A stretch of DNA of 62,386 bases, filler included. It is 10 parts of 10 records of this genome, joined end to end, with 100 filler letters (N's around TTAATTAATTAA, not from the genome) between each part and the next. Parts side by side here need not be neighbours in the genome. Positions count along the whole stretch, not along the records: positions 27,973 to 35,112 come from SRR31147125_116869; 9 more parts are not named here. One strand, 5' to 3'. Below, piece by piece: positions 1 through 62,386 of the stretch (position 1 is the first letter of the stretch; each line of letters begins with the position of its first letter). The notes beneath the pieces are model-generated. The model was not told where the DNA came from and did not search any database. It saw only the letters and a program-made list of their open reading frames with translations. The position numbers and the translations under genes are program-made.

Positions 1-25
1 CACACACACACACACACACACACAC
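1..25. repeat. (CA)n microsatellite downstream of the dynein stop
   Basis: cacacaca... run at the contig end. Confidence 0.95.
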
Positions 26-39
26 GGCATCATCAATCA

Positions 40-3000
40 TCACTGATCGGCAGACGTGGTGGTATCCCCACTCCAGGCCGTTACCGCAGCTCCACGCTGG
101 AACCTGTGGCAAGGTAAGCGACAATGTTACACCACAAAGAAAGGAAGACTCCGTACCAGACGTGATCGGCTACCCCCTTGGTTCCAGGAAGGCGCATGGA
201 GAAGAGAAGTTCCGTTCCTAGGGAAATGTCAATACACGACCCGTCGTGACAGCAAGATTCAACGCACGTTGGAAATTGAGATAGACCGGCAGCAGGACGG
301 CCTTCTTCGTGGATGCATCCACATCATTGGCGTGAACCCAGTGCACCCCGACAGAAGGAAGTTTGCCCACAATGTCTGCAGAGAACGAGAGGCCAGTGCT
401 CTCCCATCCAGCTCCCTCCAGAGATAGGCCTTCTAGGATAAACGTTTGTGCATCCTGAGGTCGCGTTTCCCCTGGGTGGACAACCATTTCCAATTGCTCA
501 AGGGCCCAATTCTTCTTTTGGGCGACAGCCTGTCGCGAGGCCGTGATGTAGGCCTCAGGTGAGAAGAGTCCACCCAGCCACAGGCCCGTCCGGCCATAGC
601 CATTGGTCTCGTCGAGCCGTTGCAGTTGATTGATTCGCTTCGCAAAATCAGCAAGCCATGCATGTACGGACATATCGGGGATGGGATATCTGTGGACGAC
701 GGTCGAGCATCAGAAACACAGACTACAAACAAAAAAAACAACCAACACGCACATGCGCCATTCCGAGGGGATAACTTCCTTACTCAGCGACTTGATGAGG
801 GAACGAACATAGTTCGTTGCCTTACTCTCTCCACGAGTAACCAGAAGAACATCACTCAAGTCACGACGGATCTGTTGCTGGAGGGCTACACCACGCCCAA
901 CCTCCCGCTCAATACAGCGCACCAACGGATTGGAAACATCCTCGTCTGCGCGCGGCGCGGCCACAAGGTCCTTGGGAAGCATATCTCCCCATAGATGGAT
1001 ATTGTGCTCTAAAAGGCGAATCCATGACGGTCGCTTGTCCTCTCCGTCAGTATATTGAATCTCTTCTTGACCTTCAAGATCCTCCAGCAAGTCCTCTTCA
1101 AAGGCTGTGCGAATCTTCAAGAGATTTGCCAGAACACGTCGGCCCATATTTGCACGCAGAACCTGATTCAACGTCAGTCAGCTACAAACCCCATCGAACA
1201 ACACAACGTACCACTTCGGCGTTGGGGGCCAAACCTAACCACACAGGAGATTCAATGGATGGAAGCTCTTCAATCCACTTCACAAAGTGATCGCGCGTTG
1301 TTCCCTCGGGAATGGTAAGAATAGACTGTCGACTGCTGCCCTCAACGACAAGCGGGAAACCAGAGTCGAAACTCTGTGGTACAAACAAGTTCTTAAGGAA
1401 GGAAGCGAGCATCCGATCGTCAAAGTCGTTATCGACACGTCCTCCATACACGCTTTCTCCGAGAAGACGCCGCAAGGCTTCCCACGGAATCTTATCAGGG
1501 GCAAGATGCGACTTCCCTTGGGCATACATATCCACCCAGGCATCAATCACATCAAGGGCACATCGTTGATCAGTCTCCCCAAATTCGTAGTGCTTCACCC
1601 ACCCCATCGGTGTGTACCGAAGACGCTCCTGTACTGTAGCATGGAACCATGCCAGCAAAAAGTACAGGCGAGATCGTTCCGCGGGTTCACGATCCACACG
1701 CTCTGGAGGCAGTGCGGAAAAGGTGCGCAGGAGAGAGGCCTTGATTCCGGCAGGAGGTTCGAACGTAAACAGATGCGACATCCGTAGGAGCGAAGAGGGT
1801 ACTTTGGGATTGAGTTCCATGGTGAGAAAGAGGCGGAACGTGGGATGGTGCACAAGGCGATGAAGTTTCTTCTCAAGACCCACCAGCCAGCGCGGTGCAA
1901 GATGCACGTTCTTCACAAGCACCCAGGACCCAGACTTGGACGCAGACGTGATCGCCTTCTCCGCCTCTTCATATCCTTCAGCCGATCCAAGTGCAATAGC
2001 GCGATACATCTTTTTCATCTCTGTTGCAAGGTGATCCACCTTCTGGGAGGCGTCGTACCCAGGCATTGAGCAAAGGATGAGTGGAGAGTAGCAGTAACTC
2101 TCCCGTTCTACAACGTTCCGCAGATTCAATGCCGGTACATTCAACCACCCGTTCCCGAAGACTCCTTCAACAAACATACGACTGGCCACAACAAGACGGT
2201 CGGCACGAAGAACACGCAGGATAAGAAGGAAACGGAACAGGCGAGACACCTCCTCCGAGGAACCAGCAACCGAAGCATCAGGAGGTGCCTCCCACCCCAC
2301 AGGAATGGCTGTTTCGGCGTGTGCGGCATCCATGAAGGCACGCCATGCACCTTGATGGGCGTTCACATGATCAATCAGGCCGCGGAATGCCTTCACCTGG
2401 GAAAGGTCCACAAGCTGAGGGATCTGCTCCGAGGTAAACAGGCTCGCAGGGAGTTTCTTCGCCACGGCGGCCTTTTGACCCTTCAGCTGAACGGTCTCCC
2501 CACCTTTGAGCAAGAACTCCCATTCCTCCTCATCAATCTCGTTGGGACCACCCTGCAGGCGAATGAAGGCCAGACGGAGGGCGAACGTAATCCGATCCTC
2601 GTGGAGAAGCCCGTACGAGACACGACGGAAGATAAGATGAAAGAGATCGGCTACAAGAACTTGCAACCGAGCCTGAGGTTCCTTCACCTTGTCGAGACGT
2701 GGATTGTTGTACAACATGTCATTGAAAATGTCAAGGAAAAAGCGCAGGGAGAACTGATAGAGGAAGTGCACTTCCGAGAGTTGATCCATTGCAAAGTATA
2801 CTCGCGAACAGAAGAGAGCAAATCCATCATACTGATTCGAAACAGACATGATCTCATCCAGGACAACATCAGTTTCTTTCTTCTTCTTCTCCACTTCAGA
2901 GGCCTCGTGCTTCAGTTCGGCCAGTTTGTTGATGATGGTATTATCGTCGAGAATGTTGCCGTGTACTTCGGAGATGGCATTCAACAACGATTCTTCCAAT

Positions 3001-6000
3001 TGACGGAGTCGAACTTTGAACTCGCCTTGAAGCTTCAGCAAGTCTGTTCGTTTCCGTTCGATATCCGGTCGTTCCCCCTTGAGAACTTCATTCAGGCATT
3101 GGGACTGCAAACTGCTGGGGGTGACCGTGAAGTTGACAAACGTCACCCGAGAACACAAGTCCGGGGTGAAGTGGCAGTTGGGATCACGTGTGGCCAGGAA
3201 GATCACAAACGAGGGCGAGAAGTCAATATCCTGATCGGCAAGGCGAACTAATGTACGTCCTCCTGCTTTGTGGAGTTCCTTGTTGAGAACAGGATTCAGA
3301 ATGGGGTCAATGTTCTCCACATCCTCCACCAGAAGCGGTGTGCCGAATCGAAGGGAACTCTCCAAATTCTTCATGAATGAATCGTCTAAGAAGGAGGTCT
3401 TGATAATCTTGCGATCTTTCAAATGGGTCATCAGGAAATTCGCCGCCTGACCCGAGGGATCAATCACCAGAGGATAGCGATTGAAGCGCTTCAACATAAT
3501 GGCATTCTCCACACACAAAGCATCCAGCGGCAGGTTATCCGCTTCCCATTGCAACCGTTCGTCCGGGAGTGAGAGGAATTCGATGAGGGACATATCTTCC
3601 CTGAACCTGACACGGGCGGCTTCCAGGCGGTCTTGCCACTTGGACAGCAACATCTCACGATAGTGCTGATCAAAGAAACCAATGTACGTAAGGAAGGCTG
3701 AAGACAGGAGAATGTCCCCGATGAGAGTAGACATTTGCGTCTGGAACTGAAGTCGTTCCTTCTGCCATCGATCTCGCTCCACACTAAGACTCGACAGAAG
3801 AGCCGAGGAACGGTCCACCTTCTCTTTCACACGACTCATTTCTCCCTTGATGGCTTGCGTTTCGCTGATGAGGACGGCATACTCCTCCTTGAGTCGAGAG
3901 ATACTCCGTTCCAGCTCCTCAATCACTTTCGTGAGTTCATTTTGCTTCTCCCGTGTCGTCGTGGCATCTTCATCCAGAACACTGATTTCTTGCTTCAAAG
4001 GCTCAACCTTCTCCAGGATTTCGCCATAGTGGACTTGGGCCTGGACCCACTTAGCGAGGGGTCCACACGCCTTGGAGGCCCGATTGATGGAATCCAGGTT
4101 CCAGTCCTTGGTGAAGTCCTTGTAGATTTGTCGACGCAATCGGTCATCGAAGTTCTTTGTGTCAAACTTGATGATGTTTCCAATGAAGTCATCACGGCGC
4201 ACAATGCGTCGAATCTGGTCCCAATCCGCCTTTTTCTCTCCCAACATCATGCAGACGGCTGTCATCGTTTGCCGAATCAGCTCGGGAGGCGAACCCATTG
4301 TACGCAATTCATCGAGATGCTGTTTCTTAATATTCTTGACACTCTGCTCAGCTTCTCGCAACAAGGGTTGTACCTGTGACAGATCATCCAACACGACTTG
4401 TTGCCGGGTCTGGATCTCCCGTTCCTGGGTCTCCAGCGTCCCTTGTAAGTCTACGGATGCCAATTTCTTCCGTTCCTGCTCTTGTTGCTCCTGCATCATT
4501 TGTTGAAGTTTCCTTTCGGCCTCGGCGCTCTTACGCTCCAGTTCAATGTTCTTCTCACGCAACTCGTTCTGTAACTGCGCCACCTGATCTTCTGTCTCCT
4601 TGAGTTTTTGAAGGCCGCGATTGATATGAAGTTGTTGATCCTCCAACATGGACCGCTTCTCATTGTGTAAGTCTACAAAGTGTTTGATGAAATCGAGATA
4701 GTGGCGTGGAGTGATGTAGCTGTGCCGTCCCTGACGTTTGCTGAGTTTTTCCGAGGCATCCCGCACACTCTCATGAATGAAGACAAGAGAATCAACAACA
4801 CCACCACGGAAACTTTCTTCAAAGTCTTCCGTAAGCTTTCCTCCCGCGGCCACTTGGGCTGCCTCGTGCAGATCAACGTTCCGCGTGAACTCATGACCCA
4901 CTTGGTACAACGCTTCAGGACTCCACTCGCCAAACCAATCGATGACACAACGATTGAAGAGGGCAGGTGATGTGGCCGCACGATTGTGGAAGTCCTTGTT
5001 AGCAGGGTTCATGGTAAACACAACGTGAAGATTGCGTTGCACTTCTTGCGTGAAACGACGAAACAGTTCATCCTCCGAATCGAGCATCAAACCATCACGG
5101 ATAGCAGCCTCCTTACATGCATGCATCAGCGAGGCATACTCGTCCCCCTCAAAGAGACCCGGCACTTCCCCGCTGGCTAACAGAGCATTCATCTTCTCCA
5201 AAAAGCTTGACTCCAGAACGTTGCTTTCATCGAAAATGAAACACATACGTTCCGCTTTGCAGCCTGCACGTCGCATGACAGAACGAAGATCATCCTCGAA
5301 ATCCTTTGCTGTGTAAATCTTGCTGACTTTGATTTGGAACACCGTCAGTCCATTAAGCCATGCTACGAAGCGTGACAGGACTGTCTTCCCGCCTCCAGAT
5401 GTACCGATCAGAAGGACATGACCCAAGGGTTGTCGCAACACGCGATCGATGCGAAGAACATGATCCAAAACGTCATTAAAGATCACAAGAGGAACGTTCA
5501 ATTCCTCTTCATTGAATACCTTGAGACGTGCCTTGACGTAATCGCGCAATTCCTCACGATCGACGTGTACATACTCCTTCGAAAGCCAATTGGAGAAAAG
5601 GATGGGACGTTTGGTGGAGGCCGAGGCAACCGTGGGGAAGAACTTGAAGGCAACGTCATCAATTGCTTCATCCGTCCATTTGCGCTCGTCACCATCCACC
5701 AGACGATCCCGGAAGAGACGAAGCCCCTCATGGGTCCACAGACGCACAAGTTGTTCCAGTGTCATGTTGTCAATGGGTTTGATGGCTTCGTAAATGGCTC
5801 GTGTCCATCGTGTCAACTCGCGCGGGGAGTAGATGTAGTGTGCCTGAACATCAGGTGTGAAGTGTTCCTGAGAACGTGAATACATATCCACCATGGACTC
5901 GGTGATACTCTGTGCATGGGATCTTAGCAGGGGCTGAAGACGAAGCAGGGCGCGATTGAAGGATCCATAAATGGAAAGGAGCGCCTCGTGCGAGGGGAAG

Positions 6001-6541
6001 TCCACATGTATCACGGGCGCGTGGTGCAAGAAGCGGTGTGTCAAGGGTATACGACCCGGATCAGTGGGGGGATTGCATGCCCCAACGAACTGAATCCGTT
6101 CCAATTTCACCCATGCCAGGTCGTGGGCTCGCCAGAATCCACCCTGTTCTGTGAGTTGCCGCATGAACGAGATCACTCTCTGTGTGCCATACTTGTCCAG
6201 TGCCGGCAAGTTGATCTCGTCACAGAACACAACCAAAGACTTGTTGATCTGACTGGGGCGCATCAGAAGGCCGTTGGGTGTCTTCTTCACCTCGCAGTAG
6301 TGGTCAAACGTCTTCAGAATCAACTGAGGATCCGTGGAACTGGAGAAGTTGAGACCCACGAACTCGTAATCTGGCAGACTACGGAGCACGGCCTGGATGG
6401 TCATCGTTTTCCCTGAACCCGGAGGTCCACAAAGCAAAAATGGTCGGCGTTCGTGAAGCCACGACAGGATCACCTCTTCGTGGCGGACCGTGTCGATGGT
6501 GGGAATAACAAGCTCAGTGTCCACCACCTTGTGTGTCTCAC
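40..6541 (-). CDS. DYNC1H1: Cytoplasmic dynein heavy chain, 5'-partial and spliced: exons >6541-1212, 1162-753, 689-268, 217-157, 103-40
   Basis: AAA3 P-loop GPPGSGKT, AAA4 P-loop GTSGGGKT, coiled-coil stalk with MTBD, AAA5/6. Removing four GT-AG introns (1163-1211, 690-752, 218-267, 104-156) restores WLGLAPNAEVVLRAN, PSEWRIYPIP, PVYLNFQRTELLF and WFQRGAAVTAW to a TGA at 40-42. Confidence 0.95.
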
Positions 6542-6641
6542 NNNNNNNNNNNNNNNNNNNNNNNNNNNNNNNNNNNNNNNNNNNNTTAATTAATTAANNN
6601 NNNNNNNNNNNNNNNNNNNNNNNNNNNNNNNNNNNNNNNNN
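6542..6641. other. Artificial contig linker; others at 12379-12478, 17513-17612, 22739-22838, 27873-27972, 35113-35212, 43326-43425, 49034-49133, 55948-56047
   Basis: Identical 100-nt N/TTAATTAATTAA/N blocks with stops in all six frames. Confidence 0.99.
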
Positions 6642-7504
6642 AAAAAAATCGAAAACTCTTTGCGCCATGGCGTCAGGAGCTCGAACCTATGAAAGGAATA
6701 CTCAACAGTCTGCTCGATTCTCAAAATGTGGTCGACATTGTCATGGAGCATCATCTGCAGGATAGAATCAATGAGTATCCCCTCTTGATTTACCCGGAAT
6801 GGGATTATATAAACGAGACATTCAGGGAAGAATTGCTCGACTATGTCAAAGCCGGTGGCACTCTTTTGATTATCGGACCGAACGCAGCCTCTTTATTTGA
6901 GAGCGAACTGGGTGTAAAACTATTAGATGAACCAAGTGAACAGATAAACGGCCTTGAGGTTAACGGCAGAATCAGTGACTTTTTTTCATTATTTCAAAAA
7001 GTAACACTTTTACCAGGGACAAAACCTTTTGGGAAAATATATAGAAATAATGACATAATGGGCACAGCTGATATAGCTGCCTCGATCCGTTCATATGGTA
7101 AAGGACAAATCGCAGCGACTTATTTAAAACTTGGACAGGCTTATTATACCGGTGCTACAATCGACAGTCGATATTTTCTCAACGCCCTTGTCAGGGAATT
7201 GTATCCGGAGCCTATTGTAACCGTATCCGGATCACATTTTGTAGATGTCACATTGAATCGAATAGACGGGAAAATGGCCATAAACCTGGTAAATACAAGC
7301 GGACCTCACGCGAATGATAAAATTTTTACTTTTGATGAAATTCCAGAGGTTGGACCATTAAACATCATGATAAAAACAGAACAAGAACCCAAAAAAGTAA
7401 CACTGGAACCAGGAAATAAAGAACTTGCCTACAAGTACAAGCAGGGAAAAATTAATGTGACGTTACCATTTCTTAAAATTCATAATATTATTGCGGTGGA
7501 ATAA
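6642..7504 (+). CDS. C-terminal part of a probable glycoside hydrolase (beta-galactosidase trimerisation/GATase1-like domain), 5'-partial
   Basis: ORF open from the contig edge; LLIYPE...LLDYVKAGGTLLIIG and YGKGQI motifs. Confidence 0.55.
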
Positions 7505-7552
7505 AAAAACGGAATGATATTTTTCCAGCGACATGGCATTATGCAAAAAAAT

Positions 7553-7595
7553 AAGGCTTTCCCTCGAGAAAGTGATTTCAACAAAGGAAAGCCTT
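7553..7595. terminator. Inverted repeat between convergent genes
   Basis: aaggctttcc...ggaaagcctt preceded by an A-tract. Confidence 0.45.
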
Positions 7596-7699
7596 GCCTG
7601 CAATAATGGACCCTACTATTAGTGTCGACAAGTAGGGTAAAAACTTTAATTTTATTTAAATAAAATTTAAAAAATATCACTTTTTATGACATTTTTATC

Positions 7700-8947
7700 T
7701 TATTTTTCCATTGCCTCAAAATAATCTAAAAACACCTTTCGCAGATTTTCCCCCAACAGTTCCCACTCTTTGCCAAATGGCACTTTATTCAGACCGGCAA
7801 TCCAGTCGCAGTTGAGCTCATAAATGAGCGCATCAATCCCAAATCGATCCGTCAGGCCTTCTCCAAATGTGCCAGGATTTCTAAAAGAGCTTTTCGCGCT
7901 GCCTTCTGTAAACCAGGTGTTGTGATATAGCAAACTTTCGAGTCGTTCCATTCTGGCCATATACTGTTCTGCATTTACCAACGGATGGCTTTTATGCAAA
8001 AGACCGCCGTTGTCATTATGAAAATCGATTGCCAGATGCGGTTTTTCACCATTGTATATTTTTGATTTCAGCCAAACCTCCAATGCATAATTTTCCGGCG
8101 CTAATGAAGAATCAGCCGGTAAATCCCATTTTCTGTTCAAATCCATGCCAGATAGATTGAATCGGGTTTTTCCATGCACAACACCGTCTTTATTTGCCAT
8201 GGGCATCATATAAACGCAGTATTTCTGCAAACACCGTTGGCTCAACTCATCCTTTTCAAGCAAACTTTTTATCAAACCCTGCAGAACATAGTTGCCGCCA
8301 GCCTCCCAGGGGTGAGACCGTGCCCGGAGTAAAATCCGATAGGGCGCGTTTTCATTACCTAACCGAATTATTTCCAAAGGCCTACCTTCGACTGTGTATC
8401 CGATAGGATCAATATGAACCAGCGGATTCTTTTCGATTTTTTTGATCAACGTTTGCAAATCATTCAGCGTGTAGGGTTCCATCCTGGAAACGAACAGTTC
8501 ATCCTGCTCCATAAAAACTGTAAATTCGAGCCGATTATCTGCCGTTTTTCTCGCTGGTATGGCTTTCCATGTCTTTTTATCCGCAGAGATATAACAAGAG
8601 GTTTGCTTTGAGATAGGAGAACCACGCCTTCCATTCCAGATATTATCAAAATTTTGCATAATGATCTTTAAATCACTACCAGGTCTAGCTTGAATCTGGA
8701 AAAACCAGTGACCGTTGGCACGATTAGGAGAGGAACGTTCATAATCATAGATGAGACTAATAACAATGGCGCTGTCAGCAGCGATTTCCCAGGTTACTGG
8801 TGACGCATTTTCAAATGCCGTATTGATAAAATAAAGATTGGGATTATAATAAACCTGATTATCCTGTGTTTTTTCAACTGTTGCCGAGCCTGTACCTGAA
8901 AAAAACAAACTGGTCAAAAGCATCATTTTCGTAAACTGTCTGTTCAT
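7700..8947 (-). CDS. Secreted M14-family zinc carboxypeptidase
   Basis: Signal peptide; HPWE zinc motif, NKDG..GKTRFN..GMDLNRKW, IDFH. Confidence 0.85.
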   Translation of the reverse strand: MNRQFTKMMLLTSLFFSGTGSATVEKTQDNQVYYNPNLYFINTAFENASPVTWEIAADSAIVISLIYDYERSSPNRANGHWFFQIQARPGSDLKIIMQNFDNIWNGRRGSPISKQTSCYISADKKTWKAIPARKTADNRLEFTVFMEQDELFVSRMEPYTLNDLQTLIKKIEKNPLVHIDPIGYTVEGRPLEIIRLGNENAPYRILLRARSHPWEAGGNYVLQGLIKSLLEKDELSQRCLQKYCVYMMPMANKDGVVHGKTRFNLSGMDLNRKWDLPADSSLAPENYALEVWLKSKIYNGEKPHLAIDFHNDNGGLLHKSHPLVNAEQYMARMERLESLLYHNTWFTEGSAKSSFRNPGTFGEGLTDRFGIDALIYELNCDWIAGLNKVPFGKEWELLGENLRKVFLDYFEAMEK

Positions 8948-9087
8948 CGATTCAATCCCTTTGCTCGTTAAAACTGTTCTTTGATTTTTTTCTAAAACAT
9001 GACCTGAGCAGTTTGATTACCTGTTTTTTCAAAGGATCACCCCATATAGGACCAGACATTTCCAAATACCATATTGGACAATTAAAA

Positions 9088-9998
9088 TCAACGATCAAGA
9101 CGTGTCAGTCCGGCCTCTTCAGCCGCATGCAAACCTTCTTTTAATTCAGAAATCGTGACGGGACGTGCCAATTCTTTACTTTCATTGGCTCTACCGCAAG
9201 GCTGGTACTGGCCCATAATATTAATATAGCTCTGACGGGATATATACCCGGCAATAAACGTCATGATTTCACGGGTTCCTGCCAGTCCATTTGGAAGGAC
9301 CAGGTGTCGTATCAACACACCACGATTCGCTATCCCCATCTCATCCAATTCCAGATCGCCCACTTGTCTGTGCATTTCCTGCAATGCGAGCCGGGCTATT
9401 CTTGCATAATCACTGGCATTACAAAACCTCTTTGCTACTTTCGGTTCCCAAAACTTGAAATCAGGCATATATATATCCATCACACCTTCAAGCAATTGTA
9501 ACGTCTCCACACAGTCATATCCACTGGTGTTATATACAAGTGGAATGGAAAGACCGTCCTGAATGGCCACATCCAATGCGGACAGGATCTGAGAAACAAC
9601 ATGTGACGGACTTACAAAGTTAATATTATGGCAGCCAAGGCGTTGCAGGTAGAGCATCATATCCGCCAGTTGCCTGTCTGTTACCTCATGACCGTGTCCC
9701 TCATGACTGATGTCATAATTCTGGCAAAATTGACAGAGGAGATTACAATATGCAAAAAAATTGTACCGGACCCGTGTTTCCCGACCAATGGAGCTTCTTC
9801 ACCAAAATGAGGAAAAAAACTGGAGACGTAAGCTCTTTTTCCTGTCTTGCACACGCCTGATTGGCCGGCAATTCGATTTTTCCCGCATTTTTTGGGGCAC
9901 AGGGAACAATGATGTAAAATGGCGCGTGATTTATCTATTTTTTTCCCAAGAGCCCCGCTTTTGTACGTTTCCAAATAAACGGGTTTATATGTTGACAT
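9088..9998 (-). CDS. Radical SAM protein (PflX-like), one frameshift near 9755
   Basis: HFGEEAPLVG..GSGTIF in one frame; CNLLCQFCQN (CxxxCxxC) continues in the next frame across an A7 run into ORF 9088-9660 (GCHNINFVSPSH, YMPDFK, LIRHLVLP). Confidence 0.85.
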
Positions 9999-10098
9999 GC
10001 TCCAGGAAAGCCTCATTTTTATCTACGACTCAGAATCCTTCATAGAAACATCCAACCGGAATAAAACATCATTACTTTCAAATATGAATCTGATAGAT

Positions 10099-10395
10099 TT
10101 AAATTTCTTCTGTCAGCTCAATAAATCTTTTATAAGGTATAGCAGTCCAGCTTTCTGCATGAAAAGCGCCGTTTGACAAACTGATCATCGATACTTTGGC
10201 AGCAGTTTCCTCATTTGGAGCTTCATAAATATCCAGAAAATCAAAATCTCCCAACAATGCATAATGAGCGAGAAATTTTACTTCAGGACATTTCTTTTTA
10301 ACCTGCTCCAGCCATAATCTGCCTAATTTTGCCCGTTCTTTAACTTTTTTGGAAACTTCAGGAGCTAACTTTGTCATTAAAATAAAAGTCTGCAT
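10099..10395 (-). CDS. GYD-domain protein
   Basis: 98 aa; YALLGDFDFLDIYEAP pattern; ggagg RBS. Confidence 0.85.
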   Translation of the reverse strand: MQTFILMTKLAPEVSKKVKERAKLGRLWLEQVKKKCPEVKFLAHYALLGDFDFLDIYEAPNEETAAKVSMISLSNGAFHAESWTAIPYKRFIELTEEI

Positions 10396-10427
10396 GGTGC
10401 ACCTCCATTACCTTTTAGGTGACCGAC

Positions 10428-10460
10428 AACCTCCCGGAGGTCAAGTACCTCCGGGAGGTT
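10428..10460. repeat. Perfect 14-bp inverted repeat (REP-like hairpin)
   Basis: aacctcccggaggt-caagt-acctccgggaggtt. Confidence 0.8.
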
Positions 10461-10469
10461 CAGTTTAAT

Positions 10470-10799
10470 TTATTTGGAAGGTGGTTCATACCGCTCATAA
10501 TAGCCAAGGACAGCCCCATTTTCATCTCTGACAGCCCGCATGTAAATACGATGTTTTTCATTATCCGTTATCAATCGTTCCTCTTCCCCTTTGTACATGG
10601 CAGCCAGAGTTTCGAACATTATTTTTTGAGATTCTTTATTATGGCAATCCAATAAGGATTGATTGAGCAGATTTATTCCTTCATCATAATGAGCAATTGC
10701 TGCTTTATTCATATATCTGGTTATGTGGTCTGTATCAGCGAACAAGATGGGATCTTTTAGACTATCTAATATGGCCGACATGAGAGAAACATCTATCAT
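10470..10799 (-). CDS. Stand-alone PAS-domain protein
   Basis: ILDSLKDPILFAD..I.YMNKAA, SLLDCH, VRDENG..LGYYE. Confidence 0.8.
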   Translation of the reverse strand: MIDVSLMSAILDSLKDPILFADTDHITRYMNKAAIAHYDEGINLLNQSLLDCHNKESQKIMFETLAAMYKGEEERLITDNEKHRIYMRAVRDENGAVLGYYERYEPPSK

Positions 10800-10962
10800 G
10801 TAAATTCTCCAATTTCAGAACAAGTTAATTCTAATTCATTATACATCATTTTTAATAATCTTTTCGTTATAACCTGGCAATAGAACCCTCAAAAACAAGA
10901 ACTATAGAGAAGTTCATATTATTCATATAAATTTTATCTGATCAATAAAAATTGTATTAGAA

Positions 10963-12342
10963 TCACCATATGGAGTTCATATTCCAAACATCAAGAGATT
11001 TGACCTTAACAGGTCTACGTTTGGTAAACAGTTTCACTCCCAGACTATCCTGGTGTTTAGGATAAGAATGAACAGTAAGGCATTCGCGCTCATTGACGTA
11101 AACCTCAATAACGGATTTATCCACAAAGATATGTAAGCGAAGCGTTTTTTCATTTGGCAAAAGTTGAAATGCTCCACTCTTGTCAGCTGCAGAAAGGTTT
11201 TGATAGTTATTATTATATGTAATAGCTGTTTCCTCTTTCCCATCAGGTGAACAAAGAACCTTGATCCCAAATGCTTCTGCATTTCCAGGTTCAATCTCGG
11301 CCATTATTTCCAAACAAGAACCTTGCACATCCGGCAAGACAAAATCAGAATCCGGATTTAAAATAAACTCGCCAAACGGGACATGTTTTCCTCGTAGTTG
11401 TTTTAATTCCTCCACAGGTTTCATACCAAGGCGGCCATCCGGGCGCAGTGTCAGTTCTCTCGGAAGCGTTAACACGCCGTTCCATGGAAATCCATCACTT
11501 CCGCCTCCAATAATCCATCCCCACATAATGCGTCGCCCCTTATCATCGAGCAAGCAATTAGGTGCGTAGAATCCTTTTTTACCACCGAGATCAATAGACC
11601 GCCACAAACCGGGACTAAAGCGGAAATTTTTGTATTCACCAACGCTGTATTGAACATCGCCATGAGGAGACACAACCAGCACGTGCTTATCCCCCAATGG
11701 AAAAAAATTAGGACATTCCCAATTTATGCCAAATCCAACACAAAGAGGATTCAAGTACTCCCACGACAACAAATCTTTAGATGTGTACAACAAGGCTGTA
11801 CCACCCTGACCTTTTATACCGGATCCGATGACCATATACCAGCTGTTACCTTCTTTCCAAACAAATGGATCACGAAAACCTTCCAGATCTTCTCTTGGTC
11901 TTTCCGGTATAACAGGATTACCGGCATATTTCTCCCAGGTGATCATATCATCATAACTTTTGGCCACACACTGAGTTTCCGGATTCACACCTGTATAAAG
12001 AATCGTAGGCACACCTTCCTGCACCACGCAGCAACCGGAAAACACGCCCTCCTTATCATAGCTATCCGGATTTGGTGTGAGAGCTATGGGCAGGTGTTTC
12101 CAATGTACAAGATCCTTACTGACCGCGTGTCCCCAGGACATATTGCCCCATTTGTCGCCATAAGGATTATGCTGAAAAAACATATGATATTCGCCCTTGT
12201 ATTGAATCGGTCCGTTTGGATCGTTTATCCAGTTCGCTGCTGTTGTCAGATGAAATACAGGGCGCAACGGATCCTGGGCCACCTTGTCAGCAATCGAATC
12301 CACGCTGGCATTCGCTATAACCAAAAGCTGTTCATGTTGCAT
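10963..12342 (-). CDS. GH32 beta-fructofuranosidase / sucrose-6-phosphate hydrolase
   Basis: WINDPNG, WGHAVS.DL, FSG, FRDP and WECP catalytic motifs. Confidence 0.95.
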   Translation of the reverse strand: MQHEQLLVIANASVDSIADKVAQDPLRPVFHLTTAANWINDPNGPIQYKGEYHMFFQHNPYGDKWGNMSWGHAVSKDLVHWKHLPIALTPNPDSYDKEGVFSGCCVVQEGVPTILYTGVNPETQCVAKSYDDMITWEKYAGNPVIPERPREDLEGFRDPFVWKEGNSWYMVIGSGIKGQGGTALLYTSKDLLSWEYLNPLCVGFGINWECPNFFPLGDKHVLVVSPHGDVQYSVGEYKNFRFSPGLWRSIDLGGKKGFYAPNCLLDDKGRRIMWGWIIGGGSDGFPWNGVLTLPRELTLRPDGRLGMKPVEELKQLRGKHVPFGEFILNPDSDFVLPDVQGSCLEIMAEIEPGNAEAFGIKVLCSPDGKEETAITYNNNYQNLSAADKSGAFQLLPNEKTLRLHIFVDKSVIEVYVNERECLTVHSYPKHQDSLGVKLFTKRRPVKVKSLDVWNMNSIW

Positions 12343-12479
12343 GTTAAACTCTCGCGCATTTAATTTCGTGGTTTTTTTNNNNNNNNNNNNNNNNNNNNNN
12401 NNNNNNNNNNNNNNNNNNNNNNTTAATTAATTAANNNNNNNNNNNNNNNNNNNNNNNNNNNNNNNNNNNNNNNNNNNNG

Positions 12480-13133
12480 TTATTTCTGTCCGATGATAGC
12501 AGCTAATTGCGTATCATCTATGTACTTTGCTGAATAGGTTTCCCCTGCTTTCGACAGCTGTCTGTCAAATGCCCGTATATGGTTTTCAGACCCGCGCAGC
12601 AGATTATCATAGGTACGGGTAATGTCTTCTTTGTCGGTTTCCGATAAAAGATCGAGCAGGTCTTTGATATCCAAATCTTCAATTTCAGCCCCTACCATCA
12701 ACGCATCAGTATATGATCTGCTTCCCTGAGCTACGAGAGCATCATACAGTGTCTGCAGATATGGATCAGAAAACACTCCCACGGTTTCATCCTGGATCGG
12801 ATCAGGGATTCCGTAGGTATTCAGCAATGTAAGCATGGCATCCATATGCTTCTCCTCGCTACGGGCTATATTGAAAAAAATGCGGGCATCCCACATTTCT
12901 CCCAAAGTCAGGTATACATCCATTGCCAGTTTCTCTTCCTCCCGCATCAGAAGCAGGCCTTTATATTCCTCAACAGAAAGATTATCCGGTATATCCTGTT
13001 CTTGAACTGTTTGAGTTTCAGAAATGATTTTCGTATCCGGTATTGTTTCAGACACTCCTTCAGCGGTTATTCCCATGGAACCAGCCAGAAATACAAATGA
13101 GGATAATAACCAAATTAAGCTTCTCTTTTTCAT
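12480..13133 (-). CDS. Exported ferritin-like DUF2202 protein
   Basis: Signal peptide; MREEEKLA.DVY, SE..H, IEDLDI.DL, GSENH. Confidence 0.85.
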   Translation of the reverse strand: MKKRSLIWLLSSFVFLAGSMGITAEGVSETIPDTKIISETQTVQEQDIPDNLSVEEYKGLLLMREEEKLAMDVYLTLGEMWDARIFFNIARSEEKHMDAMLTLLNTYGIPDPIQDETVGVFSDPYLQTLYDALVAQGSRSYTDALMVGAEIEDLDIKDLLDLLSETDKEDITRTYDNLLRGSENHIRAFDRQLSKAGETYSAKYIDDTQLAAIIGQK

Positions 13134-13319
13134 TTTTACACTTCTCCATTTTTAATAATGTAATAATCTATTGTTATTCTGAACAGAATATACAACCGGT
13201 AAATAAATTACAGAATAACTAAGGGTTAAGCTTTCTTAACCATTCATCTTCTCAGGTTGGTTGAAAATGGATACAATGCTCTTGCTCGGTGATACCAACC
13301 ACGGCAAGGAGGACGATAC

Positions 13320-13709
13320 GTGAAAACAGCTGCCATACGAAATATCATTTTAATCGGAATTCTCTGTTTTCTCCTGCTTGTGGGCTGTACACGCGGCTCA
13401 TATTCCCTGAGGCAAGGCAGTATTCAATTCGGGGATACAACTGCTTCCGGTTCATATACACGCTTCAATGGATATCAGGAAAAAAGAATAAAGCTGAATG
13501 CAGGAGACTTGGTGCAGATATCTGCCTCCGTAGCGACCAATTCCGGTACGTGTACCATCTCCCTGCAGAACAGCGAAAAGCAAACGCTCATGCTGATGGT
13601 CGGTTCAGGGAGCGGGCATATCGAAATCATAAAGGACGGAATCTATTGGCTTCGGGTATCCGGAGATGAACACAACGGGTCTTTTGTCCTGTCATGGATT
13701 ATACAATGA
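13320..13709 (+). CDS. Hypothetical lipoprotein
   Basis: ggagg RBS, GTG start, LLVGC lipobox. Confidence 0.7.
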   Translation: MKTAAIRNIILIGILCFLLLVGCTRGSYSLRQGSIQFGDTTASGSYTRFNGYQEKRIKLNAGDLVQISASVATNSGTCTISLQNSEKQTLMLMVGSGSGHIEIIKDGIYWLRVSGDEHNGSFVLSWIIQ

Positions 13710-13845
13710 AAAAATAATCATCTTAAGCTTTTTGCTGCTTTATGCGGTCACGGTTCCCGCTGCTGAACTATTTCTACCATCAGGAAGACTACATCTCAAT
13801 CAGTGTTTCATTGTGATAAATGAAACTTACAGATAGAAAAGGGAT

Positions 13846-13871
13846 AAAAAAAGGCTGCCCGAAGGCAGCCT
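13846..13871 (-). terminator. Rho-independent terminator
   Basis: aggctgcc-cgaa-ggcagcct stem with a T-tract on the minus strand after the 13899 stop. Confidence 0.8.
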
Positions 13872-13898
13872 GAATAAACTGGAATAATATAACTGGAT

Positions 13899-16486
13899 TT
13901 ACAAATCCACCTTACCGCTGATATCCCACGACAGGGAAATCTCATCTTTGGAATCATCCAGGATATTATTCGTAAATCCGCCGTCAATTCCGAGATTGAC
14001 GGTGAATGGTCCAAAAGATTTTTTCATACCAAGACCTGCTTCAAACTCAAACTCTTCTCGTGCGGCCCCGCCGGCATATGTGTCAGTAATCTCGACATCG
14101 ATATTCATCTTGTCTATGAAAAACAGTGGGAAGCCGAAATCAATTCCGTAGGAAAATACCGTATCAGTTGCGGCGGTATCTCCCCATGCGTGTGAAAAAG
14201 AGGGCTTCATGGTGAAATTGGAGATTGCCAATTTTGGTGTTACATCATAACTGAATTCCCAAAGCGTATCGCTGTTTGCCGCACCTTCTTTCAGGAAGTA
14301 GGTTGTATAGGTGTTTGATGTAGAACCACTAAGACTCATGACAAAATCGCCTAATTCCAGCTTGCCGCTTTTCCACAGAGCAGAACCGGTATGGGCCATT
14401 GTCTCGGTATTTTTTGTTGAGTTTGCCAGACTGAGGGCAGCCGCGTTAGTAAGCGCCCACTCAAAGTCATACCGTAATCCAAGCGATCCCAACAAGCCCC
14501 AGGAAGGCGTCGAGAACTCAGCAGTTGCTTCATGGGTAATGTCCGAAATATCATCGTCGGTATAGACAACCGCTCCGCCGCCAATCGACATGAAGAGCGG
14601 AAGTATTTCACTGGTCACAATATCGGGAATATTGTTCATATTAAACGCGTATCCGATATCAATTCCGAAATCTCCGATCTCCCAGTTACCGGCCCCGCCG
14701 ATATCCAGCAGGTCAGTTGAAACTGAAGCACCAAGACTCTTATAGGATGAATCGGTTTTGTAGAACCAGCCCTCAAGTCCAAGCGGATCAATGGTCAGCT
14801 TTCCACCATACATCACACCCCAAAGATCCTGATTGACCGCGCTGGCGGCCAGTCCCAGAGCAGGGGAAAGTAGTCAAACAGCGGGATTATGGCAAAAATC
14901 GATTCAAGTGTCGTGAGTACGGGATCTATGGAATCAGCTGTTGCCTGGTCGATGAAACCCGCGGATACAAGGTCGGCAATCATAGCATCGATGGCAACCG
15001 GGTTGGATGAATCATTTGTGTAAAGAGTAACCCCGATATCACCCGACAGGGTAAACCATGGAGTGTTTATGCCAGTTCCAACTCCGAGAACAAGGTTCTG
15101 TTCAGGATTAACCGCGCCTAAATCGTAGAGAGTTTCGATTGATACATGGCCGGCATCCCCCAAGGTTTCATAGCGTCCCTGAAAATCGGAAATCAGTGAT
15201 AGGTTGGTCTGCAGCCAGTAGTAGTCAAAAAAGTTGAGTCCTAACTGGAATCCAAGGAAATTCTGCGGCCAGTCCTCCTTATATGTTCCGAGTTGAGTAA
15301 GCCCCTTCCCAACAGCCAGCTCAAGTATGGGAATAGAAATTGATGCCGATGTTCCGCGGAAATTCAGGTCTTTAACGGTTTTATCGCTGAAGGAGATAGA
15401 CTGGTCACCAAAGCTGTAGGTCAGAATATCTTCGAATAGTGTCAATCCGGCGAAATATGAATTACCTGAGATGAAACTGCGTGTATCATTTGCCCCGAAG
15501 GTCATTTCATTGTCAAAATTCCAGGGGTGCCATAGCCTCATTATATCGTAAAAATCGGAAATTAAAGCGGATGGAACCGCTTCAATGATTTCCAGAATTT
15601 CCCGAGAATCCTGCAGCTGCATTTCAATAGCCAGTTCCAATGGTCCGGCTTTCAGCAGCGTGGAGGCTCCCATATCATATTCGAATTCAAAAGAGTGGGT
15701 TGAACCGGTGAAAATAGCGAAATCGAAAGTTGACTGTGCTATACTTCCATTGCCGGAATAACCGATTCCGGCATTCAGAAATACATCGCCAGTTGCTGCG
15801 AAGAAAGGCTCAGGACCTTCAACTGAATCCTCCTCAGTAACTTCCGCTCGCTGCAGCACATATTCGGTAGTGAAATAAGATTCGTTGCCATGTATATCAG
15901 CTACGGTTAGTTCGAGTTTTGAGCGGTCTGCTATGGATGACGGAGTGATGATAAGACGGATTACTCCGTCACTTTCTTCAATGTTGGCAACCTCTTCTCC
16001 CTCGAATGAAGCTGACAGGAGCTGGACATCGCTTTCATCATTAGCCCGTACGATTACTATCTGTGAAACCCCTTCCATGAGAATGGGTTCTTCCGGGAAT
16101 ACCGGCTCTACTTCAGGCGGAGCCGTGTCGGAAAGCAGTTCTGTGATATTCTCACCCTCGACGGGTACGCGAACCACATCGTCCTGATCCGTTATGATCT
16201 CAGCAAACCAGACAATTTCTCCTACCGGCAGAAGTACGTTGGGTATTGTCAGTGACCAGACAGACTCCACCTGTTGCAGGTCTCCATATACCAGTGTGTC
16301 GCCTACCTTAGGGTAGAAATAAAAGCGGGCCAACTTGATGGGTGCGTCGGTCATGGCCGGAACCAGGGTAATGGTCATATCTTCATACGATACCGGGTTT
16401 TCAGGCAACTGCAGTGAATACCCAGCCAGGGGAGCGGAAACGATTATACAGATTGCTGCAATTATGATAAGTTTTTTCATCTCCAT
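13899..16486 (-). CDS. Large exported, probably outer-membrane protein; two ORFs likely one gene split near 14860
   Basis: Signal peptide; the alternative frame ALGLAASAVNQDLWGVMYGG joins ORF 14813-16486 to 13899-14816; beta-strand-rich C-terminus. Confidence 0.6.
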
Positions 16487-16492
16487 ACCTCC

Positions 16493-17512
16493 TTATTCTT
16501 CTTCCCAGGATTCGAAATCGACATCCCAGATATAGGAACCCGGCTCAAGGTCGATGATTTTATTTTGCCTGCCAGCGGTTATGAACAGCTTTAATGATCC
16601 GTTTCCAGAAATATCAAAAGTGGACTGGTCAAACAGGAACATACCACTGGTCGGGTCAATATCTCTATTGGGATTACTGGGCTGTTGAATGGTAACGGGC
16701 TGTACAAAATCAAGGATTATCGCAACGGCAACGGGTTGAGGAGGAGCGTTGTTCAACAGATCAAAAATATTTCTTGCGTCTAGCAGAGGAATGTTTGGTG
16801 TATTGCTATTGAGAGGAACTAACAATGTATGGTTTACCGTTATCATATAAATTCTGGAGATGTAATCCCCATCAAGACTTTCACCAATTACCGTAACCGT
16901 ATGCGTGCCGGAGGATAAATTGGTTCCCGGAGTCAATATGCTACCGGTTGCTACTATTCCGTCAATATTTGATAGCCAGGTGATCTGAGCTTCATCGAGT
17001 GGTGTTCCGTCACGGTTGGTTATCGCAACTGAAATGGTATCGGTTGACGAATTGTTATATACCCCTGTTTCCATATCAGGTGTGCTGGCTAAACTCATTT
17101 CCCCTAGAACAGTTATGCTGAAAGAGGTGCTCCCAAGAAGCTGACCTGCATCATCAAATGCTTTACAGTAGATGGTATAGGGTCCTGGTTCGGTAAGATG
17201 CGCTGACAAGTTGATTTCCAAACCGTTACCGAGCGGATCAGTATGCCGGCTGCTCTCCCAGGAAAGTGAGTGATAGTTGATACCTTGTACGGTTGCTGTA
17301 ACGGTCCAATCTGATGAATCAGGCAATCGTTGATCCAGAGTCTCAGGAGTTGGATTCAGTGTAATGCCTGAAACCACCTCGATAACCTGTACGGTCAGGA
17401 CAAGTTCCCGCCTGATCTCGTTTTCGGTAACCACGATGGTAACAGTATGCAAACCCGGAGTTTTCAAGGTTTCTGATGTTATTGTGAGCAGATAGGTTCT
17501 CTGCTGTGAGTC
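16493..17512 (-). CDS. 5'-partial surface protein with PKD/Ig-like repeats
   Basis: Repeated W.S....LG.G and PG.HT(V/I)T(V/I) motifs. Confidence 0.6.
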   Translation of the reverse strand, partial: DSQQRTYLLTITSETLKTPGLHTVTIVVTENEIRRELVLTVQVIEVVSGITLNPTPETLDQRLPDSSDWTVTATVQGINYHSLSWESSRHTDPLGNGLEINLSAHLTEPGPYTIYCKAFDDAGQLLGSTSFSITVLGEMSLASTPDMETGVYNNSSTDTISVAITNRDGTPLDEAQITWLSNIDGIVATGSILTPGTNLSSGTHTVTVIGESLDGDYISRIYMITVNHTLLVPLNSNTPNIPLLDARNIFDLLNNAPPQPVAVAIILDFVQPVTIQQPSNPNRDIDPTSGMFLFDQSTFDISGNGSLKLFITAGRQNKIIDLEPGSYIWDVDFESWEEE

Positions 17513-17612
17513 NNNNNNNNNNNNNNNNNNNNNNNNNNNNNNNNNNNNNNNNNNNNTTAATTAATTAANNNNNNNNNNNNNNNNNNNNNNNNNNNNNNNN
17601 NNNNNNNNNNNN

Positions 17613-18475
17613 AAAAAGGCGGCTACCTTGACGGGAATCAGCACCATGAGCAGCACGGCAGAGGAGAGGATAGCCAGATCCGGCAGTTCTGCCATGCCAA
17701 TGGTGATAAAAAATCCCACAAGGAAAAGGTCCTTAAAGCCCAACATGGCATTGGCCAGCTCATCAGTCTTGGGATGGCCGGCCAGAAGCATCCCCAGCAG
17801 CAAAGCGCCCAGATCCGGCTTCAGCCCCACAGATTCAAACAAGGAGGCGCCGGCAATGGGCAGGATACATGCCAGCAGCACCAACAGTTCACCGTGGCCG
17901 CTGGAATTCAGAATCCTAAACAGGGGCCGGCGAAGAAAATAAAGGCCCCCAAGCCCCAGGGCCAGTGGAGAGGGCAGTTTCCCGGCGGAAAAGGTAATAA
18001 AGATCACAGCAAACAAATCCTGCATGATCAGGACACCGATTGAGATCCGCCCCTGCTTGGATCCCATATCGCCCCGCTGTTCCAGGATTTTCACCGCAAA
18101 TACTGTTGAGGAAAAGCTCAGGGCAAAGGCGGCAAGCAGGCACTGCCCCGGGGCAAGCCCCTGGAAATACAATACCCCGAGCAGGCTGAGGACAAACAGG
18201 GCGACCCCGGTCAGCCCCATCACAAGCATCATATGCAGGGAGGCCACCGCCCAGATCTGGGGTTCCAGAAGATTTTTAACCTTTACCTTAAGGCCGATGC
18301 TGAAAAGCAGGAGGATCACACCGATATCGGCCAGTTCATGGAGGTTGGGCGAAGCCTCGAATCCCACCAGGTTCAGGGCGAACCCGGCCGCCAGAAATCC
18401 CACCAGGGGAGGCAGGCTCACCTGCTGGGCGGCAAACCCGAATAAAAACGCCGTGATGATCAGTACAATATCCAT
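17613..18475 (-). CDS. CPA2-family cation:proton antiporter (Kef-like), 3'-partial
   Basis: LPPLVGFLAAG, LLFSIGL, SFSST, GVLIMQD, FKDLFLVGFF. Confidence 0.9.
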
Positions 18476-18617
18476 TTTTTATACCATATCGTATCTTGGC
18501 CGGATAAAAATAAAGACACCATGTCTATAACGGCACAAAACGGGGTCTGTCAATAATTAAACCTGCCCGTTGTTTTGCCGGGGACGCCGCTGTAGGCTAA
18601 AAACGGATCAGATCAAA

Positions 18618-19808
18618 TTAAGGGCCGCCCACAGGCAGGGTCAGGATCGGAACCTGGCCCGGCATGCTGTCTGATATGGCGAGGCGGTAGAATTCGGATA
18701 AAATCAGAAAGGTTGATTTGGATGTCATGTCGGTTTCATCAATGTAGAACCAGAAATCCCTGTATTTTACGGCAAGGCTTGCCCTGGGGCGCTCCTGGGA
18801 TGAGTGGATTTTAAAAAAATGGGTCAGATCCTGGATTCCGCCTGGCAGCGGCCATTCCCGGGTGGTGACCTTGCTTTCCAGGTGGGATTCAGGGGGCTGA
18901 ACCGCCTGGGACAGGTAAACAATGGCCCCCAGAAGGGAACGGGTGCGGATGACGATGGACCGGTAAGCGACCGCCCTGCGGTAAAGACCGGCGCCGGTCC
19001 TGATATCATAGGGCGGGTGTGAATCCTCTGCCAGCCTGAGCATTTTTCTCACCGGACTTGTCTGGCCCGGTTTGTCATCACGTATCCACATGACAGGCTG
19101 GGGAACGGTCCGTGTCAGCCGCAGCGTATCCCGGCCGGCCACCTTCTCAAACCGATATCCTGCACGTGCGGCATTGAGCATGTCGCCCCCGGTGATCCGA
19201 TGGGCTTCAACAGGGCCTGACAGGTATTCCTGGCGTTCCATGAACCCCACCAGCAGATCCCCGGACCGTTGCATCCCAAGGAGGGAGCGGGCCAGGGCAT
19301 TGAACTCCGGCACGGAGAACCCCGGCTCATTTACGATCCCGTTGATCTCAGACCCCAGCAGGGTAAGCAGGTGATAAATGGGCCAGTCTGAGGCCGCCAG
19401 ATAGGCAAAGGTGCTGATATCCACCGGCTGGGTCAGACGCCGGGCAAATTCGGCTCCCCTCTGGGGGGTAAAGGTGAATGTGGGCCGGTCTGAAAAGCTC
19501 AGTTCAGGTACCGCAAGGTTAGTGGTTGAACCGCGGTCCGTACCGATCCGCCCCCCCAGAGAAACACTGACCGACGTCTGGGCGGATATGGAATTGGTGG
19601 CCAGAAACTCAATGGTATCCAGGTATCGCAACCGGACGATATTCAGGAGCAGCTCTTCGTCCGATGCGGCCTTGACACTGGTATTATACGCCATATGCCC
19701 CTGGCGGAGGGTTTTGGGGCCCATGGTGCATCCCCCAAGTATCCAGGCAAAACCGACACATGTTAGAATCAGGCGAAAAAATGGTGTATTGCTAAAGCGA
19801 TGAGTCAT
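18618..19808 (-). CDS. Hypothetical lipoprotein
   Basis: LGGC lipobox; 396-aa ORF with LLNIVRLRY motif. Confidence 0.7.
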   Translation of the reverse strand: MTHRFSNTPFFRLILTCVGFAWILGGCTMGPKTLRQGHMAYNTSVKAASDEELLLNIVRLRYLDTIEFLATNSISAQTSVSVSLGGRIGTDRGSTTNLAVPELSFSDRPTFTFTPQRGAEFARRLTQPVDISTFAYLAASDWPIYHLLTLLGSEINGIVNEPGFSVPEFNALARSLLGMQRSGDLLVGFMERQEYLSGPVEAHRITGGDMLNAARAGYRFEKVAGRDTLRLTRTVPQPVMWIRDDKPGQTSPVRKMLRLAEDSHPPYDIRTGAGLYRRAVAYRSIVIRTRSLLGAIVYLSQAVQPPESHLESKVTTREWPLPGGIQDLTHFFKIHSSQERPRASLAVKYRDFWFYIDETDMTSKSTFLILSEFYRLAISDSMPGQVPILTLPVGGP

Positions 19809-19919
19809 AGTTTCTGCTATCCGATTTTAGAACACCCTGATTTAAAGCTTTAAATTATAGAGATAGAAAAAGCAGATAGCAATCGAAAAATGCCTGGCCC
19901 GGATTCCGGATCAATCAGA

Positions 19920-20831
19920 TCAGCCTCTTTTCATCAGATCCCCCTTGAATGCCCCGGCGGCCACAAGCCTTGTGACTGCGGAAGTGTTGCATACGGCCAT
20001 GACCACCCCTGAAAAAAGATACTCTATAATCAGATAAAAGGCGGAAAATACGGCCAGGGAATTGATTTCAAGAAAGCTGACGGCGATGACGATGCCCATG
20101 GCCGAATTATGCAGCCCCACTTCAATGGCCAGGGTCAGGATATGTTTCCGGGCAAGGCGGAAAAGCCTGCTGACCAAAGCCCCCATCAGAAAGCTTAAAA
20201 AACAGAGGCCCGAGGCGATGAGGGCCAGCTCTTTATAATTGAGCATCAATGTTTCGCGTTCCATATAGAGGGCATAGGAAGCCAGGAAGGCCAGGAAGAC
20301 CAGGGTCCATTTTTTCACTCCGTTTTCCGCTCTTTTGGCCGGGCCGGGAAATTTAACCCGTGCTGCCATGCCCAAGGCAATGGGCGGCACCGTGATCAGG
20401 ATAATGCCCAAAGAGAGGTTCATGGCAGCCACCTGCCCAGCCGCCTCCTGCCCCATGAAATACCCCAAACTCAGGGTGACGATAAAGGGGATGGTGACCA
20501 CGGTGATCAGGCTGTTCACGGCGGTGAGGCTGACCGAAAGGGCCACATCCCCCTTTGACATGTATGAAACCAGGTTGGTTATGGCACCGCCGGGACAGGC
20601 GGACAATATCATCACAGAGGCTGCCAGTACGGGGTTCAAATCCAGAACCAGTACAAAGGCAAGGCCCAGGACCGGCAGCCCGATGATTTGAAGCACCACG
20701 CCGATGGAGACCTCCCTGGGCCGGCGCCACACCCGCTTAAAATCATCCATGGTTAATGAGAGCCCCATGCCGAACATGATCAATGCGATGGCAAGGGGGG
20801 TGATGATCCGGGTGATGATTGACGGTTCCAT
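19920..20831 (-). CDS. Bile acid:sodium symporter (BASS) family protein
   Basis: IMFGMGLSL, CPGG..TN, GDVALSVSLT, EVGLHN. Confidence 0.9.
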   Translation of the reverse strand: MEPSIITRIITPLAIALIMFGMGLSLTMDDFKRVWRRPREVSIGVVLQIIGLPVLGLAFVLVLDLNPVLAASVMILSACPGGAITNLVSYMSKGDVALSVSLTAVNSLITVVTIPFIVTLSLGYFMGQEAAGQVAAMNLSLGIILITVPPIALGMAARVKFPGPAKRAENGVKKWTLVFLAFLASYALYMERETLMLNYKELALIASGLCFLSFLMGALVSRLFRLARKHILTLAIEVGLHNSAMGIVIAVSFLEINSLAVFSAFYLIIEYLFSGVVMAVCNTSAVTRLVAAGAFKGDLMKRG

Positions 20832-20896
20832 GGGGCCTCTTTCGGGGCTTAAAAATCGGTTAAAGGGGACCTCTGATATTCAGGATCAGAGGAGGC

Positions 20897-22594
20897 CTAA
20901 AGCATTTCCGCCATGGCCAGTGCCTTTGACCCCGGGCCGATGACATTGGGATCGGTCATGACATTGATGCAGGTTGTCTTGCCTGAGGCAAAGGCCTGAT
21001 CCAGGGCCGGGAGGATATCCCCTTGTTTTTCCACCAGGATGCCGTTACCTCCCAGGGCCTTGAAGGCTTCATGGTAGGGCGAATTCCCGATGTCCACGGT
21101 GCCGGGAATATGGTGCTTGAATTTCATGGCCATGCTGTTGGAGGTCATCCCCCATTTCCCATTGTTGTCAATGACCACCACAATGGGCAGATCTTTTCTG
21201 ATGGATGTCTCAATCTCCATGAAATTAAAGCCCACGGATCCGTCTCCGGTATAGACCAGGACCCGCCTCTCCCTGTTGATGAGCTTGGCGGCCAAACCGT
21301 AGGGCAGGCCTACACCCAGGCAGCCGAACAGGGAGGAGTCGATGATATTCAAGGGGCGCCTGCAGTTCCTTGCCCCGGAGATCCAGGTCTGGGCATCCCC
21401 GCCGTCGGCCACGATGATATCATCCTTCCGGTCCATGAATTCATTAACCTGTGCCGCCAGAATCCCGGGATTGATCTGTTCGGAACCGGTATGGACTTCG
21501 GCTTGGGCGGCCGCTTTCATCTCTTTGTCCGTGGCGGCCAGCCGGTCTGTCCAGCCGGAAAAACGGGTTTTGAAATCCATCCCGCTTTCCGAAGCCGCCC
21601 TGCGGCATTTTGAGACCAGGGCCCTGATATCAGCGAATACGGCCAGGTCAATGGACTTGTTCCGACCGATCTCCTCGGGCTCGATATCCACCTGGATGAT
21701 TTTTGCACCGGGATTGTAGAAGGCCCCGAAAACATTATAGAGGCAGAGCCGATTCCCCAGGAGAATGACCAGGTCGGCTTCGGTGGTGGCCATGCCGGCG
21801 CATCCGGGGATGGTGGGTATGGAAGAGCCGAAACAGAGGGGATGGGTATCGGGGATCAGCCCCCTGCCCATTTTCAGGGTAAAGGCCGGAATGCCGGTCT
21901 CTTCGATAAATGCCTTCAATTCATCACCGGCCCCGGAATAATAGGCCCCGCTTCCTGCCATGATGACGGGCCGGCTGGATTCCGACAGCATTTCCACCAT
22001 CTTTTGGGCGTCATTTTCATCCACGGGCCTGGAGAGGGATTTGGTGCTCACCCAGTTGACCTTGTCCGGTGCGACATCGGCATCCAGAACATCCACGGGC
22101 AGTTCCAGAAACACGGGCCCGGGCCGCCCCTGGGAAGCATACCGGAATGCCATATCAATGTATTCGGGGATCCGTTCGGCCTTGCGGCAGACAAAGGACT
22201 TTTTCACGATGGATTCAATGATGGGCCGCTGGCGCATATCCTGAAGCCCCAGGCGGTCCGGTGATTTTGTCCCGTGGGCCCCTGCGATCAATACCACGGG
22301 GGCATTGGTCATCTGGGCGTTGACCATGGCCGAGATGGTATTGGAAAACCCGGGGCCGAAGGTCACCAGAACCACCCCGGGCCTGCCTGTCATCCGGGCA
22401 TAGGCTTCGGCCATAAAACCTGCAGCCTGCTCATGCCTTGTGGTTATGATCTCAATGGGGGTTTCTTCCACGGCATATTGAACCGGGCTGATGCTTTCCC
22501 CGGGAAGCCCGAATATATATTCCACTCCTGCCTGTAAAAACGCATCCTTGATCAGACTCCATCCTTTTGGTTCTTTTGAGGTCTCTTTCATCAT
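20897..22594 (-). CDS. ThDP-dependent enzyme (acetolactate synthase-like / 2-hydroxyacyl-CoA lyase family)
   Basis: TRHEQAAGFMAEAYAR, GPGFSN, GRPGPV, GDGS...NNG ThDP motif. Confidence 0.9.
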   Translation of the reverse strand: MMKETSKEPKGWSLIKDAFLQAGVEYIFGLPGESISPVQYAVEETPIEIITTRHEQAAGFMAEAYARMTGRPGVVLVTFGPGFSNTISAMVNAQMTNAPVVLIAGAHGTKSPDRLGLQDMRQRPIIESIVKKSFVCRKAERIPEYIDMAFRYASQGRPGPVFLELPVDVLDADVAPDKVNWVSTKSLSRPVDENDAQKMVEMLSESSRPVIMAGSGAYYSGAGDELKAFIEETGIPAFTLKMGRGLIPDTHPLCFGSSIPTIPGCAGMATTEADLVILLGNRLCLYNVFGAFYNPGAKIIQVDIEPEEIGRNKSIDLAVFADIRALVSKCRRAASESGMDFKTRFSGWTDRLAATDKEMKAAAQAEVHTGSEQINPGILAAQVNEFMDRKDDIIVADGGDAQTWISGARNCRRPLNIIDSSLFGCLGVGLPYGLAAKLINRERRVLVYTGDGSVGFNFMEIETSIRKDLPIVVVIDNNGKWGMTSNSMAMKFKHHIPGTVDIGNSPYHEAFKALGGNGILVEKQGDILPALDQAFASGKTTCINVMTDPNVIGPGSKALAMAEML

Positions 22595-22626
22595 CCGGCA
22601 CTCCTTTATTAATTATTCTTGTGGTA

Positions 22627-22738
22627 TTAAACCAGCCCTTCCTGCTTCAGCCATTGGTAACAATCTGTAACCATTTCGCTAATGGTCCCGGTCCTGAATC
22701 CCAGAACCCGGGCGGCCCTGGCGTCGTCACAGGCCAGG
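22627..22738 (-). CDS. C-terminal fragment, probably an NAD-dependent epimerase/dehydratase
   Basis: LACDDARAARVLGF...MVTDCYQWLKQEGLV*. Confidence 0.45.
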
Positions 22739-22839
22739 NNNNNNNNNNNNNNNNNNNNNNNNNNNNNNNNNNNNNNNNNNNNTTAATTAATTAANNNNNN
22801 NNNNNNNNNNNNNNNNNNNNNNNNNNNNNNNNNNNNNNG

Positions 22840-23091
22840 ATATGGGAAAAGGAACATGGTCCGCTGCCGGCTGGGTGTCGAGTTCTCTTTGCAGACAGCA
22901 ACAGGCAAAACTTCAATCTTGACAACCTGATCCTAGTGTCCCGGGCACAGCTGGTCAGGCTGAACCAGAACAAACTGATAACGAACGATCCGGACGCTAC
23001 CAGGACAGGCATCATCATCGCAGATCTTCATATCCAGATCGCAGCCGCCAAGAGGCGGGAAAAGAAAGCCAAGAAGGAGGTATCACCATGA
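22840..23091 (+). CDS. Phage HNH endonuclease (HNH_3-like), 5'-partial
   Basis: IWEKEHGPLPAG..V.F.D.N.QN...DNL.LVSR. Confidence 0.75.
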   Translation: MWEKEHGPLPAGCRVLFADSNRQNFNLDNLILVSRAQLVRLNQNKLITNDPDATRTGIIIADLHIQIAAAKRREKKAKKEVSP

Positions 23092-23477
23092 GCTTACGAG
23101 ACGCAAGGATGCACGCTAACCTTCAGGGCCAGCATGTGTCAAAGTACCTTCAGCTGACTGTCGACCGGCGAATCGACTCAGGCCTATACAGCAAGATGGA
23201 GAACAATCTTTGCCGACCAACACCAAAACAGTTCAGGGCGATTTGCGAGTTCATCGGCGTGGACCCTTCTGAAATCTACAGCCCGAAAGATGTCGATTAT
23301 GGCATCCCGGCCAGAAAGCCCAGGACGGCCGTTCAGTCCCGCAAGCAGCCAGCGACCTACAAATTAACCGTGAGGCTCCTAATGCCGCTTGCAAGTGACT
23401 TGCAAGCGAAGCTATCACGGAACGGATACCCAAGCATAACGGCGTTCGTATGTGACTGCGTCCGCCAGCTCAAATAA
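23088..23477 (+). CDS. XRE-family HTH DNA-binding protein
   Basis: LRDAR...YSKMEN...P...AICEFIGV; aggagg RBS. Confidence 0.65.
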   Translation: MSLRDARMHANLQGQHVSKYLQLTVDRRIDSGLYSKMENNLCRPTPKQFRAICEFIGVDPSEIYSPKDVDYGIPARKPRTAVQSRKQPATYKLTVRLLMPLASDLQAKLSRNGYPSITAFVCDCVRQLK

Positions 23478-23495
23478 TCATCGGAGGGAAACAAC

Positions 23496-25241
23496 ATGAA
23501 AATCACTATCAACCAAATCGGATTCAGCAACTTCAAGGGCGACCGCCCTACCGAAATGACTTTCGGTACAGGGATCAACACGATCACCGGCGCCAATGGT
23601 TCCGGCAAGACAACCGTTCTGGATGCAATCATCTGGTGTCTGTTCGGCAAAGACTTTACCGACAGAAAGAAGTTCGACATCGTGCCGCTGAATCCGGACG
23701 GCAGCTCCATGAAGGTCAATCCTTCGGTCGTCCTGGACATCTCAGTCGACAATGATCCTGTCAAGCTGTCCCGCCGACTGGAAGGCAGCAAGACCATCTG
23801 TGAGATCAATGACGCGCCTTGCCAGACTCTCAAAGTTTTTGACGATTATATCGCCGGACTGTTCGGAACGGAAGAACGGTTCAAGATGTTCACCATGCCT
23901 CTGTTTTTCACCGAGTCATTGCACTGGACAAAGCAGCGAGAGCTGTTGATGCAGTATTTCCCTGAGCCGGAAGCGGCGTCTGTTTTTGAGCGAATGAAGA
24001 AAGAAAAGATCAAATTCAGCAAAGAGCTGATCTCCGGCATGGAGCGCATGCAGCCGGCTGACTACATTGCCAAGCATGACAAGGCCATGAAGGATATCGA
24101 TGTCAAGCGGAGCAAGATCAGCGCCCAGATGGCACTGCTGGATGATCAGCTGGAAGGCAATCAGGTTGTAGACGAGTCTGCTCTTGAAGCCGAGCGGGAC
24201 AAGCTGACCATGAAGCGCAACAAGCTCAATGAGACCATCGCTACAATCACAGCACAGAACAGGGTGATTTTGACATCTCAGAACAAGCTGAACGATGCAA
24301 AAATGACCGCTCAGAGTGAGATTGACATGATCAAGAAACGGGCCTTAATGAATCATGAACAGGGCATCGAGATCCTGAAAAACAAAATCCAACAGTTCAG
24401 TAACCAAAAGCATGAGCTGATCAAGAAATATCACGAACAATCCAAGCCGGTTGAGGAGAATTGTCCGACATGTCATCAGCATCTGCCTGCAGCTATGATT
24501 TCAAATGTCAAGGCCAAGCAGGCTGAATCACTCAAGGAAATTAGCGAGAATGGCACGTCGCTGAAGAACGAGATCGAGAGGCTCACATCTGAATTGGAGG
24601 AGATCCAATCAAGCAACGAGTATTTGTCTGATTGTGAGTCCAAGCGGATCCAGGAGCTGACAAAGTTAATTACTGATTCAGAAACCAAGCTGAAAGAACT
24701 GCCAGCCAAGAGGGAAGTCCCGGAAGTCGATCAGGCTGTTGAAGATCGTCTAGCTGAGATCAACAAGGCTCTGGCCAGAATCGACGTTCATCGCGAGAAC
24801 ATCGAGCGTAAGAACAAGCTGGAAGCCGATGGTCGTCAGCTCAGCCAGAAATACGAACAGGCTGAAATAGCTGTTGCAGAAGCGTCCAAGTTCGCATTCT
24901 ACCGGTCGACCCTGGTTGTCGAAGCGGTCAACAAGCATTTCAAATCAATCTCGGTCAAAGTCCTTGATGTCCAGAAAAACGGCGTGGCCAAGGAGACCTT
25001 TGAAATCACTTCGAAGGGCGTTCCGTATTCCGGGTTGAACAAGACCGGGAAGATTGCGGCCAGCCTTGAGCTCCTGGAGTTTCTTAAATCCAGTCTAAAA
25101 ATCGAATCTCCGGTGATCATCGATGATGTCGAGAATTATCCGGATCTTGATCTGTCCACCATCAGCGGCCAGCTGATTGTTGCATTCGCTAAAAAGTCGT
25201 ATCCGCTCGAAGTCATCAACAAATATCCGCAGGACATTTGA
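23496..25241 (+). CDS. Rad50/SbcC-like coiled-coil ATPase
   Basis: Walker A GANGSGKT, coiled coil with CPTC zinc hook, C-terminal IIDD Walker B. Confidence 0.85.
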   Translation: MKITINQIGFSNFKGDRPTEMTFGTGINTITGANGSGKTTVLDAIIWCLFGKDFTDRKKFDIVPLNPDGSSMKVNPSVVLDISVDNDPVKLSRRLEGSKTICEINDAPCQTLKVFDDYIAGLFGTEERFKMFTMPLFFTESLHWTKQRELLMQYFPEPEAASVFERMKKEKIKFSKELISGMERMQPADYIAKHDKAMKDIDVKRSKISAQMALLDDQLEGNQVVDESALEAERDKLTMKRNKLNETIATITAQNRVILTSQNKLNDAKMTAQSEIDMIKKRALMNHEQGIEILKNKIQQFSNQKHELIKKYHEQSKPVEENCPTCHQHLPAAMISNVKAKQAESLKEISENGTSLKNEIERLTSELEEIQSSNEYLSDCESKRIQELTKLITDSETKLKELPAKREVPEVDQAVEDRLAEINKALARIDVHRENIERKNKLEADGRQLSQKYEQAEIAVAEASKFAFYRSTLVVEAVNKHFKSISVKVLDVQKNGVAKETFEITSKGVPYSGLNKTGKIAASLELLEFLKSSLKIESPVIIDDVENYPDLDLSTISGQLIVAFAKKSYPLEVINKYPQDI

Positions 25242-25263
25242 GTCACGAAAGGAAGGTAACCCA

Positions 25264-25539
25264 ATGTACGCACAAGTGAGATTCATCCAGAAAAACGGCC
25301 TGTCCAACACTTATGACTATTCAATCCCTGACGCCCTGGTCAACAAGGTTTCAGCCGGCGACTATGTCGTCATCGAATCAGCCCGGTCAGATTATTCCGT
25401 CGGCGTGCTGCACAAGATCGTTGCCGAGGTCAATGATCCGAAGATCGTCACCAAAGCAGTCGTCCAGCTGGTCAATCGGCCAAAGTGTCCGGAGTACACC
25501 ATGGACAAGATTAATGTTGGAGGCTTTGGCAATGGATAA
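25264..25539 (+). CDS. Phage hypothetical protein
   Basis: RBS then MYAQVRF..TYDY..GDYVVIES. Confidence 0.65.
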   Translation: MYAQVRFIQKNGLSNTYDYSIPDALVNKVSAGDYVVIESARSDYSVGVLHKIVAEVNDPKIVTKAVVQLVNRPKCPEYTMDKINVGGFGNG

Positions 25540-25774
25540 AGAGCAGTACGAATCTGAAAAGAAAAGGACCAGCCGGTTCGAAGAAGGCGAGATCCATTTG
25601 TCATCAGTGCAGAGAGCTGCACACGGCTTGATGGACGAAGGGAAAGTATATGTGGCTGGAGTTGATCTTTTCCCGCTGCTGTCCAAAGAACGATCAGCCT
25701 ACTGGCGTGTAGAGCTCATGAAAATGCTCAACACCGAAGCCGAGATCATCAAGAGAAATATGGAGGCAATCTGA
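25532..25774 (+). CDS. Phage hypothetical protein
   Basis: ggagg RBS, overlapping start MDKEQYE. Confidence 0.55.
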   Translation: MDKEQYESEKKRTSRFEEGEIHLSSVQRAAHGLMDEGKVYVAGVDLFPLLSKERSAYWRVELMKMLNTEAEIIKRNMEAI

Positions 25775-25775
25775 T

Positions 25776-26765
25776 ATGTCAAAAGAACTTACCGCATCAA
25801 TCAATAACACCGCCGTCGGCTACTTCGCAAACGAGGTCAGCAAGTTCATGCGCACCATGCCGGATATCATGTCCGATTCGGAAGCCCGCCGGCTGACGAC
25901 TTCGCTGGTCATCAAGGCCAGCTCATCACTGGAAGAAGCTAAAATCCCCTGGAACAAAGTCGACCAGCCTAAGTTCGTCAATGACGCGATCCGCATCGTC
26001 ACCATGAGCCTGGACGCTGGAAACAATGAAGCCTATGCCATCCCGTACAACAACCCCAAGACAGGCAAGGTCGATCTTCAGTGCATGCCAAGCGCCAAGG
26101 GACTGAAGAAGATCGTCGAACTGTATTCGGTGAAGCCGATCAGGGACTTCCGTGAATTTGTCATCAAGGAAGGTGACATCTTCAAGGTGTCCCACACGCC
26201 GATCGGCGACTCCTGGGAGTATGAGGAAGATGTTTTCGGGTCCGGCAAAACTCGCGGCTATGTCACGATCGTCACTTATGAAGACGATATCTGCAATGTC
26301 ATGACTCACAGCAAGGCCGACATTGAAAAACGCCGGAAGGCCAGCAAAGCGCCAAACAGTCCTGCCTGGAAGAACTGGTATGACGAAATGGCTCTGGCAA
26401 AGGCCACCAGGCGCCACTGCGGCAAGATCACAACCAAGATGCCATCAGTCATCCAGGAAGCCTTTGACGCCGTTGACGATGCTGAGGAGGAACAGGCGAC
26501 CAAGGATGTCACACCGCCGACAATCGGCATTGACATGGGACATTCTGCCGGTGATCAGGATATCCAGGAAGTGCATGAGATCCAAGAGCCTATCCCTGAA
26601 AGCACACAAGATTATCCATCAGATAATACTGGCATAGCTCCTGCAGAAGCTCCAGTGACGGTCCATGCACATGAACCGAAAGCGAAGCCTGAGCAGCTGT
26701 CACTTGACAATGAAGCCGAGAGCGCACCGGTTCCGGATCCTACCGATACAAGCTGGATGGAGTGA
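25776..26765 (+). CDS. recT: RecT-family single-strand annealing protein
   Basis: EAYAIPY, KG+..+, EGD.F, SPAWKNWYDEMALAK..RR; acidic tail ending WME. Confidence 0.85.
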   Translation: MSKELTASINNTAVGYFANEVSKFMRTMPDIMSDSEARRLTTSLVIKASSSLEEAKIPWNKVDQPKFVNDAIRIVTMSLDAGNNEAYAIPYNNPKTGKVDLQCMPSAKGLKKIVELYSVKPIRDFREFVIKEGDIFKVSHTPIGDSWEYEEDVFGSGKTRGYVTIVTYEDDICNVMTHSKADIEKRRKASKAPNSPAWKNWYDEMALAKATRRHCGKITTKMPSVIQEAFDAVDDAEEEQATKDVTPPTIGIDMGHSAGDQDIQEVHEIQEPIPESTQDYPSDNTGIAPAEAPVTVHAHEPKAKPEQLSLDNEAESAPVPDPTDTSWME

Positions 26766-26770
26766 GGCAG

Positions 26771-27502
26771 ATGAAGATTCAAGTTTTTGGCTCGTCATCG
26801 GCAGGCAACTGCATCCGGGTTTTCAATGATCGTTTCCCCGGCGTCTATCTGGACGCCGGGGTCAACCCGGCTTTAATCCGTGAAGCCGGAGCTCCACTGG
26901 CCAATATGCCCGTCCTGGTCACGCATGAGCATGGCGATCATGCCAAGTATGCAAAAGTGCTTGCCGATAAATACAACTGCCCGATAATCGCGTCTCAGGG
27001 CACGCTGGAAGCGATTGACGTCGACCCAAGTCATCGTGTCTTGGTTGATCGGTTCATCTATGGAAATCTCAGCTTGTGGAGCGTGCAGAACTTCCCGGTC
27101 GTTCATTATCCGGCTGCTGATCCGAGGTGCTTTGTCGTTTCGATGGGACATGAGCGATTACTCTACATGGTCGACTGTGGACAGACTCCTGATCAGGACA
27201 TGATTCCTGAATGTGATGTCTATTTCGTCGAAGCAAACTACACGCCTGAAAGGCTCAAAAGCAATGACGAACAGTGGGCCGGTGTTCGCGGCAGGACATC
27301 ATCCGGCTTTGGCCATCTGAGCGTCGTGGATGCCTATGAGTTTCTAAAACCACGATTCAACCATGCGACAAAGATCATCCTGGGTCATGTCAGCAACTCG
27401 AATTTTGACATCGCCGAATATATGAAAATTGTTCCTCTGACGTTTCATGAGAAGGTCACTTTCGCCAGTCCTGGTCTTGTGATCGATACAGATCCATTTT
27501 AA
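26771..27502 (+). CDS. Metallo-beta-lactamase-fold hydrolase (phage exonuclease-like)
   Basis: GSSSAGN, LDAG, THEHGDH, EANY, GHLS, GHVS..N. Confidence 0.85.
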   Translation: MKIQVFGSSSAGNCIRVFNDRFPGVYLDAGVNPALIREAGAPLANMPVLVTHEHGDHAKYAKVLADKYNCPIIASQGTLEAIDVDPSHRVLVDRFIYGNLSLWSVQNFPVVHYPAADPRCFVVSMGHERLLYMVDCGQTPDQDMIPECDVYFVEANYTPERLKSNDEQWAGVRGRTSSGFGHLSVVDAYEFLKPRFNHATKIILGHVSNSNFDIAEYMKIVPLTFHEKVTFASPGLVIDTDPF

Positions 27503-27517
27503 AGGGAGGAGATATTT

Positions 27518-27872
27518 ATGGCAGCTGGTACATGGATAAAACTGCATAGCAATGTCTTCTCACACAAGAAAACGTTCATCCTTGCGGCCAATCTGAAGAT
27601 CAATGAAACCTATGCCGCGGCTCATATTATCAGGCTCTGGACATGGGCAATTGACAACACAAAAGATGGCTGTTTACAATTCGTTCACAGAAAGTTAATA
27701 GCAAAAGCAGCCGATTGGTCGAAGAATGCCGACACGTTTGTTGATGCATGTATTGATGCCGGATGGCTTGACGAAGATGAAGATGGGAACCTCTCAATCC
27801 ATGAGTGGGATGAATACACAGAAGCACTGGTACGACGGCGTGAGAAGGATGCCGCACGCAAGCGCGCAGAGA
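27518..27872 (+). CDS. Phage replication initiator, N-terminal part
   Basis: WIKLH..V..H.K, LW.WA, AGWLD..IHEWDE...R..DAARKR. Confidence 0.7.
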
Positions 27873-27972
27873 NNNNNNNNNNNNNNNNNNNNNNNNNNNN
27901 NNNNNNNNNNNNNNNNTTAATTAATTAANNNNNNNNNNNNNNNNNNNNNNNNNNNNNNNNNNNNNNNNNNNN

Positions 27973-30900
27973 CCTCATCATTCTTGCCACAACAATGCAC
28001 GTACGTACCTCCACAACTCTGGCAAAATTCGGTCGTTTTCGTGAGTCGGCGTCCCAGCATGCCTTTACAAGTTCATTAAGAGCTGCAGGACGATCCGATG
28101 CCAGCCGTGGGCGTAGTCCTTGCTGGACATCCAACAGGATCTGGTGTGTCGTTCTACTGGAAAAGGGAACCTCGAGAGGGGTTAGAGGAGGATGTGGCCC
28201 CGCACGCAACCCCCACTCAACACACCTCGCCTGTACACATTTCGTTCAAGATAATCCCAAAGGAATAAACGTCCACCTGTACCCTTCTGTGAAATTCCAA
28301 GTGGGACAAGCAAGGAGTATCGTACCGCTTCGGAGTAACCTTCTCGACCCACTTCGGGGGCCATGTATTGCGGGGAACCAACAGTCGAACGAATTGTGCT
28401 GGCCGTTTTGAGTCGTGCCATCCCAAAGTCGATGATCTACAGTGTCTGTCACACGTGTCCGTGAGAACGGGAGTGCTATGCACCTTTGTGTGTCCGTCAC
28501 GGTCGAGAAGAATGTTAGAAGGTTTGAGATCACGATGAAGAATGGGCGAACGACTAGAGTGAAGATAGAGCATGGCACGTGCAATCTCGACAGCCATCCG
28601 AATGACCTCTCGATCCGAGAATCGTTTCTTGTGTTTGTGGAGTGCGTCGTGCAGGCTACCGCACGGGAGGTACTCCATCACCAAGCAAGCTTGAATCTCT
28701 CGAACATCCGACTCTTCATCCAAGGATTCCTGAAGACATCCTCCAAAGAGCATGACTGTCCAAGCAGGTGTCAACGTGGTCAACACACACACACACACAC
28801 ACCAATGTTGGGATGGCGCAGGCGATGCAACAAATCTGCTTCACGACAAAACGATGCAATACCATCTTCCGTGAGAGCCTCATCGTAGATTTCCTTGACG
28901 GCCACTACGAGGCCGTGCCAGGTTGCCAAATAGACATTTCCAAAGGACCCCTTTCCAATACACCGTCGCTTTCTTCCAAAGTCCAGATCATCATATCTGG
29001 GAGGAGAACGTGTTTGCAAACAGCGAGCAGGTAGCAACCTGCCCACGCGCACGATAACAACCACTCGCACGTTGAGGATCCCGTAAACGCCGAGATTGTG
29101 GCCGACAGGTTGGACAAGGAACATACCAACGAGGAGACAGATGTGGGGTCTGCACCACCTTGCGACCCACACGATGAGTTGGAATCAGGGATGCCGCCAG
29201 AACTATGAACGCCAAGCTCTTCCAAACATCCAACCAAACGCCGGTCCACCTCATCAAACTGCCGAGAATCTGGACACCCAAGTGCCGAGGACACTTGTTG
29301 GGCATCGACAAGACCATGAATAACGTCTTGCGCCGATAAGAGGCATGTCACAAGCCGTTGAAGGAGATCGGATGAGCGACGATAGGCAGGAAGGGATCGA
29401 ACCTCGCGAACTACAAGATTGATACGTTGCGCAAGCAGCTGATGCAAAATGGAGATTAGAATTGATGTATCACACGAACAGAGTGTCCTCTCGTACCTCA
29501 CACCATTGCCGCTTCGTCTGGACCCCCTCCATTTCCGCTTTAATGGTGTTGGCCAGGGATACCACATCATGTACAGCAGATACAGAGTTACTGCCGCCAC
29601 TACCACTGCTGTCGCTGGTACCGAACGGACTGGAAGGAGCGGTCACCTCAAAGACAGTCCGTCTCATCTCCCCTAACCCTGGAAAACCATCAGGGGAATG
29701 GTCTGTGTGTGGGATGTCAAACAGCACCACCACACCATCATTGAGGGCGACCGTACCCAACAATCGACGACTGTCATCTTTTTCCACCACTTCGTCTGTC
29801 CGGCGACGGGGTAGGGGAGATACAGATACGCGTCCGACAGAATTGTGTTGCGTTTGAGGCTCAGGATGAGAAGAGATCTTAGGAGGAATGTAGTTTGGAG
29901 CTGTGAAGAGAACATCACCATCCATGTGTCCAGGAAGAACACCAAATGCCGGTGTTTGATGGGGTGCTGTCAAGGTAACACGACTAGGACAGAGATGTAA
30001 GAGAAAGTATCGTGTGCGAGACATCACTACCTTGTCAGAAATGTGAACAAATCCATGGACGTGAAGAATCCGTCTCCATCCACATCTGCGTGGCCCATAA
30101 GGCCAAGCAGCAGGAGACCCGAAAACACAGAATGTTTTCCCCAGCCTCCGTCGCACACACGCTGGTCGGCCCCTCCTGCTGTGATCACGATGCGAGCAGT
30201 TCGGAGAAGAAGTTGCTCGACCCATCTACACAACGAACTGTCATACAACATACAGGAGAGAAAGGACCGAGACACAAGACCTGTGGGCGTGACGCTGAAT
30301 CGGCAAGACGGTTTCGCGTTCATTCACACCACCCCCTGGAATATGTGCAATATTAGGAGGGCCGAACACGCCGAACACGCCGAACACTACGCGTACCATT
30401 CGTCTCTGTCCTTTTCCGGCGTCGTCATTATCAGCCCGCAACATGGAAATCACGTTGTCGCCTCTCAAGGCTGTACATGCGCCTCCAAAACAGGAATCAA
30501 ACACATAGCTGTTGTTTGGTGATGCACATGCTGGTGGGAGTGGATGGGACGGACGTACAGAATGTGTCGACTCTTCAAATAGTCCGTCACAGCCCGCAGT
30601 TCATCCATCGAAATCACATCAGACAGTTTTCCTGCACGTGCATCTACGGGGACAATGTACCTGGGGCACGTAGTGAGACCACCATACCGTGTTCGTGTAC
30701 ATTGACACACCCTTTTTGCGCTCCGGAGGCTGACACTTCCGTCAGTCCGTGTCCGGCAAAGAAGAAGAGAAAGAGGGCATCCTCTTCAACCTGTTGATGT
30801 GTCAGGACAGGGATGTAATGATACGTGCAGCACAACAAACATGTGGGGCGATTTCATCAATGAACATGCTTCGAATGTTCTCGCGCGTGGCATCCTTGTC

Positions 30901-33900
30901 TCGTAACACAAAACACTCAAATGCATGTTGTTCACGAAGAATCTGATTGGATTCGTGAATTCATACCTCGAAAGGAAAGAAAGAGAGGAATCGGGTGGAG
31001 CGTACCTGAGCTACAGCCTCGGCATCGCCACTCGCATGAGACAGGGGCAGAAACTGTGCATAGGCTCCAATCCCAATACAAAGAGCGACACGACGCTTGT
31101 ACAGGGTACGATGTGGAGTGCGTGGGGAGGTTCTGGGGTATTATGCTATAATCAAACAAACCAGTCCGTAGCAGGCCACACAACGAACCTGCGTTCCGGT
31201 TCGCGACGCAGGGGTGGAGGGACCTCTAACACTTCATCGGGAGAGGGCCATTGTTGAGATGGAATTCTCTTGTGTTTGGGAGTCGTGGCGGGAGGAAGAG
31301 CCAGTGTCTCTGTGTCAAGCATGGAAATGCGAATGACCTACCTCACACGGGGGAATGTAAGCGATGTCTCTCCCACAACTCGAGACACAAACCACTCCTC
31401 CATGAGGAAGTCCTGTCATGTGTCCTCCTCGAAACATATCCTTGATGTAGCAGAACGCTCCTACAGAACTCTCAATGTACAAAAGCACTGGAGGATGATA
31501 GATCAGTGAGACAGCTGTCATTCTTCTGTCTTGCTTGCCTTGTTCGGGTTGATGTTCAGCCTCAAAAGAACACGACACACAGTTCTCACGCAATTCACGC
31601 AAAAGGAGAGAGCCATCCAAGAGACCATTCAGAACGAAAGACCATGTGTTGGCTGTATTCCCTCTTCAGAAGGACTACGGACGTCCGAATTCAAGAACAG
31701 GGCATACCTTCTGTCTTATTGGGATATACACGCCCCCCTGTGTCCGATGCTAGTTTCACGAGGCATTGTTCCGTATGGGAAATCTTCTCGGAGGAGCCTT
31801 TCATTTTCACGTTGTAGCACGCATCAACATCGCGCAGCTCCAATCGAGGATCTACAACCGAACCCTCAGCAAGGAGCGAGGATAACCAGAGTTCCACCTA
31901 CGCCGTGTGAGACATACACACACGCGCAAACACAAACACACCTTTCGAACAATATCAAGAGTAAAGGGCTCGCTCTCAGTGACTGCAAGAGACCACTTCA
32001 GTCGACGACTCGAGAGAACTCGCCTCGCGACAACAATATCCCCAATGAATTCACTTCTACTCCCCTTTGCGTTTGGGATTTGTGTTGGCTGCCCGGTTTC
32101 CACACCCACCTCAGAGTCGGAATCTGGCTTCGTCCCACCTTGCGTCCCCATCGCCTCATCTTGTGCAAGATATACTCATACCTTGATACGAACCAGTGAG
32201 GAGAAAGGAAGAAAGGAAGAAAGGAAAGAAAGAAAAGAAAGAAACGCACACGTCTCGAACGGTAATAATGACCGAGTCACGCGCCGCTTCTCCCTGCCAG
32301 ACAGTGATTCAGGATCTTCTCCACACGAACGTACAAATGTACCTGTAATCCACACAAAAGGTAGAACGTAAAAATACCATGGCGCAACTCATTAGGAGCA
32401 TAGGATGTCTGGGATGCCGTGCCTGCCACACGTGTGTTATACTTCCACACATCACCCAGGGATACGTACTTGCAGAGAGAACAGCAAATCCTTCTCCTAG
32501 CTCGTATCTAAGGTATAGAGAGTGAGGTGAACGCCCGGAAATGCTGCGTTGATGAAAGACGAACACATTGAAAAGGTAATCGTCGTCTTGTTCCACAGCG
32601 CGTCTCCACACTCCCTCTGCTGTACGTTGTTCCACACCTCCTTGGCAGCAATCCAAGACAAGAACCTGAAGAACCTTGCGTTACACAAACACGAGAACCG
32701 AACAACAACGAATGTGCGCACCACGCGACGGGCTCGACTCCCTTTTAGAGTAGATTCAACCTGCAACGAGAACGTGTAAGGTGAGGCACGACCATCCACA
32801 CATCCTACCTCACTGAGAGGGAGGGCGTTACGCATCGTGGGAGTTTGTGCAAGTAATACCGATTCGAAATTTGCTAGGCCCAATTCTGTATCGCCCATGA
32901 CTAGGCAAGGGAGAAAGAAAAAGAAAAATGTCACGGAGAAAGTAAAGGATCCCTTTCACGCACTGAGACACCGTTCGCCATTCCAACGGATGCCATGGCA
33001 CGAAAAGTACACAAAAAGAACATCGTCCGGCTGAACCACAAGGCACGTTCGTTACACAGGGTACCGATCTATTCCTCAACGCACCGTTGCCTCGTTGCAG
33101 AATTGGTCCAAGGCATTTCGCACCTGTAGTGTGTGGGTTCCTTTTGTCCCTCCTCTATGCTAGTGGATCACGCACATCTATCAGAGACACAATAGGTAGA
33201 GAAGAGGACATCAGAGGAAGTGTTCCCCCGTCGTGAAGCTGGGCAACGTCTGAATACCCGAGCAGACGTAGTGTTCGTGCCAGGGCATGAACGTCATTGT
33301 TGCCTACATATTCAAATCCTGTCAGCAAATCCAGAGGTAAAAGCAATGGCAGAGGCATACAAAACGTCAGCTCAGGGAAATTGAAGTAGTGATTGATTCC
33401 CACCAAGAGTGCGCGGTGTCTCATGGGAGTTGGGGATGCGTGCGGATGATGGACAGGGTGTCCTATCGATTGCGATCCCACAAGATCGGCCAGCACCACA
33501 CGCCCCAGACTCTCCCCCACCGAGGAGGCCCATACCGTCCTGTGCCATGTCATGTCATCATATCACCACTGTGTGTCTTAGTTAAACTACCACAACCACG
33601 CACCGAGATCCATCATTCGAGCCAGCGTAACGATGCAACAGGTAATCGACCACATTCCCCACCGATACACTGAGGAAGGTCCACTGTGGGATCTCGCCCT
33701 ATTCCTCTGAACGCACCTCTCGCGATCCTCTGCCCCTGCGCTACCTGTCATAGCCTCCACGATATCCAAGGCCAGAGATCCCCTTGTAGAGGCTACAACG
33801 ACCTTGAAAGACACGTAGATTCTCAACACACGAAACGAAACAAAGCGAAAACGACACCACTGCACCTACCGTTCCGAGCAAGTAGGGTAAATGGGTCACA

Positions 33901-34572
33901 ATGTCTTCCGCACAATCTGCACGCACTACAACACAAATCAGAGCAAGATGTCTTCCCACAGAGCCGCATACCACAAGCAAAAGCCACAAAACAACATGAA
34001 GCACGACAAGGAGTAACACACGAGAGAATCGACTCGATCGAGACACCAGGGCCTGCTTTCACTACGGGGAGTGTTCCTAATGTCTGGGATTAACAAACAA
34101 CACAAGGGAGGACGACTCCACCCCCACCCACCCTCCTGTAACACGCCCATAGGTGCAGCTACCACTGCCACCACGACATCTCCCTCAGAAGCGTTCCGAC
34201 AGACACTACGAAGAGTCTCCAGTGCCTTGTCCAACTGCACTTCCGACTCGTGTTGTTGCTCCAATGTGTCGGCGTCGTTTCCCGCGCCTCCGTCTTGTGA
34301 CACTCCCCACTGTCGTACACGTGATGGAGGAAATCTCCGAGCAGGCTGGCGAGTGGGGGAGGGAGGTCCATTCGTACGACCTTGTAGCCCAACATCGTAC
34401 TCAGAATCGTAGAGGCTTCTTGAGCGTCATGACGCAGATCCTAATGTACAAATGGAATTAGGGTTTGAAGGAAAGGTCGTCTCCGTCTCCACACCACGTT
34501 ATCGCCTTTTGCTACGGAAGAAAGAAGAACGGCGACTCGAGACGACGCATTCTTCGTATCGTGTGTAATCAT
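27973..34572 (-). CDS. Multi-exon eukaryotic gene, 3'-partial: degenerate C14-like(?) / C14 / C14 / MLKL-like four-helix bundle / TKL-type kinase
   Basis: Manual splicing of about 50-nt GT-AG introns gives YFSCHG (32992-33009) with LDCC (32645-32656), FFAGHG (30746-30763) with DSCFGG (30481-30498), a helical domain (~29200-29575), and kinase motifs GKGSFG, VAVK, HRDLKPSN, DFG, YMAPE. The start site and some junctions are uncertain. Confidence 0.65.
28783..28801. repeat. (CA)n microsatellite inside a kinase intron
   Basis: acacacac run following the HPNI exon on the minus strand. Confidence 0.8.
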
Positions 34573-34734
34573 TGTGTCGCGTGTCAACAGCACACAGCAA
34601 CGCAACACGGGGAAGGGTACTGGAGGAAGGATGTTCCTGGGTTCCAAGGATGTTGGGGGTATGTTCCTATTTCCATCATTATTTTTATGATCGACTGTTT
34701 CGTGTTTCCCCCTTTTCCATTCCACCCCCTCGAG

Positions 34735-35112
34735 ATGTTGCGTATCGCCTTAACACTGGTCCTAGGGATAGGGATTCTTGGAGTTGTTCTGGGTGTACCT
34801 CGCAGTCCACAACCGGCGTTTGTTGCTGCTCCTTCCCCGCTTGGTGACCTTCGTGTTCACCTACAAGTTTTCTCGGGAACACCGGACCCGTCATGGATCC
34901 TTCATACAACTGTAGCGATGCATGCCCTAGAATTGTTGTCCCACGAGGCTCCGGTTTCAGGAGGGGTACGAAAAACGGAAAACCCCTCCACGTGTCTCTC
35001 CCTTACCCTATCCACTCTCCAGGCGGATCTTACCCCACCGGAATATGTTGCATTGGGGTACCGTGGGTTCGCCCTGCAGGTTTCCGACGGGATGGGAGGA
35101 TGGAGGTGAGGA
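34735..35112 (+). CDS. Secreted eukaryotic hypothetical protein, spliced, 3'-partial
   Basis: Signal peptide MLRIALTLVLGIGILGVVLG; VFSGTPDPSW and LGYRGF motifs; probable gtacga...ccag intron ~34967-35022. Confidence 0.55.
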
Positions 35113-35212
35113 NNNNNNNNNNNNNNNNNNNNNNNNNNNNNNNNNNNNNNNNNNNNTTAATTAATTAANNNNNNNNNNNNNNNNNNNNNNNNNNNNNNNN
35201 NNNNNNNNNNNN

Positions 35213-36385
35213 GTACCTGCCACTACACCTGAACTGGAAAAAAATGAAGGACCCACTCTGATTTACGGCCATGTGGATAAACAGCCGGAATCCGAAGGAT
35301 GGGATGACGACAAAGGCCCGTGGCTTCCGGTCATTGAGAATGAAAAACTATACGGCAGGGGCTGTGCCGATGACGGCTATTCCGTTTTTACGGCCGTCAT
35401 TGCCTTGAAAGCCTTGCAGCAGCAGGGGATTCCCCATGGCAGGTGCATCGTCATGATAGAAACCTGTGAAGAGAGCGGCAGTGATGATCTTGGGCACTAC
35501 CTTGAGTCTCAGAAAGCCGTGATCGGCACGCCGAAGCTCATCATCTGCCTGGATTCGGATGTGGGGGATTATGAGCGGTTTTGGATTGCGCCGTCCCTCA
35601 GAGGCACATTTGCCGTCGAGCTGAAGGTCTCTCTTCTGACCCAGGGAATCCATTCCGGATTTTCGGGACGGGCCGCATCGAGCTATCGAATCATGCGACA
35701 GTTGCTGGATCGAATCGAAGATGCCGAAACCGGCGACATTCTCCTTAAATCCATGCACATTTCCATCCCCGAAGAACGAATGGCCCAGATCAGGGAAGCT
35801 GCCGATATCCTTGGGAACCAACTTATTTCAGCGATCCCTCTAATCGATGGCGGACGGCCCATGAGCAAGGATCCCGTAGAGATTCTTATCAACAGCTCCT
35901 GGCGACCGACCGTCTCATATATTGGATGCGACGGCATTCCACCGGTATCCAACGCCGGAAACGTCCTTCGGCAATTTACCGCATTAAAGCTATCATTCAG
36001 GCTACCGCCGGGTGTCGATTCAAAAGCGGCTGTGGAAGAGTTGAAAACAATCGTTGAAGAGCATCCTCCCTACAATGCAGCAGTCTCTTTCAGGCGATTC
36101 AAACATATGGCCGGCTGGAGCATGCCGGATATGGGCGACACCCTAAAATCGAAGGTTGACTCCGCAGCCAACGCCTCCTTCGGGCATCCCCCGGCATACC
36201 TCCCTGAAGGGGGGTCCATCCCATTTATGACGCTTCTGGCTGAAAAATTTCCGGATGCGAAATTCATCATCACCGGAGTTCTGGGCCCCCAAGCCAATGC
36301 CCACGGCCCGAATGAGTCGCTGGACATTCCTTATGTAAAAAAGCTGACGCACTGTATTTCATTGATACTGTCTGAGTGCGCTTGA
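35213..36385 (+). CDS. M20-family peptidase, 5'-partial
   Basis: YGHVDKQP, GRGCADDG, EESGS, GGSIPF, NAHGPNE. Confidence 0.9.
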   Translation, partial: VPATTPELEKNEGPTLIYGHVDKQPESEGWDDDKGPWLPVIENEKLYGRGCADDGYSVFTAVIALKALQQQGIPHGRCIVMIETCEESGSDDLGHYLESQKAVIGTPKLIICLDSDVGDYERFWIAPSLRGTFAVELKVSLLTQGIHSGFSGRAASSYRIMRQLLDRIEDAETGDILLKSMHISIPEERMAQIREAADILGNQLISAIPLIDGGRPMSKDPVEILINSSWRPTVSYIGCDGIPPVSNAGNVLRQFTALKLSFRLPPGVDSKAAVEELKTIVEEHPPYNAAVSFRRFKHMAGWSMPDMGDTLKSKVDSAANASFGHPPAYLPEGGSIPFMTLLAEKFPDAKFIITGVLGPQANAHGPNESLDIPYVKKLTHCISLILSECA

Positions 36386-36514
36386 CCCCCTTGATGGGAT
36401 CATACTATTGAGTTTCCCGCCCATCTCATGCTATTGAATGGTTTCAATCGTGGGGACGACAAAAATGACACCCGAGAGTGGGGATGAAAAATGGAAGAAT
36501 TTGATGTGACAATA

Positions 36515-36955
36515 ATGAAGCAAAGGTTATTTCACCGGATCGCTTTGGTTGTGATTTTTACAATGTGCATATTAAGCGGCTGCATGGGCACCATTGAACA
36601 TGGGAAAAAATCTCAGCCCCGGACAACATCCCCGGTCCCGAAACCAACTTCCCCGCTCAAGTGAATCAGGTTCCAATTGAAGATGAGATCATTTCAAAGG
36701 GGATGGAGGACTCGAAAAAAGCACCTGCCCCTCCAAAAGATGACCCGGCTCTGGAAGTCGAGGCGCTCTTGGCCCAGCCCTATGTGGATCCGCTGACGCG
36801 CTATTTGAAACGCCATGCTGATTCTGGTATGATCTTGCCGTTCAAAATGGATCTCTGGAAGCGCGCAGCAGATTGCTTGAATTAAGCCAAACCGTGGACA
36901 CGACACACATTTCCAAGGCGCAGTCCCTTGTTAAGCAATTACTGGCAGGTGAGCA
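36515..36955 (+). pseudogene. Fragmented lipoprotein gene
   Basis: MKQRLF..LSGC lipobox, stop at 36662; continues in another frame (LLAQPYVDPLTRYL). Confidence 0.4.
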
Positions 36956-36958
36956 ACA

Positions 36959-37801
36959 ATGAGTCAACCGGATCACTCTTTTGGGAAAACAGCGAAAGAC
37001 GGCATCTCTTTTGCTTTTTTTCGCTCCTTCAATCAACTGAATCATTCCAAGCAGTCCGTCATCTGGATATTACTTCTATTGATCGTGCTTTTTATTGCCG
37101 GTATTTGGGTCATGTCCAACCTGAACCTGAAATTCTCCCAAAACGCCATGAGTGACTTACGCCGGGTCCAACTGCAAGAAGCGTTTTATGCAAACCTTGA
37201 CAGAATCAACAGTCAGCATCACCTGCTGAATCGCTATTCGGAAGACCTTGCAACTCTGGGGGAGCTCTTTTGGAGTCTCCAACAAAATGATGTCCCCTAT
37301 CTCAAGCGTGAATTGGATGCGGCCCTATTTGGAATCGGGGTTCCCCGGAATGAGATTGATGCCGTGCTCCAGCCCATGCGAAAGGGGAATTACCGGATCC
37401 TTTTGTCCACCGGCTTGACCATGCTGCTCCTTTCCACTCTGATGTTGTTCGGAGTGATCGGATTGATGCGCCGGTTACAGGCATCCTACACCGATGAGCT
37501 GACCCGATTGCCGAACCGGGCCGGATTGCTGCGGCATCTAGCTGAGGAAAAAAGCGGCAGCCTAATTCTGATCAATCTCGATGATTTTAAAGAGATCAAC
37601 GGATTGTTCGGGCATCGCTGCGGAGACCATGTGTTGAAAACCGTGGCGGAGTTTGTCCATTCGGAAGAGGTGCTTGAAAAGGTTAGACAATTGAATATCG
37701 ATTACTCCCAAGGATCGGTGATATCGATGCCTCAACCCCGATTGATGACCCGGCAGGATTTGGAAAAAATATCACGATCATTGACCAATGATCACCCATA
37801 G
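36959..37801 (+). pseudogene. Internally deleted membrane GGDEF-EAL protein
   Basis: TM helices; GGDEF N-half (YTDELTRLPNR..NLDDFKEIN..GH..GDHVL) fused directly to the EAL C-terminus (KTVAEFV..E....IDYSQG). Confidence 0.75.
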
Positions 37802-37815
37802 AAGGGGAAAATATC

Positions 37816-38631
37816 ATGAAAACCCATTTACTGATTATCGATCCGCAAAATGATTTTTGCGATATTGACGGTGCCGCCCTACCTGTTCCGGGTGCTGACG
37901 CGGACATGAAGCGCCTGGCTTCATTTATCGATGTTTACGGCTCCGGGATCAGCCGGATTCATATCACGTTGGACAGCCACCGTTGTGTGGACATCTCCCA
38001 CCCCGTTTGGTGGTTGGATTCAAACGGTGCCCCCCCTGCGCCGTTTACCATTATTTCTGCAGAAGATATCAACCGCGGCGTATGGTCGACCCGAAATCCT
38101 GATTTTCAAGAACGATCTCTTAATTATGCCAAACAGCTTGAAGCCAATGGAAAATACCAAATCTGCATTTGGCCGCCCCATTGCCTTATGGGGACCTGGG
38201 GACACAATGTTCACTCGGAGTTGAACCGGGCGCTGCAACAATGGTCGGAACAGAGATTTGCCATGGTCAACTATCTATTGAAAGGAAGCAATCCCTGGAC
38301 GGAACATTATGGGGGAATAGAGGCGGAAGTACCGGATCCTTCCGATCCGGAGACGGAATTGAACAGAGGATTTTTAGCCACGTTGTCCCAAGCGGATAAA
38401 ATTTTCGTTGCCGGCGAAGCATCCAGCCATTGCGTGAAAGAGACCGTCACCCAAATTGCCGAACATGTCAGCGACGATCACCTGTCAAAATTCCATATTT
38501 TGACAGACTGTTGCAGCCCTGTTCCTCCGGTCCCGGATGGACCGGATTTTCCGAAAGTTGCCCGTCAATGGCTGAAGGATATGGAAGAGAGGGGAATCAC
38601 TGTGACATCATCCTCAAATATTTCTATTTAA
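37816..38631 (+). CDS. Cysteine hydrolase (isochorismatase/nicotinamidase family)
   Basis: LLIIDPQNDFC, DSH, WPPHC..GT.GH, KG, AGEASSHCV. Confidence 0.85.
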   Translation: MKTHLLIIDPQNDFCDIDGAALPVPGADADMKRLASFIDVYGSGISRIHITLDSHRCVDISHPVWWLDSNGAPPAPFTIISAEDINRGVWSTRNPDFQERSLNYAKQLEANGKYQICIWPPHCLMGTWGHNVHSELNRALQQWSEQRFAMVNYLLKGSNPWTEHYGGIEAEVPDPSDPETELNRGFLATLSQADKIFVAGEASSHCVKETVTQIAEHVSDDHLSKFHILTDCCSPVPPVPDGPDFPKVARQWLKDMEERGITVTSSSNISI

Positions 38632-38735
38632 ACATACACACTCTATTTTACAATGGACCAATGATATTTTCAATTGGGCTTTTGGATCAATTTTTTAATT
38701 AAGTGCCTTCATACGGATGAGGGGGGGACCCGCAA

Positions 38736-39874
38736 TTGAGAAAATGGCGTTTCCAGGTACGGAATTTGGGGATTTTCATTTTGTTTTCCCTTCTGTTGTT
38801 GCCACCGAGGACGGCAGCGGCGGAAGTGGGCAATGCCGCCCTCCCTGGAACCATGTCGTCACTCAGCATTGTCGATACAGCCCTGCAATCGACACGAAAC
38901 TGGCCCCTTCCGCCTTCGGGACCGCCGGGCCTGCCGGATAAGACCATCGCCTATATCGGCGAAGATCTGCGCAATGCCGGAGTGCTCGGAGTGGGCGCCG
39001 GGGTAAGAGAAGCGGCCCGCGCCATGGGCTGGCAGGTGCACTTCTTCGACATCGGCACCAACGACGACCAGCGGGCGACGGTTTTCCGACGAGCCCGCAG
39101 GCTTCGGCCGGACGGCGTTATCCTAGGCGGAATGGATGCCGTGGGAAATGCTCGTTTTATAACCCCTTTCGGCAAAACAGGTATCCCTGTCGTGGGTTGG
39201 CACGTTGCACCGGATCCGGGACCGGTGGAAAACACTCCGATCCTTATGAATGTGGCAACCGCCTCCATGGAGGTGGCAAAAGTGGCGGCACATTACGTGA
39301 TTACCCAATCCGACGGAAGGGCCGGAGTCGTGATTTTTACCGACAGTCGTTTTGCCATTGCCATGAACAAAACAGATGTCATGGCCGATATCATCAGGGG
39401 ATGCAAAGGGTGCAGACTTCTGGAAATCGTCGATCTCCCCCTTGACAAGACCGACACCCTAATGCCGGAGACAACCGAGCGGCTCCTCAATACGTATGGT
39501 GAAAATTGGCACTACTCACTGGCCATAAACGACTTGTATTTTGACCATGCCGTTGCCACGCTGGTACTGAACGGCCGCCCGCCGGAAGGCCCCCCGGCGA
39601 ATATCTCGGCCGGTGACGGCAGCCCTTCGGCCTTTTTACGGATCAGATACGCCAGCTATCAAAAAGCGACGGTTCCCGAACCCCTGCTTTTTCAGGGCTG
39701 GCAGCTTGTAGATGAACTCAACCGCATCTTACAGGGCCAAGGGCCAAGCGGTTATCAGTGCCCCCTAAAATTCTTACAAATGAAAATATCCCGCCCCAAA
39801 GCGATGACATTGATCTGTTCGATCCTGAAAACGGCTATCGTCGAGCCTACAAAACCATCTGGAAAAGGAATTGA
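38736..39874 (+). CDS. Periplasmic sugar-type substrate-binding protein, frameshift near 39765
   Basis: Signal peptide, PBP1-like PDGVILGG..D, IPVVGWH, AINDLYFD; the true C-terminus FDPENGYRRAYKTIW* lies in another frame. Confidence 0.75.
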
Positions 39875-41511
39875 GACGTGTGAAGATCCCCCGCATATAT
39901 TCCATCCAGTCAAAAATATCCTTTGTTTTTATTTTCGTCTTGGCCCTTCTCGTTTTAGGTGGGATTCTGTCCATTTACTTTTCCAAACATCACTTTGCTT
40001 CGGCAAGACTTTTTGTCGACAACATCATTCCCCAAACAGCGAAAACAAACGAATTGCAGCTGACGGCATTCCAAGTGAAAGGCTATACCAGGGAGCTGAC
40101 CAGGACAACCAACCGGTCAGGACTCCATCTGGTTCATTTCGATCTGGCTGTGGCGCTGACACGGATGGAGGCGCTGACGGCAACCCTATCCCACCAGAAG
40201 AGCGGTATCGATATCGTATCGCTGAATTTTTTGAGCCAGGCCATCCGCAGCCAGGCGCAACTCGTTTTTCAGCTCAAGTCTCAACTTCTGGAAATGGCAA
40301 TGGATAGACAGACCATCACAAACGGGATACGGCGGGATCTGCTCGAATTCATGACCCTGGAATTAACACGGAACCATGTCTATTCCGATGAAATTCATGC
40401 CCTTGTTCACGATCTTTTAGAACGACTCATCTTATTAGTGGAGAAATTGAACACCCCGGAGGCCGCCCTTTTACTTATCAATCAATTACAAGAGGACTTT
40501 GCCCAGATCAAAGGGGATTTTCTATTGAAACTCTTCAAAGTAGAGCATCCGGACGCCACAGATGAAACCCGAGTATTGATGGACGGGATTATGGCGCAGA
40601 TGGAACGACTGTTGGAAAAGAAACGTCAATCCCTGGAAGTGCTTCGGGGGATCGCTGGCTTTATCATGACCCTCAATGATCTGACGGGTCGGTTGAATCG
40701 GATGACAACCCTGTATATCGACCAGATTCGCAACGAATTCCAACAAAATGCTCGACAGATCCTTGAAAAGGAAAAACGGAATATCAACTTGACCGTAGGA
40801 ATGCTTTGTCTGTCGATTGTCATCTTGTTCCTACTGCACCGGCAGATCATTGTCCAGGGGTTCGGGAACCGCTTGAGTTTGATCAGCCGTGCCATGGGCC
40901 GGGGTGAGGCGGAGGGAAAAGCCCTGCCGCTCCCCTTGAAAGGGCGGGATGAAATTGCGGATATGGCAAGGGCGGCGGATGCGCTTCTCAAAAAGGCAAA
41001 AAAACTCAAAACACTGGCAACCATGGACGAACTGACCCGGGTGTATAACCGTCGATGCTTTTTTCAACTGGTGGAAAAAGAGGTCAAAAGGTTGATTAGA
41101 AAAAAACATCAGGCCATCGTCTTGATGCTCGATATTGATCATTTCAAACAAATCAACGATACCTGGGGTCACGATTTCGGAGACAGAACCCTTTTTGAAT
41201 TTGCAAAGGTGTGCAGTCGAATGACAAGGAAGATGGACCTTTTCGCCCGTTACGGAGGGGAGGAGTTCGTCCTGTTCATGCCGGAGGCGACACCTGAAGA
41301 GGGAATGACCGCTGCAAGACGCCTTCTTGAGACCGTGGCATCCCTTGAGCTGTCCACGGATTGCGGCCGGATAGTAACGTTGACCGTCAGCATCGGAATG
41401 GCCCAAACCGCATTGGGTGTCGAAGAGATCACCCCGGCGATGAAACAGGCGGATGAAGCCCTATACAGGGCCAAAAAACTGGGGCGTAACAGAATCGAGT
41501 TTTTCCGCTGA
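39871..41511 (+). CDS. Membrane diguanylate cyclase (sensor-HAMP-GGDEF)
   Basis: Two TM segments, GRDEI, DIDHFKQIND, RKMD I-site, GGEEF. Confidence 0.92.
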   Translation: MRRVKIPRIYSIQSKISFVFIFVLALLVLGGILSIYFSKHHFASARLFVDNIIPQTAKTNELQLTAFQVKGYTRELTRTTNRSGLHLVHFDLAVALTRMEALTATLSHQKSGIDIVSLNFLSQAIRSQAQLVFQLKSQLLEMAMDRQTITNGIRRDLLEFMTLELTRNHVYSDEIHALVHDLLERLILLVEKLNTPEAALLLINQLQEDFAQIKGDFLLKLFKVEHPDATDETRVLMDGIMAQMERLLEKKRQSLEVLRGIAGFIMTLNDLTGRLNRMTTLYIDQIRNEFQQNARQILEKEKRNINLTVGMLCLSIVILFLLHRQIIVQGFGNRLSLISRAMGRGEAEGKALPLPLKGRDEIADMARAADALLKKAKKLKTLATMDELTRVYNRRCFFQLVEKEVKRLIRKKHQAIVLMLDIDHFKQINDTWGHDFGDRTLFEFAKVCSRMTRKMDLFARYGGEEFVLFMPEATPEEGMTAARRLLETVASLELSTDCGRIVTLTVSIGMAQTALGVEEITPAMKQADEALYRAKKLGRNRIEFFR

Positions 41512-41661
41512 AAACAAGACAACATGCCCAATAGTGTTTAAATTGTACAATTTCGCTCGTTCGTTTTTTTCACTTGTCATCGATGCCCACCCCCATGATG
41601 CATGAATTATCATACCGACAATGATAATTGAACGCCAATATGGGGAATCTTCATGAAAATG

Positions 41662-42330
41662 TCAGAGGTACATGAGATGATTGAAAGAGAGCCAGAAATG
41701 ACAGGCAGATCCCAGAATCACAAAACAGTGCCAGATTTCATGGAAACCGAAAATGCCTGGAAAAGGATTGGGCCGTTTAAGGGCGTAAATCAGAGCGCCG
41801 ACACTGTAAAACACGCCGCCGAGCGCCATCCAGAACAGGGCTATCGACGATAAGGTCTTGACCAGGGGGTAAATTGCAACCAAAAGAAGCCACCCCATCA
41901 TCAGGTAGATCAAGGTGGAGGTCCACCGGGGGGCGTTCATGAAAAATATCTTTAGAAAAATCCCTGCCACGGCAATTCCCCAGACCGTCCCGAAAAGGCT
42001 CCATCCCCACGGGCCTCGAAGGGGCACCAGGCATAAGGGCGTATAGGATCCGGCAATGACCATGAAAATCATGATATGATCAACACGCCTGAAAGCAGAA
42101 AGGGCCTTGTCCGACACTTTCACGGCATGATACAGGCAACTGGAAGTGTACATGAGGATCAAGGTGCTGCCGAAAATGGAAAATGAAATCACATGCCACA
42201 GATCCGCTCTTACGACTGCAAAAACCACCATCAAAGTCAAAGCGATCACAGCCCCCAAAGCCCCCGCACCATGGGAAATCGCGTTCACCGGTTCTCTCAA
42301 TAATTTCAAACATATACACATCGCTCTCAC
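41662..42330 (-). CDS. Hemolysin III / PAQR-family membrane protein
   Basis: EPVNAISHG, SCLYH, DH.MIF..IAGSYTP, HEIWH. Confidence 0.92.
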   Translation of the reverse strand: MRAMCICLKLLREPVNAISHGAGALGAVIALTLMVVFAVVRADLWHVISFSIFGSTLILMYTSSCLYHAVKVSDKALSAFRRVDHIMIFMVIAGSYTPLCLVPLRGPWGWSLFGTVWGIAVAGIFLKIFFMNAPRWTSTLIYLMMGWLLLVAIYPLVKTLSSIALFWMALGGVFYSVGALIYALKRPNPFPGIFGFHEIWHCFVILGSACHFWLSFNHLMYL

Positions 42331-42548
42331 CTCTCATTATGGTGCCATATGAAAAACCTCCCGACTATCGATTCGGGGGATTTCATACTTTGTTGCAGCC
42401 GGTGGCCCGACATGGCCGTTATACCCGATTGATATCTCCACATAGTCCACATGGACGTAAATTTCACTATGCTTTTTCCATGCCCATCTTCAAAAAATAT
42501 GGCGGATGTGTCTTGCAAAAAGTGATGGATGACTTGCGCCGAGCTGTA

Positions 42549-43193
42549 CTAGTCTTCCGGATACTTGAAATCGGGATACAATCTCTTACTGCACTCCGGA
42601 CAGATCCCATGGGAAAAATCAACCCGAGTGTGATCTCTTATGTAACTTTCAATGGAATTCCATTTTCCTCGTTCATCCCGGATTTTTTTACAGGACGCGC
42701 AGATGGGTAAAATCCCTTCCAACGTTTGAATATGGTCCAGTGCGTCTTGTAGCTTAACAATCGTCTGTCTCAATTTCACATGCGTCTCTACGCGTGATAG
42801 AAGCTCCGGGATCCGAAACGGTTTCACCACATAATCCACCGCCCCCAAATCAAACCCTTTCACGATATCTTCAGAAGCGCCCAAGGCGGTGAGAAAGATA
42901 ACGGGAATATCCTTCAGCTCGTCATTGTCTTTGAGTCGTCGACACAGTTCATATCCGTCCATTTCAGGCATCATGATATCCAGAAGAAATAGATCCGGCG
43001 ACAGATTTTCAACTGCGGTCAATGCCATTTTACCCGATTTTGCAGGGAGAACGGTGTATCCGTTTTTTTCAAGGGTCTGGGACAGCAGTCGCAGATTTTC
43101 AGCGTTGTCGTCGACGATAAGAATATTTGCTTTTTCCTGCGGCATGTTCAGCGTCTCCATCTCCATCGAACACCTCAAATTCAATTGATCCAA
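42549..43193 (-). CDS. Response regulator (REC domain plus Cys-rich tail)
   Basis: ILIVDD, LLDIMMP, KPF; LPICASCKKIRD...SHGICPEC. Confidence 0.9.
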   Translation of the reverse strand: MDQLNLRCSMEMETLNMPQEKANILIVDDNAENLRLLSQTLEKNGYTVLPAKSGKMALTAVENLSPDLFLLDIMMPEMDGYELCRRLKDNDELKDIPVIFLTALGASEDIVKGFDLGAVDYVVKPFRIPELLSRVETHVKLRQTIVKLQDALDHIQTLEGILPICASCKKIRDERGKWNSIESYIRDHTRVDFSHGICPECSKRLYPDFKYPED

Positions 43194-43437
43194 ACTTTCA
43201 AAGATGTACTACAACCCGTCTGGTTTGTCAGCAATTTCTTATTCTTCATGGATGGCAGGGAGTAGACGTCCGATTATTGACAATATTTATTATTAAAGGA
43301 ATAAGTCCGAAATAACTTACCCAAANNNNNNNNNNNNNNNNNNNNNNNNNNNNNNNNNNNNNNNNNNNNTTAATTAATTAANNNNNNNNNNNNNNNNNNN
43401 NNNNNNNNNNNNNNNNNNNNNNNNNCGGAAAAAAATT

Positions 43438-43749
43438 ATGTTGATGAGACTATACGTAGCCGACAATTCGGATGGGGGACAGCGGATAATCTCAAGCTTC
43501 CGGTCACTGCTGCAGAGCAGGTACGGGACTGACTGCACCCTGGAGATAATAAATGTTACCGAACATCCAGAACGCGCCCGCCGGGATGAAATTCTGGCCA
43601 CCCCGACACTTGTCAGGATCTCCCCGACACCTGAATTCAGGATAGTCTGCAACTTGCAGAATAAGGACCGTATTATGAGTATTCTCGAAAACATTTCACA
43701 CAGCGCGCCCGAGTATCAGGCCTATGCCTGCGCCGGAGCATCCAGGTAG
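43438..43749 (+). CDS. kaiB: KaiB-like protein (start may lie beyond the contig edge)
   Basis: LRLYVA, LEIINV.EHPE.A....ILATPTLVR..P.P..RIV. Confidence 0.85.
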   Translation: MLMRLYVADNSDGGQRIISSFRSLLQSRYGTDCTLEIINVTEHPERARRDEILATPTLVRISPTPEFRIVCNLQNKDRIMSILENISHSAPEYQAYACAGASR

Positions 43750-43760
43750 GTGAACGACCA

Positions 43761-46634
43761 ATGACGCTTCGCCGACTCCTGATACTGCTGACCACGATCA
43801 CGCTGCTGGCTGTCGCCCTGATCGGGAGCACCCACTTCCGCGCGCTCTATCTGGCCTCGATCGTCGAAAACGAGGCCACGGCGATGAGCGATGCAGAGCT
43901 GATCAAAGAGTCGCTGAGCAATCATATCGGCCATCTCACCAAGGTAGTGAATATTTTTGCCGGGCTCGATGCGGTTCGGTCCGTTTTCTCCGAGCCGGGC
44001 AGTGCGTCGAGCGCAAATTCGGTTCTGGATACGTTCACGGAGATGTTTGAACTGTCAGTCTGCTACCTGTTGGACACGTCGGGGGTCGTCATCGCGTCTT
44101 CCAATCGCGGATCAGCGGAAAGTTTCGTCGGTAACAACTACACCTTCCGCCCCTACGTCATCAGCGCGATGACCGGCCGCGCCGACATGTATCTCACTGT
44201 CGGCGTTACCTCCGGCGAGCAGGGAATCTATTACTCGGCACCGGTCACCCATCCACGGGACGGCCGCATCATCGGGGTGGCCGTGATGAAAAGCGATACG
44301 GCCCTGATCGAGAACTACCTCAGGGAAGCATCCCTGGAGGTCGCCGGAGTAAGCCTGTTGTGCTCCCCCCAGGGCATTGTCTTCATGAGCAGCCGGAGCG
44401 ACTGGCTCCACCACTCTCTCCATCCACTTGCTCCCGCCCGCACCGAAGCGATCCGCAGCGGCCGTCAGATGGGCGACGGGCCCTGGCCGTGGACCGGTCT
44501 GAACGTGACCGGTACCCGGTCGGCAGCGGATGAAGACGGCTCCCGTTACCTGATGTACCGCAAAAACCTCGCAACCCCGGCAGGCTGGAGCTTCATCCAC
44601 CTGAAAGACCGGGATGTGCTCAAAAGCGTCGTGCTAGATGGGGAACTCCGGAACACAATACTGGTGAGTTGTTTAGTCGTCGGTCTTCTCGTGGTCATCG
44701 TCGTGCTACTGTTTTTCAAGACTGACAGAGAGATAACCGCACGCTCCCGGGCGCAGGAGCAGCTATTAACAAGCGAGGCCCGGTACCGTGAGGTATTCGA
44801 TCACACGATGAACGGCATCATCATCTACGAGGCGGATCAGGACGGTTCGGAGTTCATTATCAAGGAGATCAATGCGGCAACCGAGGAGATCCTGAGCACC
44901 GAGCGGGGAGCCATCATTGGCCGCAATGTGACCGACATATTCCCCGGGGTCCGGGAAAGCGGCCTGATCGACGCATTCAGGCGCGTTCACCGAAGCGGGG
45001 TCGCGGAGCGATATCCGGTATCGTTTCGCAAAGACGGGAAAACTGAACGCTGGATGGAAAATTTTGTATTCAACCTTCCCACCGGTGAACTCGCCGCTTT
45101 TTTCGTTGACCTGACTGAACATAAAAACATCGAAGAATCGCTCCGGCAGAGCGAACAGCGGTTCAAGTCGGTTTTCGAAGAGATAGCCGATGCAATCGTC
45201 GTCGTCGACAGCGCCGGAAAAATCCTTTTTGTCAACAGTATGGCCGCCTCCTTTTTCAACAAAGACCGTGAAGAACTGCTCGGAACCACGTTCGAGATAC
45301 CGCTGGAGGAGCAGGACCATGTCCCGGTCCCCCACGACGGGCCTGACGGCAACGGTATTGTTGCGGAAATGAAGCTGGTCGAGACGGAGTGGGAAGGTCA
45401 ACGCGTGTTTCTCGCATCACTCAGAGATATCACCGAACGTATACGGGCGGAGAAAGACCGGCTGAACCTGGAAGAGCGGCTCAGTCAGATCCAGAAGATG
45501 GAAGCCATCGGCACGCTGGCAGGTGGTATCGCCCACGACTTCAACAACATCCTGTCATCGGTGCTCGGTTTCACCGAACTGGCTATGGATGAAGCACAAC
45601 CCGGGAGCAACCTCGAAAGCAACCTCAACGAAGTAATGGATGCCGGCAAGCGGGCAAAAGGGCTGGTCAGTCAGATCGTCATGTTCAGCAGGCAGAGCGA
45701 TCACGAAAACCAGCCATTCCAGTTGCAGCCGCTTATCAAGGAGACGGTGAAACTGCTTAAATCATCGCTCCCACCGGCCATCGAGATCACCCATGATATC
45801 CGAAGCGATGCGGTTATACTGGCAGATCCGGTAAACATGCACCAGCTTCTCCTCAACCTCTGTACCAACGCCAGTCAGGCGATGTCGGAATCCGGCGGAC
45901 AGCTTACTATCACCACCTCCAATCTCATCGTCTCCGATGACCTCTCTCCTCTTCCCCAAAAGCTGTCCGCCGGTCTTTATCTCCAGCTCACGGTGAGCGA
46001 CACCGGCCCCGGGATCGACGATGCCATCCTCGATCGCATTTTCGACCCATTTTTTACCACCAAGGGAACCGGAGAAGGAACCGGTATGGGGCTGTCGGTC
46101 GTACACGGAATCGTCGAGGCCCACCGGGGCTGTATCAGCGTCGACACCCAAAAAGGTTCGGGGACATCGTTCCATATCTGCTTTCCGGTAGTGCAGACCG
46201 ATGTGAAAGAACCCATCCACAACGAGCCCACAGGAGCCGGTATGCCCGAGACAATTCTCTTTGTCGACGATGAAGCGTCGATCGGCAAAATGGTAAAACA
46301 GTCGCTGGGGAAAAGCGGATACACGGTGGTGCCACTCACCAGCAGCACAGAGGCTCTGTCGATATTCAAAAAGGAGCCGACACGGTTCGACCTGGTGATC
46401 ACCGATATGACGATGCCTGTTATGAACGGCCTCGAGCTTGCGGAGGAATTGAAGCATATCAAAATTGATATACCCATTATATTGTGCACCGGTTACAATC
46501 CGGAAACGGAGGAAATCAAGAAAGCCGCTCCGTTGCTGGATGCGGTGGTGGACAAACCACTGGTCAAAAATCAGCTGCTGGAAACCATCCGGGAGGTCAG
46601 CGCCCGGTGCCGACAGGTCGAAATCTGGAATTAA
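43761..46634 (+). CDS. Hybrid sensor histidine kinase (Cache-PAS-PAS-HisKA-HATPase-REC)
   Basis: FRPY Cache motif, GIAHDFNNIL, NLCTNA, DTGPG, FFTTK..GEGTGMGL, C-terminal REC. Confidence 0.95.
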   Translation: MTLRRLLILLTTITLLAVALIGSTHFRALYLASIVENEATAMSDAELIKESLSNHIGHLTKVVNIFAGLDAVRSVFSEPGSASSANSVLDTFTEMFELSVCYLLDTSGVVIASSNRGSAESFVGNNYTFRPYVISAMTGRADMYLTVGVTSGEQGIYYSAPVTHPRDGRIIGVAVMKSDTALIENYLREASLEVAGVSLLCSPQGIVFMSSRSDWLHHSLHPLAPARTEAIRSGRQMGDGPWPWTGLNVTGTRSAADEDGSRYLMYRKNLATPAGWSFIHLKDRDVLKSVVLDGELRNTILVSCLVVGLLVVIVVLLFFKTDREITARSRAQEQLLTSEARYREVFDHTMNGIIIYEADQDGSEFIIKEINAATEEILSTERGAIIGRNVTDIFPGVRESGLIDAFRRVHRSGVAERYPVSFRKDGKTERWMENFVFNLPTGELAAFFVDLTEHKNIEESLRQSEQRFKSVFEEIADAIVVVDSAGKILFVNSMAASFFNKDREELLGTTFEIPLEEQDHVPVPHDGPDGNGIVAEMKLVETEWEGQRVFLASLRDITERIRAEKDRLNLEERLSQIQKMEAIGTLAGGIAHDFNNILSSVLGFTELAMDEAQPGSNLESNLNEVMDAGKRAKGLVSQIVMFSRQSDHENQPFQLQPLIKETVKLLKSSLPPAIEITHDIRSDAVILADPVNMHQLLLNLCTNASQAMSESGGQLTITTSNLIVSDDLSPLPQKLSAGLYLQLTVSDTGPGIDDAILDRIFDPFFTTKGTGEGTGMGLSVVHGIVEAHRGCISVDTQKGSGTSFHICFPVVQTDVKEPIHNEPTGAGMPETILFVDDEASIGKMVKQSLGKSGYTVVPLTSSTEALSIFKKEPTRFDLVITDMTMPVMNGLELAEELKHIKIDIPIILCTGYNPETEEIKKAAPLLDAVVDKPLVKNQLLETIREVSARCRQVEIWN

Positions 46635-46718
46635 CAAAAGGATCTGCCCGGTATAGAATTTACGAGGACCGGGCAGCGGCAACACGCGTACAAGTTCGCA
46701 AAAAATAAGGATGCAGCG

Positions 46719-47756
46719 ATGAACAGAATACTGATCGTGGACGACGAGGCTCCCATTCGGAGCCTGTTGAGTCAGACCCTGGCAGCGGTCGGCTACGAAT
46801 GCAGAACAGCGGCTGATGCGGCTGAGGCACGGAAAGTACTCGCCGCAGAGGAAGTCGATCTGCTGCTCAGCGATATCAACATGCCTGGAGAATCCGGGCT
46901 CAACCTGGTCAGACATGCCCTAAGCGAATCTCCGGAACTTGCCGTCATCATGGTTACCGCAATTGACGATCATATTGTCGCGAATTCCATGCTTGAAGCC
47001 GGCGTGTTCGACTATATCGCCAAACCGATCGACCGCAACCGGGTCCTGATCAGCGTTGCTAATGCCTGCAGGAGAAGAAGCCTGGAGATGTCCAATCGTC
47101 AGTACCGGGAATCACTGGAACAGAAAGTAGCCGAGCAGACCGAATCCTTGCAGCAAACGCTGACACAGCTGCAGAACGCGTTTGACGGAATCACCCAGGC
47201 CATCGTTCATATCGTTGAGAACAGGGATCCCTATACCGCAGGTCATCAGAAACGGGTTTCCCGTCTGGCCGGAGCTATCGCCAGGGAGATGGACTGTTCC
47301 GAGCAAACAATTGATGCAGTAATTAACGCGGGAAACATCCACGATCTTGGAAAGATTTCGGTTCCTTCCGAAGTGTTGTCAAAACCCGGACGACTGACCT
47401 CAATTGAATTCGAGATGATCAAGACCCACTCGGCGGTGGGACATGAAATTCTCAAGGATATTGATTTCCCCTGGCCCATAGCCGGCATCATCCACCAGCA
47501 CCACGAAAAAATCGACGGTTCGGGCTATCCGCAGGGAATCTCCGGCGACGATATCCTGATCGAGGCGCGGATACTGACGGTCGCGGACGTACTCGAGGCG
47601 ATGGCATCCCACCGTCCGTATCGTCCTGCTCTGGGCACCGACGTCGCGATCGACGAACTCATGAAGAATCGGGGCTCCCTCTACGAACCGACCGCGGTAG
47701 ATGCCTGCGTCTCGCTGATACAGGATAAGGCATACGACCTGGACGACCTCGGCTGA
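46719..47756 (+). CDS. Response regulator with HD-GYP phosphodiesterase domain
   Basis: REC; RDPYTAGHQ.RV, HDLGK, HHEK.DGSGYP, HRPYR. Confidence 0.95.
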   Translation: MNRILIVDDEAPIRSLLSQTLAAVGYECRTAADAAEARKVLAAEEVDLLLSDINMPGESGLNLVRHALSESPELAVIMVTAIDDHIVANSMLEAGVFDYIAKPIDRNRVLISVANACRRRSLEMSNRQYRESLEQKVAEQTESLQQTLTQLQNAFDGITQAIVHIVENRDPYTAGHQKRVSRLAGAIAREMDCSEQTIDAVINAGNIHDLGKISVPSEVLSKPGRLTSIEFEMIKTHSAVGHEILKDIDFPWPIAGIIHQHHEKIDGSGYPQGISGDDILIEARILTVADVLEAMASHRPYRPALGTDVAIDELMKNRGSLYEPTAVDACVSLIQDKAYDLDDLG

Positions 47757-47809
47757 TACGATACCTGGCACCGCGGGCCTGCCGAAACACCAGAAACGTT
47801 ACAGGTGAC

Positions 47810-48097
47810 ATGGATTTCTCTTCTGAAGCGGACAGACATGCCAGCGTGGCTGCCTATATTTCTGCGAGCGCACCGGTTCTTCTTCTCGCGCTCACCGACG
47901 ACGGTACAATCGTGTACGCGAATCGTCATGCCAGAAGCACCTTCGCGACGGATCTCGGGGGATACTCCATAGACGATATCGTTATCGATTTCAGTGGAAG
48001 CTTTGATCTGAAGACCCTGGTTACCGCCGGTGAAGAACAGTTGTTGAGCCTGGGCAACGGCTCCCAACTCCCCCGGAGCTTCCTCTGCAGGTGGTGA
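47810..48097 (+). pseudogene. Truncated PAS-like ORF
   Basis: DGTIVYANRHA; ends abruptly at a junction with an opposite-strand fragment. Confidence 0.45.
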
Positions 48098-48270
48098 TCA
48101 GGTTGTCACCATAGAAATCGACTCCGTACGATCGCGGAGTGATGATTGTATACTCGACCCCTCGTTTTTCAAGCTCATACGGCTGGGAAGAGGCATATGT
48201 AAAAATCGCATCCACCTTCCCATAAATAAGATCATCAATTTTCCAACTGGGTATCGACTCCTGATTTTTT
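48090..48270 (-). pseudogene. Fragment of an NMT1/THI5-like substrate-binding domain
   Basis: DLIYGKVDAIFTY.SSQPY.L...GV....I.PRSYGVDFYGDNLIT. Confidence 0.6.
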
Positions 48271-48371
48271 CAAGGTGAGGAACAGTGTAGAGAAATCGGT
48301 TGTGATCTGATAACTGATCACCTCATGTGAAGATCGCTGACCTGCTTCGTTTCCAAATTCCTGCAGTCGTT

Positions 48372-48992
48372 TCAGCCAGAATCCTTAGAGCGCACGCTTT
48401 TCGACTGGAGAACATCTGTCACGGCTTTTCGCAACGCCGCCGGACTCAGCGGTTTCGGCATGAACCAGTCGGCCCCGGCTTCAATAATTTTTCGCCGATT
48501 CTCTTCCGTATCGAAGCCGGAAATGGCCATGATTTTCGTTTTGTTCGTTTCGGGATTCTCTTTCATTCGCCGACAGACTTCAAAACCGTCCATTCTCGGC
48601 ATGAATATATCCACGATAAGAATATTTGGTTTAAACCTGATAGTCTTCTGGCCGGCCTCGAAACCGTCTTCGGCCTCTTCGAGTTTGTGGCCGGATTTTT
48701 CCAGTGTTTTGATGATGAATTTCCTGATTACCGGATCATCATCGACAACCAGAATTTTTGCTTTCGCCGGAGGAGCGGCTGCTGCTTCCTCCAGTTCCAG
48801 CCCCTTCCTGTAGATAAACTCGTCCAAATCCTTCCGGGAAACCCGGTAGTGACCTCCGGGCGTTCGACTCGCCGGAAGTTCTCCCGCCTTGACATACGAC
48901 CAGAGCGTCCAGCGTGTAACCGCACAAATTTGAGCCGCCTTACCCAAACTTAACATATCCATAAGCACTGTCCGTTTGAAGTAATCTTGCAT
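48372..48992 (-). CDS. Response regulator with N-terminal excisionase-type HTH
   Basis: AAQICAV...TL......G.LPA.RTPGGHYR followed by REC (ILVVDD, DIFMP, KP). Confidence 0.9.
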   Translation of the reverse strand: MQDYFKRTVLMDMLSLGKAAQICAVTRWTLWSYVKAGELPASRTPGGHYRVSRKDLDEFIYRKGLELEEAAAAPPAKAKILVVDDDPVIRKFIIKTLEKSGHKLEEAEDGFEAGQKTIRFKPNILIVDIFMPRMDGFEVCRRMKENPETNKTKIMAISGFDTEENRRKIIEAGADWFMPKPLSPAALRKAVTDVLQSKSVRSKDSG

Positions 48993-49166
48993 AATCTCGA
49001 AGAACGTCGCAAACGTTAGAATCGTTTGCCTTTNNNNNNNNNNNNNNNNNNNNNNNNNNNNNNNNNNNNNNNNNNNNTTAATTAATTAANNNNNNNNNNN
49101 NNNNNNNNNNNNNNNNNNNNNNNNNNNNNNNNNTAAAAACATCTCAAGCCTGTTTTCGGCGCCTAG

Positions 49167-50090
49167 TCAGAGTTCAATCTCCCGCTCACCGAGTTTCGGC
49201 TTTTTGGCTTTAATCACTTTTATGACATGCTGAAAGGCGGGACTTTTCTTGTCCCCATCGTCCACAAAGTAGCTGTGCCCCTTCAGGTCAAATTTATTGT
49301 TGAATGAATCACAGTTGACCGCATACACGTTATTGGCGACCTTTGCCATGTCCTCCGGCCCCGTATGCCCGATACGGCGGCTGAACACGGCGTTTTTCAC
49401 GTTCGCCACCTTGCTGGCCGGCATCGCGAAATCATCGTTCGCATAGTAGCAGACTACCCGTTGGGCCGCTTTGGTGATATAAATCCCTTCCGCGGATTTT
49501 TCCAGGGCTTCGTTGGGGATGTCGGACGCCATCAGGAATATGTTTTTGAACAGATAGGGAACACCGCCGCCGCCGTACCTGCAAGCCCAGTAAGAAAGGC
49601 CTTTCATCAGCACTCTTGCGCCCATGGAGTGGGCCATAAGGTGCATTCTTTTCTTGCATGGTTCCTTTTGCTTTTCCTGCCAGGCCGTCAATTTTGAAAT
49701 GGCGCGGCTGAAAAAGATCCCGGAAAACTCCGCGGACTCCTGGTCATCCCAGTAGTCCTGAATCACACCAAAGTCGTCGTCGCACGGCCAGATAATGGGA
49801 ATCACCGTGACACGGCCAAGCCCGCCGTCTTTAAGCTGGTTCTGCATGGCGTCGGCTCTGGGAAAGATATGCTCATGGGGTTGATTGTTGAACCCATGAA
49901 TATAAAATAGGATTTCTTTGTCAGCGGAAGCCATCAGGTGCTGCATGAAAGCCTGGCTGCCGACTTCCTCGAACATCTGGCCATCCAACCGGCGGCAATA
50001 TCTCAGGCTTTGCGACAGCTCGTTGGAATCCTTGAATTGTAATTTGTTGTTCGCTTTCTCAATGACGGTTTTGTTCGTAATGAAATACAT
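49167..50090 (-). CDS. Alpha/beta hydrolase (DUF900-like)
   Basis: FYIHGFN, AHSMG nucleophile elbow, GHSY. Confidence 0.85.
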   Translation of the reverse strand: MYFITNKTVIEKANNKLQFKDSNELSQSLRYCRRLDGQMFEEVGSQAFMQHLMASADKEILFYIHGFNNQPHEHIFPRADAMQNQLKDGGLGRVTVIPIIWPCDDDFGVIQDYWDDQESAEFSGIFFSRAISKLTAWQEKQKEPCKKRMHLMAHSMGARVLMKGLSYWACRYGGGGVPYLFKNIFLMASDIPNEALEKSAEGIYITKAAQRVVCYYANDDFAMPASKVANVKNAVFSRRIGHTGPEDMAKVANNVYAVNCDSFNNKFDLKGHSYFVDDGDKKSPAFQHVIKVIKAKKPKLGEREIEL

Positions 50091-50440
50091 TTTAACCTCC
50101 CTGTTAATTACGCTTTGCTAAATACATATCCTAAAACAGGTTTTTGTCAATTTGCATTTTACGAGGAGCCTGCCTGACTTAGGAATGAATCTGAGGTCAT
50201 TAGTGACGCAGACGGAAATTTTATGGGCTGAGATGATGTTTGGGAACAAAGTAGGGGTTTCCTTCAGGAAAGGGGCTTCGGGGCGATTAACAAACACAGA
50301 AATGGAAAAAGTAGAAATTCCTTTCACTGATAGTGGAAAAGTTTTAGTTTTGCTAATCTTTTTTCTGGATTCCTGGTCGCAGTTCTGGCAGACTGAAAAT
50401 CTTCCAAATTTATGCTGAAATGATTTTGAAGGGATTTGCA

Positions 50441-50716
50441 ATGACAAGACTTGAAATTATCACTCAATTCCTCTCCAAAATGGTTGAACAGCCAGAAATC
50501 GAGCTTCTTAACTGGGCTCAAGAGAACATCGATCCGGGGGTCATGCTGAAACTCAAGGAGGAGGTCACCAGCGAGGAAATCTCCGCCCTGGTCGCCGAGC
50601 TTGAAAAAGGCCCCGAGGCTTTCCTTAGCATGCTCCTGAGGCAGATCTCCTGGGAAAACGCTCCGCTGAAATCGACCCGTATCAATTCCGCGTCGGTCGA
50701 GGCCGCAATTCTCTGA
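50441..50716 (+). CDS. Hypothetical protein
   Basis: Coherent ORF of about 91 aa (MTRLEII...). Confidence 0.5.
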   Translation: MTRLEIITQFLSKMVEQPEIELLNWAQENIDPGVMLKLKEEVTSEEISALVAELEKGPEAFLSMLLRQISWENAPLKSTRINSASVEAAIL

Positions 50717-51084
50717 GAACTTCTCCCGCGCACGTCATGTGCTTCATTCCTCCCGCCAACAATGTTGAGTTTGGGATACTGTATCCTTGCGTTACGTTCC
50801 TTTTGGGCTCGTCCTGACTTTATCCAATCCGCCTGCGTCTTTCGCCAGCGTCGGAAAACGGCAAATCAAAAAGAAAATTTCTGATCGTTTCTCTCGTGGT
50901 CCATTCTCTTGAAATGGCCCTCCAAGTCTGATAGTCTCCACACAAATATGGTCTTGGGTTTTTTAACAGCGGAATTACAAAATTTATCACCACCGGTACA
51001 CCCGGATGGAACTGCATTGAAAGGCGTGATTATAGTGGTGCCGCACAGGGACAGGATGGGTGAAACAAGAGAAAGGAAAGAGGC

Positions 51085-51291
51085 ATGAGGGGTCCTAAAT
51101 TTTACGCAGTAATCGAAGATAGAATGGACGGGTTCGGGTTTGGTGAATATCTGCATCGCCACAAGGCTTTGACATATCAAGATGCGAAAAAATATCTGGA
51201 TGAGCATCCGAATTGCCACCACGTTGACTGGTTTGATGGCGAAGAGTGGCACTGTCAGGTTACAGAGGAAATGGAAGTCAAAGAAAAATAA
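51085..51291 (+). CDS. Small hypothetical protein
   Basis: 68 aa with a purine-rich RBS. Confidence 0.5.
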   Translation: MRGPKFYAVIEDRMDGFGFGEYLHRHKALTYQDAKKYLDEHPNCHHVDWFDGEEWHCQVTEEMEVKEK

Positions 51292-51558
51292 ATAATTAAT
51301 GTAAGACCTTTGGAAGCACTATCTAACCAATTGAAAAGGCTTAAAAAAATAATTACGCGGAATTTACCGCGACTTCCAGGAACATAAAAAGGGTCGGTCT
51401 TAAAAGGACCGGCTTTTTTTGGGGGATGAGATGGGGTTTTCAGGGGGAAGGAATTGGAAAAACCCTTGGTTTGATTTTCATTTCGGTCAGCGGGAGTCAA
51501 AAATTCTTTTTTTATCGGATGTTTGACAGTAGCAATAAGTGTTGGTATTATTGCCAAC

Positions 51559-51840
51559 ATGGATGCCGAGCTGATGCTCAAAGAACATCTGGTTGTGGGC
51601 GAAGATGCTTTCGTTGAATTGGTTGTTTGGCGGCTATTCTCGTCTGTTGTGGGTAGCAAACACTTTTTCAAGTATCGGCTTGTACTGGTGGTGAAGGGGA
51701 ACTGTGTTCTGCGCTATGACAATGAGCAGGGCAAGGGCGACCACAAGCATTGTGGTACAGAAGAGATCCCCTACAATTTCACCACGCCCGAAAAGCTTAT
51801 CGACGATTTTTGGGGAGACGTTGAAGACTGGAGGTATTGA
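51559..51840 (+). CDS. DUF6516/TumE-like putative toxin
   Basis: H.FKYRL.......VLRYDNE.GKGDHKH...E.PY.F.....LI.DF..DV. Confidence 0.8.
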   Translation: MDAELMLKEHLVVGEDAFVELVVWRLFSSVVGSKHFFKYRLVLVVKGNCVLRYDNEQGKGDHKHCGTEEIPYNFTTPEKLIDDFWGDVEDWRY

Positions 51841-51841
51841 C

Positions 51842-52183
51842 ATGCGTACCGTAACATTGGTGGTATCTTCTCGTGAAAAAAGCAAGCAGAGGTTTGCAAA
51901 AGCCTTTGCAGGAAAGGCTCAAGGAAATTTCATCAGTTTTGAGTCTCCCGCGCTTCTGTTCAAGGTCCTTTCAGGGAAGCGCTGGGAACTGCTGAAGATT
52001 ATGACCGGAGCAGGTCCAATTGCTATTCGAGAGGCGGCCCGGCGGAGCGGAAGGGATGTCAAATCGGTGCATATGGACGTACACGCTTTGCTGAATGCAG
52101 GCATCCTGGAAAAGACAGAAAAAGGGCTCATTGAGTTTCCGTACGATGCCGTTCATGTCGATTTCACACTGAAGGCCGCCTGA
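51842..52183 (+). CDS. HTH antitoxin-like partner (HVO_A0114/TumA-like)
   Basis: ISFES..LL.KVL..KRWELL, IRE.ARR.GRDVK.VH.DV..L; coupled to the upstream gene. Confidence 0.75.
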   Translation: MRTVTLVVSSREKSKQRFAKAFAGKAQGNFISFESPALLFKVLSGKRWELLKIMTGAGPIAIREAARRSGRDVKSVHMDVHALLNAGILEKTEKGLIEFPYDAVHVDFTLKAA

Positions 52184-52220
52184 TTCGTAATAAGTAGATT
52201 GGAGCAGTGTCAAGTGCTTA

Positions 52221-52251
52221 GCCGGTCCCGATAGGGGCCGGTTTTTGTTTT
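52221..52251 (+). terminator. Rho-independent terminator
   Basis: gccggtccc-gata-ggggccggt followed by a T-tract. Confidence 0.75.
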
Positions 52252-52263
52252 GGGATGGGGCAG

Positions 52264-52375
52264 GTTTGAGAGGGGGAAGGGAGGTGCTAAAATTCAAAAT
52301 CATTATTCACCGGTTCTCGCACCGGCAGGCGAGGACCTTTTGTTTCGGCAGCGCATGAGTCGCATGGAAAACATC
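52264..52375. repeat. Direct repeat, copy 1 (~110 bp)
   Basis: gtttgag.gggggaaggg...caaaatcatta...cggttctcgcaccggcaggcgagg.ccttttgttt.ggcagcgcatgagtcgcatggaaa. Confidence 0.9.
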
Positions 52376-52384
52376 TTTTATCAG

Positions 52385-52684
52385 CTAGGGAAGCTTCAGC
52401 AGACGCTCGCTGCGCCAGATTCGCACCACCCGCACCTGGTCGCTGTCCCTGCGGTAGACAATACGAAAGGGCGGATGAATAAGTTCGCGCAGATGTGGCT
52501 GGCCGAACTCCGGGACGATGCGTCCCCGGTCAGGCAGGCGGCCGAGTTTCTCTATGGCAGTGAGAAGGTCGGCAACCAGTTTCATGCCAACCTCGGGGAC
52601 GTTATTTTCGCGGTAATGGTCGCGGATCGCCTCCAGATCACAGAGCGCCGATTCAGCCAGGGAGATGGAATAACGTCTGGTCAT
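52385..52684 (-). CDS. RelE/ParE-family toxin
   Basis: A..DLEAI..., P..GRIVPEF....LRELI..PFRIVYR. Confidence 0.9.
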   Translation of the reverse strand: MTRRYSISLAESALCDLEAIRDHYRENNVPEVGMKLVADLLTAIEKLGRLPDRGRIVPEFGQPHLRELIHPPFRIVYRRDSDQVRVVRIWRSERLLKLP

Positions 52685-52687
52685 GAG

Positions 52688-52957
52688 TTATTTCAGCCCG
52701 AGGCGTTCTTTGGCAGCGGCAAAACTGAGCTCACGTCCCCCTTCGAGATCGCTCAGGCCGGCAACCACTGCCCGCATGAAAGAAACTTCCTCCTCGGTTT
52801 TTTCGAAATCTTCCAGAGCTTGAATCACAGCCACCCCACGGCCGCGGCTGGTTAGAAGCGCCGGGCGGTGCACTTCGGTGACTTGCCTGACGATTTTCCC
52901 CGGGTTGATTTTCATCTCGGTCAAGGGGATGACGTCTTCAGAAAATTTTGTCCTCAT
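52688..52957 (-). CDS. Phd/YefM-family antitoxin
   Basis: EDVIPLTE.K.NPG.IV.......RP.LLTSRGRGVAV; ggagg RBS. Confidence 0.9.
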   Translation of the reverse strand: MRTKFSEDVIPLTEMKINPGKIVRQVTEVHRPALLTSRGRGVAVIQALEDFEKTEEEVSFMRAVVAGLSDLEGGRELSFAAAKERLGLK

Positions 52958-52995
52958 TTGTGCCTCCTTGTTAACCAAGTGTCCCGTCCGGTTGG

Positions 52996-53006
52996 TCCTG
53001 TCAGGA
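52996..53006. promoter_or_regulatory. Palindromic operator candidate for the Phd/RelE operon
   Basis: tcctg-t-cagga about 40 nt upstream of the antitoxin start. Confidence 0.4.
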
Positions 53007-53138
53007 AATTTTGAGAAGTTATTGGTGCTGGCAAGGCGTCCTCAATGTAGGCCCAGCAGAGCGATTGGCGCAACGCAGGCAGCGCAAAAAAGAGCCGGAA
53101 TTTGAAGGCAAGATTAGCTGGATGTGACATTAAAATAA

Positions 53139-53178
53139 CACCATTTAAAAGACCTGTCAAATGGTCTTTTAAATGGTG
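53139..53178. repeat. Perfect 16-bp inverted repeat
   Basis: caccatttaaaagacc-N8-ggtcttttaaatggtg. Confidence 0.85.
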
Positions 53179-53214
53179 CTCTTAATTGGCTGAAGGGTTA
53201 GTTTGGATTTTGAA

Positions 53215-53326
53215 GTTTGAGTGGGGGAAGGGGTGGAGCTGAACCCCAAAATCATTAATTAGCGGTTCTCGCACCGGCAGGCGAGGCCCTTTTGTTTTGG
53301 CAGCGCATGAGTCGCATGGAAACATT
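53215..53326. repeat. Direct repeat, copy 2 (~110 bp)
   Basis: Near-identical to copy 1 over the ~60-bp core. Confidence 0.9.
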
Positions 53327-53435
53327 TTGATGCAAAAGGGGTTGTTCAGCTCAGGCTGGATTTTTTGTTTCTTTGCGAGGGGAAAAATACAGGGATTTTT
53401 GTATGGTATATTAAGTAAATGACACAGGGGGAACC

Positions 53436-54125
53436 GTGAGTAAGCCCTTTTTCCTCATATCCATCGGCATCGTCCTGCTGTCAGGCTTGGCATTGATCAG
53501 TCCGCCGTTTGCGGCGGCTCAATCTGAAACCGTGATCGAGCTGCCGAAGCCGCGGTGGCAGGGCGAGGTCTCGGTAGAGCAGGCGTTGAAATCGAGGCGG
53601 TCCGTCAGGAGCTTTGAGACGCAGGCGCTGAGCCTGGATGACGTGTCGCAGCTGTTGTGGGCGGCGCAGGGTCTTTCGGCCGGCCGTTTTCGCACGGCAC
53701 CCTCGGCGGGTGCGCTTTACCCTCTGGAGGTGCGTGCAGCGGTCTGGAATGTAGAGGGGTTGGAACCCGGTGTCTACCGCTACGATCCCGCCACGCACAG
53801 TTTGAGAGAAGTACGCAAGGGCGATGTCCGCAAATCCCTCACCAGGGCGGCCTGGTGGCAAAAGTGGGTGGGAAGAGGCGCCATCGCGTTGGTTTTTTCG
53901 GCCGTGTATGAAAGAACCACCGGGAAATACAGCGAGCGTGGGATTCGCTACGTTCACATGGAGGCTGGTCACGCCGCGCAGAACGTCTATCTGCAAGCCG
54001 AAGCTTTGGGGCTGGGTACGGTAATCGTGGGGGCTTTCATGGACAGCTGGGTCAGAAGGGTGCTGCGTATGCCGGACGAGGAACAGCCATTGAGCATCAT
54101 GCCGGTTGGGAAGCCTTCAAGGTAG
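53436..54125 (+). CDS. SagB/ThcOx-type nitroreductase-family protein, exported
   Basis: [34 protein letters not shown]. Confidence 0.9.
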
Positions 54126-54179
54126 GGAAGTACCGGTTCACCCTTGGCAGCATTTGATTGAAAATTTCAGAAGGCATCC

Positions 54180-54926
54180 ATGAACATACTGGGAATCGAT
54201 ATTGGTGGTAGCGGCATCAAAGGCGCACCGGTCAACCTCAAAACAGGGGAATTACTGGCCCCCCGGCAACGTATTCCTACCCCGCAACCTTCGAAACCAG
54301 AAGCTGTAGCGGAAGTGGTCGGAGAGATCGCTAGGCAATTCCAATGGAGCGGATCGATCGGTGTTGGTTTCCCGGCCGTAATCCGGCATGGTGTAGTTCG
54401 TACAGCTGCCAATGTGCATGAAAGCTGGATCAACACTGATGCTGCCAAATTGTTCAGTAAAACGACGGGCTGCCCGGTGACCGTAGTTAATGATGCCGAC
54501 GCAGCCGGGATGGCTGAGATGGCTTTTGGTGCCGGCCTGGGCCGTAACGGTGTTGTCCTGGTTGTGACCATTGGAACCGGCCTGGGAACCGCCGTCTTCA
54601 CTGATGGGCATCTGTTGCCCAATACCGAATTCGGGCATATCGAAATCGATTGCAAAGATGCCGAGCTATTGGCTTCGGATGCCATCCGTAAAGAGCGCAA
54701 GCTCTCCTGGAAGAAGTGGTCCGGCCGTTTGGATACCTACCTGCTGCGCCTGGAGGCCCTTATCTGGCCCGATTTGATCATTTTAGGTGGTGGCGTCAGC
54801 AAAAAACACGAGAAATTCATCCCCCGCCTGACGGTTCAGGCCGAGGTTGTTCCCGCTGAAACGTTGAATGAAGCTGGAATCATCGGAGCGGCGCTGACTG
54901 CGGCACAGGAGGAGCAAAAGGCGTGA
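54180..54926 (+). CDS. ppgK: ROK-family polyphosphate glucokinase
   Basis: [45 protein letters not shown]. Confidence 0.85.
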
Positions 54927-55027
54927 AGTTTGGCAAACGGAGATACGAGGTTTGCGGGCCACGAAAAAAGCCGACAAATCTTTTTGTCAAGCCTGCCGCA
55001 CCTTACTTCGCCTGAATGTCATAAAAG

Positions 55028-55061
55028 AAAACCCGCCCAACAGGCAGGTTTTTTTGTTTTT
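55028..55061 (+). terminator. Terminator-like hairpin
   Basis: aaaacccgcc-caaca-ggcaggtttt followed by a T-tract. Confidence 0.6.
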
Positions 55062-55193
55062 GGATGATGTGGGAATTTGATGGAAAGGGGATTTTCCCAT
55101 GGAATGAATTCAATATTTTTAATATGGTAGGGAGGATTGCAAATTTCAACCAGGTTTCGGCGCTTTGGGGTATTCCCAGTCAAGGAGTTTGAC

Positions 55194-55619
55194 ATGAAGG
55201 ATATTCGCTGGAAACAACGCTTCAGTAATTACATGCAAGCACTCAAAACGCTTCACAAGGCTGTCGAGTTGTCAAAGCAGCGGGAATTATCGGAATTGGA
55301 ACAACAGGGTCTGATTCAGGGATTTGAATTCACTCATGAACTCGCCTGGAATGTATTAAAGGATTACCTTGAAGAACAGGGCTTTGTCGGCATCATCGGT
55401 TCCAAAAACGCAACCCGGGAAGCCTTTAAAAATGGCTTGATTGGTGAGGGCGAAGCCTGGATGGATATGATCAAGGCCCGGAATCTGGCATCGCATACCT
55501 ACAACACAAATCTCGCGGCGGATATTGTGAAGGACATATTGACGCGGTTTTATCCCGCCTTTACGGATATGGAAGAGTATTTTGCCATGTTGCGGGACCG
55601 GGAGGATGGCGAAGGGTGA
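55194..55619 (+). CDS. HEPN-type nucleotidyltransferase substrate-binding protein (HI0074-like toxin)
   Basis: DIRWKQRF.N, GLIQ.FEFTHELAW, RNLASH (Rx4H). Confidence 0.9.
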   Translation: MKDIRWKQRFSNYMQALKTLHKAVELSKQRELSELEQQGLIQGFEFTHELAWNVLKDYLEEQGFVGIIGSKNATREAFKNGLIGEGEAWMDMIKARNLASHTYNTNLAADIVKDILTRFYPAFTDMEEYFAMLRDREDGEG

Positions 55620-55933
55620 ATTACGGGTTGTCTGCCTCTAATATTGGCAAAATTTGCAGTGTCTTCTCCCGGTTTCCTTCCGTGAAGAAAGCCGTGCTTT
55701 ACGGCTCGCGGGCCAAGGGGAATTTCAAGCCTGGCTCAGATATCGATCTGACGCTTCTGGGGGACAGCCTGACCCAGAAGGAACTTGGCACAATCGCCGA
55801 TGAGCTGGACGAACTTCTTTTGCCATATACCATCGACCTTTCCATTTTCCATCATATAGATAGTGTCGATTTGCGAGAGCATATTGAACGTGTCGGGCAG
55901 GTGCTCTACCAAAGGGGTGACGAGAGGGACTAA
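55616..55933 (+). CDS. Minimal nucleotidyltransferase (MNT antitoxin)
   Basis: LYGSRAKG....GSDIDL; overlaps the HEPN stop. Confidence 0.9.
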   Translation: MNYGLSASNIGKICSVFSRFPSVKKAVLYGSRAKGNFKPGSDIDLTLLGDSLTQKELGTIADELDELLLPYTIDLSIFHHIDSVDLREHIERVGQVLYQRGDERD

Positions 55934-56049
55934 AGGCCTTTTTCAGCNNNNNNNNNNNNNNNNNNNNNNNNNNNNNNNNNNNNNNNNNNNNTTAATTAAT
56001 TAANNNNNNNNNNNNNNNNNNNNNNNNNNNNNNNNNNNNNNNNNNNNCT

Positions 56050-56157
56050 ACCTGCTGGTACAACCCCGGAAAAGCGGCTCTTAAAGAGGGAGCCGCAGCC
56101 CCGGATTTCGAAATTCAGGATCTTGAGGAACTTTACTCTATCCTGGGACTGGAGTAA
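56050..56157 (+). CDS. C-terminus of a HAD hydrolase (YjjG-like)
   Basis: TCWYNP...PDFEI.DL.EL..IL*. Confidence 0.6.
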   Translation, partial: TCWYNPGKAALKEGAAAPDFEIQDLEELYSILGLE

Positions 56158-56182
56158 CTTTTCAATAAATATTGTAGAAAAC

Positions 56183-57619
56183 CTATACAGGCAGCTCTTT
56201 CCCGGTGAAAAGCAGAAACTGTTCGGCCCCCTGGGCCTTCAGCATCTCCATCCCGCCCAGGGTGTGGCAGCCGGAAGCAAGAGCCCTTTTCATAAACCCG
56301 GTTTCCGGCGGTGAGTAGATCAGGTCATAGGCCATCTCCTCCCCGCTGAAACGGTAGGCAGCAACAGGATCCCCGGGGTAGTGGGGCGCCATTCCGATGA
56401 CAGTCGTCTGAACAATAATATCAGCCTTTTCGATATTTTTCCCCTCGCTCAGTTCACCGAAAGCACATCCGAAACTCTCCGCCAGTTCCCGGGCCTTCGC
56501 AAGGGTCCTGTTAAAGATGGTAACGTCGGCTCCAGCTTCCACCAGTCCAAAGACCACGGCCCGTGCCGCACCGCCGGCTCCGATGACAGCAGCCCGCATT
56601 CCCTGAAGCCCCTCCTGGCCCTTGAGGGTTTTAAGAGGGTTAAGAAAACCGCCGACATCGGTGTTGTATCCTGCCCAGCCGCTCTCCCGCCTCACCAGAG
56701 TGTTGCAGGAGCCGATCTTCTCTACCGCCGGGTCCACCTCGGCAAGAAGGGGGATCACCCGCCCTTTATGGGGCACGGTCACCGAAAACCCCCGGAAGCC
56801 GAAGGAGGCCGCCCAGGGAAGAAATGAAGCGGGATCGTCAATCTGGAAGGGAATGTAGGTCGCATTCAATCCAAGTTTCCGGTAGCCGCCGTTGTGGATC
56901 AGAGGCGATTTCGTATGCATCACCGGATTTCCCAGGATACCGTAGAGGGCGGTCTCCTTATCCAGCCGGCTGTAGCCGTAGATCTCCTCCAGGCTCTTCG
57001 GATCAATATGGCCGGGAGCCGCTTCCTGGCCCCAAGGCGAGACGAAGGTCAAAAGGGATCCAAGCCGGCCGGCGAGGATGCGAATCGGAAAACCGATATC
57101 TCCCATCCCCAGGAGGATTTTGTCAATCCCTTCCAGTTTTTCATAGGCTTTAAAAATATCAAGAAGTCCGGCTGTGTCCCGGGGCATGACAGCGGCCTTG
57201 GGAATCTCTCCGGGCCGTCGTACCATAGCCCTCATCCTGCCGGCCAGATCTTCGGGGACCTTATCAAAATCATGGAAGGAGCGGATAACTCGGCCGCCGC
57301 TCTTCATGAATTCCTCTTCCCATGGCTGGGGAGGCAGCTTTTCCTCCAGATCGACATAACTGAAATCACCCGCTGCGGCCGCCGCCAGAAGGGCCAGACG
57401 CTCCTCTTCACTCCCCTGCCAGAATCCTCCATCCGCCTCTTTTCGAACCGTGAGGATAAGCGGCAACCCCGCCCGGGCCGGAAATTTTACGATATCCCCT
57501 GACTCCCCGGGGTCCAGATAATCGGCCCGGAGTTCCGCCATTTCTATAAAAGCCCTGTTCTCTTCGATAATTCTCAAATCCTCATCCAGAGTCTTACCGG
57601 TCAGCACCAGACATATCAT
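56183..57619 (-). CDS. aroDE: Bifunctional type I 3-dehydroquinate dehydratase / shikimate dehydrogenase
   Basis: ELRAD, SFHDF, IPKAA, AAPG (AroD); HTKSP..HN, VTVPHK, NT, NTD, GAGGAAR (AroE). Confidence 0.92.
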   Translation of the reverse strand: MICLVLTGKTLDEDLRIIEENRAFIEMAELRADYLDPGESGDIVKFPARAGLPLILTVRKEADGGFWQGSEEERLALLAAAAAGDFSYVDLEEKLPPQPWEEEFMKSGGRVIRSFHDFDKVPEDLAGRMRAMVRRPGEIPKAAVMPRDTAGLLDIFKAYEKLEGIDKILLGMGDIGFPIRILAGRLGSLLTFVSPWGQEAAPGHIDPKSLEEIYGYSRLDKETALYGILGNPVMHTKSPLIHNGGYRKLGLNATYIPFQIDDPASFLPWAASFGFRGFSVTVPHKGRVIPLLAEVDPAVEKIGSCNTLVRRESGWAGYNTDVGGFLNPLKTLKGQEGLQGMRAAVIGAGGAARAVVFGLVEAGADVTIFNRTLAKARELAESFGCAFGELSEGKNIEKADIIVQTTVIGMAPHYPGDPVAAYRFSGEEMAYDLIYSPPETGFMKRALASGCHTLGGMEMLKAQGAEQFLLFTGKELPV

Positions 57620-58101
57620 TTAAAAATCCCCCCTGTACAGGTAAAAATCATCGGCTCGGCCTTCGCTGTAAAAGACACGCAGCCGAAGGGGAAAGGGCAG
57701 TTCGGACAGAAAATAGATCTCCCAATCCTCCCCCTTCCCAGGGGTTTCCATCCCACCCCCTCTGCCACTTCCGCAGGGGAAGCGCCTATCCCGAACCCCG
57801 CCCAGGAACCTTGAGAATCCCGGTCAAAACGGATCTGCCAGACCCTGTCCTGGTAGAGGTAAAGGGAAACTCCGCCGGTGTAGTAACAGACCACATCATC
57901 CTGCCAGGCTTCCTCACCCCGCAGGGGAAATATAGAAGCCGGAGGTCCCAGAAGTTCCAGAAAACCCGAGATTGTCTGCCCCAGCAGTTGTGAGGGGTCC
58001 ACCGGGATCCCCTCTCGGAAATTTCCGGCACTGAGGCCGCTGACGGAAAGCAGGATAAAACATGTCAGTGTAATTATTTTCTTTTGTACAGTATCACTCA
58101 T
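57616..58101 (-). CDS. Exported hypothetical protein (probable frameshift near the 3' end)
   Basis: Signal peptide; RGEEAWQDDVV.YY...RVWQIRFD. Confidence 0.6.
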   Translation of the reverse strand: MSDTVQKKIITLTCFILLSVSGLSAGNFREGIPVDPSQLLGQTISGFLELLGPPASIFPLRGEEAWQDDVVCYYTGGVSLYLYQDRVWQIRFDRDSQGSWAGFGIGASPAEVAEGVGWKPLGRGRIGRSIFCPNCPFPFGCVSFTAKAEPMIFTCTGGIFK

Positions 58102-59800
58102 CAGGGAATCAACTCCTCTATTCTCTCAGCTTCCGTGCTCAACTCCTCGTTATCAGGATCCAGAAGAGAAGCCTGCTTGATATACCGGTAGGCGTTTCTG
58201 AAGTCCCGCCTGGAATAGTAAATAGCAGACAGCTCCATAAGAGCTTCTCCATTCTCCAGATCCTCAAGGAGTGCGCTCCTTAAATTCTCAATCTTTTCCG
58301 ACTCATTCTCCGCCGTCAGGCTCCTCAAATAGTAAAGACGACTCCGCCGGGAAAAATCGGTCTCCCCCTCCAGTGCGTCACTTATGACCGAAACCGCTGC
58401 CCCGTTCTCCCCCGCTCCGATGAGGGAACGTATGTAGATTTCTGCGATCTCCGGATCCTCTGAAAAAGAGAGATACAGCTCCTCTTCCAGCCCCCTGACT
58501 TCCTCCTCCAGTCCCAGAGCTGTTGCGATATCCCGGGCAAGAAGGAGATCCCCCTTCTCCCTTCGGAGGGCAAGGATCTGATCGGAGTACTCCCCGGCTA
58601 TCGCCCAGGCTTTCGATTCCAAAGCGTCGGCTAAAAGGACTTCCAGACTTTTTAATGAGTCAGTTTCCCCGGAGCCCGAGGCGAGTTGTTCCGTCAGAAG
58701 GGCTCTTGCCTCCGCCCCCCGGCCTACGGCCATAAGCACTTCGCCGTAGGTGTTCTTTACAAGGCTGTTCTCCGGTGCGATCTCCAGAGCCCGGGCCAGG
58801 ATATCCACAGCACCGATCGTGTTGCCCCGTTCTATCTCCAGAAGGGCTTTCAGATGAAGGACCTCCCAATGGGCCGGCCGCTCCCGTTCCACAATTGTGA
58901 GGATTCGCCGGGCCTGATCCGGCCGGCCGTCCTTGAAGAGGCTCTTTGCACGGAGAAAGAGGAGGTCCGTATCATCAGGGACGAGCAGAAGGGTATCGGC
59001 GGCGATATTGAGGGCTTTTTCATAATCCTCCAGGAGATAGTAAGTCTCTCCCAGTAATTTCAGAACTTCAATCCGTTCGGGAAAGCTCTCATTCAACCGT
59101 TCCAGATTGATCACAGCCTTATCCGGATGTCCCCCGGCCATCTGAATCCGGGCGATCCCCAGGGCGGCAGGATAGACAGAGTCATCCCGTTCCACCGCTT
59201 CTGTATACTCCTCCAGAGCCGACAGGTTATCTCCTTCCCGCTCATGAAGAACTGCGGAAAGATATATGGGAAGGATCGATGCGGGATTCAAAATTTTCAG
59301 CTGCTCCAGAACCTCCCGGCACTGTTCCCAGACCACGGAAGAGTCGGAAAATAGGAGGGAAACAGGAGATATGAGAGAAGTCAGAAAAGTCACCTCATCC
59401 TGAGAGAGAGCCGGAAAGGTGCCGGATCGGACCGTCTCAAACAGTTCGGTCAGAATCAGGGTGGAAGCGGGTTCCGGCGGTTCTGATCCCGGGAGACGCA
59501 GGGGATAAACGGTTTCCAGAAGGAACCAGGCCACAGCCTGAAGATCCCGGCCGGCTTCCGATTCGCCCTCACTGCCGGACTGCAGTTCCTCCAGGGCATT
59601 CAGGAGGCTGTCGGGCGTGCCGATCGAAACCATGGAACGGACATCGGTCAGAAGGTCCGCCGCCGTATCCGGCAGAGGTGTCACCTCCGATTCTACTTCG
59701 GGAAGGGGATCCGGAGCGGTCTCACAGCCGTTTATAGAAAGAAAGAGGAGTGTGACAAGGATTAATAGTATTTTTTTTCGTAATCCACCCCGTGAAACAT
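58101..59800 (-). CDS. TPR-repeat lipoprotein
   Basis: Multiple TPR units; in-frame ILLILVTLLFLSINGC lipobox upstream of 59684; the ATG at 59800 is out of frame across a G run. Confidence 0.75.
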
Positions 59801-59827
59801 CAATGATCCGGATAAAACAAAGTCCGC

Positions 59828-60382
59828 CTATTTACGGCTATCGGAACCTTCACGCTTTATCTTGAGAGACCGGACGAAATGGGCCGCGGAGAGAGCAATA
59901 CCAATTATCAGAAGGGAGAGAGGCCACCACATCTTGATAACCTCTCCCAGACTGTAGGTCGTCAGTTTCAGGCTGAAGGGAAGAAAAAGTAGAGACATAA
60001 TAATAAAAGTGACCGATGGAACAAGGAAAACAGATCGCCGCTTCCGTTTCTTTCTCAGGGCATAGAGGAGCAGGGTCAGACCGGTCATAAACAGAAAGGC
60101 AGGCCAGAAGGAGATCAGATAGTACTCCGGCAGCTTATGCTTGATCAGGGCAAAAATCGAACCCTGAATCAGTATCATTCCCAGGAAGAGATAGAATTCA
60201 TTGAAATCGAGATAGTAGACCAGGTACAGGAAAATGATTCCGAAACAAACGGCCAATGAGGCCACAATCGCAGGAATGAAGGGCACCGCCCAGACAGTCC
60301 AGAGAAGCAGTCCTCCGCCGAAGAGGATAAGAAGGAGCCCCAGTATAAGATTTGTATGCTTTAAAGGTTGAACTTCTTTCAT
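59828..60382 (-). CDS. Multi-pass membrane hypothetical protein
   Basis: About six hydrophobic helices; FWP and WWP motifs. Confidence 0.7.
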   Translation of the reverse strand: MKEVQPLKHTNLILGLLLILFGGGLLLWTVWAVPFIPAIVASLAVCFGIIFLYLVYYLDFNEFYLFLGMILIQGSIFALIKHKLPEYYLISFWPAFLFMTGLTLLLYALRKKRKRRSVFLVPSVTFIIMSLLFLPFSLKLTTYSLGEVIKMWWPLSLLIIGIALSAAHFVRSLKIKREGSDSRK

Positions 60383-60518
60383 TTTCTTTTACCGCCTGTA
60401 TCCGGCCGGACCTCTTAAGGGTCACTGGCTCTTAAACGCTATAGTATCAAAACTTATCTGATATGGGAAGAGTTCCCCAAATCCCGATATTGATATAATA
60501 TAGTCCCGGGAGGGGTAA

Positions 60519-61984
60519 ATGGCTCAGACATTATACTGGTACGATCTGGAAACCTTCGGGAGACACCCCGGCTGGGATCGTATCGCCCAGTTTGCAGGAA
60601 TCAGGACCGATGAGGAGTTCAATCCCATAGGAGAACCACTCCTCCTATACTGCCGGATTCCCGAGGACTACCTTCCGGATCCCCGCTCCTGTATGGTTAC
60701 GGGAATTACCCCCAGGAGACCCTGGAGAAGGGAATCGGTGAGTTCCAGTTTATTTCCGAAATCAACAGCGAATTCTCGGTTCCGGGAACCTGTGTAGCCG
60801 GATACAACTCCATAAAATTCGATGATGAGTTTATCAGAAATCTCTACTACCGCAACTTCTTCGATCCCTACCGGAGGGAGTACACCCGGGGAAACAGCCG
60901 CTGGGATCTGATCAACCTGGCCCGGGCCGCCCGGGATCTCCGGCCCGAGGGGATCAACTGGCCCAACAGCCCCGAAGGCCGCCCCTCCTTCCGGTTGGAG
61001 GAGCTGACGGCGGCCAACGGTATTGAGCATGAAGGAGCCCATGATGCCCTGGTAGATGTCCGGGCCACGATAGGCCTTGCAAAACTCATCCACGAAAAAC
61101 AGCCGAAACTCTTCCGCTTCGGATACCGTATCCGCCGGAAGGATGAGGCCCGCAAACAGATTGACCTCTTCAGCCGGGCCCCCTTCCTCCACAGCTCCGG
61201 GATCCACACCTCGGCCTCGGGATGTACAACAATAGCCGCACCCCTGACCGTCGATCCGAAGAACAGGAATTCGATCCTCTGCTTTGATCTGCGGGAGGAC
61301 CCGGCACCCCTGCTGGAACTCTCGGTGGATGAAATCCGGGAGAGGATATTTACGCCGAAACAGAACGGGAATTCAGATATCAAACGGCTGCCAGTCTTCG
61401 GTATTGCCCTCAACCAGTCTCCCTTCCTGGCGCCTCTGAACACCCTGGATGAGGAACGGGCGGAAGTTCTGGGGCTCAACAAGAAAGAGGCCCTCGAACG
61501 GGCAAAACTGCTGGAGAATGCCGAAGGACTGACCCAGAAAATCATGAAGGTTTTTGAATCGGAACTGCCCAAGGGGTCGGCGGATCCCGACCTTCAGATC
61601 TACTCCGGCGGATTCTTCCACGACGATGACAAGGAGAGCTTTAAAAGAGTCCACCAGATCATAAAAAATGAACCGCCGGAAAACCTGAGGGACCTCAATC
61701 TCTCCTTTCAGGATTCCAGGATTCCGGAGATGATCTGGCGGTTCCGGGGCCGGAATTTCCCCGAATCCCTTGATGAGACGGAACGGGCCAAGTGGATGAG
61801 TTTCTGTGCCGGCCGCATCCTCTTCCCCTCCATTGACGAGGGACTGGATATGGGAAAGTACAATAAGGTCATTGCCGCCTGCAGTGAAAGCAGAACTCTG
61901 ACTCCCGGAGATAAAGTTACCCTTAAGGCTCTGGACGAGTACGGCCGAAAGATAAAGGATGAAATACTTGACTACAATGAATAA
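60519..61984 (+). CDS. sbcB: Exodeoxyribonuclease I, frameshift near 60715
   Basis: WYDLETFG..DR.AQFAGIRTD, GYNS..FDDE, HDAL.DV.AT, DPDLQIYSGGF; frame break at a C5 run. Confidence 0.92.
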
Positions 61985-62386
61985 ACAGAAAAATTTCCTC
62001 CCGGTGCTTTGCAATCCGTCGGGTGTTTTCATTCTTCTGCTCCTCCTTCCGCTCCTTTTCGGATGCACGACTTTCAGCCGGCCCCCGGAAGGGATTCCCG
62101 ACTTCAATCCCGATGAGTGGGATAAAAAACAGAGCATCACCCTATCCGCCCGCGGGTGGAACTGGTTTTTTCGGACCGCTCCGGAAGTAACCGAAAGGGC
62201 TTTGATGGCTGCCGCCCGGGAGAAAGCCGAAGAGCTCTACGGTCCGGAGGCGAAAATCGCCCTGGAATCCCGGGTGGACACCTGGAACTCCCGGTCCCTT
62301 CTGATGCTTCTGAACAGCCTGGGATGGGTGCAGGACTCCTTTATCACCGCTGCGGTCTGGGTGCCGCGGCCCCTGCCTCCTCCCCC
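61977..62386 (+). CDS. Hypothetical lipoprotein, 3'-partial
   Basis: MNKQKN..ILLLLLPLLFGC lipobox; open to the window end. Confidence 0.6.
   Translation, partial: MNKQKNFLPVLCNPSGVFILLLLLPLLFGCTTFSRPPEGIPDFNPDEWDKKQSITLSARGWNWFFRTAPEVTERALMAAAREKAEELYGPEAKIALESRVDTWNSRSLLMLLNSLGWVQDSFITAAVWVPRPLPPP

Follow-up and report, generated by a model that had tools for sequence, protein, structure and literature searches.

Vertebrate MLKL is a pseudokinase. Among the MLKL-like proteins of plants, wheat Pm13 is described as an MLKL_NTD-kinase protein. For fungi, PMC12881547 reports HeLo/HELL-kinase proteins, as well as gasdermins that adjoin S8 or CHAT caspase-like protease genes. Metacaspase-like proteases or orthocaspases (Peptidase C14) are described from bacteria and phytoplankton, and the searched passages of PMC3734836 and PMC3501461 make no mention of a kinase fusion. 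The locus described here encodes two predicted C14 domains, a helical module and a predicted TKL-type kinase on one strand.

The locus is one 7140-bp eukaryotic metagenomic contig (SRR31147125_116869, positions 27973-35112), its first base, 27973, lying directly beyond an N spacer (27873-27972). The window, i.e. the whole stretch of 62,386 nucleotides analysed, consists of ten unrelated contigs joined together. Splicing out predicted GT-AG introns from the minus strand yielded a model of 27 exons and 1293 codons with no stop, in which 24 of the 26 introns measure 44-92 nt, one 34 nt and one 181 nt. This agrees with the earlier note, which had claimed a continuous minus-strand frame after removal of introns of about 50 nt, and all the motifs it had quoted for the two C14 domains were found on that strand at the places it had given. 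An open frame alone is poor proof, since unrestricted GT-AG threading stays open over all 7140 bases. The strict threading rules were donor GTA or GTG, acceptor CAG or TAG and introns of 40-100 nt, with dinucleotide shuffles as controls, and under realistic splice rules the real sequence outdid the shuffles. The gene leaves the contig within an intron immediately past the end of the kinase domain, so that its 3' end and the carboxy-terminus of the protein are missing. Of the protist source assumed earlier, a eukaryote with short introns is all that can be said, the assignment to protists itself being unproven. The features of the model, in the order of transcription, are as follows.

32110-33424, minus strand: C14 (metacaspase-like) domain A, exons 1-10, assigned by our own C14 profile and dyad motifs
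33424-33361, 33303-33191, 33123-33085, 33030-32970 and 32900-32809, minus strand: domain A exons 1-5, from the model
32760-32725, 32674-32470, 32422-32343, 32293-32252 and 32159-32110, minus strand: domain A exons 6-10, from the model
31180-32056, minus strand: spacer of about 250 residues, exons 11-14, from the model, assigned to no family
32056-31942, 31897-31708, 31652-31342 and 31307-31180, minus strand: spacer exons 11-14, from the model
29941-31098, minus strand: C14 (metacaspase-like) domain B, exons 15-20 plus the first part of exon 21, assigned by our own profile
31132-31006, 30942-30841, 30790-30711 and 30660-30559, minus strand: domain B exons 15-18, from the model
30508-30397, 30215-30031 and from 29983 onwards, minus strand: domain B exons 19-21, from the model
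29581-29940, minus strand: linker of about 120 residues within exon 21, rich in Pro, Ser and Gly
29082-29580, minus strand: helical module, from AlphaFold helices of low confidence
29580-29497, minus strand: predicted helix 1, end of exon 21 (AlphaFold, exon-21 residues 134-157, pLDDT 37)
29496-29439, minus strand: intron of 58 nt splitting the helical module, from the model
29438 to about 29215, minus strand: predicted helices 2-4, exon 22 (AlphaFold, pLDDT 50)
29138-29082, minus strand: predicted fifth, brace-like helix (AlphaFold), after a low-complexity stretch of about 25 residues
28009-28996, minus strand: Ser/Thr kinase domain, TKL type, exons 23-27, assigned by Pfam and motifs
28996-28803, 28755-28484, 28436-28326, 28276-28226 and 28170-28009, minus strand: kinase exons 23-27, from the model
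27973-28008, minus strand: further intron, cut by the contig end, with donor GTACGT at 28008

The two C14 domains were identified with our own HMM (length 268), built on 36 domains picked by Pfam PF00656 in cyanobacterial genomes and one plasmid. When the six-frame ORFs of the whole window were scored, the top seven of 2435 all came from this gene, above the other 2428, the best unrelated ORF reaching an E-value of 2.1. These seven ORFs are colinear in two sets. The domain A pieces cover profile positions 8-33, 79-98, 142-171 and 195-222 (E 1.4e-3, 1.1e-3, 0.38 and 0.021, respectively), and those of domain B positions 10-46 (ORF 31140-30964, E 6.9e-6), 40-73 (ORF 30960-30805, E 0.068) and 76-99 (ORF 30853-30647, E 1.1e-3), with weaker colinear pieces at 136-157 and 186-224. 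After splicing, the profile matched domain A (residues 1-245) with 94.1 bits across its positions 10-238 (of 268) and domain B (residues 521-759) with 103.3 bits across positions 10-256, values that are partly circular because the junctions were chosen knowing the family consensus, which does not apply to the ORF-level matches. Pfam Peptidase_C14 gave 11.1 and 11.7 bits on two unspliced domain A ORF pieces, under its cut-off of 21.4 bits. Domain A starts at the ATG at 33424 (RALLVGINHY) and continues through YFSCHG, LDCC and HGIFTFYLL up to QIP; in domain B, RVALCIGIGAY is followed by FFAGHG, DSCFGG and HSVFS, and the domain ends at QTPAFG. The predicted catalytic His and Cys lie in FSCHG and LDCCQGG of domain A and in FAGHG and FDSCFGG of domain B, each aligned to SGHG and DSCHSG of the profile, in line with the two C14 domains proposed previously. 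Both are predicted to be catalytically competent, and they are only 23% identical to each other.

From domain B onwards, C14-B, linker, helical region and kinase are linked in one frame. Within the exon 29983-29497, a single uninterrupted frame covers the end of domain B (QTPAFG), linker and helix 1, as had been claimed for the surrounding ORF. From stop to stop that ORF extends over 29473-30225 (251 codons; stop at 29470-29472) and contains QTPAFG, linker and first predicted helix, its coding part in the model being 29983-29497 only, while over its first 81 codons it shares sequence with exon 20 in a different frame. Exons 22 (29438-29071) and 23 (28996-28803) contain no Met, and a separate helical-kinase gene would therefore have no start. 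Under the strict rules, none of 50 shuffles threaded equally well from C14-B to the kinase. For C14-A, the real stretch cannot be threaded with CAG/TAG acceptors only; with AAG and GAG acceptors added, 0 of 100 shuffles were equally good. A codon-usage test preferred the model frame in all 20 homology-supported exons and also in exons 21 and 22. The linker carries the basic clusters PRRRT, SRR and MRR and was modelled by AlphaFold as mostly unstructured (pLDDT 37).

The catalytic motifs of the kinase are complete (GKGSFG, VAVK, HRDLKPSN, DFG and APE), HRDLKPSN being the mark of a Ser/Thr-type catalytic loop. All four kinase ORF pieces matched Pfam PK_Tyr_Ser-Thr/Pkinase (PF07714/PF00069) with 33, 72-75, 24 and 26 bits, covering profile positions 5-70, 72-144, 139-176 and 202-256. 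The spliced domain aligned along its whole length with database kinases, for P0014 over residues 2-268 of 274 with 35% identity (E 2e-44) and without a gap at any exon junction. The best PDB matches to exon 24 were the TKL and TK kinases EGFR, TNNI3K, CTR1, MLK4, JAK2 and RIPK2 (E 4.6e-13 to 1e-9). Motifs, Pfam pieces and end-to-end alignment corroborate the intact kinase reported before, which we predict to be TKL-like and catalytically active.

The helical module comprises about 105 residues with four predicted helices, followed by the fifth just before the kinase, the helices of exon 22 spanning its residues 2-21, 25-49, 58-74 and 101-119 (pLDDT 50). It begins near model residue 880 and is thus internal rather than amino-terminal. 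Pfam returned no family at E ≤ 10 for any of three pieces, namely the 122 aa of exon 22, the 78-aa helical part of that exon and the 48-aa helix-1 piece, and scanned as these intron-split exon pieces the domain did not match PF22215, PF14479, PF17111 or PF05659. The best PDB sequence match was an unrelated protein (E 0.15). Foldseek, run on low-confidence models, reached E 1.8 at best, the MLKL executioner domain coming no higher than rank 46 (E 4.6), and the best VIA-align hits (Z up to 8.1) were generic helical proteins, with BAR, OST4, NINJ2, ApoE and designed bundles equally good. No relatives were found among 1.84 billion representative proteins, the three matches being repeat-protein artefacts. 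In two Atlas language-model searches the nearest named clusters carry MLKL_N, RPW8, MCAfunc or PigL_N with scores of 0.79-0.86 (top scores 0.84 and 0.86), and of the ten best named matches nine in one search and all ten in the other belong to one clan (MLKL_N/RPW8). Scores below 0.9 are leads only; among shuffled proteins, one in three likewise attains 0.8 together with an all-one-clan result. The helix-1 piece packed on helices 2-4 with an ipSAE of 0.38 against 0.00 for the best control, at least 90% of contacts agreeing between runs and the partner pLDDT being at least 65. The packing mark is attained by 51 of the 78 solved complexes and by 2 of the 108 mismatched pairs, and this support is weak because values of at most 0.60 comprise just 5 of the 78 solved complexes but all four mismatches that passed. 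Taken together, Atlas neighbours, helix pattern and packing are weak leads towards an MLKL/HeLo-type bundle. The earlier note had presented the module as a candidate four-helix bundle of this kind, a reading that the searches did not bear out, with Pfam, PDB, Foldseek and VIA-align all at background and the AlphaFold models of low confidence.

The vulnerable point in the connection of C14-A to C14-B falls within the spacer, whose pieces matched no Pfam family. The locus might instead comprise two genes, C14-A with the spacer and C14-B with the helical module and the kinase, with a boundary near 31320, an arrangement that we regard as improbable. The stretch 31341-31133 is the weakest junction of the model, bridged by either a 34-nt intron (31341-31308) or a 58-nt alternative (31395-31338) and then exon 14; the exon-13 frame meets a stop at 31317-31315, the exon-14 frame could begin with the ATG at 31322-31320, the model frame does not win the codon test in exon 14, nor in exon 10, and the low identity of domains A and B would also suit separate genes. 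However, stop and ATG overlap, leaving no space for the UTR and promoter of an ordinary eukaryotic gene, and five canonical introns are enough to thread the spacer, a result that beats 198 of 200 shuffles (2 of 200 equally good under strict rules, 5 of 200 under lax ones). Exons 11, 12 and 13 carry coding signal in their model frames, and the intron that connects them to QIP has three in-frame acceptors. A single chain joining C14-A to C14-B across one weak junction is probable, and of the one-chain protein proposed originally the portion from C14-B to the kinase stands, whereas the attachment of C14-A is only probable. It appears very improbable that no such protein exists because the locus is a pseudogene in decay or a chimera of the metagenomic assembly. 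In favour of this view, the locus lies on a single low-coverage contig, the sole public run holding it provides contigs of at most 375 nt at a depth of 1-4 and hence no check of long-range continuity, and a homopolymer indel lies behind 30331, but this indel falls into a modelled intron, the contigs of that run are at least 99% identical to the window, all 20 homology-supported exons keep frame and catalytic residues, and the 1293 codons contain no stop.

A further explanation accepts the same chain and takes the helical module as an ordinary helical domain that serves regulation or dimerisation in a TKL kinase, making the product a protease-kinase signalling protein without a membrane-damaging part. 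We consider this a serious possibility, although clearly short of an even chance. Short helical bundles are common, as the equally good VIA-align hits to BAR, OST4, NINJ2, ApoE and designed bundles illustrate, no match to MLKL_N, HeLo or RPW8 emerged by Pfam, PDB sequence, Foldseek or VIA-align, and a catalytically intact kinase could function without an executioner module. On the other hand, both Atlas searches led to one death-related bundle clan and to no other helical families, MLKL-type proteins show the same succession of a bundle, a short helix and a kinase, and two proteases of a death family within the same chain fit a role in death or immunity.

Our tentative reading, held at somewhat less than even confidence, is that one intron-rich eukaryotic gene encodes C14-A, spacer, C14-B, linker, an MLKL-class bundle and the kinase as a self-contained death or immune switch. 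The helical module would be a membrane-acting bundle of the MLKL/HeLo/RPW8 class, immediately preceding the kinase, an arrangement shared with MLKL, and kept inactive within the chain. The C14 domains of the same protein could release or activate it by cutting after Arg or Lys in the linker, either in cis or in trans after clustering, and autophosphorylation by the kinase might serve as an additional or alternative trigger. The resulting protein would act as a self-contained switch of regulated cell death or immunity. That it is the all-in-one death switch of a little-sampled or unicellular eukaryote, with two active metacaspase-type proteases, an MLKL-class bundle and an active RIPK/TKL-like kinase fused in cis, seems rather unlikely, albeit conceivable. 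If true, proteolytic release as for gasdermins and phosphorylation control as for MLKL would converge on one polypeptide. Such a natural single-chain fusion, of parts that in known systems occur as separate proteins or as neighbouring genes, would offer a compact model for the licensing of a membrane-damaging module by proteolysis and phosphorylation, and an extra data point on the shuffling of death parts outside animals. Resting on one metagenomic contig without homologues, the finding carries limited weight.

The architecture as a whole was not found described in the literature searched, and the same holds within that literature for a tandem double metacaspase fused to a predicted active TKL kinase, even without the MLKL reading. 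MLKL proper, the executioner of necroptosis, does not fit the intact kinase motifs and the internal position of the helical module. In MLKL and the MLKL-like proteins of plants and fungi, a four-helix bundle and a brace precede a kinase-fold domain; likewise, the predicted protein places a helical module and a short helix ahead of its kinase, and the nearest language-model neighbours of the module carry MLKL_N. In contrast to them, the module, scanned as exon pieces, did not match the profiles of MLKL_N, HeLo or RPW8 and follows about 880 residues that include two proteases, and the kinase keeps all catalytic motifs, unlike that of vertebrate MLKL. Both C14 domains match the cyanobacterial C14 profile over nearly its full length with the His/Cys dyad kept, which they share with metacaspase-like proteases and orthocaspases, whereas here they form a tandem pair in one chain fused to the helical module and the kinase. 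The kinase resembles the TKL kinases TNNI3K, CTR1, MLK4 and RIPK2, together with JAK2 and EGFR, its best PDB sequence matches through exon 24. PF00656 and PF22215 are absent from the precomputed Pfam lists of all 23 database kinases retrieved with that exon. Compared with the fungal gasdermin-protease pairs, the present parts would be fused, the candidate executioner is a predicted helical bundle instead of a gasdermin, and a kinase is added; common to both is a caspase-family protease beside a putative membrane-damaging executioner that it could free by cleavage.

The 62,386-base window is made of ten separate contigs and is not one locus; each spacer between them reads N44 + TTAATTAATTAA + N44.

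6542–6641, 12379–12478, 17513–17612, 22739–22838, 27873–27972, 35113–35212, 43326–43425, 49034–49133 and 55948–56047: spacers

The gene is carried by the sixth contig (27973–35112, 7140 bp, 52% G+C), whose largest ORF has 251 codons. Across the ten contigs the G+C content was 0.41–0.55, and most of the others hold uninterrupted ORFs of 470–1785 codons and have a prokaryote- or phage-like look. Being joined by spacers and mostly of this type, they are therefore not genomic neighbours and are uninformative on the gene. The whole architecture is read from a single low-coverage metagenomic contig. A plasmid megablast with this contig gave no match. Among public runs, no RNA run and a single DNA run matched, the latter containing 0.36 of the words; placed on the stretch, its contigs were at most 375 nt long and 9 of 30 bins stayed bare, and it thus provides no test of splicing or long-range continuity.

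On the same contig, a 215-codon plus-strand ORF (34462–35109) with a hydrophobic stretch, LRIALTLVLGIGILGVVLG, runs off the far end. It is possibly a neighbouring, divergently transcribed gene, in which case the protease-kinase gene would have its 5′ end between about 33424 and 34600. The adjacent contig contains plus-strand ORFs of 262 and 141 codons (26714–27928), unrelated to the protease-kinase gene, which by eye resemble a protein with a metallo-beta-lactamase fold and one of the phage replication type. The contig at 49134–55947, with a longest ORF of 316 codons, may be a second eukaryotic fragment.

The earlier note had proposed a continuous minus-strand frame upon removal of short introns. 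Our hand-built model bears this out with 27 exons and 1293 codons devoid of stops, where 24 of the 26 introns measure 44–92 nt and mostly start with GTA or GTG. The junctions were picked by hand to restore the colinear domain sequence with homology as a guide, because automated gene finding wandered into wrong frames: unconstrained GT–AG threading needed 22 arbitrary "introns" to pass through the full 7140 bases without a stop, and the path of a codon-trained ab initio dynamic programme strayed likewise, leading us to reject both as gene finders. An open frame after GT–AG removal is, taken alone, weak evidence. We compared the threading with dinucleotide shuffles under fixed rules (donor GTA/GTG, acceptor CAG/TAG, introns of 40–100 nt). 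The spacer between the two Peptidase_C14 (C14) domains, A and B, threads with five introns, matched by 2 of 200 shuffles, 163 of which could not be threaded at all; the stretch from C14-B to the kinase was equalled by none of 50 shuffles and C14-A, with lax acceptors, by none of 100. A codon-usage test trained on 736 codons from homology-supported exons chose the model frame in all 20 of these exons upon leave-one-out analysis. The model frame also won in exons 11, 12, 13, 21 and 22, and did not win in the short exons 10 and 14.

Several modelled introns have features of their own. In the 181-nt intron (30396–30216) a 9-nt unit, GTGTTCGGC, occurs three times (30361–30387, minus strand), and a C5 homopolymer at 30331 (plus strand) is longer by one C in one contig of the public run, at a depth of about 2, which mildly favours the intron model over an alternative long exon. 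A kinase intron starts with (GT)9 (28785–28802, minus strand), and a CT-rich tract about 50 nt long (32200–32251, minus strand) is located in the intron before exon 10; both were skipped as repeats when the public-run DNA was placed.

For the C14 domains, the unspliced ORF pieces gave 11.1 bits (profile positions 3–39) and 11.7 bits (66–86) with the Pfam Peptidase_C14 profile, both below the cut-off of 21.4. We used an HMM of our own, spanning 268 positions and built from 36 domains located by Pfam PF00656 on plasmid pNPUN01 and in five cyanobacterial genomes; in this reference search pNPUN01 yielded two C14 genes, and no C14 gene was present on plasmid NC_003276 or on four of five further plasmids. 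The entire window yields 2435 ORFs of 12 codons or more in six frames; a scan of these with all filters off placed seven minus-strand ORFs at the top, all within 33562–30647 and forming two colinear series, with the best unrelated ORF at an E-value of 2.1. The domain A pieces cover profile positions 8–33, 79–98, 142–171 and 195–222, and those of domain B 10–46, 40–73 and 76–99, as well as, more weakly, 136–157 and 186–224. This ranking is independent of splice choices. In the spliced model, residues 1–245 scored 94.1 bits and residues 521–759 scored 103.3 bits, other splice choices giving equal or lower scores, and the catalytic His and Cys of the profile align with FSCHG/LDCCQGG in A and FAGHG/FDSCFGG in B. 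The two C14 domains read by the earlier note are present, each with its dyad in place, and every motif it quoted is found on the minus strand. The two domains share 23% identity (E = 1.5e-5) and are therefore not the product of a recent duplication. For the C14-B exon, none of 56 candidates from a word-indexed homology search was retained, and the best match of a PDB sequence search (E = 0.24) was EF-hand-like noise on the motif DVDGDG.

The kinase is intact, as the same note had described it. Four ORF pieces match PK_Tyr_Ser-Thr/Pkinase (profile positions 5–70, 72–144, 139–176 and 202–256), and the complete motif set GKGSFG, VAVK, HRDLKPSN, DFG and APE is present. When spliced, 267 of the 274 residues of the domain can be aligned with P0014, an independent kinase from the database (35% identity, E = 2e-44), and none of the four kinase exon junctions shows a gap; the nearest solved structures were EGFR, TNNI3K, CTR1, MLK4, JAK2 and RIPK2. 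Among the 23 database kinases matched by the kinase exon in the word-indexed search, none contained C14 or MLKL_N, and the top matches, P0004–P0010, were set aside as uninformative multi-kinase proteins. The domain ends with RPNFARVVE, followed by a GTACGT donor whose intron is cut by the contig end, and the carboxy-terminus of the protein therefore lies outside the contig.

How many chains these parts form was assessed at the two connecting regions. From C14-B onwards the continuity proposed earlier is firm: exon 21 (29983–29497) joins the end of C14-B, a linker of about 120 residues and helix 1 in a single frame, the underlying 251-codon ORF (29473–30225) holding QTPAFG, the linker and the predicted helix. 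In type, both the exon 21 donor (GTACGA) and the exon 22 acceptor (TTTTGCATCAG) match the splice sites of homology-supported introns. Neither exon 22 nor exon 23 encodes a Met, so that a helical-kinase gene of its own would lack a start codon, and we consider it highly probable that C14-B, helices and kinase form one chain. The link from C14-A to C14-B is probable. Here exons 11–13 carry coding signal in the model frames, with typical introns between them, and the junction at 31341–31133 is weak, since it requires an intron of 34 nt, or alternatively one of 58 nt, and exon 14 fails to win in the codon test. Two genes with their boundary at this junction are possible. The sole place where this reading is formally allowed is 31315–31322 (minus strand), where a stop of the exon-13 frame (31317–31315) meets an ATG opening the exon-14 frame (31322–31320), but stop and ATG overlap, which therefore leaves no space for untranslated regions. 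A single chain including C14-A appears the better-favoured reading, by a fair measure. The linker exon retained none of 1939 candidates in the word-indexed search, and in the PDB nothing but a designed repeat protein matched exon 13 of the spacer, with no stretch past threshold on its own.

The helical module was proposed to be an MLKL-like four-helix bundle. AlphaFold without an alignment gave low-confidence models (pLDDT 50 and 37) with clear secondary structure. Exon 21 is predicted to end in one helix (exon residues 134–157), and exon 22 to hold three (residues 2–21, 25–49 and 58–74) and, after a low-complexity stretch, a fifth (101–119) directly before the kinase. At this low confidence, the pattern is that of four helices of 17–25 residues each plus a brace-like helix, in MLKL-type order. 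The profile and fold searches did not recognise the proposed bundle. Pfam returned zero families for the exon pieces up to E ≤ 10, and the PDB sequence search found nothing (best E 0.15). With the pLDDT-50 model, Foldseek retrieved generic bundles (best E 1.8), among which the Rx coiled coil came 35th and the MLKL executioner domain 46th, and a wide VIA-align search generic helical proteins (best Z 8.1, below the meaningful level for helical bundles). A phmmer search of 1.84 billion representatives yielded no true relative, its three matches being artefacts from tandem-repeat proteins with 7–13 matched stretches each, and none of 592 pattern matches in JGI metagenome contigs was confirmed by tblastn.

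Two further approaches gave weak hints of an MLKL-class bundle. The nearest clusters in an ESM Atlas feature search were those carrying MLKL_N, RPW8, MCAfunc or PigL_N (0.84 for the whole exon, 0.86 for the helical 78 residues, where scores below 0.9 count as leads), with 9 of 10 and 10 of 10 best named matches, respectively, in one clan; one third of shuffled proteins reach as much in both score and clan. Packing the helix-1 piece against helices 2–4 as two chains gave an ipSAE of 0.38, where the highest of three controls had 0.00, with at least 90% of contacts agreeing between runs and a partner pLDDT of at least 65; of 78 solved complexes 51 attained this mark, as did 2 of 108 mismatches, yet the range up to 0.60 holds only 5 of the 78 solved complexes and all 4 passing mismatches. 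We rate membership of the MLKL/HeLo class at near-even likelihood or a shade below.

The protein thus combines two protease domains with intact dyads and an intact kinase, linked via a disordered basic-rich linker. The helical module could be a membrane-acting bundle kept inactive inside the chain, which might be freed by its own C14 domains cutting after Arg or Lys in the linker or, alternatively, be licensed by the kinase. The main rival is an ordinary regulatory helical domain, making the protein a protease-kinase signalling enzyme. The observation behind the earlier note is confirmed and its interpretation partly supported: the MLKL-like executioner, which would be the most interesting element of the architecture, is unproven.

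MLKL proper is ruled out as the identity of this protein, as the kinase here is active by its motifs and the putative bundle internal. The literature searched by full text, as far as its passages extend, contained no single chain uniting a C14 domain with a kinase and an MLKL-type bundle; supplementary tables may list such architectures. Plant and fungal MLKL_NTD-kinase and HeLo-kinase proteins are alike in the order of the carboxy-terminal half, protease and gasdermin gene pairs in logic, and bacterial and phytoplankton metacaspase-like proteases in the protease domains. Judged from its sequence, the combination of tandem metacaspase-like domains, a helical module and a predicted active TKL kinase appears as a variation on known multidomain death and immune proteins.
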